DNA from: Candidatus Latescibacterota bacterium
Lineage (GTDB): Bacteria > Latescibacterota > UBA2968 > GCA-2709665
DNA length: 64,000 nt
NCBI GenBank assembly: GCA_963667175.2
Contig: CAXXXF010000002.1
Coordinates: forward strand, 64,001-128,000
Reading direction: 5' to 3'
Within the stretch, counting starts at the first letter, position 1, and each line of letters opens with the position of its first letter. The notes below the pieces were generated by a model that was given only the letters and a program-made list of their open reading frames with translations, had not been told where the DNA came from and did not search any database. This document shows positions 1-64,000 of the stretch, one piece after another. The translations under genes were made by a program, and so were the position numbers.

Positions 1-672
1 GCTGTTCTGTTTCAGCCCTGCCAGTGCCGCGCGCCTGAGCGCAACGACATTTGCGACCACCTCGCCATTCCGGAAGGCGGCCGATCCCGCGACGAGCACT
101 TCCGCCCCTGCGGCAACGGCCTGACCCGCGTTTTCATCGACGATTCCGCCGTCGATTTCAATCTCCACTTGCACGCCCTGACGCATAACCTCCGCCCTCA
201 GTTTCCGGACCCTTTCCAGTGACTCCGGCATGAACGCCTGACCGCCGAATCCGGGTTCCACCGACATGACCAGCGCAAGGTCCAGCGACGGAAGCAGGGG
301 ATATAACGCCTCCACGGGTGTTGCCGGCTTCACCGCGGCGCCGGACCGCATGCCCATCTCCCGGACTTCGCCCAGAAGGGTCTGCAGATCCGCGTTGACC
401 TCGACGTGTACGGTACAGATATCGGCGCCGCTATCCGCGAAGTCCCTCAGGTACCGGCCCGGATCGGCAATCATGAGATGCGCGTCCAGCGTCAACGTCG
501 TCACCTTTCGAATGGCTTCCACAACCATTGGACCGAACGTGATATTCGGCACAAAATGGCCGTCCATCACATCCAGATGGATGTACTCCGCTCCGGCTTC
601 TTCCACCGCCCGAATCTCACGTTCCAGCGCCACGAAATCCGCCGCCAGGAATGACGGAGCGATTTTGACCAT
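1..672 (-). CDS. rpe: Ribulose-phosphate 3-epimerase (3' end runs off the window)
   Basis: Manual minus-strand translation MVKIAPSFLAADF...IHLDVMDGHFVPNITFGP...MSVEPGFGGQAF; GGAGG RBS (cctcc at 681-685). Confidence 0.95.
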   Translation of the reverse strand, partial: MVKIAPSFLAADFVALEREIRAVEEAGAEYIHLDVMDGHFVPNITFGPMVVEAIRKVTTLTLDAHLMIADPGRYLRDFADSGADICTVHVEVNADLQTLLGEVREMGMRSGAAVKPATPVEALYPLLPSLDLALVMSVEPGFGGQAFMPESLERVRKLRAEVMRQGVQVEIEIDGGIVDENAGQAVAAGAEVLVAGSAAFRNGEVVANVVALRRAALAGLKQNS

Positions 673-756
673 GGAAACAACCTCCACTTCCCGAAGTCCG
701 GGGGCCATCAGGGCGGGGCATGAAAACGGGGACCAACGCGTGACAACGATCGACCG

Positions 757-1491
757 TTACAATTTACTCACCACCAGTCGCACACGCGTTCCCTGCTTCA
801 CCTCTGCTCCGGATTCCGGGATATGCCGGATCACCACGTTCAACAGGTGCTGCGTGCTGAATTCATAGCGGATATCCCGCACCTTCAGGCCGGCCTCCTC
901 CAACTCCGCCCGGGCCGTCTCCAGCGGCTTGCCCACCAGATTCGGCATCGGGACCATCTCACCCGGAGGCCCGTTGCTGATCGTCACCGAAATTGGTGTC
1001 GCGCTCCGTACCTGTTGCCCGGGAGGGGGATCCTGGCTGATGATCAATCCCTCTTTGACGACGTCTGACGCATCCTCGAGAGTATCTCCCATGGCCAGGC
1101 CCGCCTGTGCAATCCACAACTGCGCCTGGCGCAGCGACTTTTCCGTGAGATCGGGCACTTCGTAGAGCCGGACCCCGAGACTCGGCGCCGCATAAACCGT
1201 ACGGTCGATCTTCACATGAGAATGCGCGCGCGGATTCTGTCGCACCAGCCGGCCTTCGGCAACGGACGTGTCCCATCGGCCGGGCTGCAGCTTCAACCTG
1301 AGCCCCCGCTGAGACAGCGTCCGCCTGGCAGCTTCGGGCGTCAGATCGACGACATCGGGGACCTCAACACGCTGGCCGGCCCGAACCAGACGGGGCATAA
1401 TGAATCGATCGAGCAGGATCAGGCCCACGATACCGGTGAGTACCGCGCAGCCCGCGAACAGCCCTGCCTCCCGCAGAATCCTCTTGACCAT
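757..1491 (-). CDS. PASTA-domain membrane protein (N-terminal TM plus 3 PASTA repeats)
   Basis: VPDVVDLT / VPDLTEKS / MPNLVGKP repeats with QxP..G motifs; lies directly upstream of rpe. Confidence 0.9.
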   Translation of the reverse strand: MVKRILREAGLFAGCAVLTGIVGLILLDRFIMPRLVRAGQRVEVPDVVDLTPEAARRTLSQRGLRLKLQPGRWDTSVAEGRLVRQNPRAHSHVKIDRTVYAAPSLGVRLYEVPDLTEKSLRQAQLWIAQAGLAMGDTLEDASDVVKEGLIISQDPPPGQQVRSATPISVTISNGPPGEMVPMPNLVGKPLETARAELEEAGLKVRDIRYEFSTQHLLNVVIRHIPESGAEVKQGTRVRLVVSKL

Positions 1492-1615
1492 CCTTCTCGC
1501 AATCCGCCTCTGGCAAAAACGAAAAACCGCGCTCTACGTCGGGACTCCAACCCGCCGGACGATGCACGGTTGAAAAATAGGCCAAGGTCCCCCCGGTGTC
1601 AAGCTCACGCGCCGT

Positions 1616-2542
1616 TCAATGTCCCACCGTAAGAGAAACCCGGTGCGACAGACCCAGTACGGTGTGGTACAGGGTCGCGTAGTCGATCCGGATGCCCCGG
1701 TGAATCACACCCGCGCCTATCGACAGTCGCTCGGCCCTGCCCCCGGCGCCCATCCGCAGCATGACCCGCCGGGCGGGGCTGTATTCCACCCCCGCGCTCA
1801 CCCCCGTCTGTCGTCCGGCTTCCTTGCGAACGTCCACGAGCAACGCCAGATTCGGCGCGACCTGACACCCCACGCCCGCCATGCCGCCCTGGCCCAGCAC
1901 CTCCACCGACGCTCCACCCGCGTTCCATGCCGCCAGCCCAAGAGTGACCTTCGGCCTCACGACGATCTTCGCACCCAGGTCGAATGCCGTCCACCCGCGG
2001 TTCGCGCCGCCGGCAACCGACAGTCGCATGCGCCGGATTCTCACCCCGAGACCCAGCCGGGATGCCAGCCGCAGCCCGAAGGTCAAACCGGCTGTCCGTT
2101 CCCTATACAGGCTGAACCCGTATTCCTGATAACCCAAACCAACCGCCGTCCGGCCCGTCGACGCGACCGTCCCGATCGCATGGGCATCCAACACCGCCAT
2201 GCCGAACGGCCGCTCATAGCCTCCCGTGATGCTGACGCCGTGGCCCCAGGCGACCGCGCCCGCGTTCCAGAAGACGCCCTCGACGCCTTCCGCCCAACCG
2301 ACAAACGTGTCCCCCAACCCGCCGGACCGGGCGCCCACCGCCTGAAACTCGAATGACGCGGCAGCCGGCACAGGCGTCAGGGCAATACACAAGAGCACGC
2401 AGCACGGCGCGAGGAGACCGCGCCGCGTCGGGCGGCGAAGCCATGGATTTGACGGGTTGCCGTGTCCCGTCACACCGCCCGGGCGCCCGTGTTCGGGCCC
2501 GCCCGAGTTCCGAAGCGGTGCGTTTTCCAGAAATGGTCCCAT
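1616..2542 (-). CDS. Putative outer-membrane beta-barrel protein (PorV/FadL-like); true start probably downstream
   Basis: Signal-like segment, then GARSGGLG...FWNAGA motif, alternating beta strands and C-terminal LGLSHRVSL. Confidence 0.65.
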   Translation of the reverse strand: MGPFLENAPLRNSGGPEHGRPGGVTGHGNPSNPWLRRPTRRGLLAPCCVLLCIALTPVPAAASFEFQAVGARSGGLGDTFVGWAEGVEGVFWNAGAVAWGHGVSITGGYERPFGMAVLDAHAIGTVASTGRTAVGLGYQEYGFSLYRERTAGLTFGLRLASRLGLGVRIRRMRLSVAGGANRGWTAFDLGAKIVVRPKVTLGLAAWNAGGASVEVLGQGGMAGVGCQVAPNLALLVDVRKEAGRQTGVSAGVEYSPARRVMLRMGAGGRAERLSIGAGVIHRGIRIDYATLYHTVLGLSHRVSLTVGH

Positions 2543-2806
2543 TCCGTGGGAGCACGATCCGCAACTCCTGTGCCCGGCGCTGCCCGTATACTGAAATAAT
2601 CGGTTATCTTATATATTGTCATTATCTTATTAGGATACGCCTCGTATCCTCCGCCGCGCGGCAGATCCGGGAACCGCCATGCCGAACGTTACAGTCCACC
2701 CGGGAATTGTCGTCCGGAAAAGGACAGTATAACCCGCGGGCAGTCACCCACGGGCAAATTTGAAATAGACCGCGCCTCCCGTCGGCGTTATATTGAGCGC
2801 GTGATC

Positions 2807-3754
2807 ATGTCAATGAATAACGGCTGGACCTATCACAACCGAATTCAACGCGAAGCCGTAGGGGAAACCGTTCTTCAATTCTACCTCCGGCGCTATCGTC
2901 ATTCCTCCGCGGAAGCCTGGCGGAACCGGATCCTGTCCGGCGAAGTACGGTTGGATGACCAGCCGGTCTCGCCCGATACACCGCTTGCGGCGGGTCAGCG
3001 GCTCACCTATCGCAGGAGGCCGTGGCGGGAACCGGACGCCCCCTGTTCGTTCGCGCTGCTCTACGAGGATGAACACGTGATTGCCGTCGCCAAACCCGCC
3101 GGCCTGCCGGTGCTGGCGGGCGGCCGGCATCTCCGGAACACGCTGGTCGCCCGGGTCCGGGAACGCTACCCTGAAACTCCGGGGCCGGCGCCTCTGCATC
3201 GCCTTGGCCGAGGGACGTCAGGCGTCGTTCTGTTCGCACGTTCCGATCCGGCGAGACGGTTTCTATCGGAGGATTTCCGAAACCGTCGGATATGCAAGAT
3301 CTACCGCACACTCGTTGCCGGCACGGAACTGCCCGACCGGTTTGCAGTGGATGTGCCCATTGGGCGGATTCCCTACGCCCCAACCGGAACCCTTTTCGCG
3401 GCAACCAGCGCGGGAAAACCGGCCAGGACGGAATGCCGCGTTCTCAACCGCGATTCCGATACCAACCGGAGCCTGGTCCGCGTCAATCTCGTCACCGGCC
3501 GCGCCCATCAGATCCGTATCCACCTCGCTGCCGCCGGACATCCCCTGGTTGGAGACCCTCTCTATCGCACAGGCGGCCTGCCGGCCGTTACACCTGATGG
3601 GAACCGCGCGCCGCTCCCCGGCGACACCGGGTACCACCTGCACGCGCATCAACTCCAATTCATCCATCCGGACACGCGCCGGCGTATTCACCTCACCTGC
3701 CAGCCGCCTTCGAACCTCCGCACGCCTGAAGAGAACAAGGTAACGCCGCGATAG
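2807..3754 (+). CDS. RluA/RluD-family RNA pseudouridine synthase with S4-like N-terminus
   Basis: VAKPAGLPV, LHRLGRGTSG and TGRAHQIRIHLA...GDPLY motifs; the catalytic HRLD reads HRLG. Confidence 0.85.
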   Translation: MSMNNGWTYHNRIQREAVGETVLQFYLRRYRHSSAEAWRNRILSGEVRLDDQPVSPDTPLAAGQRLTYRRRPWREPDAPCSFALLYEDEHVIAVAKPAGLPVLAGGRHLRNTLVARVRERYPETPGPAPLHRLGRGTSGVVLFARSDPARRFLSEDFRNRRICKIYRTLVAGTELPDRFAVDVPIGRIPYAPTGTLFAATSAGKPARTECRVLNRDSDTNRSLVRVNLVTGRAHQIRIHLAAAGHPLVGDPLYRTGGLPAVTPDGNRAPLPGDTGYHLHAHQLQFIHPDTRRRIHLTCQPPSNLRTPEENKVTPR

Positions 3755-3780
3755 TACGGTCATCTATTTCCCAACTGAGG

Positions 3781-4563
3781 CTAATCCCTGATTCTGGTCG
3801 TCTCATCGGTGCGCGCCTGCTCGATGTGTCTGCCGGTGAAGCCCACCGCGTATCGCAGGTCTGCGCCGCGCAGGTCTGCATTCTGGACGTTGGCCTTATA
3901 TAGATCGGTGTTTTGCATTCGGGCCTTGACGAGGCTCGCGCACCGCAGGTCGGCTTGTATCAGGTCGGCATTTCGGAGCCTGGCGCTCCGCAGATCGGCG
4001 TTCCTGAGATCCACGCCCTGAAGGTTCGCGCCCTCGAGGTTTGCGTTTCTCAGATTTGCGCCGCGAAGGTCCGCGTTAAGAAGATTGGCGTCCTGAAGGC
4101 GCGCCTTCCGCAGATCGGTTCCGTGAAGTGTGGCATCACGAAGGTTGGCGCCGCGCAGTGTGGCGTCCCGCAATCGGGCGCCGGAAAGCTCGGCATTCGT
4201 CAGGTCGGCGAGTTCCAGGTCTGCGGGAGCGAGATCCGCGTCTCTGAGATTTGCGCCGCGGAACAGGGCGCCCTGAAGGCGTGCGCCGGATAGATCGGCG
4301 TCCCTGAGGTTTGCATCGCGTAAGTTGGCCTCGTAAAGCCTGGCGCGCTGCAGATTGGCGCCGTGCAGGTCCGCGTTCTGAAACCGCGCGCCGCTAAGGG
4401 TGGCTTCACTCAGGTCGGCACGTTCGAGCCTCGCGCCCTGGAGTTCCGCGCGGTTCAGGTTTACGCCGGACAGTCTGGCGCGTTCGCCTGCTGCTCCTTC
4501 GGAATCGATCCACGCCCGGTGCCGGTCGATGACGAGACGTAGTTCAGCGGGTGACATATGCAT
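3781..4563 (-). CDS. Pentapeptide repeat protein
   Basis: Continuous A(D/N)LxG/xA repeats after an HRAWIDSEG N-terminus. Confidence 0.95.
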   Translation of the reverse strand: MHMSPAELRLVIDRHRAWIDSEGAAGERARLSGVNLNRAELQGARLERADLSEATLSGARFQNADLHGANLQRARLYEANLRDANLRDADLSGARLQGALFRGANLRDADLAPADLELADLTNAELSGARLRDATLRGANLRDATLHGTDLRKARLQDANLLNADLRGANLRNANLEGANLQGVDLRNADLRSARLRNADLIQADLRCASLVKARMQNTDLYKANVQNADLRGADLRYAVGFTGRHIEQARTDETTRIRD

Positions 4564-4567
4564 TATT

Positions 4568-5137
4568 TCATTCCTCGCCGATCACGTGGAGTTCAGACTC
4601 GGTAATGACCAGGTCCATCGAGACGTCGCGAGGGTCCGTCGGCAGACGATCGAAGAGCTGGAAGTCGAACGCCAGGCCGATTTTTATCGCGGGAGTCAGC
4701 GGAAGGAAGCGGTCGTAGTACCCCGCGCCGAAGCCGATGCGATTTCCAGCTCGGTCGAAGGCCAGACCGGGAACGACAATTACGTCAAAGACGTCCGGGG
4801 GTACCACGGAGCCCGTCTCGCCGGACGGTTCCATAAGGCCCAGGGTCGACGGCTGTAATTCCGCGAGGTTTCGAATTTCCCGGTGCACCAGCAGGCGGTT
4901 CGGCAACGCAACGGGCGCCGCGATCCGCTTGCCGCTTCCCAGGGCGGACTCGATGAGCGAATGTGTGTGGACTTCGTTCCTTACCGATACGTAGCTCGCC
5001 AGACATCCCGCGCGGCGGTAGGCTTCCTGGCCGGCCAGGCGCGCGATTACGTGTTCGCTCCTGGCGCGGACTTCCTCCGGCGACAGCCCGGACCGCTGTT
5101 TCTTCATCGTATCTCGAAATTGCTTTTTGGGCTGCAT
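4568..5137 (-). CDS. ygfA: 5-formyltetrahydrofolate cyclo-ligase
   Basis: VPGLAFDRAGNRIGFGAGYYDRFL motif. Confidence 0.93.
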   Translation of the reverse strand: MQPKKQFRDTMKKQRSGLSPEEVRARSEHVIARLAGQEAYRRAGCLASYVSVRNEVHTHSLIESALGSGKRIAAPVALPNRLLVHREIRNLAELQPSTLGLMEPSGETGSVVPPDVFDVIVVPGLAFDRAGNRIGFGAGYYDRFLPLTPAIKIGLAFDFQLFDRLPTDPRDVSMDLVITESELHVIGEE

Positions 5138-5356
5138 CGGCGCCGCTCCGTCCGAAGCGATGTACCCAGCGCAGGGGATCATTACTATACTTCCGGGGCG
5201 CCGGGTTGTCAAGGCGCGAACGCGTTCGCTGAAGGGTGTTTCCGCTCGCGGCCGGCGCGGTCGGAAGGAAAAGTTCGCTTGACTTTGACCGTGTGGAATT
5301 TTACATTTACAAATGCCGGTTTATTAGGTAATAACGGCAAATTCGGAGACGGCATC

Positions 5357-6184
5357 TTGGATCGCCACGACGTCGAAATACAGAACAGATTGAAGGCAGA
5401 CAACAACCTGCCCAGGCATGTTGCCATCATCATGGACGGGAATGGTCGCTGGGCCCAAATGCATGGCCTCGTCAGGACTCAGGGGCACCGTTCCGCGCGA
5501 AACGTCGTGCGCGACGTCGTTCGGGCGTGCGGCGAGCTGGGAATCGATATTCTCACTCTGTTTGCGTTCGGTACGGACAATTGGCGGCGTCCGTGGGCGG
5601 AAGTCCTGTCGTTAATGCAATTGTTGCGGGACGTTGCGGTCGATGAGCTGAAGGAACTCCTCGAAAACAACGTACGCCTGATTGCTACCGGGGATACGGA
5701 CCGCCTGGCCAGGCAGGCGCGGCAGGCGATGAAATACGCCATGTTCAGGACAGCGGAAAACACCGGGCTGACGCTGAATCTGGCCATGAGTTACGATGGC
5801 CGCAGCGATATACTTCAGGCCGTCAGACGCATCGCCTCCGCGGTGGATCAGGGAAGAATCAGCAGCGATGAAATCGACGGAAGCCTGTTTTCCCGGATGC
5901 TTTACACCGTCGACCTTCCGGACCCCGATTTGCTGATCCGCACGAGCGGAGAGTTTCGTCTGAGTAATTTCATGCTGTGGCAATGCGCGTACACGGAGTT
6001 CTGGTTCACGCCGGTCCTGTGGCCCGATTTCAGGCGCGAACATCTGTACGAAGCCATTCGGGCGTATCAGTCCAGGGAACGCCGTTTCGGAAAGACCAGC
6101 GCGCAGGTCCGTTCTACGGCGGTCGGCGCCGGGAACGGGCAAGCGGAGCGGATGGGCGCGGCGACGGGCGTGAAGCCTGTATAG
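5357..6184 (+). CDS. uppS: Undecaprenyl/polyprenyl diphosphate synthase
   Basis: HVAIIMDGNGRWA and PDLLIRTSGEFRLSNFMLWQ; TTG start after GGAG. Confidence 0.95.
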   Translation: MDRHDVEIQNRLKADNNLPRHVAIIMDGNGRWAQMHGLVRTQGHRSARNVVRDVVRACGELGIDILTLFAFGTDNWRRPWAEVLSLMQLLRDVAVDELKELLENNVRLIATGDTDRLARQARQAMKYAMFRTAENTGLTLNLAMSYDGRSDILQAVRRIASAVDQGRISSDEIDGSLFSRMLYTVDLPDPDLLIRTSGEFRLSNFMLWQCAYTEFWFTPVLWPDFRREHLYEAIRAYQSRERRFGKTSAQVRSTAVGAGNGQAERMGAATGVKPV

Positions 6185-6220
6185 AGGTTTCACGCCAACT
6201 CTCGCTTCCGTCAAGCAGGG

Positions 6221-7051
6221 GTGGTTTTGGCGGTTCGGTCGAATTTGCTTCACCGGATCACAGCGGCGGCGGTCTTCGGGCCGCTTTTTCTGGTACTGTT
6301 CTGGGTTGGTGGCATACCGCTCCTGATCGGCGTGTGCCTGGTGGCCGGGCTTGGGACATGGGAATATTGCCAGATGCAGAAAAAACGGGGGCTGCATCCC
6401 TGGACGCGCGTCGGGGTTGCGGCCTCTTTGGTTTGGTGCCTGTGGCTGCACTGGTTCGAAGAGCGACTCTGGCCGATTCCGGCCGTGGTGATTCTGCTTG
6501 TTCTGCTGACCCTGGCACTGGGGCAGCGGGCGGGGCGATTTCGGCTTGCCGACGCCGAAGCGACCTTTGTCGGAACGTGCTATATTGGATTGCTGTCCGC
6601 CTTTGCTCTGCTGGTTCGGAACGACTCCGGCTTCCGGTCGGGCGAAACCGGCGAAGGCTGGTTTTCCGTTCTGGTACTCCTGGGAATCTGGGGTACGGAC
6701 ACTCTTGCCTATTTATCGGGGCGTCTCTGGGGGAAGCGACGTCCTTTCCCGCAGATCAGTCCGGGCAAGACAGGCGCGGGTTTCGCCGGTGGAATCGTCG
6801 GAGCGATCGCGGTCATGTCCGTTGGCGGCCACGTCTTGACGTTGTACGCGCCGCCGGAGGGGATCGTACTGGGGATCGTGGTGGGACTCAGCGCGTTCTG
6901 GGGAGATCTGGTCGAGTCGATGATCAAGAGGAACGCAGGGGTCAAGGACGCCTCGGCCCTGATTCCCGGACACGGCGGCGTGCTGGACAGATTCGACAGT
7001 TTTCTGTTCGTGTACCCTTCGGTGTATCTTTATCTGCTCCTACTGCATTAG
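6221..7051 (+). CDS. cdsA: Phosphatidate cytidylyltransferase
   Basis: ISPGKT and GDLVESMIKRNAGVKDAS..IPGHGGVLDRFDS. Confidence 0.95.
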   Translation: MVLAVRSNLLHRITAAAVFGPLFLVLFWVGGIPLLIGVCLVAGLGTWEYCQMQKKRGLHPWTRVGVAASLVWCLWLHWFEERLWPIPAVVILLVLLTLALGQRAGRFRLADAEATFVGTCYIGLLSAFALLVRNDSGFRSGETGEGWFSVLVLLGIWGTDTLAYLSGRLWGKRRPFPQISPGKTGAGFAGGIVGAIAVMSVGGHVLTLYAPPEGIVLGIVVGLSAFWGDLVESMIKRNAGVKDASALIPGHGGVLDRFDSFLFVYPSVYLYLLLLH

Positions 7052-7258
7052 CAGCCCGTTGAAAACATCCATCCGGGCTGCCTGCCTGTGCGTTCGCCCG
7101 CAGACAGGCGTCCGGCCCTTATGACCGAAATACGGCGTTGCCTGCCTGCAGCAGGCAGGCGCTCCCTCCCCGAGTCCAGGGATTCGCGTCGGTCACGCGC
7201 CTTGTCTTCGGCCATAATGACCCGGCCTCGCCTGCAGAGCGACTTTTTCAACGGACTG
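7052..7258. mobile_element. MITE copy 1 (207 bp, IS5/IS1182-like terminal inverted repeats)
   Basis: Ends CAGCCCGTTGAAAA ... TTTTCAACGGACTG; flanks TTAG/TTGG; reverse complement of the copy at 43749. Confidence 0.85.
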
Positions 7259-7324
7259 TTGGCCCTCCGCGCTTTCCTGGAACCTGAGAGTACGTTCACC
7301 CGTTGACAGGAATGGGACCTGGGT

Positions 7325-8482
7325 ATGAAGCGAGTTGCGCTGCTGGGATCCACGGGATCGATCGGCGCCAGTACGCTGGACGTACTGGCTGGCCTGCCGG
7401 ACAGGTTCGAAGTGGAATGCCTCAGCGCGGGAAGCAATATCGATCTGCTCTGCGGGCAGGTGAGGCGTTTCCGGCCGAAGCGGGTCTGCGTGGCGGACGA
7501 GAACGCGATTAACGCCGGCGAACGGCCTGAGTTGCAGGGCGTTGAGGTGTTACACGGACCTGACGGACTCATCGCATTGGCAACGGACGCCAACGTGGAT
7601 CTGGTTGTCAACGGGCTGGTTGCGGGCGTCGGATTGCGGCCGACGCTGGCCGCGGTCGATGCGGGAAAGGACGTCGCCATCGCGAATAAGGAATCGCTGG
7701 TCGTCGCGGGGCAACTGATCACGGAACTCGCGACGCGCAACGGCGTGCGGTTGATTCCGCTGGATAGCGAACTGACACCCCTTTGGCAGAGCCTGCAGGC
7801 AGTCCCTCCGCAGCAAGTGACACGCATCGTACTTTCCGCCTCCGGAGGGCCGTTTTTCGAGGCGTCACCGGACGAGATGGCCCGCGCGACGCCCGACGAC
7901 GCCCTGCGCCATCCGACGTGGCGAATGGGTCCGAAGATCACGATCGATTCCGCGACGTTGATGAATAAGGGTTTCGAGGTGATCGAGTCCCGCTGGTTTC
8001 TCGGACTCGATATCGAACAGATCGACGTGGTGATCCACCGGCAGTCGATCGTGCATTGCCTGGTGGAATTCCTGGACGGAAGCCTGACCGCGCATATGAG
8101 CCGGCCCGATATGCGGCTGCCCATCCAGCAGGCGCTGACCCATCCGGACCGGCTGCCGACAGCCGTGCCTTCGCTGGACCTGGTGTCCACGGGGACCCTG
8201 AGCTTTCATGCGCCGGACCTGGAGCGGTTTCCATGCCTTGCGATTGCGTATGAAGTGGGACGCGCGGGCGGTACCGCGGCGGCGGTACTGAACGCGGCAA
8301 ACGAGATCGGCGTGTATTCCTTTCTGGCAGAGCGAATCGGGTTTCTGGATGTACCGGAAGTCGTACGCAGGACCCTGGATGCGCACGTCAACGCATCCGG
8401 CGCGAATCTCGATGAGGTATTCGAAGCGGACCGCTGGGCGAGGGAAAAGGCAAGGGAGGTCGTCGCGCGCCTGGCGAAATAA
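7325..8482 (+). CDS. dxr: 1-deoxy-D-xylulose 5-phosphate reductoisomerase
   Basis: LLGSTGSIG, IANKESLV, HPTWRMGPKITIDSATLMNKGFEVIE. Confidence 0.97.
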   Translation: MKRVALLGSTGSIGASTLDVLAGLPDRFEVECLSAGSNIDLLCGQVRRFRPKRVCVADENAINAGERPELQGVEVLHGPDGLIALATDANVDLVVNGLVAGVGLRPTLAAVDAGKDVAIANKESLVVAGQLITELATRNGVRLIPLDSELTPLWQSLQAVPPQQVTRIVLSASGGPFFEASPDEMARATPDDALRHPTWRMGPKITIDSATLMNKGFEVIESRWFLGLDIEQIDVVIHRQSIVHCLVEFLDGSLTAHMSRPDMRLPIQQALTHPDRLPTAVPSLDLVSTGTLSFHAPDLERFPCLAIAYEVGRAGGTAAAVLNAANEIGVYSFLAERIGFLDVPEVVRRTLDAHVNASGANLDEVFEADRWAREKAREVVARLAK

Positions 8483-8608
8483 CCCCGAAATCTCCTCGCC
8501 GGGACCGGAGCGCCGGGCGGAAGCGCTTCGCGCGGACCGCCGCTCATGCGAATCACTCCGGCTCCGCTGACCCGGGTCGAGGAGAATCCCCAACAGGAGT
8601 TCAGCGCT

Positions 8609-9916
8609 TTGGAATTACTGGAAACCATCTTCTATTTCATTCTCGTACTGGGGGTACTGGTTTTCGTACACGAATTCGGACATTTCGTGGTCGCCAAGAA
8701 ATCCGGTATACGCGTGGAACAGTTCTCGCTGGGATTTCCGCCCAAGGCGTTTGGGATAACGGTTGGCGAGACCGAGTACTGCATTTCCTGGCTGCCCCTT
8801 GGCGGGTACGTGAAAGTCGCGGGAATGTCGGACTTTGGCAGCGCGGAGGTCAGACGTGAGCCCTGGGAATTTCAGTCGAAACCGAGGGGTATCCAGATGG
8901 CGGTGATGATCGCCGGGCCCATCATGAATTTCCTGCTGGGATTCCTGATCATTCTGGGGCTGCGTCTTTCACTGGGGGACTATGTTCTTCAGACGACGAA
9001 GGTAGGCAGGATCGAGGCGACGTCTCCGTTTTATGAGGCGGGTCTGCGATCGAACGACCGCATCCTCTCCGTTAACGGGACACCTGTGGAAGACTGGGGT
9101 GGGCTGATGGATGCATACAACGCGAGTGGCGCCGGAGACGTTGCCCTGGAAGTGGCTCGGGACGAAGACGTGGTGTTCCTTGTGGCCACAACCGACAAAG
9201 GGCAGGAGCCGGGTTTCGATCCTTTCCTGCCTCCCGTTGCCGGATCGGTGATGCCCGGGTACCCTGCCGACAAAGGGGGGATGGCGCCCGGAGACCGCGT
9301 GCTGTCGATCGCCGGCGAACCCGTGCGCGGTTGGGAAGAAATGAGAGAGAAAATTTCCGCCCGGCCGGATCAGGAAACCGAGATCCGGTGGTTGCGCGGC
9401 GACGTGGAAGTCGCGGCACGGATCGTGCCTCAGCCCCAACGAGGCGAGGGGCGAACCATCGGCGTGATCGGCATCGGACCGTCCTTCGAACCCAGCGCGC
9501 GGGCGCCGGTGACCCTTACCGCAGCCATTGAGCGCAGCGGAAGGGACCTGGTGGGATATACCACGCTTATCTTCACGTTAATCAAGCGTCTGATCATGGG
9601 TGAGGTATCGGGAGGAATGATCGCGGGACCGGTAGGCATCGCCCAGATGGCAGGGAGCAAGGCGCGGCAAGGTTGGGAAGCGCTACTCGATTTTATGGCA
9701 ATGCTGAGCATCAACCTCGCCGTCCTGAACCTGCTGCCAATACCCGCGCTGGACGGGGGCCACCTGATGATCCTGAGCGTCGAAGCCATTTCGCGGCGGT
9801 CGCTTTCCTCGCGGCAGAAGGAGCGCCTCCAGCAGGTCGGTTTCGTGTTCCTGCTGGGACTCATGGTGTACGTGACCTTTGGCGACATCGGCCGGATCTG
9901 GGGGTTGTTCTACTGA
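8609..9916 (+). CDS. rseP: RIP metalloprotease RseP (two PDZ domains)
   Basis: HEFGH and NLLPIPALDGG motifs; TTG start after AGGAG. Confidence 0.95.
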   Translation: MELLETIFYFILVLGVLVFVHEFGHFVVAKKSGIRVEQFSLGFPPKAFGITVGETEYCISWLPLGGYVKVAGMSDFGSAEVRREPWEFQSKPRGIQMAVMIAGPIMNFLLGFLIILGLRLSLGDYVLQTTKVGRIEATSPFYEAGLRSNDRILSVNGTPVEDWGGLMDAYNASGAGDVALEVARDEDVVFLVATTDKGQEPGFDPFLPPVAGSVMPGYPADKGGMAPGDRVLSIAGEPVRGWEEMREKISARPDQETEIRWLRGDVEVAARIVPQPQRGEGRTIGVIGIGPSFEPSARAPVTLTAAIERSGRDLVGYTTLIFTLIKRLIMGEVSGGMIAGPVGIAQMAGSKARQGWEALLDFMAMLSINLAVLNLLPIPALDGGHLMILSVEAISRRSLSSRQKERLQQVGFVFLLGLMVYVTFGDIGRIWGLFY

Positions 9917-9944
9917 TCGAGATGAAGCTGTTTCAACGTTGACG

Positions 9945-9987
9945 AAAAATGAAGCCGGGTTTTTGAACCCGGCTTCAATTTTTTTTT
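9945..9987. terminator. Bidirectional intrinsic terminator
   Basis: AAAAA-TGAAGCCGGGTT-ttg-AACCCGGCTTCA followed by a T-run, between convergent genes. Confidence 0.85.
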
Positions 9988-10361
9988 CGCGCGTGACGCC
10001 TGACCTCGGAGTTGCTCTTCCCGGTCTTCTTCCAGTTGCTCTTCCCCGATTTTTTCCATCGTACGAAAACGCTATCCGCTTTCAGCGATTCCATCAGGGC
10101 GCCAGCCAGGAGCTCCAACGTTTCGGGATCCGTCTTCCAGGCGGCAGCCAGGCGTTCCAGGTCTTTCTCGGTGAAACGGACTCCCTGAAGCAAGGCCTTT
10201 CGCTTGACGGCCAGGCTGTCGGGCTGTTCCGCGTACCGGTGATGAAGTCGGATAACGTCCACGACAACGCGCGCCAGTTGTCGTTCGTCGAGTTCGGATC
10301 CATTCCGGGACGCGCACGCCAGCAGGCCGGAGAGCAGGAGCGTGAAGAGTGCCGGTCTCAT
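9975..10361 (-). CDS. Hypothetical lipoprotein (DUF4296-like), basic repeated C-terminal tail
   Basis: MRPALFTLLLSGLLAC lipobox; tail WKKSGKSNWKKTGKSN comes from a 24-bp tandem duplication. Confidence 0.6.
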   Translation of the reverse strand: MRPALFTLLLSGLLACASRNGSELDERQLARVVVDVIRLHHRYAEQPDSLAVKRKALLQGVRFTEKDLERLAAAWKTDPETLELLAGALMESLKADSVFVRWKKSGKSNWKKTGKSNSEVRRHARKKN

Positions 10362-10669
10362 TGTGAAAAAGATATCGGGACGCGCCGGGAGCGTCAAGGC
10401 CAAACGGCCAGCGACGTCATGGCGTGACGGCCAACGGAAGAACGGGAATCCGCGCCATACCGTTAACGCCGCCGCAGCGTCGGGACACGGCGCCGTAAGC
10501 ATGGGCCCAATGCAGGAGGCGCCCCTCCACAATATCTGGTATCCGTTGTCGCATGTACTTCTCCATTCCCACCACATTTACTTCTCAGGAGTCGACGCGC
10601 CGAAATGTGCGAGTATGGTCACGGGCTTGTTTTTTTTAGAGATAAGCGAAAAAATCGGTTAGAAATCCC

Positions 10670-10727
10670 TTGACTTTTATATGTCCTGGTCCTAATTTTG
10701 GTGGTGGAAAGTGGTGGAAAGTGGTGC
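10670..10727 (+). promoter_or_regulatory. dcw sigma70 promoter with MraZ boxes
   Basis: TTGACT-17 bp-TAATTT, then GTGGTGGAAA repeated at 10-bp period (3 GTGG units, 10701-10726), the established MraZ operator pattern. Confidence 0.85.
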
Positions 10728-10774
10728 GTTAGGGTTGATTTGACAGGCTGCGAGAATATCGCTCGAGCAGGACG

Positions 10775-10803
10775 AGCCCCGGCACGGTAGTCGGGGCTTT
10801 TTC
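10775..10803 (+). terminator. Terminator-like hairpin in the mraZ leader
   Basis: AGCCCCGGC-acggta-GTCGGGGCT-TTTT. Confidence 0.55.
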
Positions 10804-10884
10804 TCCCGATCCGGCCCCTGGTCGGAGCGAATTCAAAACGCCTTCGTCACCACCGCGGATCATGGCGCTTCTCAGCCTCCGTAG

Positions 10885-10913
10885 CAGTCCGGATGGGCTT
10901 TTTCAACGGGCTG
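10885..10913. mobile_element. 29-bp internally deleted MITE remnant
   Basis: GTAG[CAGTCCGGATGGGCTTTTTCAACGGGCTG]GTAG: both MITE termini plus a 4-bp target duplication. Confidence 0.75.
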
Positions 10914-10933
10914 GTAGCCTCCGAGTGACGCAC

Positions 10934-11389
10934 ATGTCAGACGAAACGCCGCTGTTCATCGGAGAATATGAGGAAATTCCCGTCGATAACAAGGGTCGGC
11001 TGATTGTCCCCGCCGCCATTCGCCGGGTTTTGCCTACGCATGTCACTTCGCTTGTCATCGCGAGGTGGTTTGACGGCTGCCTGGCCGGATTCGATCCGAT
11101 CGGTTGGCAGCAGGTCCTGCAGCAGATACGTGACGGTAGCCATAAGGGCAGAGTGAAGCGTCAGATCGCCCGCTGGGTCATGGGGGGAGCGGCGGAGACC
11201 AGAATCGACCGGCAGGGGCGTCTGCTGATTCCGCGAAAGCTGCTCGATACGGCGGAAATCGCGGACCGTGCGACGCTCAGTGGCGTTGGCAACAGGATAG
11301 AAGTCTGGAATCCGGCGCGATACAGCGCCGATATGAGTGATGTCGGCCAGAACCTGGAAGAATTCGCGGAAGACCTCGACATTCTCTGA
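10934..11389 (+). CDS. mraZ: Transcriptional regulator MraZ
   Basis: VDNKGRLIVPA and IDRQGRLLIP...GVGNRIEVW. Confidence 0.95.
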   Translation: MSDETPLFIGEYEEIPVDNKGRLIVPAAIRRVLPTHVTSLVIARWFDGCLAGFDPIGWQQVLQQIRDGSHKGRVKRQIARWVMGGAAETRIDRQGRLLIPRKLLDTAEIADRATLSGVGNRIEVWNPARYSADMSDVGQNLEEFAEDLDIL

Positions 11390-12329
11390 GTCCGGGCTCA
11401 GCGCCGCGGAATTTCACACGCCGGTCCTGGGTCTGGAAACGGCCGGCCGGGTGGTTAACGACCCGAACGGAATTTACGTCGATGGGACGGTGGGCGGCGG
11501 CGGCCATGCCGAGTTTCTGCTGGCGCGGATGGGCCCGCAGGGACGACTGATCGGTCTGGATCGGGATCCGGAGGCGATTTCGGCCGCCTCCCGTCGACTG
11601 CGCGGATTTTCCGATCAGGTGGAATTCGTCCGGACCCCTTTCAGCGAACTGCAGCCGGTTCTGGACGATCTGGGCGTGAGACAAATATCCGGGGCGCTTT
11701 TCGATCTCGGAGTTTCATCTCATCAGATCGAGGAGCCCTCCCGCGGCTTCAGTTATCGTCGAAACGGACCTCTGGATATGCGGATGGGGCCCGATGCCCG
11801 TCGGTCCGCGCGGGAGATCGTGAATGCTTATCCCCTCGCAGAATTGACGCGGATTTTCAGGAAATTCGGCGAGGAGCGCGCGGCGGGCCGGATTGCGCGG
11901 GCAATATGCCGTCGGCGGGTCCGGAAGCCGCTCGAGGAGACTTTGGAACTGGCCGCACTCATTTCGGAAACCGCGCGCGGACCCCGGACCGGAAAAGCCA
12001 TTGCCAGGATCTTTCAGTCGATCCGCATGGAAGTCAACGGTGAACTGGAGCAGCTTCGGGGGACCCTTGATGCGACCATCGGGAGGCTGGCGCGGGGCGG
12101 ACGGATAGGCGTTCTGTCCTATCACTCGATTGAAGACCGCGCGGTGAAGACGGCGTTTCGTTCGGCATCCCTGGCTTGTGTTTGCCCGCCGAATCTTCCC
12201 GTGTGCGGATGCGGACGAGTCCCGCAGATGCATGTCCTGACTCCTCGCGGCATTCGACCTGAACCGGATGAACAACGTCGAAACCCGAGGTCCAGGAGCG
12301 CCACGCTGCGGGTCGCCGAGAAACGGTGA
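11340..12329 (+). CDS. rsmH: 16S rRNA m4C1402 methyltransferase (start uncertain; overlaps mraZ)
   Basis: HTPVL, YVDGTVGGGGH, DLGVSSHQ, GPLDMRM, NPRSRSATLR. Confidence 0.95.
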   Translation: MSARTWKNSRKTSTFSESGLSAAEFHTPVLGLETAGRVVNDPNGIYVDGTVGGGGHAEFLLARMGPQGRLIGLDRDPEAISAASRRLRGFSDQVEFVRTPFSELQPVLDDLGVRQISGALFDLGVSSHQIEEPSRGFSYRRNGPLDMRMGPDARRSAREIVNAYPLAELTRIFRKFGEERAAGRIARAICRRRVRKPLEETLELAALISETARGPRTGKAIARIFQSIRMEVNGELEQLRGTLDATIGRLARGGRIGVLSYHSIEDRAVKTAFRSASLACVCPPNLPVCGCGRVPQMHVLTPRGIRPEPDEQRRNPRSRSATLRVAEKR

Positions 12330-12360
12330 AGTCGGGCGTTCGGATGAAACATGGCCGCGT

Positions 12361-12705
12361 ATGAAACCCAATACCGAAGTGAAGACGACGGGGGGATATC
12401 GATATGTCCTCCTCGCCGTGGCAATGGTGGTTGCGGGCCTTCTGGGTTACCTGTGGGAGCAGGCACAGACCGTGCGGCAGGGCGACGAAATCGCACGTCT
12501 TCGAGCCGGGCATCAGCAGCTGCTCCGTCATCAGGAGCGTCTCCGGGCAGAGATTTCAGGACTCCGAAGAAGCAGCCGAATCAGGGAAATCGCGACGGTT
12601 AAGCTCGGGATGACGTTTCCACAGGGTCCGCCTCAAAACCTGTACCTGGACGGACAACCCGGCCGCCAGGCGCTTTCCCGCCAAAAAATGAACCATGCGG
12701 ATTGA
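12361..12705 (+). CDS. ftsL: Cell division protein FtsL
   Basis: Single TM, coiled coil and RIREIATVKLGM; position between rsmH and ftsI. Confidence 0.8.
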   Translation: MKPNTEVKTTGGYRYVLLAVAMVVAGLLGYLWEQAQTVRQGDEIARLRAGHQQLLRHQERLRAEISGLRRSSRIREIATVKLGMTFPQGPPQNLYLDGQPGRQALSRQKMNHAD

Positions 12706-14791
12706 AGCGCGCCATATTCGCCGGATGAGAGCGATCTGCCTGCTCGGCGGTATCTTCGTTCTGGTCCTGGTCTACAGATTGACCGCGCTTCAGGTCTGGA
12801 CGGGTGACTTCTACAGCGCGCGGGCGAAGAGGCAGCACGAAAAGCCAACAGTGTTACAGGCGAACCGAGGTCGAATTCTGGACCGGCAGGGCCGGGTGCT
12901 CGCAACAAACCTCGAAGCCCAATCGTTCTTTGTCAACAGAGTAGCCGAACTGGATAGCCTTCGATCCATCGCGGTGCGATTTTCCGGAAGCGATGGCGAG
13001 CAGAACGCCGCGCTCCTGCGACGGCTGAAGAAGAGGCAATTCGTCTGGCTGGCTCGAAAGGTCTTCAGCGACCCGCGACAGGATTCGTTGCCGAAGGGTG
13101 TGGGCCGGATCGTCGAGATGAAGCGAAGCTATCCGATGGCTGAACTTGCCGGACAGATTCTGGGGTACACCGACATTGACAACCTTGGAATCGAGGGCGT
13201 GGAACTCGCCTGCAACTCGCTTCTGCAGGGCGAACCCGGAGATATGACGTCCAGGCGGGACGCGCGCGGCGAGGCGCTGGGCGCCCTGGGTGTCGTACGC
13301 AGAATGCCCGAGGACGGCGAGGACGTCATGTTGACCCTGGACGTCGATTACCAGTCGATCGTGGAAGAGGAGTTGGCCGCCGCCGTTACGGAGTTCCAGG
13401 CGGTGCACGGCATGGCGATCGTCACTTCACCCCGGTCAGGTGAAATCCTGGCGATGGCCAATGTGCCGCTGTACGATCCCAATCATTTCGGGAAATACGA
13501 TGCGGCGGTCCGGCGCAACCGCGCGGTAACCGATCTTTTCGAACCGGGATCGACGTTCAAGGCGTTCACTGTCGCGGGTGCGCTGTATGAAGGCCTCTGG
13601 CGCCGCGAAGATCGGATCTTCTGTGAGTTCGGCCGGATGAAGATTCCCGGCGGCGTGATCCGGGACACCCATCCTTGCGGGTGGTTGACGGTACAGCAGG
13701 TCGTGGAGGAATCCAGCAACATCGGTACCGTGAAAATCGCCCGAAAACTGAAACAGGCAGGCTTGTACGAATATGTCCGGCTGTTCGGATTCGGTACCAG
13801 GACTGCCGTGGATCTGCCGGGTGAAGTACCCGGAAACGTCAAGAAACCGACACAATGGTCGGGAAGAACGCTGGCGTCGATGGCGATCGGGCAGGAAATC
13901 GGCGTAACGGCATTGCAGATGGCGATGGCTTACGGCGCCATCGCCAACGGCGGTCGATTGATGGCGCCGCAAATCTATCGCCGCCGTTCGCCGGGCGGCG
14001 TCTGGGTGTCCGAGCGGCCCCACGTTCTGCGCGAGGTCGTTTCCGAGGAGACGGCACGGAACGTCGCCGAGATCCTCGAGGGGGTGGTACTGCGAGGCAC
14101 GGGCGCAAACGCGCAGGTATCCGGCTATCGCGTTGCCGGCAAAACGGGCACCGCGCAGCGAGCAAGAGAAGGAGGGAGGGGCTATGATCCGCATCGGTAC
14201 ATTTCCTCATTTGTCGGATTTCTGCCGGTAGAGCGTGCCGAATTCGTGTGTATCGTGGTCGTTGACAGTCCGAAGGGAACTTCCTGGGGCAGCAAGGTGG
14301 CGGCGCCCGTCTTCAGGCGGATCATGAGACGAATCTTGAGCCTGCGGGACACGGAAATGCGACATCGAGCAGTCGTTGAAGCCCGCGAGAAGGACGATGC
14401 GGAAACATCCACGCCGGTCCTGGCGGGACTGTCCCGGAAAGTGGCGAAACGGGTGATGGACCGGCACGGCATCCATCCGACGCGGGTTCGCGCGGGCGCG
14501 ACGTCGTCGGTAAAAGCGCAGGTCCCGTCGACTGAAATCAGGAAATCCCGGCAGGCAACCGCTTCGGTGGATTCGGCGAAGACCGATGATTCCGTAACCA
14601 TGCCTGACGTTGTGGGGGTTCCGCTACGGCAGGCTGTGGTTCAGTTGACGTCCTCGGGGTTGGTGGTAAGCGCCTCGGGCAGCGGAAGCGTCGTTTCGCA
14701 GACTCCCGTCGCCGGGTTGCCGGTTGCCCGCGGCACGGTCTGCAACGTGGAGTGCAGCCCGCGAAAAACGCCAATTCCGAACGACATGTGA
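12695..14791 (+). CDS. ftsI: Class B penicillin-binding protein FtsI with C-terminal PASTA
   Basis: RGRILDR, EPGSTFK (SxxK), SSN and KTGT motifs. Confidence 0.95.
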   Translation: MRIEARHIRRMRAICLLGGIFVLVLVYRLTALQVWTGDFYSARAKRQHEKPTVLQANRGRILDRQGRVLATNLEAQSFFVNRVAELDSLRSIAVRFSGSDGEQNAALLRRLKKRQFVWLARKVFSDPRQDSLPKGVGRIVEMKRSYPMAELAGQILGYTDIDNLGIEGVELACNSLLQGEPGDMTSRRDARGEALGALGVVRRMPEDGEDVMLTLDVDYQSIVEEELAAAVTEFQAVHGMAIVTSPRSGEILAMANVPLYDPNHFGKYDAAVRRNRAVTDLFEPGSTFKAFTVAGALYEGLWRREDRIFCEFGRMKIPGGVIRDTHPCGWLTVQQVVEESSNIGTVKIARKLKQAGLYEYVRLFGFGTRTAVDLPGEVPGNVKKPTQWSGRTLASMAIGQEIGVTALQMAMAYGAIANGGRLMAPQIYRRRSPGGVWVSERPHVLREVVSEETARNVAEILEGVVLRGTGANAQVSGYRVAGKTGTAQRAREGGRGYDPHRYISSFVGFLPVERAEFVCIVVVDSPKGTSWGSKVAAPVFRRIMRRILSLRDTEMRHRAVVEAREKDDAETSTPVLAGLSRKVAKRVMDRHGIHPTRVRAGATSSVKAQVPSTEIRKSRQATASVDSAKTDDSVTMPDVVGVPLRQAVVQLTSSGLVVSASGSGSVVSQTPVAGLPVARGTVCNVECSPRKTPIPNDM

Positions 14792-14804
14792 CAAGAGTCA
14801 CGTT

Positions 14805-16328
14805 ATGCGGCTGGTCGACTTCATTTCCCGGGTTCCAGGGGCACAATGGCTTCACAGGGGCGATCCATGGGTTTCCGGTCTGGCCACGGATTCGCGAAAG
14901 GTCCGACCGGGTGATCTGTTCGTCGCCATCAGGGGAGGACAGCTTCGGGACCGGCATGCATTCGTGCCTCAGGCCGTGGCTGCCGGGGCCGTGGCGGTGG
15001 TGGTTGAAGAGCAGGTTGAAGCGGACGTTGCAGTCGTCCGGGTGCCCTCGGCGCGGAAGGCGCTGGGAATCCTCGCCGAACGACTTTACGGGTCGCCTTC
15101 GCGCAACCTTCGAATGGCGGGGGTAACGGGAACCAATGGAAAGACCACGACGGCAATGCTGTTACATGCGTCGCTGGACGCCTCCGCGGGGGCCTGCGGA
15201 TTGCTCGGCACGGTTGAATACAGACTGGGCGGGCGGGGGATACCGTCTTTCATCGGAACGCCTGAAGCGCACGATCTGCAGCGGTTGCTGAAAGAGATGA
15301 CGGACAACGGCTGCGAGGCGGCCGTGATGGAAGTGACGTCGCACGGATTGGCGCTGGACCGTGTGCACGGGATCGAATTCAACACGGCGGTCTTTACCAA
15401 TTTCTCGCGGGACCATCTGGATTTCCACGATTCGCTGGAATCCTATCTGGCCGCAAAAAAGCTGCTCTTTGACAACCTGGTTCCGGATGCGCATGCCGTG
15501 GTGAACGCGGACGACGAGGCGACCGATCGCCTCTTGAGCGACTGCAGTGCCCGGGTCGTGTCCTTCGGCCGTTCGCCGGGAGCGGATGTACGAATCACGT
15601 CCGCGGATGCGGACGGCGGCGGCACACGCATGGAGCTGGAAACGCATTGGGGAACCCTGTGTTTTTCGATGGCGCTTCAGGGTCGTTTCCATCAAATGAA
15701 CGCCGCGGCTGCAATCGCCGCCGGGCTGACGATGGACGTGGACGCGGAGACGATTGCCGGGGCCATTCGGGACGTACAGGTGCCCGGCCGTTTCGAGAGC
15801 GTTCGAGAGGGTCAGGATTTCAGTGTGATTGTGGATTACGCACATACGCCCGACGCGCTCGGGAACGTATTGCGGGCGGCCCGCGAGTTTACGGAAGGTC
15901 GATTGATCTGCGTGTTTGGATGCGGCGGCGATCGCGACCGCGGCAAGCGGTCGCAGATGGGACGTATTTCGGCCCGGACGTCCGATCTGACCATTGTGAC
16001 GTCCGACAATCCCAGGACCGAAAACCCGGAGTCGATTCTCAAAGACATCCTGGAGGGTGTTGGAAGCGCCGACTATCGGGTCGAAGTTGACCGGCGTAAG
16101 GCGATTACACTGGCCGTTGAATGTGCTTCGTCCGGCGACCTTGTCGTTATCGCCGGCAAGGGTCACGAGAATTATCAGGATATCGGAGGACAGAAGGTCC
16201 ACTTCGACGACCGGCAGGTGGCGCGGGACATCCTGAGGGGTCGCAATTCGCCCTTGTCGGGGCGCCGGACGCCCGCTGGATCGAGACTGGCAGATCGTCA
16301 CCCGGAACGCGGAATATGGAAGGAATGA
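14805..16328 (+). CDS. murE: UDP-MurNAc-dipeptide--meso-DAP ligase
   Basis: GVTGTNGKTT, DYAHTPD, FGCGGDRD, DNPR. Confidence 0.96.
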   Translation: MRLVDFISRVPGAQWLHRGDPWVSGLATDSRKVRPGDLFVAIRGGQLRDRHAFVPQAVAAGAVAVVVEEQVEADVAVVRVPSARKALGILAERLYGSPSRNLRMAGVTGTNGKTTTAMLLHASLDASAGACGLLGTVEYRLGGRGIPSFIGTPEAHDLQRLLKEMTDNGCEAAVMEVTSHGLALDRVHGIEFNTAVFTNFSRDHLDFHDSLESYLAAKKLLFDNLVPDAHAVVNADDEATDRLLSDCSARVVSFGRSPGADVRITSADADGGGTRMELETHWGTLCFSMALQGRFHQMNAAAAIAAGLTMDVDAETIAGAIRDVQVPGRFESVREGQDFSVIVDYAHTPDALGNVLRAAREFTEGRLICVFGCGGDRDRGKRSQMGRISARTSDLTIVTSDNPRTENPESILKDILEGVGSADYRVEVDRRKAITLAVECASSGDLVVIAGKGHENYQDIGGQKVHFDDRQVARDILRGRNSPLSGRRTPAGSRLADRHPERGIWKE

Positions 16329-17740
16329 CACTGGCGGAAGCGGCGGCGGCAATGGACGGAGCGTTGGTCGGCGCCGGCGATCCGGCGATCTGTCCGACGG
16401 GCGGGTGCATCGATACGCGGGTGTTGAACGCGGGCGAGTTGTTTTTCGCGCTCGAGGGAGAGCGCGTCGACGGAAACCGGGATGGGCATCGATTTGTGGA
16501 CGACGCCCTGAATAAAGGGGCGGCAGGCGCCGTCGTCTCACGACAGTGGGCCGAAGACCGAAAATCCCGAAGACAACCCGGAACGCTGATCGCCGTCGAG
16601 AATCCGGGCCTCGCGCTGGGCGCTCTCGGCAGCGCGTACCGCCGGCGATTTCGGATTCCGGTGGTGGGCATTACCGGAAGCAGTGGGAAGACGACGACCA
16701 AGGATATGGCGACCGCCGTGTTGAGCACCCGGTACCGGGTGCTGTCCACGGAAGGCAACCTGAACAACTGGCTTGGGGTCCCACTGACCATGCTGCGGCT
16801 TTCAGGCGACCACGAAGCCGCGGTCATCGAACTGGGCATCAGCGAACACGGCGGTTTGAAATACCTGTGCGAAATTGCCGATCCGACGATCGGCGTGATT
16901 ACCAATATTGGACCCGCACACCTTGAGTTTTTAGGCTCTGTAGAGGGGGTGGCCAAAGCCAAAGGGGAACTCCTGGATCATCTTGAAGAGTCTTCAATGG
17001 CTATCTTGAATCTCGATAACCTGTACGTGTCCAAGGAGCGAGCAAGACTAAAGGGGAGACTCCTGGGCTTTGGTATCGAGAAGATATGTCAGTTTCGTGG
17101 GGAGGGACTTGTCATAGACCAGGAGGGCTGCGGTCATTTCTCTCTGCAGGGCCGTCTTTTTCGTCTGGCTGTACCCGGTCGGCACCAGGTGTATAACGCG
17201 CTGGCCGCGGCGGCGGCGGGCGCCGCACTGGATGTGCCTGTTGAAAACGCCGCAAGAGCGCTTGGTGAATTTCGCCCTTCGAAGTTGCGGGGTCAGGTGG
17301 TCGAACGGGATGGAATCCGGCTGTTGAACGATTCGTACAACGCCAATCCCGCCTCAATGCGGGCGGCTCTGGAAACACTGGCGCAGATGTCCATCACGGG
17401 CGACGGACGGCGGGTGGCTGTGCTGGGCGATATGCTTGAACTGGGCGCGTCCGCCATCCAAAGCCACCGGCGCCTGGGTCTGCTCGCCGCCGGACTCGGG
17501 ATCGACGCCGTATTCGCGTTCGGTAAAATGTCGACGTACGTGTCTGAAGGCAGCGTATCGGGCGGTCTTTCACCGAAGCGGTCGCGGGCATTCACGGACC
17601 GTGATACCCTGGTGACAAAGCTCAGGGCCTTTCTCAAACCCGGCGATCTGATTCTGATGAAGGGGTCTCGCGGACTGGCAATGGAGACAACAGCCGAAGC
17701 GTTGGGGTTTGAAACGAAACCATCAGTTATGGTCGACTGA
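16316..17740 (+). CDS. murF: UDP-MurNAc-tripeptide--D-Ala-D-Ala ligase
   Basis: GITGSSGKTTTK, NDSYNANPASM, GDMLELG, KGSRG. Confidence 0.96.
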   Translation: MEGMTLAEAAAAMDGALVGAGDPAICPTGGCIDTRVLNAGELFFALEGERVDGNRDGHRFVDDALNKGAAGAVVSRQWAEDRKSRRQPGTLIAVENPGLALGALGSAYRRRFRIPVVGITGSSGKTTTKDMATAVLSTRYRVLSTEGNLNNWLGVPLTMLRLSGDHEAAVIELGISEHGGLKYLCEIADPTIGVITNIGPAHLEFLGSVEGVAKAKGELLDHLEESSMAILNLDNLYVSKERARLKGRLLGFGIEKICQFRGEGLVIDQEGCGHFSLQGRLFRLAVPGRHQVYNALAAAAAGAALDVPVENAARALGEFRPSKLRGQVVERDGIRLLNDSYNANPASMRAALETLAQMSITGDGRRVAVLGDMLELGASAIQSHRRLGLLAAGLGIDAVFAFGKMSTYVSEGSVSGGLSPKRSRAFTDRDTLVTKLRAFLKPGDLILMKGSRGLAMETTAEALGFETKPSVMVD

Positions 17741-17864
17741 CGACGCTTCGATCCTGTCCGTCGCGCGTCTGCAGTTTCTGACGTTTCGTCCTGAATTCAC
17801 AATCCCGTTCCGTGATCCCAGGCCGGTCTCCGTTTCGGGATCTCATTTCCGACAAGTGGAATAT

Positions 17865-19040
17865 ATGACGACCGCAGGCGCAGAACGTCAGCCCTTTCTG
17901 CTGATGTTGCTGGTGATCGGGCTGGTTGGATTTGGCCTCGTGATGGTGTATAGCGCCAGCACGGCCCTGGGTCAGGTGCGATTCGAGAGCGGCCACTTTT
18001 TCCTGAAGCGGTGGGCGGTGCGCACGGCGGTCGGTCTCGTGGCGATGCTCTTGATTATGCGGGTGGACTATCGCGTCTGGGCACGATTTGCCCGGGTGTT
18101 GCTGGCCATCGGTTTTCTGGGATTGGCCGTTGTCCTGGTCTTCAAACTGGCGGGTATCGGCAAGGTGCGCGGCGCATACCGGTGGATTCCATTGCCCGGG
18201 GGCACGCTGCAGCCTTCGGATCTGATGCGTCTCGCGCTGGTCGTCTACCTGGCGGAGTCGCTCAGCAGGCGCCAGGGCCTGGTAAGGGATCTCGTTCAGG
18301 GTTTTCTCCCGCATATTGCCATCATCGGCGTCGCAATGGGAATGGTCATGCTTCAGCCGGATCTGGGAACGGCACTGGCGATTGGATTGACGTGCACGCT
18401 GATGTTGTATCTGGCCGGTGTGCGGGTAAAGCATCTGGCCGGAACGGGGATGGTGCTACTGCCGTTACTGTATATCGTCGTATTCGTACTGGGATATCGA
18501 AAGGAACGGTTGTTGACGTTCCTGAGTCCGACGGACGACGTGCAGGGCGCCGGTTATCATGTGATGCAGTCTTTGCTGGCGCTGGGAAGTGGAGGATGGA
18601 CAGGCGTGGGGCTCGGACAGAGTCTGCAGAAATATTTCTTCCTGCCGGAGCCGCATACCGACTTTGTGTTCAGCATCGTGGGCGAGGAACTCGGATTTGC
18701 CGGCACCGCCGGCCTGGTGATCTGTTTCCTTCTCATCGCCCGATACGGCTTTCAGATCGCCCGTCGTGCGCCGGACCTGCACGGCTTCTTTCTGGCGTCA
18801 GGGATTACGTTCATGATTCTGGTTTACGCGTTCATAAACATGGGCGTATGCACTGGATTGTTACCGGCCACCGGGCTTCCCCTGCCGTTTATCAGTTACG
18901 GTGGGTCTTCACTGCTATTCACGATGCTGGCCGTTGGAATTCTGATCAACATCGGGCGGCGCGGAACGGCCGACCCGGGAACGCTTCCCCAACGAACCGG
19001 TACCGTCAGAAGGTACAGGATGGGAGATCGCAGGATCTGA
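17865..19040 (+). CDS. ftsW: Peptidoglycan glycosyltransferase FtsW
   Basis: MVYSAS, QPDLGT, LPEPHTDFVFSIVGEELG, LPFISYGGSS. Confidence 0.96.
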   Translation: MTTAGAERQPFLLMLLVIGLVGFGLVMVYSASTALGQVRFESGHFFLKRWAVRTAVGLVAMLLIMRVDYRVWARFARVLLAIGFLGLAVVLVFKLAGIGKVRGAYRWIPLPGGTLQPSDLMRLALVVYLAESLSRRQGLVRDLVQGFLPHIAIIGVAMGMVMLQPDLGTALAIGLTCTLMLYLAGVRVKHLAGTGMVLLPLLYIVVFVLGYRKERLLTFLSPTDDVQGAGYHVMQSLLALGSGGWTGVGLGQSLQKYFFLPEPHTDFVFSIVGEELGFAGTAGLVICFLLIARYGFQIARRAPDLHGFFLASGITFMILVYAFINMGVCTGLLPATGLPLPFISYGGSSLLFTMLAVGILINIGRRGTADPGTLPQRTGTVRRYRMGDRRI

Positions 19041-20146
19041 TGCCATTACGCCTGTTGTTCGCCGTTACCCTGACCGGCGGCCACACGATACCCGCACTTG
19101 GCGTGGCGGCCGCGATTCGTCAGAGGCGCCCTGATACGGTGATCAGATTCGTCGGCGTTGCGCGAGGCGTCGAGGCCCGGCTGGTTCCGCGCGCCGGCTA
19201 CGCCCTGGAGACGTTGCCGGTTATCGGTCTCAAACGGCGATTGCATCCGGATCTGCTGCAATTCCCGTGGTTGCTCCTGAAGGCCGTCTGTTCCGCCTTC
19301 CGTATCCTCGTTTTCTACCAACCACATACGGTAATCTGTACCGGCGGCCATGTGAGCGGCCCGGTGGGCATCGCCGCAAAGCTGCTTGGTATTCCGCTGG
19401 TGCTGCACGAGTCGAACAACCTCCCCGGGCTCACCGTTCGCCTGCTTTCCCGCACAGCCAGGCAGGTCTACCTGGCATTCGACGGCGCACGGCGACGCGT
19501 GGGCGGGCGTGAGAGATTCGTCGTCGGAAACCCGATCCGGGAGGGGTGGCGGCGCGTGGACAGGAACACGGCCCGCCGGCGGTTTGGTCTGGACGTTGAC
19601 CGGGCCGCGCTTCTTGTCATTGGAGGCAGTCAGGGTTCAATGGGAATCAACCGTGCCGTGGCGGAGGCGTTGCCGGGTTTGACGAAACGTGGCTATCAGA
19701 TTATCTGGCAGACCGGCAGGACGGGTTACCATGCAGCGGTATCCGCGGCTCGCCCCTTCGGAGACCGCGTGGTCGTGAGGGAATTCATCGACGACATGGC
19801 GGTGGCTTACAGCGCGGCGGACCTCGCCCTGACCCGGGCGGGCGCCATTACGGTAACCGAAATGACACGCCTGGGCGTGCCCGCGTTGATGGTGCCTTTG
19901 CCGCTCGCGACCGAGAACCATCAGGAATCCAATGCACGGGCCGTTGTGCGAGCCGGAGCCGCGAGGATGGTGCTCGAATCGGAACTGAGCGCGGACAGGC
20001 TGGTAGAGGAAGTTATCGAAATGGTCGATTCGAACGGCCTTCTTTTGGAAATGGCCCGCCGCAGTCGTGCGCTGGCCGTTCCGGACGCGGCCGCACGGAT
20101 GGTGGAGGGAATCGCGCGAAGTGGACTCCTCCGCGGTGAACGGTAG
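19040..20146 (+). CDS. murG: Lipid II GlcNAc transferase MurG
   Basis: TGGH, HESN, GNPIR, GGSQGS, RAGAITVTE, HQESNA. Confidence 0.95.
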   Translation: MPLRLLFAVTLTGGHTIPALGVAAAIRQRRPDTVIRFVGVARGVEARLVPRAGYALETLPVIGLKRRLHPDLLQFPWLLLKAVCSAFRILVFYQPHTVICTGGHVSGPVGIAAKLLGIPLVLHESNNLPGLTVRLLSRTARQVYLAFDGARRRVGGRERFVVGNPIREGWRRVDRNTARRRFGLDVDRAALLVIGGSQGSMGINRAVAEALPGLTKRGYQIIWQTGRTGYHAAVSAARPFGDRVVVREFIDDMAVAYSAADLALTRAGAITVTEMTRLGVPALMVPLPLATENHQESNARAVVRAGAARMVLESELSADRLVEEVIEMVDSNGLLLEMARRSRALAVPDAAARMVEGIARSGLLRGER

Positions 20147-20150
20147 CCGC

Positions 20151-21539
20151 ATGGTGGAATTGAAACCGGGTTGCCGGGTTCATTTTGTGGGCATCGGAGG
20201 GGTGGGTATGAGCGCGGTCGCGGAACTGCTCGTCCGGCAGGACTGCGTTGTCACCGGCTCCGACCGTGAGGCCTCCGCGCTGACGGATCGGTTGGGGACG
20301 CTGGGAATTCCCGTTCGGATCGGACATACGGCGGAGGCCGTAAGAGATACGGACCTGGTTGTATACACCTCCGCCGCGGGAACGGACAATTCGGAGTTAA
20401 GGGAAGCCAGATCGAAGGGGATTCCAACGGTCAGGCGGGCCGACCTCCTTGGTCAATTGACGACAGGGCATCGGGTCGTGGGCGTGACCGGTACCCATGG
20501 AAAGACGACAACGACTGCCATGGTGGGCGGGGTTCTCGAGGCGGCGGGTCTGGACCCGACCGTGCTGGTGGGTGGAATTGTTCGCGGTCCTGAAAGAAAC
20601 CTGCGGCCCGGCTCACGAACGCTGTGGGCGGTCGAGGCCGATGAGTTCGACCGGTCTTTTCTGACACTGAGACCCGAGGTCGCGGTCGTGACGTCACTCG
20701 AGGCGGACCATCTCGATTGTTACGGAGACATGCCGGCACTGTGTCGCGCCTTTCAGCAGTTTCTGGATCAGACGAGCCGATGCGCCGTGATGGCCTACGA
20801 CGCCCCTTTCGTGCGGCAATTGAACGCGGCGCATCTTGAGGTTCTCACCTATGGTCTGGTCGAGGAAGCGAGGATTTCCGCGCAACGAACGTTGCGCGAC
20901 GGCTTCCACAGTCGGTTTCGCGTGTTCGACCGTGGAAAACCGCTCGGCGAACTTGCCCTCCGGGTTCCGGGACGACACAATGTCACCAATGCGCTGGCCG
21001 CCGTGGGCGTGGGCATGGCGCTGCAGCTGCCCTGGACGGCAATCCGTTCCGGACTTGAAGACTTCCGGGGCGTCCGACGTCGGCTGGAGGTGCTCGGCGA
21101 TCCCGGCGGCGTGCGCGTGGTGAACGACTACGCCCATCATCCGACAGAGGTTCGCGCAGTCCTGGAGACGATCAGGGAGGGATGGACGGGCCGTCTGGTG
21201 GCTGTTTTCCAGCCCCATCTGCACTCGAGGACCAGAGATTTCGCGGTTGAATTCGGACAGGTGCTGAGTGAAGCCGACCAGGTCTGGGTGGCCGACGTCT
21301 ACGCCGCTCGAGAAAAAGCGATTCCCGGTGTGAGCGGCGAGACGGTGGCACGCCAGGTACGGAAGGCCGGCTGTTCCGAAGTATTCTATGTCCCGGCCTT
21401 GCGCGATCTCGAGCGTCGACTGTCGGAAGCGCTTGCGCCGGACGACCTCGTATTGGTGATGGGCGCCGGCGACGTGGAGCAGGTTGCCTACGGGCTTATT
21501 GACCGGTTGTCCGGGGGAGCGCCGCGGGCTGATGCATGA
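20151..21539 (+). CDS. murC: UDP-MurNAc--L-Ala ligase
   Basis: GIGGVGMS, GTHGKTTT, EADEFD, DYAHHPTE. Confidence 0.96.
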   Translation: MVELKPGCRVHFVGIGGVGMSAVAELLVRQDCVVTGSDREASALTDRLGTLGIPVRIGHTAEAVRDTDLVVYTSAAGTDNSELREARSKGIPTVRRADLLGQLTTGHRVVGVTGTHGKTTTTAMVGGVLEAAGLDPTVLVGGIVRGPERNLRPGSRTLWAVEADEFDRSFLTLRPEVAVVTSLEADHLDCYGDMPALCRAFQQFLDQTSRCAVMAYDAPFVRQLNAAHLEVLTYGLVEEARISAQRTLRDGFHSRFRVFDRGKPLGELALRVPGRHNVTNALAAVGVGMALQLPWTAIRSGLEDFRGVRRRLEVLGDPGGVRVVNDYAHHPTEVRAVLETIREGWTGRLVAVFQPHLHSRTRDFAVEFGQVLSEADQVWVADVYAAREKAIPGVSGETVARQVRKAGCSEVFYVPALRDLERRLSEALAPDDLVLVMGAGDVEQVAYGLIDRLSGGAPRADA

Positions 21540-22470
21540 CGCTTCAAAAAGGACTTCGCTCGCCCGTGAGATCCAGGCGCGCTGCAGGGGCGAACTTCTG
21601 GTTGATGAACCCTTGAAGAAGCACACCCACTTTGGCCTGGGCGGCTGTGCCGATCTGTTTTTCCGCCCTGCGGATATGGATGATCTGACTGCCGCGGTGC
21701 CACTCGTTCTGGACTCCGAACTTCAGGTGCTGCCCCTCGGCGGTGGAACCAACATGCTGGTGAACGACGCCGGGTTCAGGGGGCTCGTCATCTGTCTGAC
21801 CCGCGGACTCGCGGGAATGGCGGTCGAATCGGATCAGGGCGTTGCACAGGCGGGCGCAAGCCTACAGGTGTTTTCGAGACGCTGCCAGCGTGCCGGGCGC
21901 GCCGGGATGGAGTTCGGCTGCGGAATTCCAGGCACCGTGGGGGGCGCGATACGGGGCAACGCCGGCGCGTGGGGCGGGCAGATCATGGAGCGTGCGGCGT
22001 GGGTGAGAGGTCTGGACCTCCGATCGGGCCGGGCGGTGGAATTGCTGAAAGAGTCCATCTCGTTTTCGTACCGCCAAACGGTTCTTCCTCCGGGATTCCT
22101 GATCGTGGAGGCAGGTTTTCTGCTGGAAGAGGACGATCCCGCAAGGGTCCAGACACGCATGGACGAGATGCTCGCCCAGCGAAGAAGCTCTCAGCCGCTT
22201 TGGGCGCGAAACGCCGGATGCATTTTCAAGAATCCTCCGGGGACGTCGGCGGGGTTGCTCATCGACAGGGCCGGATGCAAGGGGTTGTCCGTAGGCGACG
22301 TCGAAGTGTCGGACGTCCATGCGAATTTCATCGTGAACCGGGGCGCCGGCACCGCGGCGGACGTGCGCTCGCTGGTACGCAAGGTTCAGGAAAGAGTACA
22401 ACAGACTTTTGGCATCGAAATGGCTATGGAAGTTCGGATCGTCGGCGAGTGGGGAATCGAGAACGCCTGA
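21532..22470 (+). CDS. murB: UDP-N-acetylenolpyruvoylglucosamine reductase
   Basis: GIPGTVGGA..NAGAWG, AGCIFKNP, HANFIVN. Confidence 0.96.
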   Translation: MHDASKRTSLAREIQARCRGELLVDEPLKKHTHFGLGGCADLFFRPADMDDLTAAVPLVLDSELQVLPLGGGTNMLVNDAGFRGLVICLTRGLAGMAVESDQGVAQAGASLQVFSRRCQRAGRAGMEFGCGIPGTVGGAIRGNAGAWGGQIMERAAWVRGLDLRSGRAVELLKESISFSYRQTVLPPGFLIVEAGFLLEEDDPARVQTRMDEMLAQRRSSQPLWARNAGCIFKNPPGTSAGLLIDRAGCKGLSVGDVEVSDVHANFIVNRGAGTAADVRSLVRKVQERVQQTFGIEMAMEVRIVGEWGIENA

Positions 22471-22545
22471 AGCCGGGCGCCGCAATCGGTCCTGAATCCC
22501 CAGGGATGACGTGTGTCGCGGAAGCATTTTGCGTGCGCCCCATCG

Positions 22546-22688
22546 CAGTCCGTAGAAAAAGTCGCTCTGCAGGCGAGGCCGAGTCATTGTGGCCGAAGAC
22601 AAGGCGCGCCTGTCTGCTGCAGGCAGGCAACGCCGTATTTCGGTCACAAGGGCCGGACGCAGACCGGATGGACTCTTTCAACGGACTG
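22546..22688. mobile_element. MITE copy 2 (143 bp, internally deleted)
   Basis: CAGTCCGTAGAAAAAGTCG ... TTTCAACGGACTG; collinear with the copies at 43749 and 52062; no clear target duplication. Confidence 0.8.
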
Positions 22689-22719
22689 AATAGTCCGCAC
22701 TTAAATGGACGGAGGTCCT

Positions 22720-23514
22720 ATGTCGAGCCATCGACCGATCTATTCCCGGACGCAGGAACGTGAGCGGATTCGCGCCGAGGAGCCGGAAACCCGGTCGCCG
22801 GCCGGGATACTGCGGTGGATTGTCATTCTGGCGCTTGTCGGATTGCTTCTATTCGGCATTCAGAACGCATACTCGGCCCTGACGGATTCCGACCTGTTCC
22901 GTCTGGACCATATTTCCGTGGCCGGCAACCGGCTCCTGAAGGATCGCGAGGTCGCGACTCTTTCCGGTCTCGAAATAGGGGTCAACCTGTTTGCGGCCGA
23001 TCTTAAAGCGGCCACGCAGCGACTGGTTGCCGATCCCGCGATCAGGGATGCATTGCTGTTGAGGCAACCGCCGGGCGGGCTGCTTATTCAACTGAAGGAG
23101 AGGCGACTGCTTGCGCTCGCCACCACGTCGGACGGATTGTACGGGTTGGACGACGAAGGCGTGCTCTTTCCTCTGCCGCAGATGCCGTTCAATCTGCCGA
23201 TCGTGACAGGTATTGACGCGGTCGCGGACACTTCAGGGGCCTACCGGTTGTCTCACCTTGTCACGTTTCTGGGGCAGATACGGTCGAATGCGCCGGCGTT
23301 CCTGGATGAAGTTTCCGAGGTGCACCTGGTGTCTGTCATGGAGGCACGCGTCTATCTCGTGGGAGATGGACTGACGCTTCGGATGCGGCTTGACGACGCG
23401 GTCGACCAGGTCCGTCGGTTTGACGCGTTTATTAAGTCGGGGGCACACAGAATCACGACGCCCGCCTACGTAGATCTCCGGTATTCGAATCAGGTCGTTG
23501 TGGGTACGGGTTGA
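22720..23514 (+). CDS. ftsQ: Cell division protein FtsQ/DivIB
   Basis: TM, POTRA and C-terminal YVDLRYSNQVVV; GGAGG RBS. Confidence 0.9.
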   Translation: MSSHRPIYSRTQERERIRAEEPETRSPAGILRWIVILALVGLLLFGIQNAYSALTDSDLFRLDHISVAGNRLLKDREVATLSGLEIGVNLFAADLKAATQRLVADPAIRDALLLRQPPGGLLIQLKERRLLALATTSDGLYGLDDEGVLFPLPQMPFNLPIVTGIDAVADTSGAYRLSHLVTFLGQIRSNAPAFLDEVSEVHLVSVMEARVYLVGDGLTLRMRLDDAVDQVRRFDAFIKSGAHRITTPAYVDLRYSNQVVVGTG

Positions 23515-23571
23515 GATTTCCGCGGACCCGTATACAGCACGTATCCGGCAGCAGCTGGAAAGGAAGCGAGG

Positions 23572-24807
23572 ATGGCCAAAGGGGACCAGATCGTTGGTAT
23601 GGATATCGGAACGACCAAGATCTGCGTGGTCGTGGCCGAGGCAGGCGAAGACGATCAGCTCAGGATTACGGGCATTGGCACAAGCCCGTCCAACGGACTG
23701 AAACGCGGCGTTGTTGTGAACGTTGCACAAACCGTCCTATCCATCCAACGTGCCGTCGAAGAAGCGGAACAGGCCTCCGATGTACGTATAGGGGCCGTTT
23801 ACGCCGGCATCGCGGGCGAACATATTCGCAGCCTCAATTGCCGAGGTGTGATCGCCGTATCCGGAAACGACAACGAGATAACGGCTCAGGATGAGGCGCG
23901 CGTAATCGAAACCGCCAAGGCCGTTTCGATCCCCATGGACCGGGAAATAATCCACGTGTTGCCTCAATCGTTTGTCGTGGACGACCAGCCCGGCGTCAAG
24001 AATCCCATAGGAATGTCGGGCGTGCGTCTCGAGGCCGACGTGCATATGGTAACCGGCGCCGTGACGTCGGCGCAGAATATATGCAAGAGCATCCGAAGGG
24101 CCGGTGTCGAAGTTGAGGATCTCGTGCTGGAACCGCTGGCATCCAGCTACGCCGTTTTGTCGCCGGAAGAAGAGGAGATGGGCGTCACCCTGGTCGACAT
24201 CGGCGGCGGCACCACCGACGTCGCGGTATTCTACGACGGCAGCATTCGACATACGGCCGTCGTGGGGTTGGGCGGCGAGAACGTAACCAACGACATTTCG
24301 ATCGGCCTGAGAACGCCGCTGGTCCAGGCGGAAAGTATCAAACGCTCGCGCGGCTGTTCGTCGAACGCCAAGATCGATAAGGGCGAGACCATACAGGTTC
24401 CGGGAATTGGCGGACGGCCCTCCTTCGATGTGCCTCGAGAGGAACTGACGGCGATTATCGAAGCGCGCATGGAGGAAATCTTCACCCTGGTCCATCGTGA
24501 AATCCGCAGGACGGATTATGCGGACCTGCTGGCGGCAGGCGTCGTCATTACCGGCGGCGGATCGATGCTCGAGGGGACGGCCGAGCTGGCGGAGGAGGTA
24601 TTTGGAATGCCCGTCAGTGTGGGCATGCCGAACGGCGTGACCGGCCTTTCGGACGACGCCACCGCCCCCGTCTACGCAACCGGCGTCGGCCTGGTGAAAT
24701 TCGGTCTGCGGCAGCGGGAATTCGGCGGAACGATGCGTGTTGCAGGCAATGGTTCTTTCGGATCCGTATTGGGCAGGATGAAGGCGTGGGTGAAGGATTT
24801 TTTCTAG
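23572..24807 (+). CDS. ftsA: Cell division protein FtsA
   Basis: [24 protein letters not shown]. Confidence 0.97.
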
Positions 24808-24985
24808 GGGCTGTTTCAGAATTGCCGGTGAGCTCCCGAGCGCGCGTGAAGCGGTACGTAAGACTACGTCAATGGCGAACCACGGCCGGGGGGACCGGTC
24901 GGATTCAAAGAGACTCCCATTTCTACGGAAGGGTCGACCGAACGGGACCGCACCCTCCACAACGCGAATTGACAGGAGAGACCAA

Positions 24986-26149
24986 ATGGTGACATTTTCG
25001 ATCGTTGACACTGACAACCAGGCGAAGATGCGGGTTGTGGGGGTCGGGGGCGCCGGCGGAAACGCGGTAAACCGGATGATTGCGGCGGACCTCAAGGGCG
25101 TGGAGTTTATCGCGGTTAATTCGGATATGCAGGATCTGGACAAATCCGAGGCATTGAAACGCGTACAGATCGGCCAGTCGATCACAAAGGGGTTGGGCGC
25201 GGGCGCCAATCCTGAAACCGGACGGAAGGCCATGGAGGAAGACCGGGACCACGTCACGGAACTCCTCGCCGGTTCGGATATGGTGTTCGTGACCGCCGGT
25301 ATGGGGGGCGGAACCGGTACGGGCGCCGCGCCGGTCGTGGCGGAAATCGCAAGTGAGGCCGGAGCGCTGACGGTGGGCATCGTGACCAAGCCGTTCAAAA
25401 TGGAGGGGGCGCCCCGCTTGCGCAACGCGGAGGCGGGTATCGCTCAGTTGAAGGAATCCGTGGACACGCTCATCGTGATTCCAAACCAGCGTCTCCTGGA
25501 CATTTGCTCCGACGAGACCACGCTGCGAGAGGCATTCAGACTTGCCGACGACGTGCTGCTGCAGGCAACGCGCGGGATCTCGGATCTGATTGCGATACCC
25601 GGCGAAGTGAATCTGGATTTCAACGACGTTCGCACGGTAATGAAGCAGGGCGGAGACGCGTTGATGGGAACCGGCACGGCAGAGGGAGAAGGCCGCGCGG
25701 TCCACGCGGCCGAGGCAGCCATCAAGAGCCCCCTGCTGGAGGATCTGTCCATTGACGGCGCAAGGTGCGTCCTCGTAAATATCGCGGCCGGCAGCGATTT
25801 GAAGCTGTTCGAAGTGGACGAATCGGTATCTACCGTAACCAAGGCGGTTGGCCCCGAAGCCAACATTATCTGGGGTACCGTGCTGGATGACGGCCTCAGC
25901 GATGAACTGCGCGTGACGGTGATTGCCACCGGTTTCGCCAGGGATGAGGATCTCGCTGGAACGAAAGCGCAACGAGTGCCTGCGGACAACCCGCTCGGGC
26001 TGGATGTACCGGCATATTTGCGCAAGGCCGGCGCCGCCGAGGTCACGGAGCCGCAGGTCGCGCCGGAGGAGAACGCGGAAGTGGATCTATCGCTGGACGA
26101 CCTCGAAATACCGTCGTTTCTTAGGCGGCGCCTGAAAGATACCGCCTGA
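24986..26149 (+). CDS. ftsZ: Cell division protein FtsZ
   Basis: [27 protein letters not shown]-terminal LEIPSFLRR. Confidence 0.98.
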
Positions 26150-26207
26150 CGCACGGTCGCGTTTCGCCCATGCGTGTGTTTCTCGGAGACGATTGAGGAG
26201 TACGGAT

Positions 26208-27188
26208 ATGGACAGCGTGCGATGGGGTATCGTGGGATGTGGCGACGTCACGGAGGTGAAGAGCGGACCCGGATTTCAGAATGCGAGCGGGTCCGCCCTG
26301 TCGGCCGTGATGAGGCGTGACGTGGGCAAGGCTGCCGACTACGCGCGCAGACACGGGGTGCCGCGGTTTTACGGGCAGGCGGAAGCATTGATTGAGGATT
26401 CCGAGGTCGACGCGGTATACGTGGCGACCCCGCCTTCTTCGCATCTCGACCTGGTCCTGAAGGTGGCGGACGCCGGCAAGCCATGCCTTGTGGAAAAACC
26501 CATGGCGATGAATCTCAGCGAGTGCGAGCAGATGGTTGCGGCCTTCCGAAAGACAGGACGGCCGCTTTTTGTGGCCTATTACAGGCGGGCGCTGCCTCGA
26601 TTCCTGCGCGTTCGGGAGTTGCTTCGGGACGGGGCGGTCGGCGAGCTGAGTTCGGTGCATATTGCACACTACGATCCGCTCGCGCGCGGCGACGGGGCGA
26701 ATGGCTGGCGATTCAGGCCGGAGATTTCGGGTGGGGGGCTGTTTGTGGATTTGGGGTCTCACGGCCTGGATCTGCTGGATTTTCTCGTGAGTCCCATCAG
26801 ACGGGCGTGGGGATGTGCCGCAAACACGGGCGGCACGTACGAGGCCGAGGACGTGGTCGCGGGAGGCTTTGAATTCGAATCGGGAATTGTCGGAACGGGC
26901 ATCTGGAATTTCAACGCGGATTGTTCGGAAGACCGAATCACGTTCACCGGATCCGACGGGGAGGTGCATTGTCCGGTTTTTTCGGATTCCGAGGTCCTGG
27001 TCCGGAAAGGCGACGAAACAGCGACGCTGGAATACAGGAACCCTCCCCACGTACATCAGCCGTTGATCCAGACGGTGGTGAATGAACTCCTGGGCAGGGG
27101 AAGATGCGAGTCAACCGGCGAGAGTGCCGCCAGGACGGCCCGGGTGATGGACCGGTGTCTGAAATCGTACTACGAAGAACGCAACTGA
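26208..27188 (+). CDS. Gfo/Idh/MocA family oxidoreductase
   Basis: WGIVGCG, VEKPMA, DLGSHGLD. Confidence 0.9.
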   Translation: MDSVRWGIVGCGDVTEVKSGPGFQNASGSALSAVMRRDVGKAADYARRHGVPRFYGQAEALIEDSEVDAVYVATPPSSHLDLVLKVADAGKPCLVEKPMAMNLSECEQMVAAFRKTGRPLFVAYYRRALPRFLRVRELLRDGAVGELSSVHIAHYDPLARGDGANGWRFRPEISGGGLFVDLGSHGLDLLDFLVSPIRRAWGCAANTGGTYEAEDVVAGGFEFESGIVGTGIWNFNADCSEDRITFTGSDGEVHCPVFSDSEVLVRKGDETATLEYRNPPHVHQPLIQTVVNELLGRGRCESTGESAARTARVMDRCLKSYYEERN

Positions 27189-27200
27189 ACGTCCCTGCGG

Positions 27201-27282
27201 CCTGAGCCTGTCGAAGGATCGGCGAAGGCGCGGTTATCATTCTGTTGTTGAGATACAGAACCGCGGGCATTCTGACAAGCTC
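27201..27282. repeat. Degenerate REP-like doublet (CCTGAGCCTGTCGAAGG family)
   Basis: CCTGAGCCTGTCGAAGG at 27201-27217 and a degenerate inverted partner TTCTGACAAGCTC at 27270-27282, between convergent genes. Confidence 0.55.
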
Positions 27283-27405
27283 GACGCGCGCGATGACCAC
27301 GTTCCGATAGGCCGCGCGACAGGATGGGCGAACGTAGGCCAGGCATCGGGGCGGGATGAATCGGCGTTTGAACGGAAACTCACTTCCGTGACGGGACACT
27401 GCGGA

Positions 27406-28503
27406 TCAGGCGGGCTTCCCCGTCCGAAGATAGGCCTCGAGCGCGGCCGGATCCATTCCGGCAATGCCCAGATCGTCGACGTCTCTACCGCTGGTCCAGC
27501 CGTCCGTTCCGATGACGATCGATCCGACGTCGACCATGGCGCGAATCGTGGGCGCGGGTACACCGTACTGGGCGCCTACGGAGTGCCAGGCTGCCAGACC
27601 GTAGGGAACGTCTTCCGTAAGCCATCGGCTTTCCAGGGAGCCGGGCGCTTTGAGGCGGGTGAGCATGTAACTGCCGTTGATCGTGGCCCAGAGGTCCCCT
27701 CCCGGTCCGAAGCCGGCCCGATGAAAGGCGATATTCGCCGGGGGCAGGTCATAACCGAGTCGCATGGCGATCGCGCGGCGTTCGTCGTCCACCCGTGTGA
27801 TTACTCTGGCCACGGCGGGCGTCACCCCCTCTTCGTAAAAGTAGAATTCGCCGCGGGAATATTCCACGCGGCCGGCGTTCAGGAGGACACCGGCGGGATG
27901 GACCACGGGGTTCATCGCGGCCAGACCGCAGGCCATCACGTCGGGATAACCCGTTACCCCCGGAAAAAGACGGTCCAGACGTGCCCGCACGGGTCCGAAT
28001 TCACTGGCTGGCAGCACGCCCAGGCCCAGACCCGTGACGATGCCCCAGATGGTGGCGGTGTCGGGTGTCGTCTTCCGGCAGACGAACGGCGCGGTATCTA
28101 CTTCGGCGAGTACGACGCCTTCGGCGCCAGCCTCGCGGAGGATGCGCGCCCACTCCAGGGTCCCGAGTGTGCCGGGCATGATGACGACGGTCTGACCCGG
28201 CCGCAGGAACGGGGCACAGACTTCAGCAAACGCTCTGTGAGCGTACGCCGGTACGATGAGCAGCACCAGGTCCGGCGATTCAAGCGCCTCCTCGATATCG
28301 GTCGTGACGCGGTGGATTCTGGCCGGGCCCTCTCCACCTGCGCCGAGCAGATGGATGATGCCGTCGTCTGCAATCGGATCGAGAGATTCCCTGAATTCAG
28401 GAATCTCGTAGAGCGTGATCTCAAAGCCCTTCAGGCTGAGATTGGCAGCTACGGCAAAAGCCGTGTTTCCGCCGCCGAGAACGGTTAGTGTATTGACCGA
28501 CAT
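27406..28503 (-). CDS. NAD/NADP octopine/nopaline (opine) dehydrogenase family protein
   Basis: VLGGGNTAFAVAA, NPVVHP..LLNAGRVE, FYFYEEG, RWLTEDVPYGL. Confidence 0.88.
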   Translation of the reverse strand: MSVNTLTVLGGGNTAFAVAANLSLKGFEITLYEIPEFRESLDPIADDGIIHLLGAGGEGPARIHRVTTDIEEALESPDLVLLIVPAYAHRAFAEVCAPFLRPGQTVVIMPGTLGTLEWARILREAGAEGVVLAEVDTAPFVCRKTTPDTATIWGIVTGLGLGVLPASEFGPVRARLDRLFPGVTGYPDVMACGLAAMNPVVHPAGVLLNAGRVEYSRGEFYFYEEGVTPAVARVITRVDDERRAIAMRLGYDLPPANIAFHRAGFGPGGDLWATINGSYMLTRLKAPGSLESRWLTEDVPYGLAAWHSVGAQYGVPAPTIRAMVDVGSIVIGTDGWTSGRDVDDLGIAGMDPAALEAYLRTGKPA

Positions 28504-28784
28504 GGTACGCGCCTCGCAAGTGGACAATTGTTACGCGTAGGAGGATTTCGTCGATTCGCGATCGGACTTACGAATCAGCATCCGTTCATTTCAGGCGCAA
28601 ATATAAACCCGGCCCATCGGCGGGACAAGAACCGATTCGTCGGGGACGGCCGTCGATCCTGGCGTCTGAATCGGCCGGTTCATCCGCGCACACTCGCTGG
28701 AATTCAGGTCGGATTCTTGTAGACCCGCATGAGCCGGCACAAAGGCCTGTTCACGTCCGAAAGTCCAACAGGAGGAGGGACCCA

Positions 28785-29294
28785 TTGCCCTACGAGGACC
28801 ACAAGAAACAGGCGCAGGGCGCCGTCAACTGCGCCGTACTCACGATCAGCGACACGAGGACGGAAGCCGACGACAAGAGCGGCAGGATGATCAGAGATCT
28901 GCTCGAATCCGGTGGTCACACGACGGGATTCTACGAGGTGGTCCCGGACGACCCGGGCCGAATCCGCGACCTGGTCGTCCGAATAACGGACGGAGGGCTC
29001 TGCCAGGCGATCCTGACCAGCGGCGGCACCGGCATCGCTGCCCGGGATACCACCTACGAAGCCGTGGTCGGGCTGCTTGAAAAACGGCTGGACGGCTTTG
29101 GTGAACTCTTCCGATTCCTGAGCTGGGATGACATCGGCTCCGGCGCCATGCTCTCGCGCGCCGTCGCCGGCGTCTACCGCGACACGATGATTTTCTGCAT
29201 GCCCGGCTCTTCCGGCGCCGTACGCCTCGCGATGGAAAAACTGGTCGTTCCCGAACTATCGCACCTTGTCTGGGAAATCTGGCGGCAGAAGTAA
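28785..29294 (+). CDS. moaB: Molybdenum cofactor biosynthesis protein MoaB/MogA
   Basis: LTISDTR..DDKSG, TSGGTG...RDTTYEA, MPGS; GGAGG RBS before a TTG start. Confidence 0.9.
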   Translation: MPYEDHKKQAQGAVNCAVLTISDTRTEADDKSGRMIRDLLESGGHTTGFYEVVPDDPGRIRDLVVRITDGGLCQAILTSGGTGIAARDTTYEAVVGLLEKRLDGFGELFRFLSWDDIGSGAMLSRAVAGVYRDTMIFCMPGSSGAVRLAMEKLVVPELSHLVWEIWRQK

Positions 29295-29331
29295 CCCCGG
29301 AGTGCGGCGGAGCACCCGATGCCAGGGAGGC

Positions 29332-30285
29332 ATGATGCCAGGAGTGGGGCTGGTTGCGCACCCTGATTTTTCACGGCATGAACCCGGCCATGGACACCCG
29401 GAGCGTCCCGAACGGCTCCACGCCATCCACAGCCGGCTGGACGAGACCGGTCTCAGGGAACGGCTCATCGACGTTGCGCCGAAAATCGTTGGCGTCGACT
29501 GGCTGGAAAAAGTCCACACTCCACGTCACGTCGCCGAGGTTCGGCGCCGCTGCGAACGGAACATGCCTCTCATGGACGCGGGGGACACGTTCATTTGTCC
29601 TGAATCCTTCAACGTCGGACGTCTTGCGGCGGGGGCGGCCTGCGAGGCGGTCGATGCGGTCATGGACGACCGCGCAGACGCCGTATTCTGCGCCACGAGG
29701 CCGCCGGGCCACCACGCGGAACGCGACAGAGCCATGGGCTTCTGCCTGTTCAACAACGTGGCGGTCGCCGCGCGGTACGTTCAGTCCGCCCACCGTCTGA
29801 AACGTGTCCTCATCGTCGACTGGGACGTGCATCACGGAAACGGTACCCAGCATATCTTCGAAGAAGACCCCGACGTGTTTTATTTCAGTACCCATCAGTA
29901 TCCCCATTATCCCTGGTTCAGCGGTAGCAGCGGCGAAACGGGCGTGGGCGCCGGTAAGGGAACGAACCGGAACGCGCCGATGCCCGCCGGAGCAGGCGAC
30001 GATCAGTTCCTTCGTGCGTTCGACGAACTCCTTTCCCCCGCAATGGCCCGTTTCCGCCCCGACTTCGTCATCGTCTCCGCCGGGTTCGACGGGCACGTCA
30101 GCGACCCTCTTTCCGGCACGCGTGTCACGGAAGACGGATTTGCCGAAATGACGCGCCGGGTACGTGAGATTGCAGGGGCCTACGCCAACGATCGTCTCAT
30201 TTCGGTCCTGGAAGGCGGCTACGACCTCAACGGCCTTTCCCGTTGCGTCGAAACCCACCTGAACGCGCTGTTGGAGACCAATTAG
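29332..30285 (+). CDS. Histone deacetylase family (Zn amidohydrolase) protein
   Basis: HPERPER, RPPGHHA, GFCLFNN, DWDVHHGNGT, LEGGY. Confidence 0.94.
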   Translation: MMPGVGLVAHPDFSRHEPGHGHPERPERLHAIHSRLDETGLRERLIDVAPKIVGVDWLEKVHTPRHVAEVRRRCERNMPLMDAGDTFICPESFNVGRLAAGAACEAVDAVMDDRADAVFCATRPPGHHAERDRAMGFCLFNNVAVAARYVQSAHRLKRVLIVDWDVHHGNGTQHIFEEDPDVFYFSTHQYPHYPWFSGSSGETGVGAGKGTNRNAPMPAGAGDDQFLRAFDELLSPAMARFRPDFVIVSAGFDGHVSDPLSGTRVTEDGFAEMTRRVREIAGAYANDRLISVLEGGYDLNGLSRCVETHLNALLETN

Positions 30286-30390
30286 CGCACGTCCGCGGAA
30301 CCCTTAGGTCGACACGTTCGTCTGCTGACTCGACTTCCGGAAGTTCGGCTGTTGTCGTTCTCCCGGGTCGAAAACGTCAATGGAGGCTCA

Positions 30391-31260
30391 GTGAGTGCTA
30401 ACGATCCCGTCGTCGCATTTCAGGGTGAAATGGGCGCGTTCAGTGAAATGGCCGCCCGCAGTTATTTCTCCGAAAACGTGCACGTGGTCTCGCAGCCCGA
30501 TTTCCAGGGTCTGTTCAGCGCGGTCTCCGGCGGCGAATGCACGCACGGCATGGTACCCATTGAGAATTCTCTCATGGGAAGCATTCACGAAAACTACGAT
30601 CTGCTCCTCCAGCAGGATCTCCACATCGTCGGTGAAATCAAACTGCGCGTCGTGCACAACCTCATTGTCAATCCCGGCGTCCGGATGGAAGACGTCAGAC
30701 AGATCTACTCACAAGCGCCCGCCCTGGCGCAATGTACCGAGTTCATTCGATCCACCGAAGGCGTCGAAGCGGTGGTTGCGCACGACACGGCAGGCGCCGT
30801 CAAACAGATCAAGAAAGAAAGAGCAAGAGACGCCGCAGCCATCGCCAGCGCACAGGCAGCGATCGACTACGACCTGGAAATCCTCCGGGAAGGTCTTGAA
30901 AACGACCACCGGAATTATACCCGGTTTCTGGTCATGGCCTCCAAAGCGGCTGAACCTGTCGATCCCGCAAAAACCACGATCGTCTATGCCCTGGATCACA
31001 TTCCCGGCGCCCTGTTCAAGAGTCTGGGTGTATTTGCAATGCGGGATATCAATCTGCTGAAAATCGAATCGCGCCCCTTAAGCGGCCGGCCCTGGGAGTA
31101 CGTCTTCTATCTGGATTTTGAAGGCCACCTGGCCAGCGATCGATGTCGACAGGCGGTTGAACACCTCGAACAGATGGCCAGTTTCCTCAAAATCCTCGGC
31201 TCCTACACGCAGGGCAAGACTGTCGAAGGCAGTCTGCGCGAAAAGAGGGTGGTCCCATGA
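30391..31260 (+). CDS. pheA: Prephenate/arogenate dehydratase with ACT domain
   Basis: PIENSLMG, NYTRF, KIESRP; GTG start after GGAGG. Confidence 0.92.
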   Translation: MSANDPVVAFQGEMGAFSEMAARSYFSENVHVVSQPDFQGLFSAVSGGECTHGMVPIENSLMGSIHENYDLLLQQDLHIVGEIKLRVVHNLIVNPGVRMEDVRQIYSQAPALAQCTEFIRSTEGVEAVVAHDTAGAVKQIKKERARDAAAIASAQAAIDYDLEILREGLENDHRNYTRFLVMASKAAEPVDPAKTTIVYALDHIPGALFKSLGVFAMRDINLLKIESRPLSGRPWEYVFYLDFEGHLASDRCRQAVEHLEQMASFLKILGSYTQGKTVEGSLREKRVVP

Positions 31261-32423
31261 ACCTGGCGGGAAGAATGGCGCAGCTTGGAACGGAATCCGC
31301 ATTCGAAGTCCTCGTCAAAGCGCGAAACCTCGAAGACCAGGGCCGGGACGTGGTCCACCTCGAAATCGGCGAGCCCGATTTCGATACGCCGGCACATATC
31401 GTCAACGCCGCCCGAAACGCGCTTCAATCGGGTTATACCCACTACGGCCCCCCGGTGGGTCTTCCGGAGCTCCGCGACGCCATCGCAACCGACGTCTCGC
31501 GGTTCCGGGGCATCCCGGTCGATCCGGATCAGGTTGTGGTCACTCCGGGCGCCAAACCGATTATGTTCTATGCCATTCTGGCCCTTGCGCAGGCGGGAGA
31601 CGAGGTGATCTATCCCGATCCCGGATTTCCCATCTACGAGTCGGTCATCAGGTTTGCGGGCGCCGTGCCGGTCCCGATTGCGCTCACCGAGGAACGCGGC
31701 TTCCGTCTCGACGTAAACGAACTTTCGGACCTGATCACGGACCGCACCCGGCTTCTCATCATCAATTCCCCACAAAACCCCACAGGTGGAATCATCCCGC
31801 CGGCAGACCTGAAGGCGATCGCCGAAATCGTCGTCGACAAGGGGATTCCGGTACTCGCCGACGAGATCTATTCCAGGATCCTGTACGAAGGCGCCTTCCA
31901 TAGCATCTCCGTTTACGAGGGGATGGCGGACCAGACCATTATTCTGGACGGCTTCTCCAAAACGTACGCGATGACGGGATGGCGCATCGGGTACGGGGTG
32001 ATGCCGCGAAGCCTGGCGGAAGCGTTCGGACTCCTTATGGTCAACAGCAATTCCTGCACCGCGTCGTTCACCCAACGCGCCGCTCTGGCCGCGCTCCAGG
32101 GGCCCCAGGACGACGTCCACGCGATGGTGGCTGAATTCAGACGGCGGCGGGACACCTTTGTCGCGGGACTCCGCGACGTTCCGGGCATTCGCTGCCCGTT
32201 GCCCGGCGGCGCATTCTACCTGTTTCCGAATATCGCAGACCTGGGTCTCTCCTCCCAGGAATTCGCCGACTGTCTCCTGTACGAAGGAAACGTCGCGGCC
32301 CTGTCCGGACGTGGATTCGGCGCCCGCGGCGAGGGCCACCTTCGCTTCTCCTATGCCACTTCGGTCGAGAGTATCCGGAGTGCGCTGGACCGCATCGCGG
32401 ATTGCGTGCGAAAAATCGGTTGA
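31257..32423 (+). CDS. Class I/II PLP aminotransferase (AspB-like)
   Basis: IGEPDF, NSPQNPTG, DEIY, FSKTYAMTGWRIG; ATGA overlap with pheA. Confidence 0.93.
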   Translation: MNLAGRMAQLGTESAFEVLVKARNLEDQGRDVVHLEIGEPDFDTPAHIVNAARNALQSGYTHYGPPVGLPELRDAIATDVSRFRGIPVDPDQVVVTPGAKPIMFYAILALAQAGDEVIYPDPGFPIYESVIRFAGAVPVPIALTEERGFRLDVNELSDLITDRTRLLIINSPQNPTGGIIPPADLKAIAEIVVDKGIPVLADEIYSRILYEGAFHSISVYEGMADQTIILDGFSKTYAMTGWRIGYGVMPRSLAEAFGLLMVNSNSCTASFTQRAALAALQGPQDDVHAMVAEFRRRRDTFVAGLRDVPGIRCPLPGGAFYLFPNIADLGLSSQEFADCLLYEGNVAALSGRGFGARGEGHLRFSYATSVESIRSALDRIADCVRKIG

Positions 32424-32513
32424 TAACGCGCCGTTTCAACACGGGATGGCCGATTGACGGTATTCCCGTTTGACAAAGGCAGTCCCGGTTCCGCAGGCGG
32501 ATGGACCGGCGGT

Positions 32514-34628
32514 TTACCACATCACACGGAACGTCGTTGCGCTGCTCACCTCCTGACGGCTGTTCAGGTCCAGCACGTTCACCCGGAATTCCCTGGGCCC
32601 GGGAAGCATTTCCAGGTTCAAAACCTGGTAAATCGGCTCCCACGCCTGCGATCCCTTGTGGGTATAGGAAACCGCCGTGGTCCATTCCTGCTCCGCGGCC
32701 GCTGCGTCGTCCTTTACGGTTCGGATCTGGTAGGTCACCTGGTAGTTCGTGGCGCCGAAACGGTCTTTCTGCAAGTTGTAAATCTCATAATAGAAATACG
32801 CCTGTGCGCCCTGCTGGTACTGTTTGAGCGGATTGGGCAGAATGAGGTACCGCTCGCGACCGTAAGGCGCGTGTTCCCGCTCGACAATCCGGCGCGCAAG
32901 CAGCATATCGCTCACGCTCAGCGAATCGTACCCGAATGTCTCAACGCGAAGTACGCTCCTGAACGTACCAATGGATTTCGTCTTCCGGTCTTCCGCCTCT
33001 GCCGCGATGAAATACTTTCCCGGCGCCAACGTCAGCTTCTCGCTTGCGAACAGATATCCGTCCCGGTTGGCGCCATATTGTACCCACGGCATCATCTCCA
33101 CCCTTCCGACGTCTTTCTTCAACGTATCCCAATTCGCGTCAAACAGAAACAACCCCTGGCGCATTGCGACGGCTTGCGCACCGGCTTGCGCCTTCCCGCG
33201 CTCTACTTCCTCTCCGGGTAACGCGTAATAGATCTCCACCCTGGCCACCTCGCCATCGCCTCGAAACCGGGCCATCTGGTACGGCGCATCGTACCGCTCC
33301 CATTTGTACGGATCTTTATAGTACTCCGGCGCCTTTGTCGTCAGCGCGTCGAAATCCACCGGCTGCCTCCCGACCCAGCCCACCCTGTAACGCCAGGTAT
33401 CCCTGCTATCCGTATTGGCGAAAACCAGGCGGATCCCGCCGTAGTCCCACATTTCCAGACGGGGACGGTGTTTGTACGGCGCCAGTCCTTGCTGACTCAA
33501 CCAGTACAGATGATCCTGGTACCACACCGGCTCATCCAGACCGGTATCGATCTCGGGCGGCCGGACGCTTCTCGCCTCGGGCCGTCCGTAACGGATATAC
33601 GCCTGCCCCTTGTCCGTGGACCATCCCGCAATTCCCCGTTCCGGATCTCCGAAGCGCAGGTTTGCATAGGCCACGCGTCCACAGTGTTCCATCAGGCGTT
33701 CGTTAACCGGTGTCAGAAACAGCGGATCGCGACCGGTCCAGAACGCACGCAGCGCCTCCTCATCCGGCAGGTCCCGGCCTGCCTCCATACTGTCTTTGCC
33801 GACCAGCATGAAGACGGACATCATGAACTGCCGCTCACGGAACGACATCCGCTGCAGTCCGTTCACGTATGCCGGATACGCGCGCTTGAGTTCGTCCTGC
33901 GCCTGAAGTGCCAGGCCCAGGAACAAATGGGCGTCCGGGTCATCCGGATGGCGAGCCAGGTATTCCTGAAAAAGCGCCGCCATCTTTGCCGGCATCTGCG
34001 CCTCGTAATACACCAGACCCAGCAGAAGCAGCGAAGGCCTGTGGTTCGGATCGACCGCCAGCGCCCTGGTCAGATATCCGATCGCCTGATCCCGATCTTC
34101 CTCGCCGAATCTCTCCAGGCTGAACGAACGCACCCGCTGATATCCCCGATCGTCGTACTGATAGTCGATCCGTTCGCCCTCCAGGTACCGTGACATCTGC
34201 CAGGCCGCGTACCGGCCGGCCAGGTAGAGCGCCCCGACGTGGTTCGGATCCAGGTCGATGGCCCGCTTTGCGTTCTTGTAGGCGTGACCCCGCCGGCCGA
34301 GCCCCCAGAGCGCCTTTGCGTAGGCAATGCGAAAATCCATGTTCTTTTTGTCTTTGCGCATCGCCCGCTGCAGCCACGTGGAGGCCTGTCGCCGCGAACC
34401 CGGCGTTCTCTCGTCGTTATACAGTTCTGCCAGGTCGTGCATGGCCCAGCCGGAATCGTCATTCCTGATTGCTTTCTTGATCAACCGCACCCGCTTCTCG
34501 TACGCCATCGTCGTGTCCGATGCGGCCGAAAGGAGCGAATCCACCCTCGCGGAAACCGATCTGGCGGCATCCGCGGGCGCCGCGCAGGCCAGCAAGGCCC
34601 CCACAGTCACGTAAGCCAATGCCCGCAT
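32514..34628 (-). CDS. Exported GWxTD-domain TPR protein
   Basis: Signal peptide, TPR-like helices, FW...DP..TP.NE and GWSTDKGQAYIRYG. Confidence 0.88.
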   Translation of the reverse strand: MRALAYVTVGALLACAAPADAARSVSARVDSLLSAASDTTMAYEKRVRLIKKAIRNDDSGWAMHDLAELYNDERTPGSRRQASTWLQRAMRKDKKNMDFRIAYAKALWGLGRRGHAYKNAKRAIDLDPNHVGALYLAGRYAAWQMSRYLEGERIDYQYDDRGYQRVRSFSLERFGEEDRDQAIGYLTRALAVDPNHRPSLLLLGLVYYEAQMPAKMAALFQEYLARHPDDPDAHLFLGLALQAQDELKRAYPAYVNGLQRMSFRERQFMMSVFMLVGKDSMEAGRDLPDEEALRAFWTGRDPLFLTPVNERLMEHCGRVAYANLRFGDPERGIAGWSTDKGQAYIRYGRPEARSVRPPEIDTGLDEPVWYQDHLYWLSQQGLAPYKHRPRLEMWDYGGIRLVFANTDSRDTWRYRVGWVGRQPVDFDALTTKAPEYYKDPYKWERYDAPYQMARFRGDGEVARVEIYYALPGEEVERGKAQAGAQAVAMRQGLFLFDANWDTLKKDVGRVEMMPWVQYGANRDGYLFASEKLTLAPGKYFIAAEAEDRKTKSIGTFRSVLRVETFGYDSLSVSDMLLARRIVEREHAPYGRERYLILPNPLKQYQQGAQAYFYYEIYNLQKDRFGATNYQVTYQIRTVKDDAAAAEQEWTTAVSYTHKGSQAWEPIYQVLNLEMLPGPREFRVNVLDLNSRQEVSSATTFRVMW

Positions 34629-34889
34629 TCTTCCTCCTGTCGCACGTGGCTTCCGACGTCGAGAAACCGTTGAAAACGCAACAAATGGCAGTTTGACAAT
34701 GAAATGAATCCCCGCTATCATGTATACGAACCATCCGTTGAAAAGTTCTCTGCCAATGCCGCCGGATCAGCGTCTGAAGCCGGCAACGTGCGACGGTATG
34801 GCGTCCTTACTGGGGGGACGCGTCGTCGAGCGCGGTGACGCCGGTCGGCTTCCACGTACCAATACAACGTGCGCTTCCCGGAGATTGCA

Positions 34890-35960
34890 ATGTCCAACCC
34901 GTACCGCCAGCCTCCGCCGGTCGTCAATCGCTGGATCAATGACCGCCAGCGCCTGCTTCGAAACGAATCCGAAGATTATCTTCGCAACGAAGTCCTGAAC
35001 TACGGTCCGCGGCAGGCGGCGCACTGGAATCGGGACTACACTTCGGTTGAAGCCTTTGAAGGGTCCGTCGAACCCAACCGCCGCTGCTGGCAGGAAACGA
35101 TCGGCATCTTCGAGGACGACGGCGCCCCCCTCGAACCGGTGCTGGATCCGTGGTGCGAAGACGACAGGTTCACGGCCTGGTGGCTGACCATCGGATTGTC
35201 GGGGAACCTCCGGGGCCGCGGAATACTCGCCCTTCCCAGGGGCAGGAGCAGTCCCGCCCCACTCGTAATCGCCCAGCACGGCATCGGATCGTCACCGGAG
35301 AAGGTCTTCGGACTGGGGGATCCCGACGACACGTACAAGTCCTATGGGCGACGCCTGGCCGAAGAGGGATTCGCCGTCATCGCCCCCATGAATATCTCGG
35401 GGGGCGCGCCTCGAGCCCGGCAGGAACGCCTCTGCAAGCTCCTTGGCAAAACCCTATGGGGCCTCGAAATCCTCCGTACCAGGCGCCTTCTGGACTACCT
35501 GGAAACCCGTCCTGAAATCGACGTCAAACGCACCGCCATGTATGGGATCAGCCTTGGCGGCGCGTACACCATGTTCACGACGCCGGTAGAACCCCGAATC
35601 AGGGCCGCCGTGGTATGCGCCTGGTTCAACCACAGGCGCAACAAAATGGCCGTAGACGACCCAAGGTACAGCTGTTTTCTTTCCGTCAACGAAGAGCACG
35701 TATGGATTCCAGGCTGGCTGACGGCGTTTACCGACAGCGATCTGGTTTCGCTCATCTGTCCCCGTCCGCTGCTGGTGGAACAGGGCAAAGCCGACGGCAT
35801 CGCCTGGTGGCCGATGATGCTCGAAGAGTATCATCTGGCCTGCGAACACTACGCCAGACTCGGTTTGTCCGAAAACATCGAAATCGACCTTCACGAAGGC
35901 GGGCATGAGATTCGGCTCGATAAGAGCCTTCGATTCTTGAGGAAATGGCTGAAGCCTTGA
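34890..35960 (+). CDS. Alpha/beta hydrolase (dienelactone hydrolase/acetylxylan esterase-like)
   Basis: GISLGG nucleophile elbow, LICPRPLLVE, GGHE. Confidence 0.8.
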   Translation: MSNPYRQPPPVVNRWINDRQRLLRNESEDYLRNEVLNYGPRQAAHWNRDYTSVEAFEGSVEPNRRCWQETIGIFEDDGAPLEPVLDPWCEDDRFTAWWLTIGLSGNLRGRGILALPRGRSSPAPLVIAQHGIGSSPEKVFGLGDPDDTYKSYGRRLAEEGFAVIAPMNISGGAPRARQERLCKLLGKTLWGLEILRTRRLLDYLETRPEIDVKRTAMYGISLGGAYTMFTTPVEPRIRAAVVCAWFNHRRNKMAVDDPRYSCFLSVNEEHVWIPGWLTAFTDSDLVSLICPRPLLVEQGKADGIAWWPMMLEEYHLACEHYARLGLSENIEIDLHEGGHEIRLDKSLRFLRKWLKP

Positions 35961-36046
35961 CGGTTCCCGATCGGGTTACCGGATTTCGTGCCCATCCCGA
36001 GGGTTGTGCCGGACGTTCCATAATACGAAACACGAAGGAAAAAACC

Positions 36047-37045
36047 ATGGTTAAACTCGGTGTCTTCGGCTGCGCGGGCATTGCGACCCATCAGCTGAAT
36101 TCCGTCTGGGAAGACAAGCGATTCGAAGTGGTGGCCGGCGCGGACGTCCGCCCGGCGCAGCTCGATGTATTCAGGGAGAAATTCGGCATGCGGCACGGGT
36201 ACGCCGACTACCGGGTTCTGCTTGCCGAGGCCGATATCGAAGCCGTCATGATCTGCGCCCCCACCTTCCTCCACCCGGAAATGGCCGTCGCTGCCGCGGA
36301 GGCCGGGAAACGGATCTTCTGCCAGAAGCCTATGGCGATGAGTTCGTACGACTGTTATCGCATGATCCAGGCCTGCCAGAGACACGAGGTTGGCCTCCAG
36401 ATCGGTTTCGTGCGTCGTTTCGACAGCGATTGGGGCACGGTCAAGAGGGTCGTCGAATCCGGCCGGCTCGGAAGCCCGCTTCTCTGGCGGCAGACCTCGG
36501 GGGGCTCACCGCCGGGAAGCCCGTTCTTCATGGACCGCTTTCAGGGCGGCGGGCCCATGATCGACGGCATGGTCCACAACTACGACTTCGCGGCGCATTG
36601 TTTCGGAGAACCCGTGGAAGTCAAGTCGATGCCAATGAAGATCCACCACACGTCCACCGCCTGGGACACGGGCACCGTCCTCGTCCGCTTCGAACGGGGC
36701 GACGCCATGACGTGTTCATGGACGTGGGGACTGCCGGCCGGCGTTCGCGCAGGGGGAGGTACGGACGTCATCGGTCCCAATGGCGTGCTGCGGTTTCCCG
36801 GAAACTACGACCCGGAGAAAGCCGAAGGCAAGTACGACGCGGACGTCCAGGGCGCCTACCTCCTGACGCTGGCCGACGGCGAAGAGGAAGTCATCACCTT
36901 CGAAAAGAAGAACATGTTCCGGGACGAGATGCTGCATTTCGCCGATTGGGTCCGGAATGGCGGCGAGCCCCACGTCACGGGTGAGGACGGGTTGCGCGCC
37001 ACCCGTATCGCGGAGCTTGCCCTCAACGGGGGCGGGCTGTGTTAG
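36047..37045 (+). CDS. Gfo/Idh/MocA family oxidoreductase
   Basis: GVFGCAGIA, CQKPMA, RRFD. Confidence 0.88.
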   Translation: MVKLGVFGCAGIATHQLNSVWEDKRFEVVAGADVRPAQLDVFREKFGMRHGYADYRVLLAEADIEAVMICAPTFLHPEMAVAAAEAGKRIFCQKPMAMSSYDCYRMIQACQRHEVGLQIGFVRRFDSDWGTVKRVVESGRLGSPLLWRQTSGGSPPGSPFFMDRFQGGGPMIDGMVHNYDFAAHCFGEPVEVKSMPMKIHHTSTAWDTGTVLVRFERGDAMTCSWTWGLPAGVRAGGGTDVIGPNGVLRFPGNYDPEKAEGKYDADVQGAYLLTLADGEEEVITFEKKNMFRDEMLHFADWVRNGGEPHVTGEDGLRATRIAELALNGGGLC

Positions 37046-37058
37046 CCCGCGCATCGCA

Positions 37059-39104
37059 ATGACCGCTCGAACCGTCCTTGTACTGGCCGCACTTCTATGC
37101 GCGGCGGCGCCCCTGCACGCGCAGGGCAGCGATACGCTGCCGGATGCCGACTTCAACGCCGACGGCAACGTCGATTTCCAGGACTTCATCCTGCTCGCGC
37201 AGGCCTTCGGCTCGGGACAGGCCCTTTTCGACCTGGACGGCGACGGCGTTGTCTCGTTTGGTGACTTCCTGCTCTTCGCCCGGGCATTCGGCCGGACCGG
37301 CGCGCGGGTTCCCCGGATCCGCGATATCGGCATCCCGGTACGTTCCGTCAACTGGGTCCGGCTTCATCCGGGCCGGAACGGTGAGGGCCGCCCCCGCGTG
37401 TACGTCACGATGGGGCAACAGGCCGACAACCTGTTCGTCCTTCAGGTCGACCCCGAAACCGGCGCGTTCCGCCAGTTCGTCTCCGATGTACCGCGGTCCA
37501 ACTACCCTACCGCCACGTTGATGAGCCGCTCGGGCCGCCTCTACGTCGGGTCCGCGTACGCCGGCCACCTCCTCTGCTTCGATCCCGCCCTGAACGCCCT
37601 TCTGGATCTGGGCGCCATCAACCCGGGGGCCGCCACCTTCCCGTGCCGGATGGACGAGGACGAGAACGGTCGTATCTGGATCGGCAGCTACCCGGGGGCC
37701 GACCTGACCGTTTACGACCCGAAAACCGGCGAGTTCACGCGCTACGGCCGCATGTCCGACGTCGATCTGTACAACTACCCTCTGGTTGCCCCGGACGGCA
37801 AGATCGCCTGCCTGATCCGGCAGACGCGGCCGCACGTCGTCGTGTTCGATCCGTCAACGCAGGAGCGTTTTCTCGCCGGTCCGATCACGTTCAAGGGACA
37901 GGGCACGCTGAATCTGGAGAGGAGGCGGGACGGCAACCTCTACGTCATCACGTCGGACTACGGCAATTTCCTGATCTCCGGGAACGAGGGAATCGCCGTT
38001 GCGACGCTGCCGGGCCGCATGCCGCGTCCGACGCTTCCGGACGGCAGTACGTTCGTTTTTTCCGACGCCACGGAACAAATCTATCGTACCCTCAGCATCC
38101 GCCGTTCCTTCGGCAGCGTCCGCACTTTCGAACTCGATTACGAGGCCAGCGGCACTGACATTTTCTACGTTCACACGGGCCCGGACGGCCTGATCTACGG
38201 CTCCAGCATCCTGCCGTTGCACCTCTTCAGATTCAACCCGGCATCCAGTGAACTGGTCGACCTCGGCAAATGCTCCCGTTCCGCCGGCGAAGCGTATTCC
38301 ATGGCGAATCTGGACGGCCGGCTTTATATCTCGTCCTATCCCGCCGCCCGCGTTTCCGTCTACGACCCTTCATTTCCGTATCACTACGGCACGGGCCCGG
38401 ACGACAACCCCCGCGACCTGGGCCGTTTGGACGATATCTCCTACCGGCCGCGTTCCACGCTCGCGGGTCCGATGGGCAGGGTCTGGCTCGCGTCCGTACC
38501 CGACTACGGCCGGTGGGGCGGCCCCCTTGCCTATTACGACCCCGAATCCGGCGAAAGAAAGTCCTACAAACGTATCGCGGGCGACGCAAGTTGCTATACT
38601 CTGGCCCACCTGGAACCGCAGAAACTCATCGCCGTGGGTACCACGATCAGCGGCGGCAGCGGCACCCGGCCCCGCGTCAGCGAGGCGACGCTCTTCCTCT
38701 GGGACTACGAGGCCGAAGCGAAAGCCTGGGAGGGTACGATCGAACGTGGAAGCGCGCCCGCGTCGGTCTTCAATGCGTTGCTTACGGGGCCCGACGGCCT
38801 GCTCTACGGCACGGTTCGGGGCCGCGGTCTCGATGAGCTCTTCGTGTTCGATCCCGCCACCCGCACCTTTACCCACCGGCTCCCCCTGCCCGACGGCCGT
38901 CCCCTCGACCTGGGTCTGCAAGACGGTCCGGACGGCAAGATATACGGCTTCACCAGTACGCTCATCTACAGTCTCGACCCCTCAACCCGTCAGATTGAGG
39001 AAGTTCTCCGCGTGGACGACGGGATCCGGATCGCCGGTCCGATTATGGGCAAAGAGATTTATTTCGCGACCGGCGCGGTGCTTCGGTCGGCGACCATCTT
39101 CTGA
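37059..39104 (+). CDS. Secreted protein with a dockerin/EF-hand-like pair and a beta-propeller
   Basis: Signal peptide; DFNADGNVDFQDF and DLDGDGVVSFGDF; repeated GPDG.IYG / FDP blades. Confidence 0.8.
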   Translation: MTARTVLVLAALLCAAAPLHAQGSDTLPDADFNADGNVDFQDFILLAQAFGSGQALFDLDGDGVVSFGDFLLFARAFGRTGARVPRIRDIGIPVRSVNWVRLHPGRNGEGRPRVYVTMGQQADNLFVLQVDPETGAFRQFVSDVPRSNYPTATLMSRSGRLYVGSAYAGHLLCFDPALNALLDLGAINPGAATFPCRMDEDENGRIWIGSYPGADLTVYDPKTGEFTRYGRMSDVDLYNYPLVAPDGKIACLIRQTRPHVVVFDPSTQERFLAGPITFKGQGTLNLERRRDGNLYVITSDYGNFLISGNEGIAVATLPGRMPRPTLPDGSTFVFSDATEQIYRTLSIRRSFGSVRTFELDYEASGTDIFYVHTGPDGLIYGSSILPLHLFRFNPASSELVDLGKCSRSAGEAYSMANLDGRLYISSYPAARVSVYDPSFPYHYGTGPDDNPRDLGRLDDISYRPRSTLAGPMGRVWLASVPDYGRWGGPLAYYDPESGERKSYKRIAGDASCYTLAHLEPQKLIAVGTTISGGSGTRPRVSEATLFLWDYEAEAKAWEGTIERGSAPASVFNALLTGPDGLLYGTVRGRGLDELFVFDPATRTFTHRLPLPDGRPLDLGLQDGPDGKIYGFTSTLIYSLDPSTRQIEEVLRVDDGIRIAGPIMGKEIYFATGAVLRSATIF

Positions 39105-39129
39105 CCCGCGGCCAGGGAAGGCACACTGA

Positions 39130-40197
39130 ATGGCCAGGACAGACGACAATCGCAGGCTCCGCATCGCCTTCATTGGCGCGGGGGGCATCGCGGGCGTCCA
39201 CATGCGTTGTTTCACGGAAATGGACGACGTCGAAATGGTCGCCATGTCGGACGTTTCAGAGGCCGCCCTCGAACGACGTTCGGAAGAATTCGGGATCGCC
39301 CATTGCTTTGCGGACTATGAGTCCATGCTGGGCGACGTCAGGCCCGATGCCGTCAGCGTGTGCACGCCGAACGGCCTTCACGCGCCCGCCGCCATTGCCG
39401 CGCTCTCCGCGGGCGCCCACGTCATTGTCGAGAAACCCCTGGCCATGAACGCCCGGGAAGGGACAGCCATGCTCGACGCGGCCCGAAACCACCGCCGCAA
39501 ACTCGTCATCGGCTTCCAGCAGCGCTTCGACCCGAGAGCCCAGTTCATCAAGAAGGCTGTTGACAGCGGCCGATTGGGGAGGATCCTGTTCGCCCGCTTA
39601 CAGGCCCTGCGCAGGCGCGGCATTCCGAACTGGGGGGTTTTCGGCCGGAAAGAGCTCCAGGGAGGCGGTCCGCTCGTGGACGTCGGCGTCCACGTGCTGG
39701 AAGCCGTCCACTACCTGATGGGTTCGCCCAGACCCGTCGCGGCCAGCGGAAACGTCTTTACGTACCTCGGCGACAGAAAGCCGGAAGCGGCCTGCAGATG
39801 GCCGGACTGGGACTATGAGAACTACACCGTTGAAGACCTTGCGGTGGGCCAGATCCGTTTTGAAGACGGCGCCGTTATTCACGTCGAGTCCAGTTTTGCC
39901 GCCCACCTCCCGTCCGACGTGTGGAACTTTCAGCTGATGGGCGAAAAAGGCGGCGCTACCTGGGACCCTCTCTCGATCGCACGGGATGACAACGGATACA
40001 TGGTTAACACCGAACCGGGCTGGTTGCCCAAGTCCGATTTCGGATCCGCTATCGGGGCAAAATTACGCAATTTCGTCGACCACGTCCTCTACGACGAACC
40101 CACGCTCGCGCCGGCCGAACATGGGCTGATGGTGCAGAAGATGATGGATGCGATTTACCTGTCCGCTGAAAAAGGACGGGAAGTGGAAATCGAATAA
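39130..40197 (+). CDS. Gfo/Idh/MocA family oxidoreductase
   Basis: FIGAGGIA, VEKPLA, RRRGIPNWG..GGGPLVDVGVH. Confidence 0.9.
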   Translation: MARTDDNRRLRIAFIGAGGIAGVHMRCFTEMDDVEMVAMSDVSEAALERRSEEFGIAHCFADYESMLGDVRPDAVSVCTPNGLHAPAAIAALSAGAHVIVEKPLAMNAREGTAMLDAARNHRRKLVIGFQQRFDPRAQFIKKAVDSGRLGRILFARLQALRRRGIPNWGVFGRKELQGGGPLVDVGVHVLEAVHYLMGSPRPVAASGNVFTYLGDRKPEAACRWPDWDYENYTVEDLAVGQIRFEDGAVIHVESSFAAHLPSDVWNFQLMGEKGGATWDPLSIARDDNGYMVNTEPGWLPKSDFGSAIGAKLRNFVDHVLYDEPTLAPAEHGLMVQKMMDAIYLSAEKGREVEIE

Positions 40198-40230
40198 GAG
40201 CCCGGCATTCTTATCTCCCCTGGAAACGGC

Positions 40231-41679
40231 ATGAAAGCGTCGACCGAATCCGAAGCCCTCGTTGCCGAATCGCGCCATCTGTGGCAGAACTATTTCCCCG
40301 GCGCAAAACCGGAAAAACAGCCAACCACGATTATCCGCGGCGACGGGCTCTACGTTTACGATGCCGAGGGAAACGAATACCTGGACACCTTCGCTTCGCT
40401 GCTCACGACCCTTTGCGGGCACGGCCGCACCGAAGTCGTCGACGCTGTCAGGAAACAGATGGAGAAGCTGGCCTACTTCCCCGGCGGCCAGGACGTCCTG
40501 ATCGAACCTGCCGTCAGACTGGCGGCGAAACTTGCCGAAATCGCGCCGGGGCGCCTCTCCGTCTCCTTCCTTGTCAACGACGGCTCGGAGGCAAACGAGG
40601 CGGCCATCAAACTGGCGCGCAGCTATCACCGGGCCAGAGGGGAGAAGAACCGCTACAAGGTCCTGTTTCGAAGGGGCTCCTATCACGGGGCCACGCTCGG
40701 CGCGCTCTCCGTGACCGGCCTGGCCGGCGCCCGCGCGCCCTATGAACCCCTGCTGCCGGGCTTCACCCACGCCATGCCTGCGAACTGCTATCGCTGTGAA
40801 CTCGGCCTGGACCCCGATACGTGTGCGCTGGCCTGCCTGAAGAATCTCACGTCCATTCTGGAATGGGAGGGCGCCCAATCCGTCGCCGCCGTCATCATGG
40901 ACCCCATCCCGGGGTCCAACACGGGATTCCCCCTACCCCCCGACGGGTATCTGCAGGGGATGCGCGATCTCTGCGACGGGCAGGGCGTCCTGCTCATCTT
41001 CGATGAAATCCAGACCGGCTTCGGCCGCACCGGAACCATGTTCGCGTGTGAAAACTGGGACGTCACTCCGGATATCATGACCGTCGCCAAGGGTTTCTCC
41101 GGGGGTTATCTGCCCATCGGCGCCGCGATTGCGACCGAAGAGATTGCTGAGACCATTCAACAGGCGGGTACGGGATTCCACCACGTCCACACCTTCTCCG
41201 GGCATGCGGCCGCCTGCGCCGCCGCGCTCGCCCATATCGAAATCATCCAGAAGGAAAACCTCGTGGCGCGCGCCGCCGACCTGGGTGTCTATCTTCAGGA
41301 AAAACTGAACGGACTCTACCGGTATCCGATCGTGGGAAACGTGCGCGGCCTCGGCACCCTCTGGGCCGTCGAACTCGTGGGCAGCCGCGAAACAAGATCG
41401 CCTTTGAATCCTCCCGGCAAGGCCGGCGGCTTTATTGCCGAATTCTGCCGAAAAGCCGGTATGATCCTTCGCAACAACGGCGACGTCCTCGTTCTGGCGC
41501 CCGCTCTCGTGATGACCGTCGAACAGGCAGACCGGATGCTCGATCTGCTGCACGGCGCCATCGGTAAGGCGATGGGATATTGTGCACAAGACGGAGACCG
41601 CATGGAGTGGATCGGGGATTCCTCCGCGAACCGGCCGGCGGACGCCAGGCAACGCCGGCGCCCGGCTCCTTACGTGTGA
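40231..41679 (+). CDS. Class III PLP aminotransferase (omega-amine/taurine-type)
   Basis: GSEANE, SYHG, FDEIQTGFGRTG, PDIMTVAKG. Confidence 0.9.
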   Translation: MKASTESEALVAESRHLWQNYFPGAKPEKQPTTIIRGDGLYVYDAEGNEYLDTFASLLTTLCGHGRTEVVDAVRKQMEKLAYFPGGQDVLIEPAVRLAAKLAEIAPGRLSVSFLVNDGSEANEAAIKLARSYHRARGEKNRYKVLFRRGSYHGATLGALSVTGLAGARAPYEPLLPGFTHAMPANCYRCELGLDPDTCALACLKNLTSILEWEGAQSVAAVIMDPIPGSNTGFPLPPDGYLQGMRDLCDGQGVLLIFDEIQTGFGRTGTMFACENWDVTPDIMTVAKGFSGGYLPIGAAIATEEIAETIQQAGTGFHHVHTFSGHAAACAAALAHIEIIQKENLVARAADLGVYLQEKLNGLYRYPIVGNVRGLGTLWAVELVGSRETRSPLNPPGKAGGFIAEFCRKAGMILRNNGDVLVLAPALVMTVEQADRMLDLLHGAIGKAMGYCAQDGDRMEWIGDSSANRPADARQRRRPAPYV

Positions 41680-41689
41680 GAAAAATCCA

Positions 41690-42688
41690 ATGATGCCCGA
41701 AAAGGGAGAATGCCTCGACATGCTCAGGCGGATGTACCGCATCCGCTCTTTCGAAGCGCAGGTAAGAGACCACTACGACTACACCGGTTATCTTCGCGAA
41801 AATCCCGAAAGCGAAGGGGTCATCTCCGGCGCGGCCCACCTGGCCATCGGCCAGGAAGCCGCTGAAGTCGGCGTCTGCGCCGCCCTCGAACCCGATGACT
41901 TCGTGGCCAGCACGCACCGGGGTCATGGTCACGCCATCGCAAAAGGCGCGGACCTCAAGCCGATGATGGCGGAATTGATGGGGCGGAAACACGGGTACAG
42001 CGGCGGATGCGGCGGCTCCATGCACATCTTCAGTTCCGATTTCGGACTGATCGGGGGCAACGGAATCGTGGGCGCCCAGATCCCCATTGCCACCGGCGCC
42101 GCTTTCTCCGCGAAATATCGCGGCACACGACAGGTTTCCGTCGCTTTTTTCAGCGAAGGGGCCGCCAACCAGGGCGCTTTCCACGAAGCCCTGAACCTGG
42201 CCGCACTCTGGGACCTCCCCGCGATCTACGTCTGCGAAAACAACCTGTACGCCGCCACCACCCCCGCTTCCATCACGCTCTCGCCTCCGGACGTGGCAGC
42301 CAAGGCGGCCGCGTACGACATGCCCGGATTCATCGTCGATGGTCAGGACGTCCTCGCGGTGCGCAAGGTCGCTTCCCGGGCCGTCGCCAGAGCCCGCGAC
42401 GGAGATGGACCCACACTCGTCGAATGCAAGACCTACCGCTTTGTGAGCCACGCGGGCGGCGGCAAAGGCGACCACAACAATCCCGAGGAGCTCGAGACCT
42501 GGAAGCGCAAGGACCCGATCCGCATCTTCGAACGCAAGCTCTTCGAGGCCGGAACCCTGACTGAAGAAGAACAACAATCCATCGTTTCCGAAGCCGTAGC
42601 GGCCGCCGAAGAGGCCGTCGCGTACGGCAAGCGATCTCCGTATCCTGATTTCGAAGCGTTGCCCGTTACCTCAGGCGTCGCGCTATAG
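41690..42688 (+). CDS. TPP-dependent dehydrogenase E1 alpha (AcoA/PdhA-like)
   Basis: HLAIGQEA, HRGHGH, GGSMH, (S)EGAANQG..HEALN, CENN. Confidence 0.92.
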   Translation: MMPEKGECLDMLRRMYRIRSFEAQVRDHYDYTGYLRENPESEGVISGAAHLAIGQEAAEVGVCAALEPDDFVASTHRGHGHAIAKGADLKPMMAELMGRKHGYSGGCGGSMHIFSSDFGLIGGNGIVGAQIPIATGAAFSAKYRGTRQVSVAFFSEGAANQGAFHEALNLAALWDLPAIYVCENNLYAATTPASITLSPPDVAAKAAAYDMPGFIVDGQDVLAVRKVASRAVARARDGDGPTLVECKTYRFVSHAGGGKGDHNNPEELETWKRKDPIRIFERKLFEAGTLTEEEQQSIVSEAVAAAEEAVAYGKRSPYPDFEALPVTSGVAL

Positions 42689-42753
42689 CCTGATGGCCTG
42701 TCCCCTTCCGGATGGGCCGAGTTACCGTACTAAATGAGTCCGGAGACCGATCC

Positions 42754-43716
42754 ATGCCCCGCGTTTCATACGCCCAGGCGATAAGCGACGCCATCCGGGA
42801 AGAAATCGCCCGCGACGAGCGCGTCTTCACCATCGGCGAGGACATCGGTCCGGTCCGCGATCCTCAAAGCCTCTGGGACCAGTTCCGCGAACGCCGCGCG
42901 TGGCAGACTCCCATATCCGAATCGGGCTTCGTCGGGCTTGCGGTCGGCGCCGCCATGACCGGGCTGCGTCCGGTCGCCGTCATCATGTATTGCGACTTCG
43001 TGACCGTCTGCATGGACCCCATTGTCAACCAGGCCGCCAAGATCCATCTGATGTCCGGCGGCAACGTCGACGTCCCGCTGGTGATCCGCACGCCGGGCGG
43101 GGCCGGCACGCGTGAAGCCGGTCACCACAGCCAGAGCCTCGAGAGCTGGTTCGTCCATACGCCGGGCCTGAAAGTGGTGATGCCGGCCACGGCCGCCGAC
43201 GCCAAGGGCCTGATGAAGGCCGGCATCCGGGACGATGGCCCGGTCGTTTTTATCCAACATAGATTGCTGGGCGATATCGAAGAGGCCGTACCGGATGGCG
43301 ATCACGTCGTCCCCCTGGGCACGGCTGACGTCAAGCGCGAGGGCGCCGACGTGACCGTTGTCGCCGTTTCCTACGCCTTACGGAAATCGCTTCAAGCTGC
43401 TGAATCCCTGGACGGGGAAATCAGCGTGGAAGTGATCGATCCCCGTACCCTCGTCCCGCTCGACGTGGACGCCATCCTTCGCTCGGTCAAGAAAACCGGC
43501 CGCCTCCTGGTCGTGCACGAAGCCCCGACGCGCGGCGGCATCGGCGCGGAGGTCGTACGCCAGGTTACCGAAAAAGGCTTTGAACACCTTCGCAAGCCCC
43601 CTCTTGTCCTCGGCGGACTGAATACGCCGATGCCCTACAGCGCCCCGCTCGAAGACGCCTGCCTGCCTCAACCCAAAGACGTCGTAAACGCCATCAGAAA
43701 CTGCGTCCGCGCCTGA
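42754..43716 (+). CDS. TPP-dependent dehydrogenase E1 beta (AcoB/PdhB-like)
   Basis: GEDI, TPISESG, HHSQ, IDPRTLVPLD. Confidence 0.92.
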   Translation: MPRVSYAQAISDAIREEIARDERVFTIGEDIGPVRDPQSLWDQFRERRAWQTPISESGFVGLAVGAAMTGLRPVAVIMYCDFVTVCMDPIVNQAAKIHLMSGGNVDVPLVIRTPGGAGTREAGHHSQSLESWFVHTPGLKVVMPATAADAKGLMKAGIRDDGPVVFIQHRLLGDIEEAVPDGDHVVPLGTADVKREGADVTVVAVSYALRKSLQAAESLDGEISVEVIDPRTLVPLDVDAILRSVKKTGRLLVVHEAPTRGGIGAEVVRQVTEKGFEHLRKPPLVLGGLNTPMPYSAPLEDACLPQPKDVVNAIRNCVRA

Positions 43717-43723
43717 GAGGACC

Positions 43724-43748
43724 AGGGCAGGTTTGAAACCGCCCCTAC
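43724..43748 (-). repeat. GTAG-type REP hairpin
   Basis: Minus strand GTAG-GGGCGGTTTCAAACCTGCCC: GTAG tetramer followed by an imperfect palindrome. Confidence 0.7.
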
Positions 43749-43955
43749 CAGTCCGTTGAAAAAGTCGTTCTGCAGGCGAGGCCGAGGCATTGTGGCCGAA
43801 GACAAGGCGCGCGACCGACGCGAATCCCTGGATTCGGGGAGGGAGCGCCTGCCTGCTGCAGGCAGGCAACGCCGTATTTCGGTCGCAAGGGCCGGACGCC
43901 TGTCTGCGTGCGAACGCACAGGCAGGCAGACCGGATGGACTTTTTCAACGGGCTG
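43749..43955. mobile_element. MITE copy 3 (207 bp) with CTAC target duplication
   Basis: CTAC[CAGTCCGTTGAAAAA...TTTTTCAACGGGCTG]CTAC. Confidence 0.9.
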
Positions 43956-44063
43956 CTACGGTCGCGCGTAGAACCGCTCCCACTTGCGCTGACACGCTGT
44001 GGTTGCCCCACCGTCGTTGTGCGGGTACGCTTTCCTGCGGACGGATCGAGAGCGGGTCGTCGG

Positions 44064-46451
44064 TTACTCAGCCTTCCCCAGGCGATAGCCGACGCCAAAC
44101 TCAGTGAAAATATACGCGGGGTCGTTGGCGTCGTCCCCCAACTTGCGGCGGAGTTTTTTTATCGTTGTACGCAACACCTGAGTATTGTCGAAATTTCCTA
44201 TGCGCCAGACGGTCTTCAACAGGTGTTGGTAGGTTAATATCCGGCCGGCGTTGCCCGCCAGCTCGGCCAACGTCCGGTATTCGATTTCGGTTAATCGCGC
44301 CGGCGCGCCGCCAACCGTCACCCGACGCGATACGTAGTCTATGTTCAGGTCGCCCAGCGCAAAGGGGCTCGTGGGCTGTGACCGATCACCGGCCGGCCGT
44401 CGTCGCAGCGCCGCTCTGATCCTGGCCGTCAGTTCCATCACGGAGAAGGGCTTGACGATATAGTCGTCGGCGCCGGCATCGAAAGCCCTGGCGACCGCTT
44501 GCTCGTGGCCGTACGCGGAAATGAAGATGACCGGCACATCCGCGTCGTCCACGATGCGACCCATCAGTTCGACCCCGTCTGTTCCCGGTAGTACCAGGTC
44601 CAGGAGGACCAGGTGGGGACGATACCTTCGTATTAACCCGGGCACTTCCTCCGGATCGCCGGTGACGAGCGGCACATACCCCTCGTTCGAAAGCGCTGCC
44701 CGCACGTTGCGCAGCGTCTGCGGATCGTCGTCCACAATCAGGATCGGGGTTGATCGCTGCCCATTTTCATCCGGTCCTGCAGTGGCTGCAACGCCTTCTG
44801 CGCTCCGCACGTGCCCGGCTTCCTCTGTAATTGGAATGCTGAACCTGAACGTTGCTCCCCTTCCAACCCCTTCGCTCTCTGCCTGTATCCGTCCGCCGTG
44901 GGCTTCCACGATTCCCTTGCAGATGGCCAGACCCCAACCCGTCCCCGGATTACCTCGCGCATCCTCGTCCGCATCCCGCCTGGGGAACTTCCTGAACAGG
45001 AGGGGAAGACGGTCGGCGGAGATGCCGCGGCCTCTGTCAGCAACGGAGACCGATACATGCACGCCGTCCCGTGTCGCCGTCACGCGGATCGGAGAGGTCC
45101 GGGGAGAGTTCCGGGCAGCGTTGGAAATCAGGTTCTCCAATACCTGCACGATTCGCCCGCCATCCGCCATGACCGGGGGGAGATCGGTCTCCAACTCCAG
45201 ATGGATTTCGTTTTGACCTCCGCTATTGAGGAACGTATTCCGGGCCTGATCGACCAGATCCGTTATTGGCGTACATACCGGATTTATCTGAAACGTCCCG
45301 GTCGCGATGCGCGCGACGTCCAGCAGGTCGTTGATCAGTCCATCCATTCGGTCGGATTGATCCACGATGATGCGGAAGATTTGCACGATTTCGGCCGTTC
45401 CCATGGAGGTCGCGTCGATCAGCCCCGACGTCGCAGAGCTATTTATGGCCGCCAGTGGCGCGCGCAACTCGTGGCTTACCATGGCCAGGAACTCGGCCCG
45501 CAGGCGCTCCAGTTCATCCAGATGGGTCATGTCCTGCATCGTCACGACAAAGGACTCGATGATGCCTGCTTCCGAACGGATCGGCGTCGCATTCAGAAGG
45601 ACAGTCACGCTTCTGCCGTCCGGAACCCCTAAGATCACCTCCTCTCCTCGAACCGTCTCACCGGTACTGAACGCATCCGCAAGCGATTGGTGCTGTAGTG
45701 AGACCATTCGACCATCGGCTCGTCTGATGGTCAGATCCTCCAATAGTTCCTCCGCGGAACCGTCGTGGAGTCGCAAGCCATCGAGGATTCTTTCCGTCTC
45801 CGTGTTCAAAGAGACAAGCCGCCCTGTTGCGGCTTCGAAGACGGCCACGCCCACTGGCGAGGTATCTATGAGGGCCTCGAGATCGGCCCGGACGCGCTGT
45901 TCCTCCCGGAATCGCAGGGCGTTTGTGATCACCAGGGCCGCCAGGGAGGCAAACGTCACGAGGATCTCTTCATCTTCAGCGCTAAACTCCCAGCCATGTG
46001 CCTTCTCGGACACGAAGAAGGCGCCCAGACTTCTGCCCTGAAGTCGGATCGGCGCAGCCAGAAACGACAGCTCAGGGCTCGTCGGAACGGGCGGGCTGAA
46101 CCTGGGCAGACCAAGCGAGCGTGTGTGGCTGTGAAAGTTTCGCAGCCTCAGCGGCGCTTCCAGACTTCGAAATTGCTTGAAGATCGTCTCTCCCTCAGGG
46201 GAGTTCCACAATTGCCTGGTCTCTTCGGGCGACATGCCGGAGGTGAGATTGTCCCGCACCTGCCCGGCATCGTCGAATAACGTAATCAATCCGTACTTCG
46301 CGTCGGTCAGCGAACGTACGCTGTCCACCACGCCGCGCAACACCGTCTCAAAGTCAAGGCTCGCGTTGATTCGCGCGATGGCCTGGCTCAATGGCGTCAG
46401 TCGATCGTTCGGCTCGTTACTCATTCCTGCACGTTCGTCAATACCGGTCAT
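44064..46451 (-). CDS. Cytoplasmic hybrid sensor-regulator GAF-PAS-HisKA-HATPase-REC-wHTH
   Basis: SHELRAPL, NLISNA, GTGWGLAI; ILIVDDD...LLDLVLP...KPF receiver; OmpR-type LRRKLGDD..FTEFGVGYRL. Confidence 0.9.
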   Translation of the reverse strand: MTGIDERAGMSNEPNDRLTPLSQAIARINASLDFETVLRGVVDSVRSLTDAKYGLITLFDDAGQVRDNLTSGMSPEETRQLWNSPEGETIFKQFRSLEAPLRLRNFHSHTRSLGLPRFSPPVPTSPELSFLAAPIRLQGRSLGAFFVSEKAHGWEFSAEDEEILVTFASLAALVITNALRFREEQRVRADLEALIDTSPVGVAVFEAATGRLVSLNTETERILDGLRLHDGSAEELLEDLTIRRADGRMVSLQHQSLADAFSTGETVRGEEVILGVPDGRSVTVLLNATPIRSEAGIIESFVVTMQDMTHLDELERLRAEFLAMVSHELRAPLAAINSSATSGLIDATSMGTAEIVQIFRIIVDQSDRMDGLINDLLDVARIATGTFQINPVCTPITDLVDQARNTFLNSGGQNEIHLELETDLPPVMADGGRIVQVLENLISNAARNSPRTSPIRVTATRDGVHVSVSVADRGRGISADRLPLLFRKFPRRDADEDARGNPGTGWGLAICKGIVEAHGGRIQAESEGVGRGATFRFSIPITEEAGHVRSAEGVAATAGPDENGQRSTPILIVDDDPQTLRNVRAALSNEGYVPLVTGDPEEVPGLIRRYRPHLVLLDLVLPGTDGVELMGRIVDDADVPVIFISAYGHEQAVARAFDAGADDYIVKPFSVMELTARIRAALRRRPAGDRSQPTSPFALGDLNIDYVSRRVTVGGAPARLTEIEYRTLAELAGNAGRILTYQHLLKTVWRIGNFDNTQVLRTTIKKLRRKLGDDANDPAYIFTEFGVGYRLGKAE

Positions 46452-46774
46452 TCTTCCTCCCCTGTTGTGCAGAACCCGCCCGGATCATTCGATTGCCCAC
46501 GATTGCAAATACCGCTGAATTCCTGACTGCAGGCGCCTACCCGTGCCGTATTGTGAACTCTGCATTGCGGCACGTCTGAATATAAGGAAAAACTCCCCTG
46601 AAGAAGGATCAATCACAAAATTAACACACATATTGCCCGATTAAACACATCGGACACACAGATTTCTTTCTAGTTTTCCGTTCCGGAATGTGTTTGGTTC
46701 GTCAAACCACGCCAGGCCGTTCGGCCACTTCTGACGCGAGGCCCTCCGGCCATGCTGTGGAAGCCGTTGTGAGG

Positions 46775-46799
46775 GTGGGGCAGACATTCCTGTCTGCCC
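46775..46799 (+). repeat. GTGG-type REP hairpin
   Basis: GTG-GGGCAGACA-TTCC-TGTCTGCCC. Confidence 0.7.
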
Positions 46800-46886
46800 A
46801 TGTCCGCTAACCTGACTTGTTTCTGAGGAGAAGCCTCGCCGGATCACGGAAATCTTGATCGAGGTTGGTAAATCGGTAGGTCGTCT

Positions 46887-47993
46887 ATGAGACTGTTTTC
46901 AAGCGTCATGATTCTGTCGGTCCTGACGACGGGTCCTGTTTACGGCCATAGCTTCGGCGAAGGATTTCGCGTGACGCCTAAGGACATAGCACCCTTTGTG
47001 GCACTGGCCGCCGTGTTCGGACAGGCGTTCGGGGACGGGAATTACAACGTTATGCAGGATCTGCCGCCGAGGATCCTTGCGGACAAATACCTGATGCAGG
47101 CGGAGCAACTCCTCGAGAAGAAGGAATTCGACGGCGCGCTGAAGTTCGTTGAGAGGATCATCGCACTGCGCAAGAAACACGGCTTCGCCTTGCGGGACGA
47201 GTTTCATTACAAGCACGCCAGGATTGCATACGCTGCCGGGAGGATCCCAACGGCAATCACTGCCGCGAGCGCGTATCTGTCATCCGGCAGTGAGGGAGAA
47301 TTCTATAAGGATGCGATGGCGTTGTTGATCAAGGCGCAGGAGCTCGAATTTACACCCGACAAGACGTGCACGGGCAAGTCGGAGGGCGGCGGCTGTTGGA
47401 TGGCGCTGGCAAACCATCCTGACTGTTACGTCTGGAACCCCTACCCTGTGAAGGACGAAACCGTGACATGGACTGGCGGCTGTGCAGGAAACGTGGCCAA
47501 CGGCGAGGGAACGCTCACGTGGGCTGTCTCTGACGGCGACTCCAACAAGGTGACGTCAACAAACACAGGCCGGTTGCATTACGGAAGATTCGATGGTCAT
47601 TGGGTGTTGCGTTTTCCAGATGGGCCGGACCATGAAGGTCCGTTCGTGGATGGGAAGGCAAACGGCCATTGGATCTTACGCCATTCGGATGGGAGGGTTA
47701 GTGAAGGTCCTTTTGTTTCCGGAAGCAGAAACGGCCATTGGGTCGAACATTACTTGAATGGGTATGTCGGAAAAGGTCCGTACGTGGATGGGAAGCAAAA
47801 CGGTTATTGGGTCGTCCGGAAGAATAATAGTTATAAAAGTAAGGTTAGATTCGTGGTTGGGAAGCAAGAAGGCAGTTACCTGCGGTTCCGTCCGGATCGG
47901 CCGACCGGAGAAAGATGCAAGTCTGCCACGTATCGGAATGGCGATCGAGTAACGGAATGGAACGTCGTGAACGAATCAATGTGTGATTTCTAA
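46887..47993 (+). CDS. Secreted MORN-like repeat protein with a Cys-rich linker
   Basis: Signal peptide, helical domain, CWMALANHPDCYVWN..WTGGC, and repeated EGPFVDGKxNGHW units. Confidence 0.75.
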   Translation: MRLFSSVMILSVLTTGPVYGHSFGEGFRVTPKDIAPFVALAAVFGQAFGDGNYNVMQDLPPRILADKYLMQAEQLLEKKEFDGALKFVERIIALRKKHGFALRDEFHYKHARIAYAAGRIPTAITAASAYLSSGSEGEFYKDAMALLIKAQELEFTPDKTCTGKSEGGGCWMALANHPDCYVWNPYPVKDETVTWTGGCAGNVANGEGTLTWAVSDGDSNKVTSTNTGRLHYGRFDGHWVLRFPDGPDHEGPFVDGKANGHWILRHSDGRVSEGPFVSGSRNGHWVEHYLNGYVGKGPYVDGKQNGYWVVRKNNSYKSKVRFVVGKQEGSYLRFRPDRPTGERCKSATYRNGDRVTEWNVVNESMCDF

Positions 47994-49348
47994 TTCGATC
48001 AACCACATATCGCAGCCAGTCATTGCGCGAACTCATCAAGAATCGTAGCGCTGTGCGTCGAGAATAGATCGCCAGGGTGAAGAGGAATCGACAAGAAGTG
48101 TAAATGCGAACAAGCGCGAGAATCGGTGACCGGCGAAATACCTCTCGCAGTATCGCCGGACCGTTCCGGCCGTAAATGACCCGGGCGCACACGACCGGAC
48201 CATTCCGCCAAGCGCGGCCTGACGTCGCCGAATCCGGACGGCCCAGCGGGCCGGAGACGGCACAAGAATGCCGCAGATGTCGCAAAATGCGACAGTTCGT
48301 CTGCGGCCAAGCGGAATGACTCACGCGAAGTTTGCAGGGGAGATATCGATCTGAGAAGGGGGCAAGATCGCGGAAGCAGGGCGAGAAAGGCCGGGTTGGC
48401 CCCCCGCGGGTACGGCGACTATTCAGATTGACTAGGTCCCAAATGCGAGCGTCGGGCGGCATAAAATGGCTGGCCGAAGATTTGGCACAGCGATTTGGCC
48501 TGTACTTCGCGTCTGCCAATTGAGGAGTTGTAGCATGACGAAAATTAGGGGAACAACAAAGCGTATCGTCGGCGTGCCGCAATTCACGACATGGTCAAGC
48601 GTTTTAGCACCTATCTTCAAGATACCGCCGAGGCTAAAAGCATTCGCCCGCAAGGTAAAGTCGTGCCCTATAGCGCACATCCAAGGGATAGCCCGGACAG
48701 GACCATACATCATCCTTAGTTCGTCCTTCTACCCCCATGAAATCATAGTTGTAGATTCGTCGAACGAAAACCCTGAATACAAAAAGTCATATTCGTTGCC
48801 TGATTGCTATGAACATGCTGGAGGTATTGATGTACTCGAAACAGCTGAAGAAGACACCTGGTGTATCGCGGTGCCGGTGTGGAAGAAGACTGGCTCAGGG
48901 GGCGCGGTTTTACTGTATTCTCTTAAATGCGGGTGTGAGGGTCAACCATGTCTCACTCATCGCGCCTCCATTAGGATAGACGAGAAGGCGTACGCAGCCG
49001 GTATTGACAAAATCGGAGAGCGTATCGTGTTGGCTGTGGTATGCGACGCAGATGGTAAAAAGGTACGGTTCTTCAAATCTAATACTACCGACCCGTTTGG
49101 TGGCTACACCCAGTTAGGGAATGTGTGGTGTGAGTCGCGTGCAAACAAAGACAACTGGTATCCAGACCAAGAATGGGCAGGCTACCCTAATAACGTGTCG
49201 CTCGTATCCTATCAGAATTGCCTTTACCTGATCGGGTTAAAGGGGATCGGTAAGTGGCGGCGACTATCGTCGTTGATCGGGTTGTATAAAAAAACAAAGG
49301 ATACCCTACGTGCCAATATAGGGTGAGACAACTCCCCCTTCGAGATTA

Positions 49349-49849
49349 ATGTCGTATCATGGGCGGAGAGGAGAACAAGAGATGAGGTCAAGGACCGATG
49401 TTGTAGGCAACGGCAGCAAGGGGTCTCTGGTTGTGGAGGTCCCGCGCGGGACCTCCACAACCACGAGGCCGAATCCGGAAGTGCCGGCGCGTGCGCGGCG
49501 TCGCCGTTTCACGGCAAAGTACAAGCTTCGCATCTTGGAAGAGGCCGACGCGTGCCGTGCCCCTGGTGAAGTCGGCGCGCTGCTGCGCCGCGAGGGTCTG
49601 TATTCCTCGCAGTTGACGCAGTGGCGTCGTGCGCGTCGCGAGGGGTCGCTCAAGGCGCTGTTGAAGCTGCGGGGACCGAAAGGGCGTCGCCGCGACGAGG
49701 TATCCGTCGAGAACGAGCAACTGCGCAAGGAGATCGCCCGTTTGCGACGACGATTGGAACAGGCGAACACGATCCTCGAGATCCAAAAAAAAGCCTCCGA
49801 GATCCTGGGCATCCCCCTGAATCCGCCAGCAGGCGACGACGACGTATGA
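49349..49849 (+). CDS. IS3 transposase OrfA (HTH)
   Basis: RRRFTAKYKLRILEEAD..LLRREGLYSS; A8 slippery run at 49785-49792. Confidence 0.9.
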   Translation: MSYHGRRGEQEMRSRTDVVGNGSKGSLVVEVPRGTSTTTRPNPEVPARARRRRFTAKYKLRILEEADACRAPGEVGALLRREGLYSSQLTQWRRARREGSLKALLKLRGPKGRRRDEVSVENEQLRKEIARLRRRLEQANTILEIQKKASEILGIPLNPPAGDDDV

Positions 49850-50859
49850 TACGGGCGGCAGAACAACTGGCCCCGAAGGTCGGGTTGGCTTCCGCGTGCC
49901 GGGCCCTGGGTGTGGCGCGGGCATCGGTCTACCGTGCGCGTCAGCCAGCCCAACGCGGGCCTCGTGGCGCCCGGTCCTCGTCGCCACGTGCGCTTTCCCA
50001 AAACGAGCGCGCTACCGTGCTGGACATCCTGCACGAGGACCGCTTCGTAGACCAGGCGCCACCGGCAGTCTACGCCGCGCTGCTCGAGGAAGGGCGGTAT
50101 GTCTGCTCGATCCGGACCATGTACCGTCTGCTGCACGATGCAGGAGAGGTGCCCCAGCGGCGACACCAGCGGCGTCATCCACGTCTGGAACCGCCCCGCT
50201 TGATGGCGGATGCGCCCAACCAGGTCTGGACATGGGATATCACGCGGCTGCCAGGAACCCGCAAGTGGGAAACCTATCCCCTCTACGTCGTACTGGATCT
50301 GTTCTCACGCTATGTCGTGGCCTGGATGGTCGCCACAAGAGAAAGCGCCACATACGCCAAGCGCCTGATCACCAACGCCTGCACCAAGCAGGGCATTCAA
50401 CCCCGACAACTGACGCTGCACCAGGACCGCGGCGCACCCATGACAGCCAAGACGTTTTCGCAGTTGCTGATGGACCTCGACATCCTGGCCAGCTACGCTC
50501 GACCCCGCGTCTCCGATGACAACCCGTATTCCGAAAGCCAGTTCAAAACGCTCAAATACGCGCCTTCATACCCCGGGCGCTTCACCGGTCCGCAAGAAGC
50601 CCGCACCTATTTACAGACCTTCTTTTCCTGGTACAACACGCAACACCGGCACAGTGGACTGGGCTTACTCACGCCCGACACCGTCCACCATGGGCTCACA
50701 CAGCAGGTTCAAGCCGACAGACAATCCGTGCTGGATCAGGCTTATCACAACCACCCTGAACGATTTGTTAAGGGGCATCCTCGACCACCACACGTTCCGG
50801 ACCAAGTCTGGATTAACCAACCACAGAACACCATCGAATGCCAACAACTGCTACACTAA
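49846..50859 (+). CDS. IS3 transposase OrfB (DDE integrase core)
   Basis: PNQVWTWDIT, LDLFSRYVVAW, HQDRG, DNPYSESQFKTLKY. Confidence 0.93.
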   Translation: MIRAAEQLAPKVGLASACRALGVARASVYRARQPAQRGPRGARSSSPRALSQNERATVLDILHEDRFVDQAPPAVYAALLEEGRYVCSIRTMYRLLHDAGEVPQRRHQRRHPRLEPPRLMADAPNQVWTWDITRLPGTRKWETYPLYVVLDLFSRYVVAWMVATRESATYAKRLITNACTKQGIQPRQLTLHQDRGAPMTAKTFSQLLMDLDILASYARPRVSDDNPYSESQFKTLKYAPSYPGRFTGPQEARTYLQTFFSWYNTQHRHSGLGLLTPDTVHHGLTQQVQADRQSVLDQAYHNHPERFVKGHPRPPHVPDQVWINQPQNTIECQQLLH

Positions 50860-52061
50860 ACCCCAACGGGAGGTGTCTCATTTCTATTGACACGTTCCGA
50901 TATCGCAGATCTCTACAAGGTGAATATGTGCAGGGGACAGGTGGTTCTTCAGAAATGCGATCATTGGGAGTTTCAGTGCAAAAGACGGGCTTCATTTCGT
51001 TGGGGCGGGAATGCACGAGTGGTCAATGATTGCGGGAAGATTGAGGTGCTCACTTGTGACCTTTATGCTCGGGCTGGGATTATAAGCGGCGGTAAAACAG
51101 TGTTGTATGTAAATCTGTTCTATATTGGTTAATTGGGGGTTGTGTTGTTTCTTTCTTGACATGTTCCGTCAGACGCAACTTAGTTCGCTTGCGGATGTAA
51201 CGCTAATTCCTGAAGGAGGCTTGCCCCCTGGACCCCAAAAAGAGGCGAAGCGGAATGGTGGGCGGGGCGCCGCTCGTTTACGATCCGCGGCAAGCCGGCC
51301 GAGCAGGTCATCCGAAACGCGTACGCGGCCTATTGACAGATTTTCGGGAGATGGAAACGAGGGTATTCAGTCGATTACATCACACGAATCGAGGGAGGAG
51401 ATGAACAAATGAAGCGATGGATATGGGCAGCCTATGTGTTTTGTGCAATAAGTTGTCTTGCTATTGCAGTGTGTTATCTCAATACCGATTGGGCGGTAGA
51501 CTTCTATGCGATCATTGGAGGGGTGTTGTATCTCTTGCTTGCTATTTACGGTATCCTGGTCGACAAGATCGCATTCCGAGTTGTGGAAATCTTGTATCGG
51601 GTATCGGGTCAAGTTGAGATGCTATATTGCGCCGATCTGTTGTTCATGCAACGTCCGCAGAGAGTGGTTCCGATCGACCTAATCACGCCAGTTGGGTGCC
51701 ATCCAGGTTTCAGACTTCCCGTCGACGTTTCTCCCTTCCGAGTGGTCTCGCCGACAGTAGAATTCTGGATCGCCAGGTATTGGCGCGCATGTGCTTGGGC
51801 GAGTTGGCTCGCGCGATCGCTTATCTGGTCTGATGGGACACCAGTTGGCCAGCAACTTCATGCACCAGCCGGCCGTGCAGGATGGTTGGAATTCTCGAGC
51901 GTCAAGTACCGTTGTCGGAAGCACGCCCTGTCAACTGGGATTCGCAGGTACATCATTGTGATCCCGCCGATCGGATTTTCAGCGGTCACATCCGCCCGAC
52001 ACTCCAACACGGCTCAGCTACCGCTCCTCCCGGTGATCAGGACGGACGCGAATTCGCTTAA

Positions 52062-52221
52062 CAGTCCGTTGAAAAAGTCGCTCTACAGGCGAGGCCGAGT
52101 CATTGTGGCCGAAGACAAGGCGCGCGACCGACGCGAATCCCTGGATTCGGGGAGGGAGCGCAACGCCGCAGTTCGGTCACAAGGGCCGGACGTAACCCGG
52201 ATGGACTTTTTCAACGGGCTG
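52062..52221. mobile_element. MITE copy 4 (160 bp, lacks both hairpin inserts) with TTAA target duplication
   Basis: TTAA[CAGTCCGTTGAAAAA...TTTTTCAACGGGCTG]TTAA. Confidence 0.9.
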
Positions 52222-52524
52222 TTAAGGGTGGAACCGACCGAGATATCGGTAGACGCACCGACGACCTGACCACGCACGAACGTGAGAACCTTGCGCCCAG
52301 TGTGCCAACACCGGTTTTGTCTTTCACAAATGCACAGGTTTGGAATTGTACACTTTAGCTTTAGATGAGATGATGCGTTAATCAGGTGCCGGCATTGGAC
52401 GCTTCTCTTTCTGGTGTGTCGCTGTGTGTGTTTTCTATTGCGCCTTGAGAAAAAATCCGGTATTTTTTCGACAAACTACTTGGTTTGGAGGCAGTACCCT
52501 CTCCAGTGAGATCGGAGGTTTGTT

Positions 52525-53046
52525 ATGATAGAGCCTACTGAGAATACGCGAGTGGTTATTTGGGAACAGTTCTTAGAGGCATCTGCCATGGAGAGATATT
52601 ACCATAGTCTATCCATTAGATATCAGCGAATGCATAGATGGACTCTAATCTTCTTGGCATTTTCTGCTGTCGTTGGAATCGCACCTCATATAATCCAATT
52701 GCCTGCTCCTGTCAAAGTAGCGTCAAATATGACTGTAGCGGCAATCTCTGTTTTTGGTCTTGTTCAAAACCTGCCAGAAAAATCCGCTAAGGCGAAGTCG
52801 CTTTATGTGCAATATGCAACACACAAGAGTGAATGTGAGCATCTATGGATAGAATTACAAAATGATGCTCGTAATAATCAAAACGCACTGAGGAAGTTTA
52901 AGGAACTAGATAAAGAAAAGTTAAAAATAGAGGAAGCGGCTCAACTTTCATATTTGGATTTCGATGCGAAACTAGATAAGGAAAGTTGGGAGGTTTCGGA
53001 TAATTTCGCGAAAAAACAATACCAAACTAATTTGGAGACGGCATGA
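52525..53046 (+). CDS. SLATT-like two-TM membrane protein
   Basis: AT-rich ORF with GGAGG RBS; helix (RYY..L..RY), two hydrophobic segments, C-terminal coiled helices. Confidence 0.6.
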   Translation: MIEPTENTRVVIWEQFLEASAMERYYHSLSIRYQRMHRWTLIFLAFSAVVGIAPHIIQLPAPVKVASNMTVAAISVFGLVQNLPEKSAKAKSLYVQYATHKSECEHLWIELQNDARNNQNALRKFKELDKEKLKIEEAAQLSYLDFDAKLDKESWEVSDNFAKKQYQTNLETA

Positions 53047-53171
53047 GCAGAGTAAGACCCAAACCTCAACCTAGACCACAGGGTGATGAATACACAGAAC
53101 GGGTTCGACCGGCCACTGTTCCTCCACCTCCTCCGCCTCCAAAGCCGCGCCCCAAAGAACCTAAGAGATAA
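53043..53171 (+). CDS. 42-aa proline/arginine-rich small protein
   Basis: ATGA overlap with the upstream stop; MSRVRPKPQPRPQGDEYTERVRPATVPPPPPPPKPRPKEPKR; Pro codons vary (CCT/CCA/CCG/CCC). Confidence 0.6.
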   Translation: MSRVRPKPQPRPQGDEYTERVRPATVPPPPPPPKPRPKEPKR

Positions 53172-53210
53172 ATTCCGCTGATTGTTTATCTAGCCAGAAT
53201 CCATGTATTG

Positions 53211-53241
53211 AGGGGTGACGTTTCTTGAGAACGTCACCCCT
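53211..53241 (+). terminator. Hairpin downstream of the SLATT/Pro-rich pair
   Basis: AGGGGTGACGTT-7 nt-AACGTCACCCCT, a perfect 12-bp stem with only a short T-run. Confidence 0.6.
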
Positions 53242-53636
53242 TGTCGTTGGTGGGTCTGCGGATATCGGATTTTGCGTTTCGGGTTGGTATTTTCACAGCT
53301 GCCCGGTCCAGTACTTTGATCCATATGAGCGGAAGGAGAACGAGTTTTTCAATTGGGCAATGTCCAAAGATTTCCGATTTGCCTATCAAAACGAATACCG
53401 CATTCTATGGTCACAGATGACAGCTGCTCCCGTCGACGGGTTTCATTTTGTTGATATCGGATCTGCTCACGACCTGATGAAAATGTACAACAAGCGCGGA
53501 GAAGAGATCCGTCTTTAAACCTCTACACAAAATAGTGTATGTTTGTTAAATCGTGCTGCTTCCGTAAAGGTTCCGATATCGCGGTATATCTCTGTGCCTA
53601 CATTAATGAGCCAGTTCCCCTCGTACCCATTGACGC

Positions 53637-54703
53637 CTAAATTTCGGCGTAGTCTGGGTACAGCCTTTTCAGTTTGATGCGAGCATCTTCGGTCGTGAAC
53701 CGCCAATTGACAGCCTTGCTTTTGTTGTTGCGGTCGTTCGTCCAGGCGGAGACCTGCTCTTTGAGGGATTCGATATCGGGGATGCGTTCCTTCAAGCATT
53801 GGTTGCTCAAGACGCTCATTTCGATCTCTGCGATGTTGAGCCCTGCCTGCAGCAGGCAGGCGGGCGTGTGCGTGTTGAGGTTATCACACACCAGGACGAC
53901 GGTTTCAGCTTTTGGGTAGTCCATATCCAGGAGATCCTTGATCTCCTGGGCCCAGTCCACTGCGGTCTTTCGTTGTCTGACACACACCTTGCGCCAGCCC
54001 GAAAGGGGTTCGGTGAACATGAAGTTCACAGCGGTTCCGTTCCGTTCATACTCGTAGTCGTAGCGTTCAGGTTGGCCCCGACGTGTTGTGAGGGGAACAC
54101 GCGTCTCCTTGACCAACTGCACCGGGTGTTCGTCCATATTGACCACGGGCCTCAAGGCGTCGTAGGGCCGCTGATAGACGTCCAGGATATCCTCCATCGC
54201 GGCGACAAATGCGGCGTTCTGCTTGGGCGGAATCACCCAGCACCTTCTCAGGTGAGGCTTACGTTTGTTTTTTTAAGCGTCCGTTGCACCGTTCGATATG
54301 AGATGCTATCGACAATCTCTAAAGCCACGAGTTCATCGGCTAAAAGCTTCAGCGTCCACCGCTTACGTCCCTTTGGGGGTTCACTGCAAGCCAACGCGAT
54401 CAAGCGGGCTTCCTTGGCCCCATCCAGCTTCCTTGGTGTGGGTGGATGCGCGCGCTTCTTTCGGTCAAGGGCCGACTCCAGGCCCCCCAACACAAAACGC
54501 TTACGGATGCCCTCAACCGTAGACCGATTGCACGAAAAGGCCTCCGTGATCTGACGGTCCAGCCACGCCGGACCCTCCGCATCCGCCTTCAGTAGTATGT
54601 GGGCGTGCCTGATTCGGTAGGCTTGCGTCTTGCCTTTGTTTACCAGATCCTGCAGACACTCACGTTCTTCGGGACTCAGACGCACAACGTATCTCTTAGG
54701 CAT
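53637..54703 (-). pseudogene. IS630 transposase (-1 frameshift at A7, 54268-54274) with an internal deletion
   Basis: OrfA HTH ...RTLKK; -1 frame KKNKRKPHLRRCWVIPP...MDE...DYEYERNGT...DNLNTH; the usual HYTPKHGSW block is missing. Confidence 0.85.
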
Positions 54704-54765
54704 CTCGATGGCTCCTTTCTCTTCAGGGGAGACATCAGACGATAAGCACGACCAGGATTAGAAGT

Positions 54766-56190
54766 GGGCAAGTACTATTTTTAGTTGAAACGGGAGAGGC
54801 GTTTAGTCGGCGGCGAAAGCCTCTTGCGCGTCGTGATCGAGGTTGAGGTGTTTTTGTAGGGCAAGTCTGAGTATAGGAAGAAAGCGGTATCCTTTGATTC
54901 TCCGCAGTCGTGGCTCGATGTCTAACAGCGCGGCTGCCAACCACCGATATCGCTGATCGGAGTTGTTCCATCGTTTTACATTTCGTGTGCGCTGAGCGAC
55001 CATGGCGTTGAGGGATTCGATACAGTTGGTGGTGCGGAACGATTGTTTGAGCTGTGGCATGAGCCCCAGCCGATGGAGGGTGAGGGTTTCTTCGAGCCCT
55101 TCCTCGAGGCTGTTCAGTGCCGATGCGTTCCTCAGCGCCAGGGAGGGTTTGAGGGCCTGTAGCGCGGCTTTGGCTTCGTTGTAGGTCTCCTTGTCGTACG
55201 CATCGTGGAGGGCCTTTCTGACCTCATCCTGCTGTGATTTTGGCAGATAGGCGATCACGTTTTCCCGTTTGTGCCACTGGCAGCGTTGAATGGCGACGTA
55301 TCCGGATAGGGCCTTGGTCAGCGCGGTCCGCAACCCCTTCGAGCCGTCGATGAGGCACAGCAGCCCCTGGTGATACTGCAGTCCGCGATCGATGAGCGAA
55401 TTGACAAACTGCCGGCACACGCGCTCATTTTCACTGGCGGCCTGCACGAACCCCAGCGGGACCTTGTCCCCGTCGATTGTCACGCCAAGGGCGATGATCA
55501 TTTGCTGATCGGCAAAGGTCTTGCCATCCATAAACAGCCCCACCAGGTCATAGCCGGCAAGCGACCGTTCTTGAAACTGCCTCAGCTTGGCCGCTGATGT
55601 CTTTATGAACCGCTTCGAGACCGTCGACGAAGACAAGCCAAACGCCTCGGGTACCGCCTCTGCGCAACTGGCGTAAGAACGCGTGGCAAGGCCGCCCAGA
55701 ACGCGAAGCAGCAACCCTTCGTCCATGTCTCTGGGGCGCTGCAAGCGGCGATACGCCTGTAGAGGCACCTCCTCATTGGCTTCCACGTCGCGCACCCTCG
55801 GTACCGCCACGGGCACTTTCTGGTCCGATAGATACACCGATCCACGTTGCACGCCCCACCGGCGATTCGGGGCCTTGTCTGCTTTACGACTGTATCTCTT
55901 GCCCGTCAACGCGGCGACCTCATTCTGCAAGATTTCTTCCACGGCGGCCAGACCCAGAGGGATCAGCGACTGGATCAAGGCCACACGGACGTCAACATCC
56001 TCCAGCATACCTGCGGAGACCGCCCTGGAACTCACAACACCTTCCGTGTTCAACTTGACTTCACGAGACTTCGATGATACCTTGCTCATTACAGGCTCCT
56101 TTCGTATGAGGATACAGTATTCTACTCGGGACTACTGTATCCAATTTACATCGGAGCCTCTTCTATTTCAACTAAGATAGGTACATTCCC
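54766..56190 (-). mobile_element. IS256-family insertion sequence (1425 bp)
   Basis: Terminal repeats GGG(C/A)A(A/T)GTAC.....TTAGTTGAAA; 8-bp duplication TTAGAAGT (54758-54765, 56191-56198). Confidence 0.92.
54803..56089 (-). CDS. IS256 (mutator) transposase
   Basis: FMDG, LIDGSKGL, QRCQWHKREN, RTTNCIESLN. Confidence 0.93.
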   Translation of the reverse strand: MSKVSSKSREVKLNTEGVVSSRAVSAGMLEDVDVRVALIQSLIPLGLAAVEEILQNEVAALTGKRYSRKADKAPNRRWGVQRGSVYLSDQKVPVAVPRVRDVEANEEVPLQAYRRLQRPRDMDEGLLLRVLGGLATRSYASCAEAVPEAFGLSSSTVSKRFIKTSAAKLRQFQERSLAGYDLVGLFMDGKTFADQQMIIALGVTIDGDKVPLGFVQAASENERVCRQFVNSLIDRGLQYHQGLLCLIDGSKGLRTALTKALSGYVAIQRCQWHKRENVIAYLPKSQQDEVRKALHDAYDKETYNEAKAALQALKPSLALRNASALNSLEEGLEETLTLHRLGLMPQLKQSFRTTNCIESLNAMVAQRTRNVKRWNNSDQRYRWLAAALLDIEPRLRRIKGYRFLPILRLALQKHLNLDHDAQEAFAAD

Positions 56191-56565
56191 TTAGAAGTCA
56201 ATAGGTAGTAGACAGTGTGCGCAAGTCTGTGAATGAGAGCGGATACAGCGTTTGGATGGCTGTTTGTCAAAACGAAGCGAAATATCGCTATCCAATATGC
56301 CTTTAGCGCGAACTGTTCTTGATGTGGCAATATCGGGGGACACATTTGCAGACGATACTGAGTTTCCCGCCCTCCCTGGCGTGCAGCGAAACATAATCGC
56401 ACCCTCAGGTTTCTCTCCCCCCTTTTATCTAGTTCAATCCCAAATGCGTGAGTCATGGTTTCTCGAACCGAATCCGTCTCGGGATCAACCTATCTGTTAA
56501 TTTCCCATGGGTTTTCTGCTTCAGCCGGAAATGACAAGAAAACAAGAACAATGGCCCAATCGAAT

Positions 56566-56646
56566 GGACAAGGACTGTTTTTAGTTGAACAAGGAGAGGC
56601 GTTTAGTCGGCGGCAAAGGCCTCTTGACGGTCATGATCGAGTTGGA
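56566..56646. repeat. Diverged ~80-bp copy of the IS256 downstream end
   Basis: Collinear with 54766-54846 (TTAGTTGAA..GGAGAGGCGTTTAGTCGGCGGC..CTCTTG..TGATCGA). Confidence 0.8.
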
Positions 56647-56700
56647 GTCCATATACATCATTCCTTCTTTTTTTCGTTTCCTCCTTCTTCCGTTCTCCAT

Positions 56701-57102
56701 CTACGGCTCTGCAGTGTCAGGCAGATGCAAGACGGCCTCATCGAAGGTGTAAAAAGCGCTCAACTCGTCCTCGTCGGAAGCCGTTTTTCTTGCCTTGCAT
56801 AAGATCAGGGCATCTGCGAAGTCCGCCTCCGTCCTGCGAAATGCCTGCAAGGCGCTCCAGACCACCTCGTCATCCTCGAAGCGTATGTTGGAATCCTGCA
56901 GAAGGGTATTGACCAGATCGATCAAGTCGGCCCGGGTCGCGCGATACCGGCGGCCAGCCAAAGTCCACGTTGTTTCCGCCAGGACCACGTCCGTAATGAG
57001 AACGCGCTCACCGCATTCAACAATGCGACGCGCCCGTTCAGCCTGCGCTTCGTCGTCTCTCAAGAGATAGCGCAGCAGGACATTGGTGTCGATTGCGATC
57101 AA
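56701..57102 (-). CDS. vapC: VapC/PIN toxin
   Basis: MIAIDTNVLLR, VLAE, ADFADAL, YTFD. Confidence 0.92.
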   Translation of the reverse strand: MIAIDTNVLLRYLLRDDEAQAERARRIVECGERVLITDVVLAETTWTLAGRRYRATRADLIDLVNTLLQDSNIRFEDDEVVWSALQAFRRTEADFADALILCKARKTASDEDELSAFYTFDEAVLHLPDTAEP

Positions 57103-57335
57103 GGCGTACGGTCCCGCGTTCTTTCAATGGCGTCTTGGCGCGACGCCTCGTCTGAAACCGTCGGATCCCCGTCAAGGCGCGCCAGGCATCCCCAGGCGCT
57201 GCCGGGCTGCTGGCGGACGATGGTTATGCGGCCGTCGGCCACGAAACTCAGGCACTCGTCTCCCGGCTCGATGCCGGCCAAACGGCACTGATCAGCAGGT
57301 AGCGTTATCTGTCGCTTGGCGCTGACTTTGGGCAC
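57099..57335 (-). CDS. AbrB/MazE-type antitoxin
   Basis: KVSAKRQITLP...GIEPGD; 4-bp overlap with the PIN gene. Confidence 0.88.
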   Translation of the reverse strand: MPKVSAKRQITLPADQCRLAGIEPGDECLSFVADGRITIVRQQPGSAWGCLARLDGDPTVSDEASRQDAIERTRDRTP

Positions 57336-57439
57336 GGTCTTCTCCGATGATGGTGATCACGTCAGAAATTCATAATGAATTGCTTTACTTAACAAAATAT
57401 ACCAAGAAGAATAAATTAATACAAAGAAAATAACTAGAA

Positions 57440-57700
57440 TGTAAAGAAATCGAGCAGAGAAACGGAAAAAAGGAAGAATGTAGAAGGAAGAATTAAGAGC
57501 AGGACAAGCGCAGAGCACCTCTATTCTCCATCCCGAGATTTTTCCTTCTTCCTTCTTCCTATTGCCATTCTCCTTCATATTCAGCCCATCAGTCACATGA
57601 TTTTACTTCCTTGTTTTTCCGTTTTCCTTCACATTCAGCTCATCGATCACGTGATTTTCCCTCTTTCCTTCTTCCTTTTTCGTTCTTCCTTTCTTTTGGT
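57440..57700. repeat. Heptamer-repeat inverted junction 1 (purine tract, ~45-bp core, pyrimidine tract)
   Basis: AAGGAAGAATGTAGAAGGAAGAA..AAGAGCAGGACAAGCGCA..ACCTCTATTCTCCATCCCG.GATT then TTCCTTC runs; the core recurs near 58561. Confidence 0.8.
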
Positions 57701-58039
57701 CTGTTCAACGAATGCCTCGCCTCTAGAAGTGCGGCGGTAGCGCTGGTGGCGGCTCGTGGGCTTGTCCGGGAGCGTCATTTCAATCAATCCGGCCTCCAGG
57801 GCAGGCTTTTGGTACGATTCGATGAAATGGGGTCGGTCCTTGAGTTCCAATCCTGCCTGGATGCTGGCACGGCTCATCTCTCCAGTGAGTACAGTCACCA
57901 GTTGTTCGACCTGGTCGGCGACCTGGTCGATATCTTGTCGGGTATCTTGTGGGGTGTCTTGACCCGTCCCCCTATTTTTCAATGACTTATCTTGTCCGGT
58001 AACTTGGTCGGTCGCGGCGAGTAATGCCCGCTCATGCAC
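57647..58039 (-). pseudogene. C-terminal winged-HTH fragment of a Fic/RecG-C-like protein
   Basis: QDTPQDTRQD..QV repeats, LELKDRPHFIESYQKPALEAGLIEMTLPDKPTSRHQRYR; runs into the repeat tract. Confidence 0.7.
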
Positions 58040-58049
58040 CGGGACTTAA

Positions 58050-58363
58050 ATGAAAAAGGAAGAATGCAGAAGGAAGAAATCAAACCAAAATCAACCCAGC
58101 TTCTGTCGCCCGCATTCAACAACGCGACGCGCCCGTTCAGCTTGCGCTTCGTCGTCTCTCAAGAGATAGCGCAGCAGGACATGGGTGTCGATTGCGATCA
58201 AGGCGTTTGGTCCCGCGTTCTTTCAATGGTGTCCTGGCGCGACGCCTCGTCTGAAAACGTCGGATCGGCTTCAAGGCGCGCCACGCATCCCCAGGATGAG
58301 AAAGGAAGAATGCAGAAGGAAGAAGGAAGAAATGAAAACCAAATCAACACAACCTCTGTCTCC
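58050..58363. repeat. Two direct ~61-68 bp repeats flanking a 186-bp copy of the TA junction
   Basis: ATGA.AAAGGAAGAATGCAGAAGGAAGAA(GGAAGAA)AT.AAA.C.AAATCAAC.CA.C.TCTGTC.CC at 58050-58110 and 58296-58363. Confidence 0.85.
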
Positions 58364-58500
58364 GGGATTCCAGTTGGTAGAAACGTTGACGGGAAGTACG
58401 AACGCCCAGTTGTTACCAGGTGGCCTGATTAGGCCGATCCTGAAGTGGCCGCATCAGGTCGATCCTGCAATGGATTCATATGGGCGATCATTGACAATTC

Positions 58501-58700
58501 TGAAGTAAGAAGGAAGAAATAAAAACAAAATGAAGAAGGAAGAATGCAGAAGGAAGAAGGAAGAGCAGGACAAGCGCATATAACCTCTATTCTCCATCCC
58601 GCGATTATTCCATCATGTTCTTCCTTTCTTGTTCCTCCTTCTGCCTTCTGCTATTTTTTCCTTCTTCGTTTTCCCTTCCTCGTTTTTCCTTTTTCCTTCT
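58501..58700. repeat. Heptamer-repeat inverted junction 2
   Basis: GAAGGAA/GAATGCA tract, the same core as junction 1, then a TTCCTTC/TTCTGCC tract up to the four-helix-bundle stop. Confidence 0.8.
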
Positions 58701-59054
58701 TCATTTCTCTACATTTCTCTTTGCCGTCCGAATTGAAGCGACGAAAATCGCGGTCAATTCACCGCATTCATTTGTCAGGCCTGCAAGTCGCTCCTCAGGG
58801 ACGATTCCTGAGTCGACGAGTAGCTCAAGCCAATAACTGGTCTCTTCGACCTCCTTCAAACATTCGCCAGCTTTTGCGATGAACTCCGCTTTGCTCCGCG
58901 CACGATATGCCTCCCGGTAATTTGCCCCCACCGACGTTCCGGAACGGATCATTTGTCGGCCAATGACTTGAGCCTCGGCCCGCCTGGGAAGATCCGAATA
59001 CAGGCGAATGACCTGCAGCGCGAACGCCTTCCTCCGACTCCGAAGATCGGCCAC
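58701..59054 (-). CDS. Four helix bundle protein (TIGR02436 / 23S-IVP / Avd-like)
   Basis: F..QVIRL..LP...IGRQMIRSGTSVGANYREA..ARSKAEFIAK...KEVEETSYWLELL. Confidence 0.92.
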   Translation of the reverse strand: MADLRSRRKAFALQVIRLYSDLPRRAEAQVIGRQMIRSGTSVGANYREAYRARSKAEFIAKAGECLKEVEETSYWLELLVDSGIVPEERLAGLTNECGELTAIFVASIRTAKRNVEK

Positions 59055-59490
59055 TTCCTCCTTCTACCTATTGCCATTTTCCTTCATATTCAGCCCATCA
59101 GTCACACGATTTTCCTTCTTCATTCTTCCTTTTTCCTTAGATTTCATGAATTATCTACTTCCGAGTTCTATATCTCCACTCTCGAGGGCCGAGGCCTGCG
59201 GAATACCCTGAGCGTGGCGCCCTACCAGATTGTTGTCAATAAGGTATATATCGGTACACCCCCCGTCAATGCATTATCTTTCGTTGGACGGCGTGGAATG
59301 CGCGCGGACGCGGAGAATCCGCTTCTCCGGACGGCGGCTGCGGAATCGTTTCCCCTTGCTTAAGTCTTCGATTAGAGATATTTTCATTTTTACGCACCAG
59401 GGCGCTATCGCAGGACCGGAAATCGGCGCGGCATAAGCCGCCGGATTCTGACGCGTCCGGATAGAGCGTGACCAGGTAAGGAGAGGCAGG

Positions 59491-59880
59491 ATGGCGCAGC
59501 GATGGAGGGATTGGCTCGCCCAGGCGGAGCACGATTTTGAACAGGCAACGGCTTCTCGCAATGACGGTCGTCATGATTGGGCCTGTTTCGCCGCTCACCA
59601 GGCCGCAGAAAAGGCCGTCAAAGCGCTCCATCTCTCAATGGGACAGGAGGCATGGGGCCACGTTGTCGCCCGCCTCCTGTCGGAACTCCCTGAAGCGCCG
59701 CCGGAGCAGATTGTCGAGCAAGGACGGGCCCTCGACAATTACTACGTATCGACACGCTACCCGAACGGGCACCCTGAAGGGGCGCCCTACGAACACTACG
59801 GACCGTTGCAGAGCGATCAAGGATTGAGATATGCCGGTGACATCCTCAACTTCGTCCGTCAAGCGGTGGCCGGGGAGTGA
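59491..59880 (+). CDS. HEPN domain protein
   Basis: DWLAQAEHD, WACFAAHQAAEKAVKA, WGH, YVSTRYPN. Confidence 0.92.
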   Translation: MAQRWRDWLAQAEHDFEQATASRNDGRHDWACFAAHQAAEKAVKALHLSMGQEAWGHVVARLLSELPEAPPEQIVEQGRALDNYYVSTRYPNGHPEGAPYEHYGPLQSDQGLRYAGDILNFVRQAVAGE

Positions 59881-60199
59881 AACTGTAATTGAAGGGCTTC
59901 GCCGCTGGTGCACGGATCAGTCTGAAGAGCGTGGGGACCTGTTGGCATTGGGATATTTCGGATCCTATGCTCGAGGGGACGCGAGTTTCGGCAGTGATCT
60001 CGACCTGGTGGCGGTGGTGGAGAACAGTCCCGCTCCATTTTTCGAGCGTGCGCGGTCCTGGCCGACACACACCCTGGCCGTACCCACCGATCTACTTGTT
60101 TACACTGCTGAGGAATGGCAGACGCTGTGCGACGACGGAGGCCGTTTCGCCAGTGTCCTCTTAGAAGAAACAGTCTGGTTGGTCGGTCCACGATCGTAA
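59831..60199 (+). CDS. Minimal nucleotidyltransferase (MNT)
   Basis: FGSYARGD..FGSDLDLV, PTDLLVYT.EEW. Confidence 0.9.
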   Translation: MPVTSSTSSVKRWPGSETVIEGLRRWCTDQSEERGDLLALGYFGSYARGDASFGSDLDLVAVVENSPAPFFERARSWPTHTLAVPTDLLVYTAEEWQTLCDDGGRFASVLLEETVWLVGPRS

Positions 60200-60213
60200 C
60201 TGGGTGGGGACCA

Positions 60214-60819
60214 ATGAAGATACAGGGAAGACGCCTTATCGAGCTACTCCAGGCTAAGTATCGGGAAGACCCAGAGGGTTTTCGCGAATTCCTGCCGGGA
60301 GTCGTAGGTCTTCTTCCGGAACAACCGCCAGAAGGTGGTAGCCGAAGGTCGGTATACGGTCTGACGGAACAGGAAATCGCATTTCACCATGCGGAATTGG
60401 CAGAAGTGCTCGGCAAACTGGAAAAGGGTTCGGTAACACCTGAGGAAGCGGCCAGGGGCCTTCAACGTTGTGCCGCCCTGATCCTGGACGATAGCCTGCC
60501 TGAAGAAGCAGGATATGAAGAACTGAAGAGCCTGATCAGGGTGGTTCTGGGAAAGTCCTCCGGATCGTACAGGGCGAAGACCACCGTACCGGTTATTGAG
60601 GGCAACTACGAAGTTCATGAACGTGTTTCGGCAATTCGAGGCGTGTATCTCGATCTCGACAGTAGCAGGCGCCTCGTATCCGTTAGTATCAATCCCCGGA
60701 AGGTGCGGGAGAGGCGAGAATTGATGAAGTTCGTCGGTGCAAGTACAGACCCTCAGCCGGATGTCTCCTTCAGGCACGACGACTACCTCGCATCGGGGGA
60801 CCCCCATGACACTCGCTGA
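60214..60819 (+). CDS. Hypothetical protein with a VapB-like C-terminus
   Basis: Ends FVGASTDPQPDVSFRHDDYLA, a tail I associate with antitoxins that precede PIN genes (inference). Confidence 0.55.
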   Translation: MKIQGRRLIELLQAKYREDPEGFREFLPGVVGLLPEQPPEGGSRRSVYGLTEQEIAFHHAELAEVLGKLEKGSVTPEEAARGLQRCAALILDDSLPEEAGYEELKSLIRVVLGKSSGSYRAKTTVPVIEGNYEVHERVSAIRGVYLDLDSSRRLVSVSINPRKVRERRELMKFVGASTDPQPDVSFRHDDYLASGDPHDTR

Positions 60820-60993
60820 CCGCATATTCCGATGAATCAATGGCAGCCTGATATTCGGCTGCCGTTTCTCGTAGAAAAGCAGCAAAAGGCAGCGATCAGC
60901 CAAAGGCGGGGAGAGGGGAGACGTGAGATGACAGCCCGCGCCCATAGGATAACGAAATGGCCTGGCGAAATTTGCCGGCGATATGCGCGCAGA

Positions 60994-61100
60994 CCTCTCC
61001 CCCCGGCCCCCTCTCCCGGAGGGAGAGAGGGAGGAAACCAGACGACGATCAACCGATGACAGTTCCCCCCTTCCCCCCGGGAAGGGGGATAGGGGGTAGG
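60994..61100. repeat. C/G-tract palindromic doublet (REPIN-like)
   Basis: CCTCTCCCCCCGGCCCCCTCTCCC-GGA-GGGAGAGAGGG ... CCCCCCTTCCCCCCGGGAAGGGGGATAGGGGGTAGG. Confidence 0.65.
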
Positions 61101-61220
61101 TCGGCGGCGGGGGGTTATTGCCCCGTGCGGTTTCATTCCTTGCCGGTGGCATAAAGGAAATTACATTCGGGCAAGGACGTCATCTACCGTCTCCCGTCTT
61201 ACCGAAGAACGAGGTATTCT

Positions 61221-62435
61221 ATGCCCAAACAGAAACCGGTTCGGATCGGCATCGTGGGACTGGGGCCGCGAGGGAGGCTGTCGTGGATGAAGAACCTGCT
61301 GCGGATCGGGACCTGCCGCGTGACGGCATTGTGCGACCGGGTCGATGCCCTGGTGGCGCAGGCGTACCGGGAGGCCGGTGATCCGGACGTCGCGTGCTTC
61401 ACCGACTATGGAGAGATGCTTGAGAAGGCGGATATCGACGCGGTGGCGATCGTGACCGCGCCGCATGATCAGCCGGACCTGATCTGCCAGGCCATGGAAG
61501 CGGGGAAGCACGCGGCCTGCGAGGTGTCGCTGACGTATGACATGGACGACTTATGGCGGGTCGTGGTGGCGGTGGAGCGGAGCGGCCTGAAGTTCCAGAT
61601 GGCGGAACAGGTGATGTACCACCCGTTTGTGAAAGCATGGCGCCGCCTGGTCCGGGAGGGCGAACTCGGCCATGTCATCTTCGCCCAGGGGCAGTATCTT
61701 CACGGGATGACGCCGGACCGGTTCTGGGTCGATTCCGAAACCGGCGAACGCATCGATCTGGATGCCGCCGCGGATCATCCGAGGGCCGCGAAGAGCAGAA
61801 TGTGGAACTGGTTTCCCCACCCGATCCTGTACATGGCCACCGACCTGGGCCCCATCCTGACGGTTCTGGATGACCGGGTGACGCGGGTGACGTGCATGGG
61901 GACGCGGCCCAAGAGCTACTATTACGAAGGGATTCCCGCTTCGGATATCGAGGTCGCGTTGATGCACACCGAAAAGGATACGATCGTCCGGATGGCGGTC
62001 GGGTTTACGTACGCGACGCCCCGGGACCACCACTGGTGGCACCTGGAAGGGACGAAGGGAAAGGTGGAGACCGCCCGTTCCGCGGAGATATACGGCGGCC
62101 CTCAAGGAGTGGACACGCCGAAGATCTGGCTGGAGAGTTCCGGAGAGGAATCCATGCGGGAGGCCGAGTGGAAGTTTTCCCCGGACGACCTTCCCGAGGC
62201 GGCCCGGGGCAGCGGGCACGGGAATATGGACCATTTCGCGCTATCTTCTTTCCTGGACGCCATTCTGGACGATTCGGACCCGCCGCTGAACGTCTACCGG
62301 TCGGCGGAACTGACGGCGCCGGCGATCGTGGCCGTTCAGTCCGTGGAACAGGGGAACGCGTGCCTGGACGTCCCGGATTTCAGGCCGTCGGAAACGCGAA
62401 AAGCCGGCGAGTTCCCCTTTTACCCCGACTCGTAA
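61221..62435 (+). CDS. Gfo/Idh/MocA family oxidoreductase (GH109-like)
   Basis: IGIVGLGPRG, KHAACEV, GQYLH, GHGNMD, VPDF. Confidence 0.85.
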   Translation: MPKQKPVRIGIVGLGPRGRLSWMKNLLRIGTCRVTALCDRVDALVAQAYREAGDPDVACFTDYGEMLEKADIDAVAIVTAPHDQPDLICQAMEAGKHAACEVSLTYDMDDLWRVVVAVERSGLKFQMAEQVMYHPFVKAWRRLVREGELGHVIFAQGQYLHGMTPDRFWVDSETGERIDLDAAADHPRAAKSRMWNWFPHPILYMATDLGPILTVLDDRVTRVTCMGTRPKSYYYEGIPASDIEVALMHTEKDTIVRMAVGFTYATPRDHHWWHLEGTKGKVETARSAEIYGGPQGVDTPKIWLESSGEESMREAEWKFSPDDLPEAARGSGHGNMDHFALSSFLDAILDDSDPPLNVYRSAELTAPAIVAVQSVEQGNACLDVPDFRPSETRKAGEFPFYPDS

Positions 62436-62450
62436 AAGAAAACCGTTGAA

Positions 62451-62733
62451 TTGGCCACAAAATGCACAAAAGGCACAGAAGGTGAAGAACCTGTCGCGGA
62501 AAACACGTCATATTTGCTTTATTCTCCCGGGAGGGGTAGCCAACACTATGTCAACTCCTGGTAAAAAACGGCACTTGCAGGACCGATGCCACTCAGACCG
62601 AATATTGGCGTCGTGCATGTCCAATCAGCAGTTCACAGGCTAAGTTGTTTCTTTTGTGTTTTTGTGCCTTTTGTGGCCATTGCCTTTACGCGTCAATCGG
62701 ATTGAAGTGACTGTAGCCACAAAAAGCACAAAA
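62451..62733. repeat. 9-nt-periodic inverted repeat cluster
   Basis: GGCCACAAAATGCACAAAAGGCACAGAA, its inverse at 62651-62679, and a third arm at 62714-62733. Confidence 0.75.
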
Positions 62734-62810
62734 TGTCGATCGAATTCGGTGAGACGGTAGACGTAAGACGGTAGCGGGCCAAACTCAAAAAACCGGCAGG
62801 AGGTATTGCA

Positions 62811-63746
62811 ATGGCATCGGGTTTTCTGGATCGTCTGAAGGACGGACCGGTACTTGGCGACGGCGGGTACTATCTGGAGCTCGAACGGCGTTGCCTGGGC
62901 AGTTTCGAAAAAGGGGTGCCCTGGGCCGTACTGGACCACCCGGAGGGTCTGCTCCAATTGCACAGGGAGTTTGCGCTGGCGGGCGCCGAGGTGCTGCAGG
63001 CCATGACCTGGGGCGTGGGCAGGATGGACCGGGATGAAGAACTGCACCGCACCGCGGTCGGGCTTGCGAGGGAGGCCGCCGGACCGGAGCGTCTCGTGGC
63101 GGGTACGCTCAGCCCGGCCGGCGTCGGACCGTACCAGCGGCGGTCGCCCATTTCCGCGAACGAAAGGCGCGAGGCGCAGGCATTCTTCGAACGGCGGGTG
63201 GGCCAGCAGGTCGACGCGGGCGTCGACCTGCTCATCGTGGAGACGTTTTATTCGGTGGAGGAGGCGTCGCTGGGCATGCCATACATCAAGAGCGCCGGGG
63301 TGCCCGTCGTGGTGACGCTGGAGTACAAATCGGGGGAGTATACGTCGGACCGGTACCTGCCGGACGAGGCCGCAAAACGGCTCGTGGACCATGGCGCCGA
63401 CGTGGTGGGCGTGAATTGCGGCCGTCCGTGGTATATGTACAGGGATATCCTGCGGAAGATGATGGGCGCCGTGTCCGTTCCCATCTGCGCCCAACCCCTG
63501 GCGTACGTGTTGGAGAACGGTGCGGAGTACACCCGGGAGATCGCCTCGGGCTCCAGCGTCCATTTCGAGCTCCGCCACCAGCCCCGGCGTGAGATGGCCG
63601 ACTACGCCAGGGACGCGTGGGATATGGGGGTCGATTTCATCGGCGCCTGCTGCGGAGCGTTGCCTTACCATATCCGGGCGATGGCCGAGGCGATCGGGAA
63701 GCCGACGGCGATGCCGGATCGACCGGGTCCCTATCAGTTAAGGTAG
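62811..63746 (+). CDS. Homocysteine S-methyltransferase family (BHMT-like)
   Basis: LGDGG, EF..AGAEV.Q, IVET, GVNC, IGACCG. Confidence 0.9.
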   Translation: MASGFLDRLKDGPVLGDGGYYLELERRCLGSFEKGVPWAVLDHPEGLLQLHREFALAGAEVLQAMTWGVGRMDRDEELHRTAVGLAREAAGPERLVAGTLSPAGVGPYQRRSPISANERREAQAFFERRVGQQVDAGVDLLIVETFYSVEEASLGMPYIKSAGVPVVVTLEYKSGEYTSDRYLPDEAAKRLVDHGADVVGVNCGRPWYMYRDILRKMMGAVSVPICAQPLAYVLENGAEYTREIASGSSVHFELRHQPRREMADYARDAWDMGVDFIGACCGALPYHIRAMAEAIGKPTAMPDRPGPYQLR

Positions 63747-63777
63747 CGGTGCGACCTGAGACAAGGAGGTTTGCCCT

Positions 63778-64000
63778 ATGTCACGGAATCTCATGGAAAT
63801 GTTGGACGAGGGGATCGTTCTGGGAGACGGGGGGATGTTCCTGGAGGCGAACTGGAGAGGTTACGATGTGCCCGGCATCATCGGCTCCCACCCGGATGTG
63901 CTTCAGCAGATCCACCGGGACTTCTACAGATCGGGTGCCGAGGTGCTCCAGGCGCTGACGTGGTTTACCTCCGGCGCTCAGCTGGAGGAGAAATACGGAT
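63778..64000 (+). CDS. Second homocysteine S-methyltransferase paralog (partial)
   Basis: AAGGAGG RBS; MSRNLMEMLDEGIVLGDGGMFLE...HPDVLQQIHRDFYRSGAEVLQA. Confidence 0.85.
   Translation, partial: MSRNLMEMLDEGIVLGDGGMFLEANWRGYDVPGIIGSHPDVLQQIHRDFYRSGAEVLQALTWFTSGAQLEEKYG

Follow-up and report, generated by a model that had tools for sequence, protein, structure and literature searches.

A four-helix-bundle gene between heptanucleotide arrays, a probable intervening-sequence-type cassette in a toxin-antitoxin island of a Latescibacterota genome

The S23p/TIGR02436 proteins were discovered in rRNA intervening sequences; structures have been solved and, to our knowledge, no function has been assigned to the family since. 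We also know of no catalytic motif in these four-helix proteins, and of no agreed origin for heptanucleotide repeats. The STRR of cyanobacteria are intergenic heptanucleotide tandem repeats present many times per genome. REP elements, which contain a conserved palindrome, are short repeats that are scattered genome-wide and flank a single-copy gene, RAYT, encoding a recognisable HUH nuclease; the clades of this gene match the families of repeats. In integron cassette arrays, gene-sized segments lie in one orientation between structured repeats. Avd of the diversity-generating retroelements binds nucleic acid and a polymerase. Avd has been described as a member of a homologous four-helix-bundle fold family (PMC10053308), and cas loci have been reported to contain PF05635 genes (PMC3936711), which also figure among CRISPR-array-linked proteins (PMC10910872). 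Heptanucleotides are reported as the commonest class of 5–11-nt repeats in most prokaryote genomes, sited just upstream of start codons (PMC4679880), and intergenic TAACTGA repeats are described from marine Beggiatoaceae (PMC4679880, PMC4853749). The closest described counterpart of the locus presented here is the S23p-carrying 23S rRNA intervening sequence (IVS) of Coxiella, as reported in PMC4990558. In C. burnetii, the helix-45 IVS carries, before the S23p ORF, the tandem heptamer GACAGAT in two or three copies depending on the strain, plus one degenerate copy; its terminal stem measures 28 bp, and RNase III cleaves at the first repeat (PMC4990558).

The window, i.e. the whole 64-kb stretch of DNA that was analyzed, shares with the ORF-containing 23S rRNA IVS, known from Coxiella and also from Leptospira, a PF05635/TIGR02436 protein and, with that of Coxiella, tandem heptamers beside the ORF that vary in copy number (PMC4990558). 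In the Coxiella case, complementary termini enclose the ORF and the element depends on a host transcript (PMC4990558). In contrast, the element in the window stands outside rRNA genes, has longer arrays on both sides and an additional internal array and core, and adjoins gene-less copies and trapped gene fragments. No rRNA family matches were found in 56000–59600, even with E-values up to 1, and the neighbours are protein genes. The encoded protein matches PF05635 with 72.6 bits (E 3.6e-20, cut-off 33.8) and TIGR02436 with 95.2 bits (cut-off 24), and residues 6–114 match chain 2rld_A of PDB entry 2rld (E 1.2e-22). A conserved polar motif, RxxxSxxxNxxE preceded by G, has been published for the family (PMC3936711). 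R37, N45 and E48 are near-invariant in our 28-sequence alignment and are found in the window protein, and the leading G is absent at that spacing. The protein is under purifying selection, with dN/dS values of 0.12–0.26 in all 15 pairs from six congeners. No reverse transcriptase or integrase had been seen in the window in the original prediction. This holds for the whole contig C2 on which the window lies: the genome has 13 PF00078 (reverse transcriptase) and 3 PF00589 (tyrosine recombinase) matches, none of them on C2.

The features of the repeat-rich block are listed in Table 1. TRF reports 11 period-7 rows in the window, nine of which fall within 57470–59138, starting at 57470, 57542, 57665, 58052, 58302, 58502 (9.3 copies), 58637, 58655 and 59112. 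The heptamer tracts noted earlier are confirmed, the one at about 56660, left of this interval, being weak. The latter forms the left edge of the block, immediately past the PIN stop codon. The inventory of pieces between the tracts was also confirmed, with the four-helix gene, the TA duplicate, the Fic-like ORF and the intact PIN and AbrB/MazE genes all on the minus strand. Both domain scores of the antitoxin are under the cut-off (PF04014, E 0.0045; TIGR01439, E 1.7e-4). The final codons of the Fic-like ORF run into a heptamer array. Promoter-like and terminator-like sites were not above shuffled sequences (2 versus 2.1 and 5 versus 3.9, respectively). As to the assembly, contigs of a public run, X1, which may be the source sample, tile 58030–58172, 58143–58513, 58486–58785 and 58778–60000 with either no differences or unit-sized gaps only. 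Length variants of -7, +21 and +7 nt fall within arrays in contigs of other runs; indels the size of a unit distinguish samples at 58683 and 58685, and X1 has a unit variant of +7 nt at 59122. No RNA run was listed as containing 56600–59400.

Table 1. Features of the repeat-rich block (positions in the window)
Feature	Position	Strand	Remarks
Weak TTCCTTC-type tract	56648..56700	none	D1 copy at 68% identity; D11; no TRF row
PIN-domain toxin gene, VapC-like, intact	56701..57102	-	PF01850, E 8.1e-13
AbrB/MazE-type antitoxin gene, intact, overlapping PIN start	57099..57335	-	Position and overlap with PIN
Gene-less cassette copy	57440..57700	-	Array, 53-nt core 57493–57545, then arrays with two ~50-nt modules (57556–57606 and 57618–57655)
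Fic-like ORF, 130 aa	57647..58039	-	C-terminal winged-helix domain of Fic family only; PF21247, E 1.9e-24, residues 42–104
Repeat module 1	58048..58117	none	GAAGGAA/GAATGCA array and ~35-nt tail akin to the congeners' core (D5)
TA duplicate, non-functional	58110..58295	-	PIN 5' end and AbrB 3' end; 94% identical to 57011–57196
Repeat module 2, array and tail	58298..58370	none	D5 at 79%
Non-coding ~130-nt piece	58371..58500	none	25-nt unit x1.9; also found in four congeners
Cassette 3' hairpin	58502..58700	-	Array, core 58558–58612, complementary array
Four-helix-bundle gene, 117 aa	58701..59054	-	TIGR02436 / PF05635, 23S rRNA IVS protein family
Cassette 5' array	59054..59145	-	Single copy of the ~50-nt module (D4)

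Two 82-nt core regions, 57467–57548 and 58533–58614, are 88% identical, each lying between a GAAGGAA-type and a TTCCTTC-type array; the genome has three copies of the core, the third at C15:137668–137719. The segment 57545–57629 equals 59054–59138, again at 88% identity, and 57467–57629 corresponds to 58533–58614 joined directly to 59054–59138. The gene-less copy is the intact cassette minus 58615–59053, i.e. minus an array and the four-helix ORF, and the second "hairpin" of the window is this same cassette with its gene deleted. Twin hairpins around one core had been proposed for this locus. The shared core between inverted arrays is indeed there, and 58495–58712 as minus-strand RNA folds at -70 kcal/mol (z -4.19, none of 200 shuffles equal), but the fold of 57436–57702 does not stand out from shuffles (-66.3 kcal/mol, z -0.71, 50 of 200). 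In the minimum-energy fold of the minus strand of 58495–59150 the outer arrays are paired (z -3.18, 0 of 20 shuffles). The arrays directly flanking the window gene are direct, with a direct score of 42 and an inverted score of 26 for a threshold of 30. Plant microRNA precursor families from Rfam (E up to 1) were rejected as hairpin look-alikes, the best score being 39.4 bits versus a gathering score of 85.

As for the trapped "cargo", one piece duplicates the adjacent TA operon, another is a Fic remnant reduced to a single domain, and a third is non-coding. The two copies of the TA segment, 57011–57196 and 58110–58295, differ by 12 mismatches, one of which affects an A in the first copy, with no bias on either strand. 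The left junction of the duplicate falls within a 10-nt stretch of which 9 nt are shared with the congeners' repeat module, a position more in keeping with template switching than with site-specific capture. Both trapped pieces begin after ATTC, at one and the same place within the repeat module. When we asked whether fragment ends coincide with repeats elsewhere, segment ends lay no more than about 10 nt from an array, both at this locus and in five congeners, with the order of the same segments varying among them. The Fic region of congeners likewise encodes the C-terminal domain only (ORFs of 118 and 161 aa). Since the pieces are common to five congeners, they are old debris and not fresh captures. 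Within the block, the one intact pair is AbrB-PIN at its left edge. At a strict threshold, four inverted array pairs enclosing at least 250 nt were found genome-wide, all at the window locus, with no other gene-sized cargo. We also considered an integron reading of the largest TTCCTTC arrays of the genome (C15:401.6–406.5 kb), which have a tyrosine recombinase gene 3.6 kb away, and set it aside, the genes between them being large ordinary ORFs of 400–1260 aa.

Linkage of heptamer tracts to four-helix genes was then tested at other loci, a flank being called periodic with at least 18 of 28 matches at lag 7 in 200 nt. Among relatives, 50 of 64 listed places were analyzed; excluding one that lay at a contig end, this gave 49 loci and 98 flanks. 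Sixty-two of these flanks are periodic at lag 7, versus 1, 3, 2 and 4 at lags 5, 6, 8 and 9. The periodicity extends to both flanks at 23 loci, to one at 16 and to none at 10. With 11 periodic windows out of 1980 in 20 random 20-kb stretches from 10 relatives (262 of 27595 in the own genome), the flanks of relatives are enriched about 100-fold over random windows, related genomes being non-independent samples. The second set comprised the 80 diverse loci that best matched a single subfamily motif built from a 14-sequence subset of the 28-sequence alignment, in Bacteroidota, Patescibacteria, Firmicutes, Proteobacteria, Acidobacteriota, Planctomycetota and others. Here, 88 of 158 adjacent flanks are periodic at lag 7 (6, 5, 30 and 2 at lags 5, 6, 8 and 9), versus 21 of 296 distant windows. 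The median distance from the HMM match is 28.5 nt for the end of the preceding array and 55 nt for the start of the following one. The 40 arrays compared have 39 distinct units: the period is kept and the sequence is free. Arrays were undetected at 10 of the 49 related and 24 of the 74 diverse loci. These counts establish a family-wide tie between the four-helix gene and heptamer arrays and bear out the linkage suspected at the window locus; at most other loci the arrays surround the four-helix gene only. In the open-access literature (PMC, bioRxiv) we found no general tie of this protein family to flanking heptamer arrays and only the single Coxiella case, which points to a link not described before.

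In most phyla, the usual arrangement of the arrays on the two sides of the four-helix gene is inverted. Arm complementarity was scored by local alignment of the upstream flank with the reverse-complemented downstream flank (score of at least 30); RNAduplex on whole flanks was dropped because shuffles were nearly equal. Inverted flanks reach this score at 48 of 78 diverse loci, versus 9 for direct flanks and 0 for the best of 20 shuffles. Within the clade of the window, the direct arrangement is the commoner one, at 24 of 49 loci, the inverted one being seen at 11. Mismatches in the inverted arms have no G:U bias toward the sense strand (114 sense versus 118 antisense, p 0.84, 83 loci), so that selection of an RNA-level stem is unsupported by this test and a role at the DNA level is equally open. 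Stop triplets in the array units show a weak effect, upstream (0.53 versus 0.41 ± 0.05 expected) and downstream (0.28 versus 0.22 ± 0.04).

The insertion sites and the congeners inform on the history of these elements. Some cassettes fill precisely the interval from a stop codon to the ribosome-binding site of the next gene. One interrupts a methyltransferase ORF in 3 of 16 homologues; the 13 others, which read straight through, have no array at the site, which indicates that the arrays arrived there with the gene. Compared with the empty sites, this insertion shows no target duplication, and about 30 nt are replaced. The four-helix gene of the window is syntenic and conserved in six congeners, and five have the same order of array, gene, array, core and array at the syntenic locus. 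At one locus, sibling species that lack the gene still have an array ahead of the start codon. Cassettes decay to bare arrays, as seen in a series at one syntenic locus where the gene is intact in G001, in two pieces in G005 (aa 1–52 and 34–105), and reduced to aa 1–14 and 90–105 in G008, aa 1–14 and 93–105 in G004, and aa 90–104 in G010. In the window's own genome, a four-helix remnant (aa 72–99) is found at about C14:349.7 kb. All the genes and remnants of the decay series lie between AATTCTT arrays.

We estimate at roughly 55% the probability that the four-helix gene, together with the 7-nt arrays on either side, constitutes one IVS-type cassette in a toxin-antitoxin island, the rest of the block being cassette debris. 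Read in the direction of the gene, the cassette comprises a GAAGGAA array, the ORF, a second GAAGGAA array, a short core and a TTCCTTC array, the last of which can pair with the adjacent array or with the one ahead of the gene. One copy lacks its gene, a deletion having joined the two direct arrays. Between the copies stand more modules of array plus core, with the AbrB-PIN pieces, the Fic remnant and the non-coding piece lodged between modules, likely by slippage, template switching and recombination at arrays and with no dedicated capture enzyme. The arrays are probably the termini of the cassette, and the cassettes may be, or may have been, mobile. Against this reading stand the direct orientation of the two arrays next to the window gene, the fold of 57436–57702, the lack of a G:U bias, the loci with no array detected, the synteny of the gene in six congeners and the insertion with no target duplication. 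The own genome moreover has one intact PF05635 gene and one remnant for its 354 arrays, so that most of these have no gene at their side. By analogy with the Coxiella IVS, the stem formed in the transcript may be cut by RNase III. The part of the original prediction that took the repeat hairpins as processing sites has a parallel in the literature, RNase III cleaving the Coxiella IVS at its first heptamer (PMC4990558); the integron- or CRISPR-like capture proposed with it is not supported.

That capture reading, with hairpins serving for recombination or processing, cassettes taken up between them and the hairpins bound by the four-helix protein, now appears very improbable. The locus does resemble an integron by its gene-sized segments in a single orientation separated by structured repeats, and the position of the segment ends, the variable segment order, the common start after ATTC and the reports of PF05635 genes in cas loci (PMC3936711) or linked to CRISPR arrays (PMC10910872) would agree with it. 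However, the stretch contains no recombinase, reverse transcriptase or cas-like gene, and the contig no PF00589 or PF00078 match. Its cargo is a 186-nt duplicate of the adjoining operon, a domain-only ORF and a non-coding piece, shared by five congeners, and not complete promoterless genes with attC. The tandem heptamers are of variable length, at least one junction is at microhomology, and arrays elsewhere enclose the four-helix gene only. Unlike in a CRISPR array, the tracts vary in length, occur in both orientations and are irregularly spaced, from 74 to more than 580 nt. Nor does the locus match a diversity-generating retroelement: the contig has no reverse transcriptase and the 186-nt pair has no adenine-specific differences. 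The arrays could also be ordinary slippage-prone repeats of the STRR or TAACTGA kind, the four-helix gene merely landing or surviving in repeat-rich intergenic DNA, which we regard as improbable. Like those repeats, they are intergenic 7-mers, often before start codons, many per genome and of several unit families. The unit-sized indels, the sibling species with an array and no gene, the known abundance of heptanucleotides upstream of start codons (PMC4679880) and the 354 period-7 arrays of many units in the own genome, mostly far from four-helix genes, are in line with this view. Yet insertion into an existing direct array would yield direct flanks, so the predominance of inverted flanks in the diverse loci counts against it, as do the array-free uninterrupted methyltransferases and the enrichment of adjacent flanks over distant and random windows. 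Moreover, about half of the own genome's arrays share units with the four-helix cassettes of congeners, whereas the available portions of the TAACTGA accounts (PMC4679880, PMC4853749) name no associated gene.

This sharing of units brings to mind a trans-acting system similar to REP/RAYT, with a heptamer proper to each four-helix clade, a protein that would bind arrays of that unit or help to spread them through the genome, and a gene placed amid repeats of its own. Paralogues within one genome differ in unit, and each protein clade keeps its own across genomes (AATTCTT, AAGAAGG, ACCGTCT, AGCTGAT and AAAAGAG), although plain vertical inheritance may account for this. Of 314 own-genome arrays with a 7-nt consensus, 160 are at most one mismatch from the six units flanking four-helix paralogues in the genus (mean 49.6 and maximum 114 in 300 trials with letter-shuffled unit sets). 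The conserved period with free sequence, the purifying selection and the homology with Avd, which binds nucleic acid and a polymerase, would be in keeping with such a protein. On the other hand, three of the four big unit families of the own genome are without a paralogue there, so that arrays persist where the gene is gone. The AATTCTT array matches of G001 (12 of 12) and G014 (9 of 9) sit solely at the gene's own locus and are not dispersed as REP are; the control for this search, the pattern read backwards, is nearly a rotation of the unit and therefore uninformative. Unlike RAYT, the four-helix protein has no catalytic site known to us, its binding to the arrays is putative, and its repeats are tandem 7-mers of free sequence instead of a conserved palindrome. 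We consider this system unlikely as the explanation of the locus, and retain the IVS-type cassette.

A wider and much more tentative proposal, which we put forward with low confidence, is that PF05635 proteins and heptanucleotide arrays form one widespread, undescribed system in which each clade has its own 7-mer. Cassettes would seed arrays that outlive the gene, either as scars or as sites for the protein, and many of the 7-nt repeats of prokaryotes, such as STRR and TAACTGA, could derive from them. The fixed period with free sequence might then reflect how a pentameric protein, or a process copying the ends, measures nucleic acid. The link between gene and array, seen in many phyla with a near-unique unit per locus, offers a candidate nucleic-acid partner for the protein and a candidate source for the repeats, and it accounts for such genes turning up in operons, restriction genes and cas loci. 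It also means that repeat-bounded "cassette arrays" can form by decay and recombination of one small element, with no capture enzyme.

The block at 56.6-59.2 kb is AT-rich (GC 0.36-0.50 versus about 0.60 in its surroundings) and contains 9 of the 11 period-7 tandem-repeat rows of the whole window, with GAAGGAA and GAATGCA as units of one strand; those of the opposite strand are TTCCTTC. The original prediction, which described heptamer tracts, a four-helix-bundle gene and various pieces between the tracts, is confirmed as an observation. An 82-nt stretch with a core of about 50 nt occurs in two copies, both between arrays of opposite polarity, and a third copy of the core is located on a different contig. 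Long hairpins had been proposed at both places: the hairpin at the 3' end of the cassette (hairpin B, 58495-58712) clearly exceeds its shuffles in stability; the fold of the gene-less cassette copy (copy A, 57436-57702) does not. Contigs of the public sequencing run X1, possibly the source sample itself, span the junctions from 58030 to 60000, which argues against a chimeric assembly for that part. The lack of reverse transcriptase (RT) and integrase reported for the window holds for the whole of contig C2, on which neither an RT nor a tyrosine recombinase was found. Within the Fic-fragment ORF, 12-nt tandem repeats (57907-57961) encode a short repeated peptide that precedes a winged-helix domain. 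Two insertion-sequence genes immediately adjoin the left side of the block (see table). The type of HEPN/nucleotidyltransferase pair found to the right of the cassette also adjoins the four-helix gene in congeners.

Features of the block and its flanks, and four-helix genes or remnants in the decay series of a cassette
Source	Position	Strand	Feature
Window, left of block	53637-54703	-	IS630-like gene, split in two ORFs
Window, left of block	54803-56089	-	Mutator/IS256-family transposase (PF00872, E 2.3e-41)
Window	56701-57335	-	AbrB-PIN toxin-antitoxin (TA) pair, intact
Window	57647-58039	-	ORF with solely a Fic-family C-terminal domain
Window	58110-58295	-	186-nt copy of AbrB/PIN junction, 94% identity
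Window	between tracts	-	non-coding piece, ~130 nt
Window	58701-59054	-	four-helix-bundle gene, 117 aa; PF05635 and TIGR02436 models both passed
Window, right of cassette	59491-60199		HEPN (PF05168) and nucleotidyltransferase (PF01909) pair, ORFs overlapping
G001	AATTCTT locus		four-helix gene intact
G005	AATTCTT locus		two four-helix pieces, aa 1-52 and aa 34-105
G008	AATTCTT locus		four-helix aa 1-14 joined to 90-105
G004	AATTCTT locus		four-helix aa 1-14 joined to 93-105
G010	AATTCTT locus		four-helix aa 90-104
Own genome, second cassette, decayed (L191)	C14:349600-349830		four-helix remnant aa 72-99 (28 aa, 86% identity, different clade)

Orthologues of the four-helix protein are present in five congeners (81-95% protein identity), at a syntenic locus by HEPN/nucleotidyltransferase pairs. 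In the direction of the gene, the order is the same in all five: GAAGGAA array, gene, GAAGGAA array, a core starting GCAGGAYAAKCGC, TTCCTTC array. The gene thus lies between direct arrays, with the complementary partner just past a short core on its 3' side. Such direct arrays predict deletions, and copy A is one of these, as its segment 57467-57629 corresponds to 58533-58614 followed directly by 59054-59138, the 439 nt in between, with an array and the ORF, being absent. At 58048 and 58301, array-plus-tail modules represent additional copies of the array-core unit, a unit that congeners carry in tandem. The duplicated TA piece starts in a 10-nt stretch where the PIN gene and the core match at 9 of 10 positions, and in two congeners 1.2 kb of arrays, together with the same non-coding piece, interrupts the same TA operon, whose two parts overlap by 42 nt. 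Homologous segments of the window and the congeners terminate within about 10 nt of arrays, which bears out the expectation that fragment ends coincide with repeats at other loci; their order varies between species, and array lengths differ between samples in whole units (-7, +21 and +7 nt).

The original prediction saw here an integron- or CRISPR-analogous system, with the repeat hairpins as recombination or processing sites and the four-helix protein binding them. This analogy is unsupported: contig C2 carries no tyrosine recombinase, and the deletion copy, the modules, the microhomology, the split operon, the changes of order and the unit variants point to slippage, template switching and recombination at the arrays and not to cassette capture. 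The history of the block reads as a long-term action of these three processes. A role like that of a diversity-generating retroelement is unlikely here, given that the contig is without RT and the 186-nt repeat pair without adenine-directed differences. The four-helix protein itself has been kept under selection, with dN/dS of 0.12-0.26 in 15 of 15 pairs. The window locus, set in a toxin-antitoxin island, is best read as a four-helix cassette of the intervening-sequence (IVS) type accompanied by debris of its own.

With one PF05635 match against 354 period-7 arrays of many units across all large contigs of the own genome, a link between gene and repeats appears absent at first sight; the reverse question, from gene to arrays, receives a clear yes. 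Periodicity was scored over 200 nt on each side as lag-7 matches in the best 35-nt window (threshold 18/28). For 50 of 64 PF05635 places from 41 related genomes, 49 loci had complete flanks, and 62 of the 98 flanks passed at lag 7, related genomes not being independent, against 1, 3, 2 and 4 at control lags 5, 6, 8 and 9. The background was 11 of 1980 random 200-nt windows in ten of these genomes and 262 of 27595 windows in the own genome. A subfamily-motif scan of contigs from one genome per species gave 596 confirmed stretches, the best 80 of which were used; they cover a wide range of phyla and sample one subfamily. In this diverse set 88 of 158 flanks passed at lag 7, and 6, 5, 30 and 2 at lags 5, 6, 8 and 9; the lag-8 cases include L083, L093, L110 and L148 (three Flavobacterium, one Bacteroidales), whose lag-8 score is at least that of lag 7. 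Both sides were periodic in 31 of the 74 diverse loci with long flanks, one side in 19 and neither in 24. The arrays directly adjoin the ORF, and windows at least 400 nt from the gene passed in 21 of 296 cases. The flank arms were complementary in 48 of 78 loci and direct in 9 (shuffles, neither), and 39 different units were found among 40 upstream arrays. Period and pairing are thus conserved while the sequence is free. The predicted link between four-helix genes and heptamers was right, and is far more general than supposed.

In clear examples, array, ribosome-binding site, ORF and complementary array form one unit that occupies precisely the interval from the stop codon of an operon gene to the start of its successor. 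Three genomes have the cassette within a DNA methyltransferase ORF (L001:1106-3316(-), L017:3-2177(+), L016:1106-3314(-)). Compared with the 13 of 16 homologues that are uninterrupted at this site, the cassette of the 3 carriers replaces about 30 nt, and target duplication is absent. In two carriers the host frame, which differs from the reading frame of the four-helix gene, is open across the whole cassette (about 135 codons); in the third it is broken within the first heptamer array. Changes in unit number, each of 7 nt and thus a one-frame shift, could switch the methylase on or off. In G007, a related genome, the 2.7 kb of intergenic DNA that separate an ABC ATPase gene from an adaptor gene (L011:200-2940) consist of five composite repeat units of about 390 nt, in which heptamer arrays are combined with a conserved hairpin core; a four-helix gene lies mid-stretch.

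Cassettes do decay to bare arrays, as documented at two loci. At the syntenic locus marked by AATTCTT arrays, with flanking DNA 84-94% identical in all six genomes, the gene ranges from intact to short remnants (see table). A different locus shows the cassette in one species, the downstream array alone in two, the upstream array with the gene's first ~35 nt in one, and neither array in one more. The C14 remnant of the own genome is accompanied by inverted AATTCTT arrays about 170 nt apart. G001 and G014 have AATTCTT arrays solely where the gene itself lies, an argument against active dispersal in this clade. Units differ among the paralogues of a single genome, and within a protein clade they stay constant from genome to genome. 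The six units beside four-helix genes of the genus account for 160 of 314 own-genome period-7 arrays, where letter-shuffled unit sets average 49.6 and reach at most 114. This sharing fits both scars of past cassettes and a trans relation of protein and repeat. The genome's longest TTCCTTC arrays reach ~200-340 nt and lie in intergenic DNA at C15:401640-406520 (L193, L194), beside GAGACGG-type arrays; a tyrosine recombinase gene is 3.6 kb away. Ten near-identical 463-aa RT ORFs (PF00078, E ~1e-36), presumably group II intron proteins, are located on C4, C6, C14, C15 and C18.

The cassette may be mobile, judging only from its patchy presence at identical sites; no enzyme for such movement is known. 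Among published elements, the S23p-carrying intervening sequence of 23S rRNA comes closest. According to PMC4990558, the Coxiella IVS has a tandem heptamer, GACAGAT, in 2-3 copies by strain plus one degenerate copy, ahead of the ORF, and a 28-bp terminal stem; RNase III cleaves it at the first repeat. By analogy, pairing of the arrays would give the host transcript a stem, which would be cut by RNase III. The one sequence-based test for such an RNA-level stem came out negative, as G:U-compatible mismatches were not enriched on the sense strand (114 versus 118), so that a DNA-level role of the arrays as terminal repeats is equally possible. PF05635 genes are noted within cas loci in PMC3936711, where the passages concerned do not mention repeats. 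No general statement of a link between four-helix genes and heptamers turned up in the open-access literature searched, and the family-wide tie of four-helix proteins to 7-nt arrays is the aspect that deserves follow-up.
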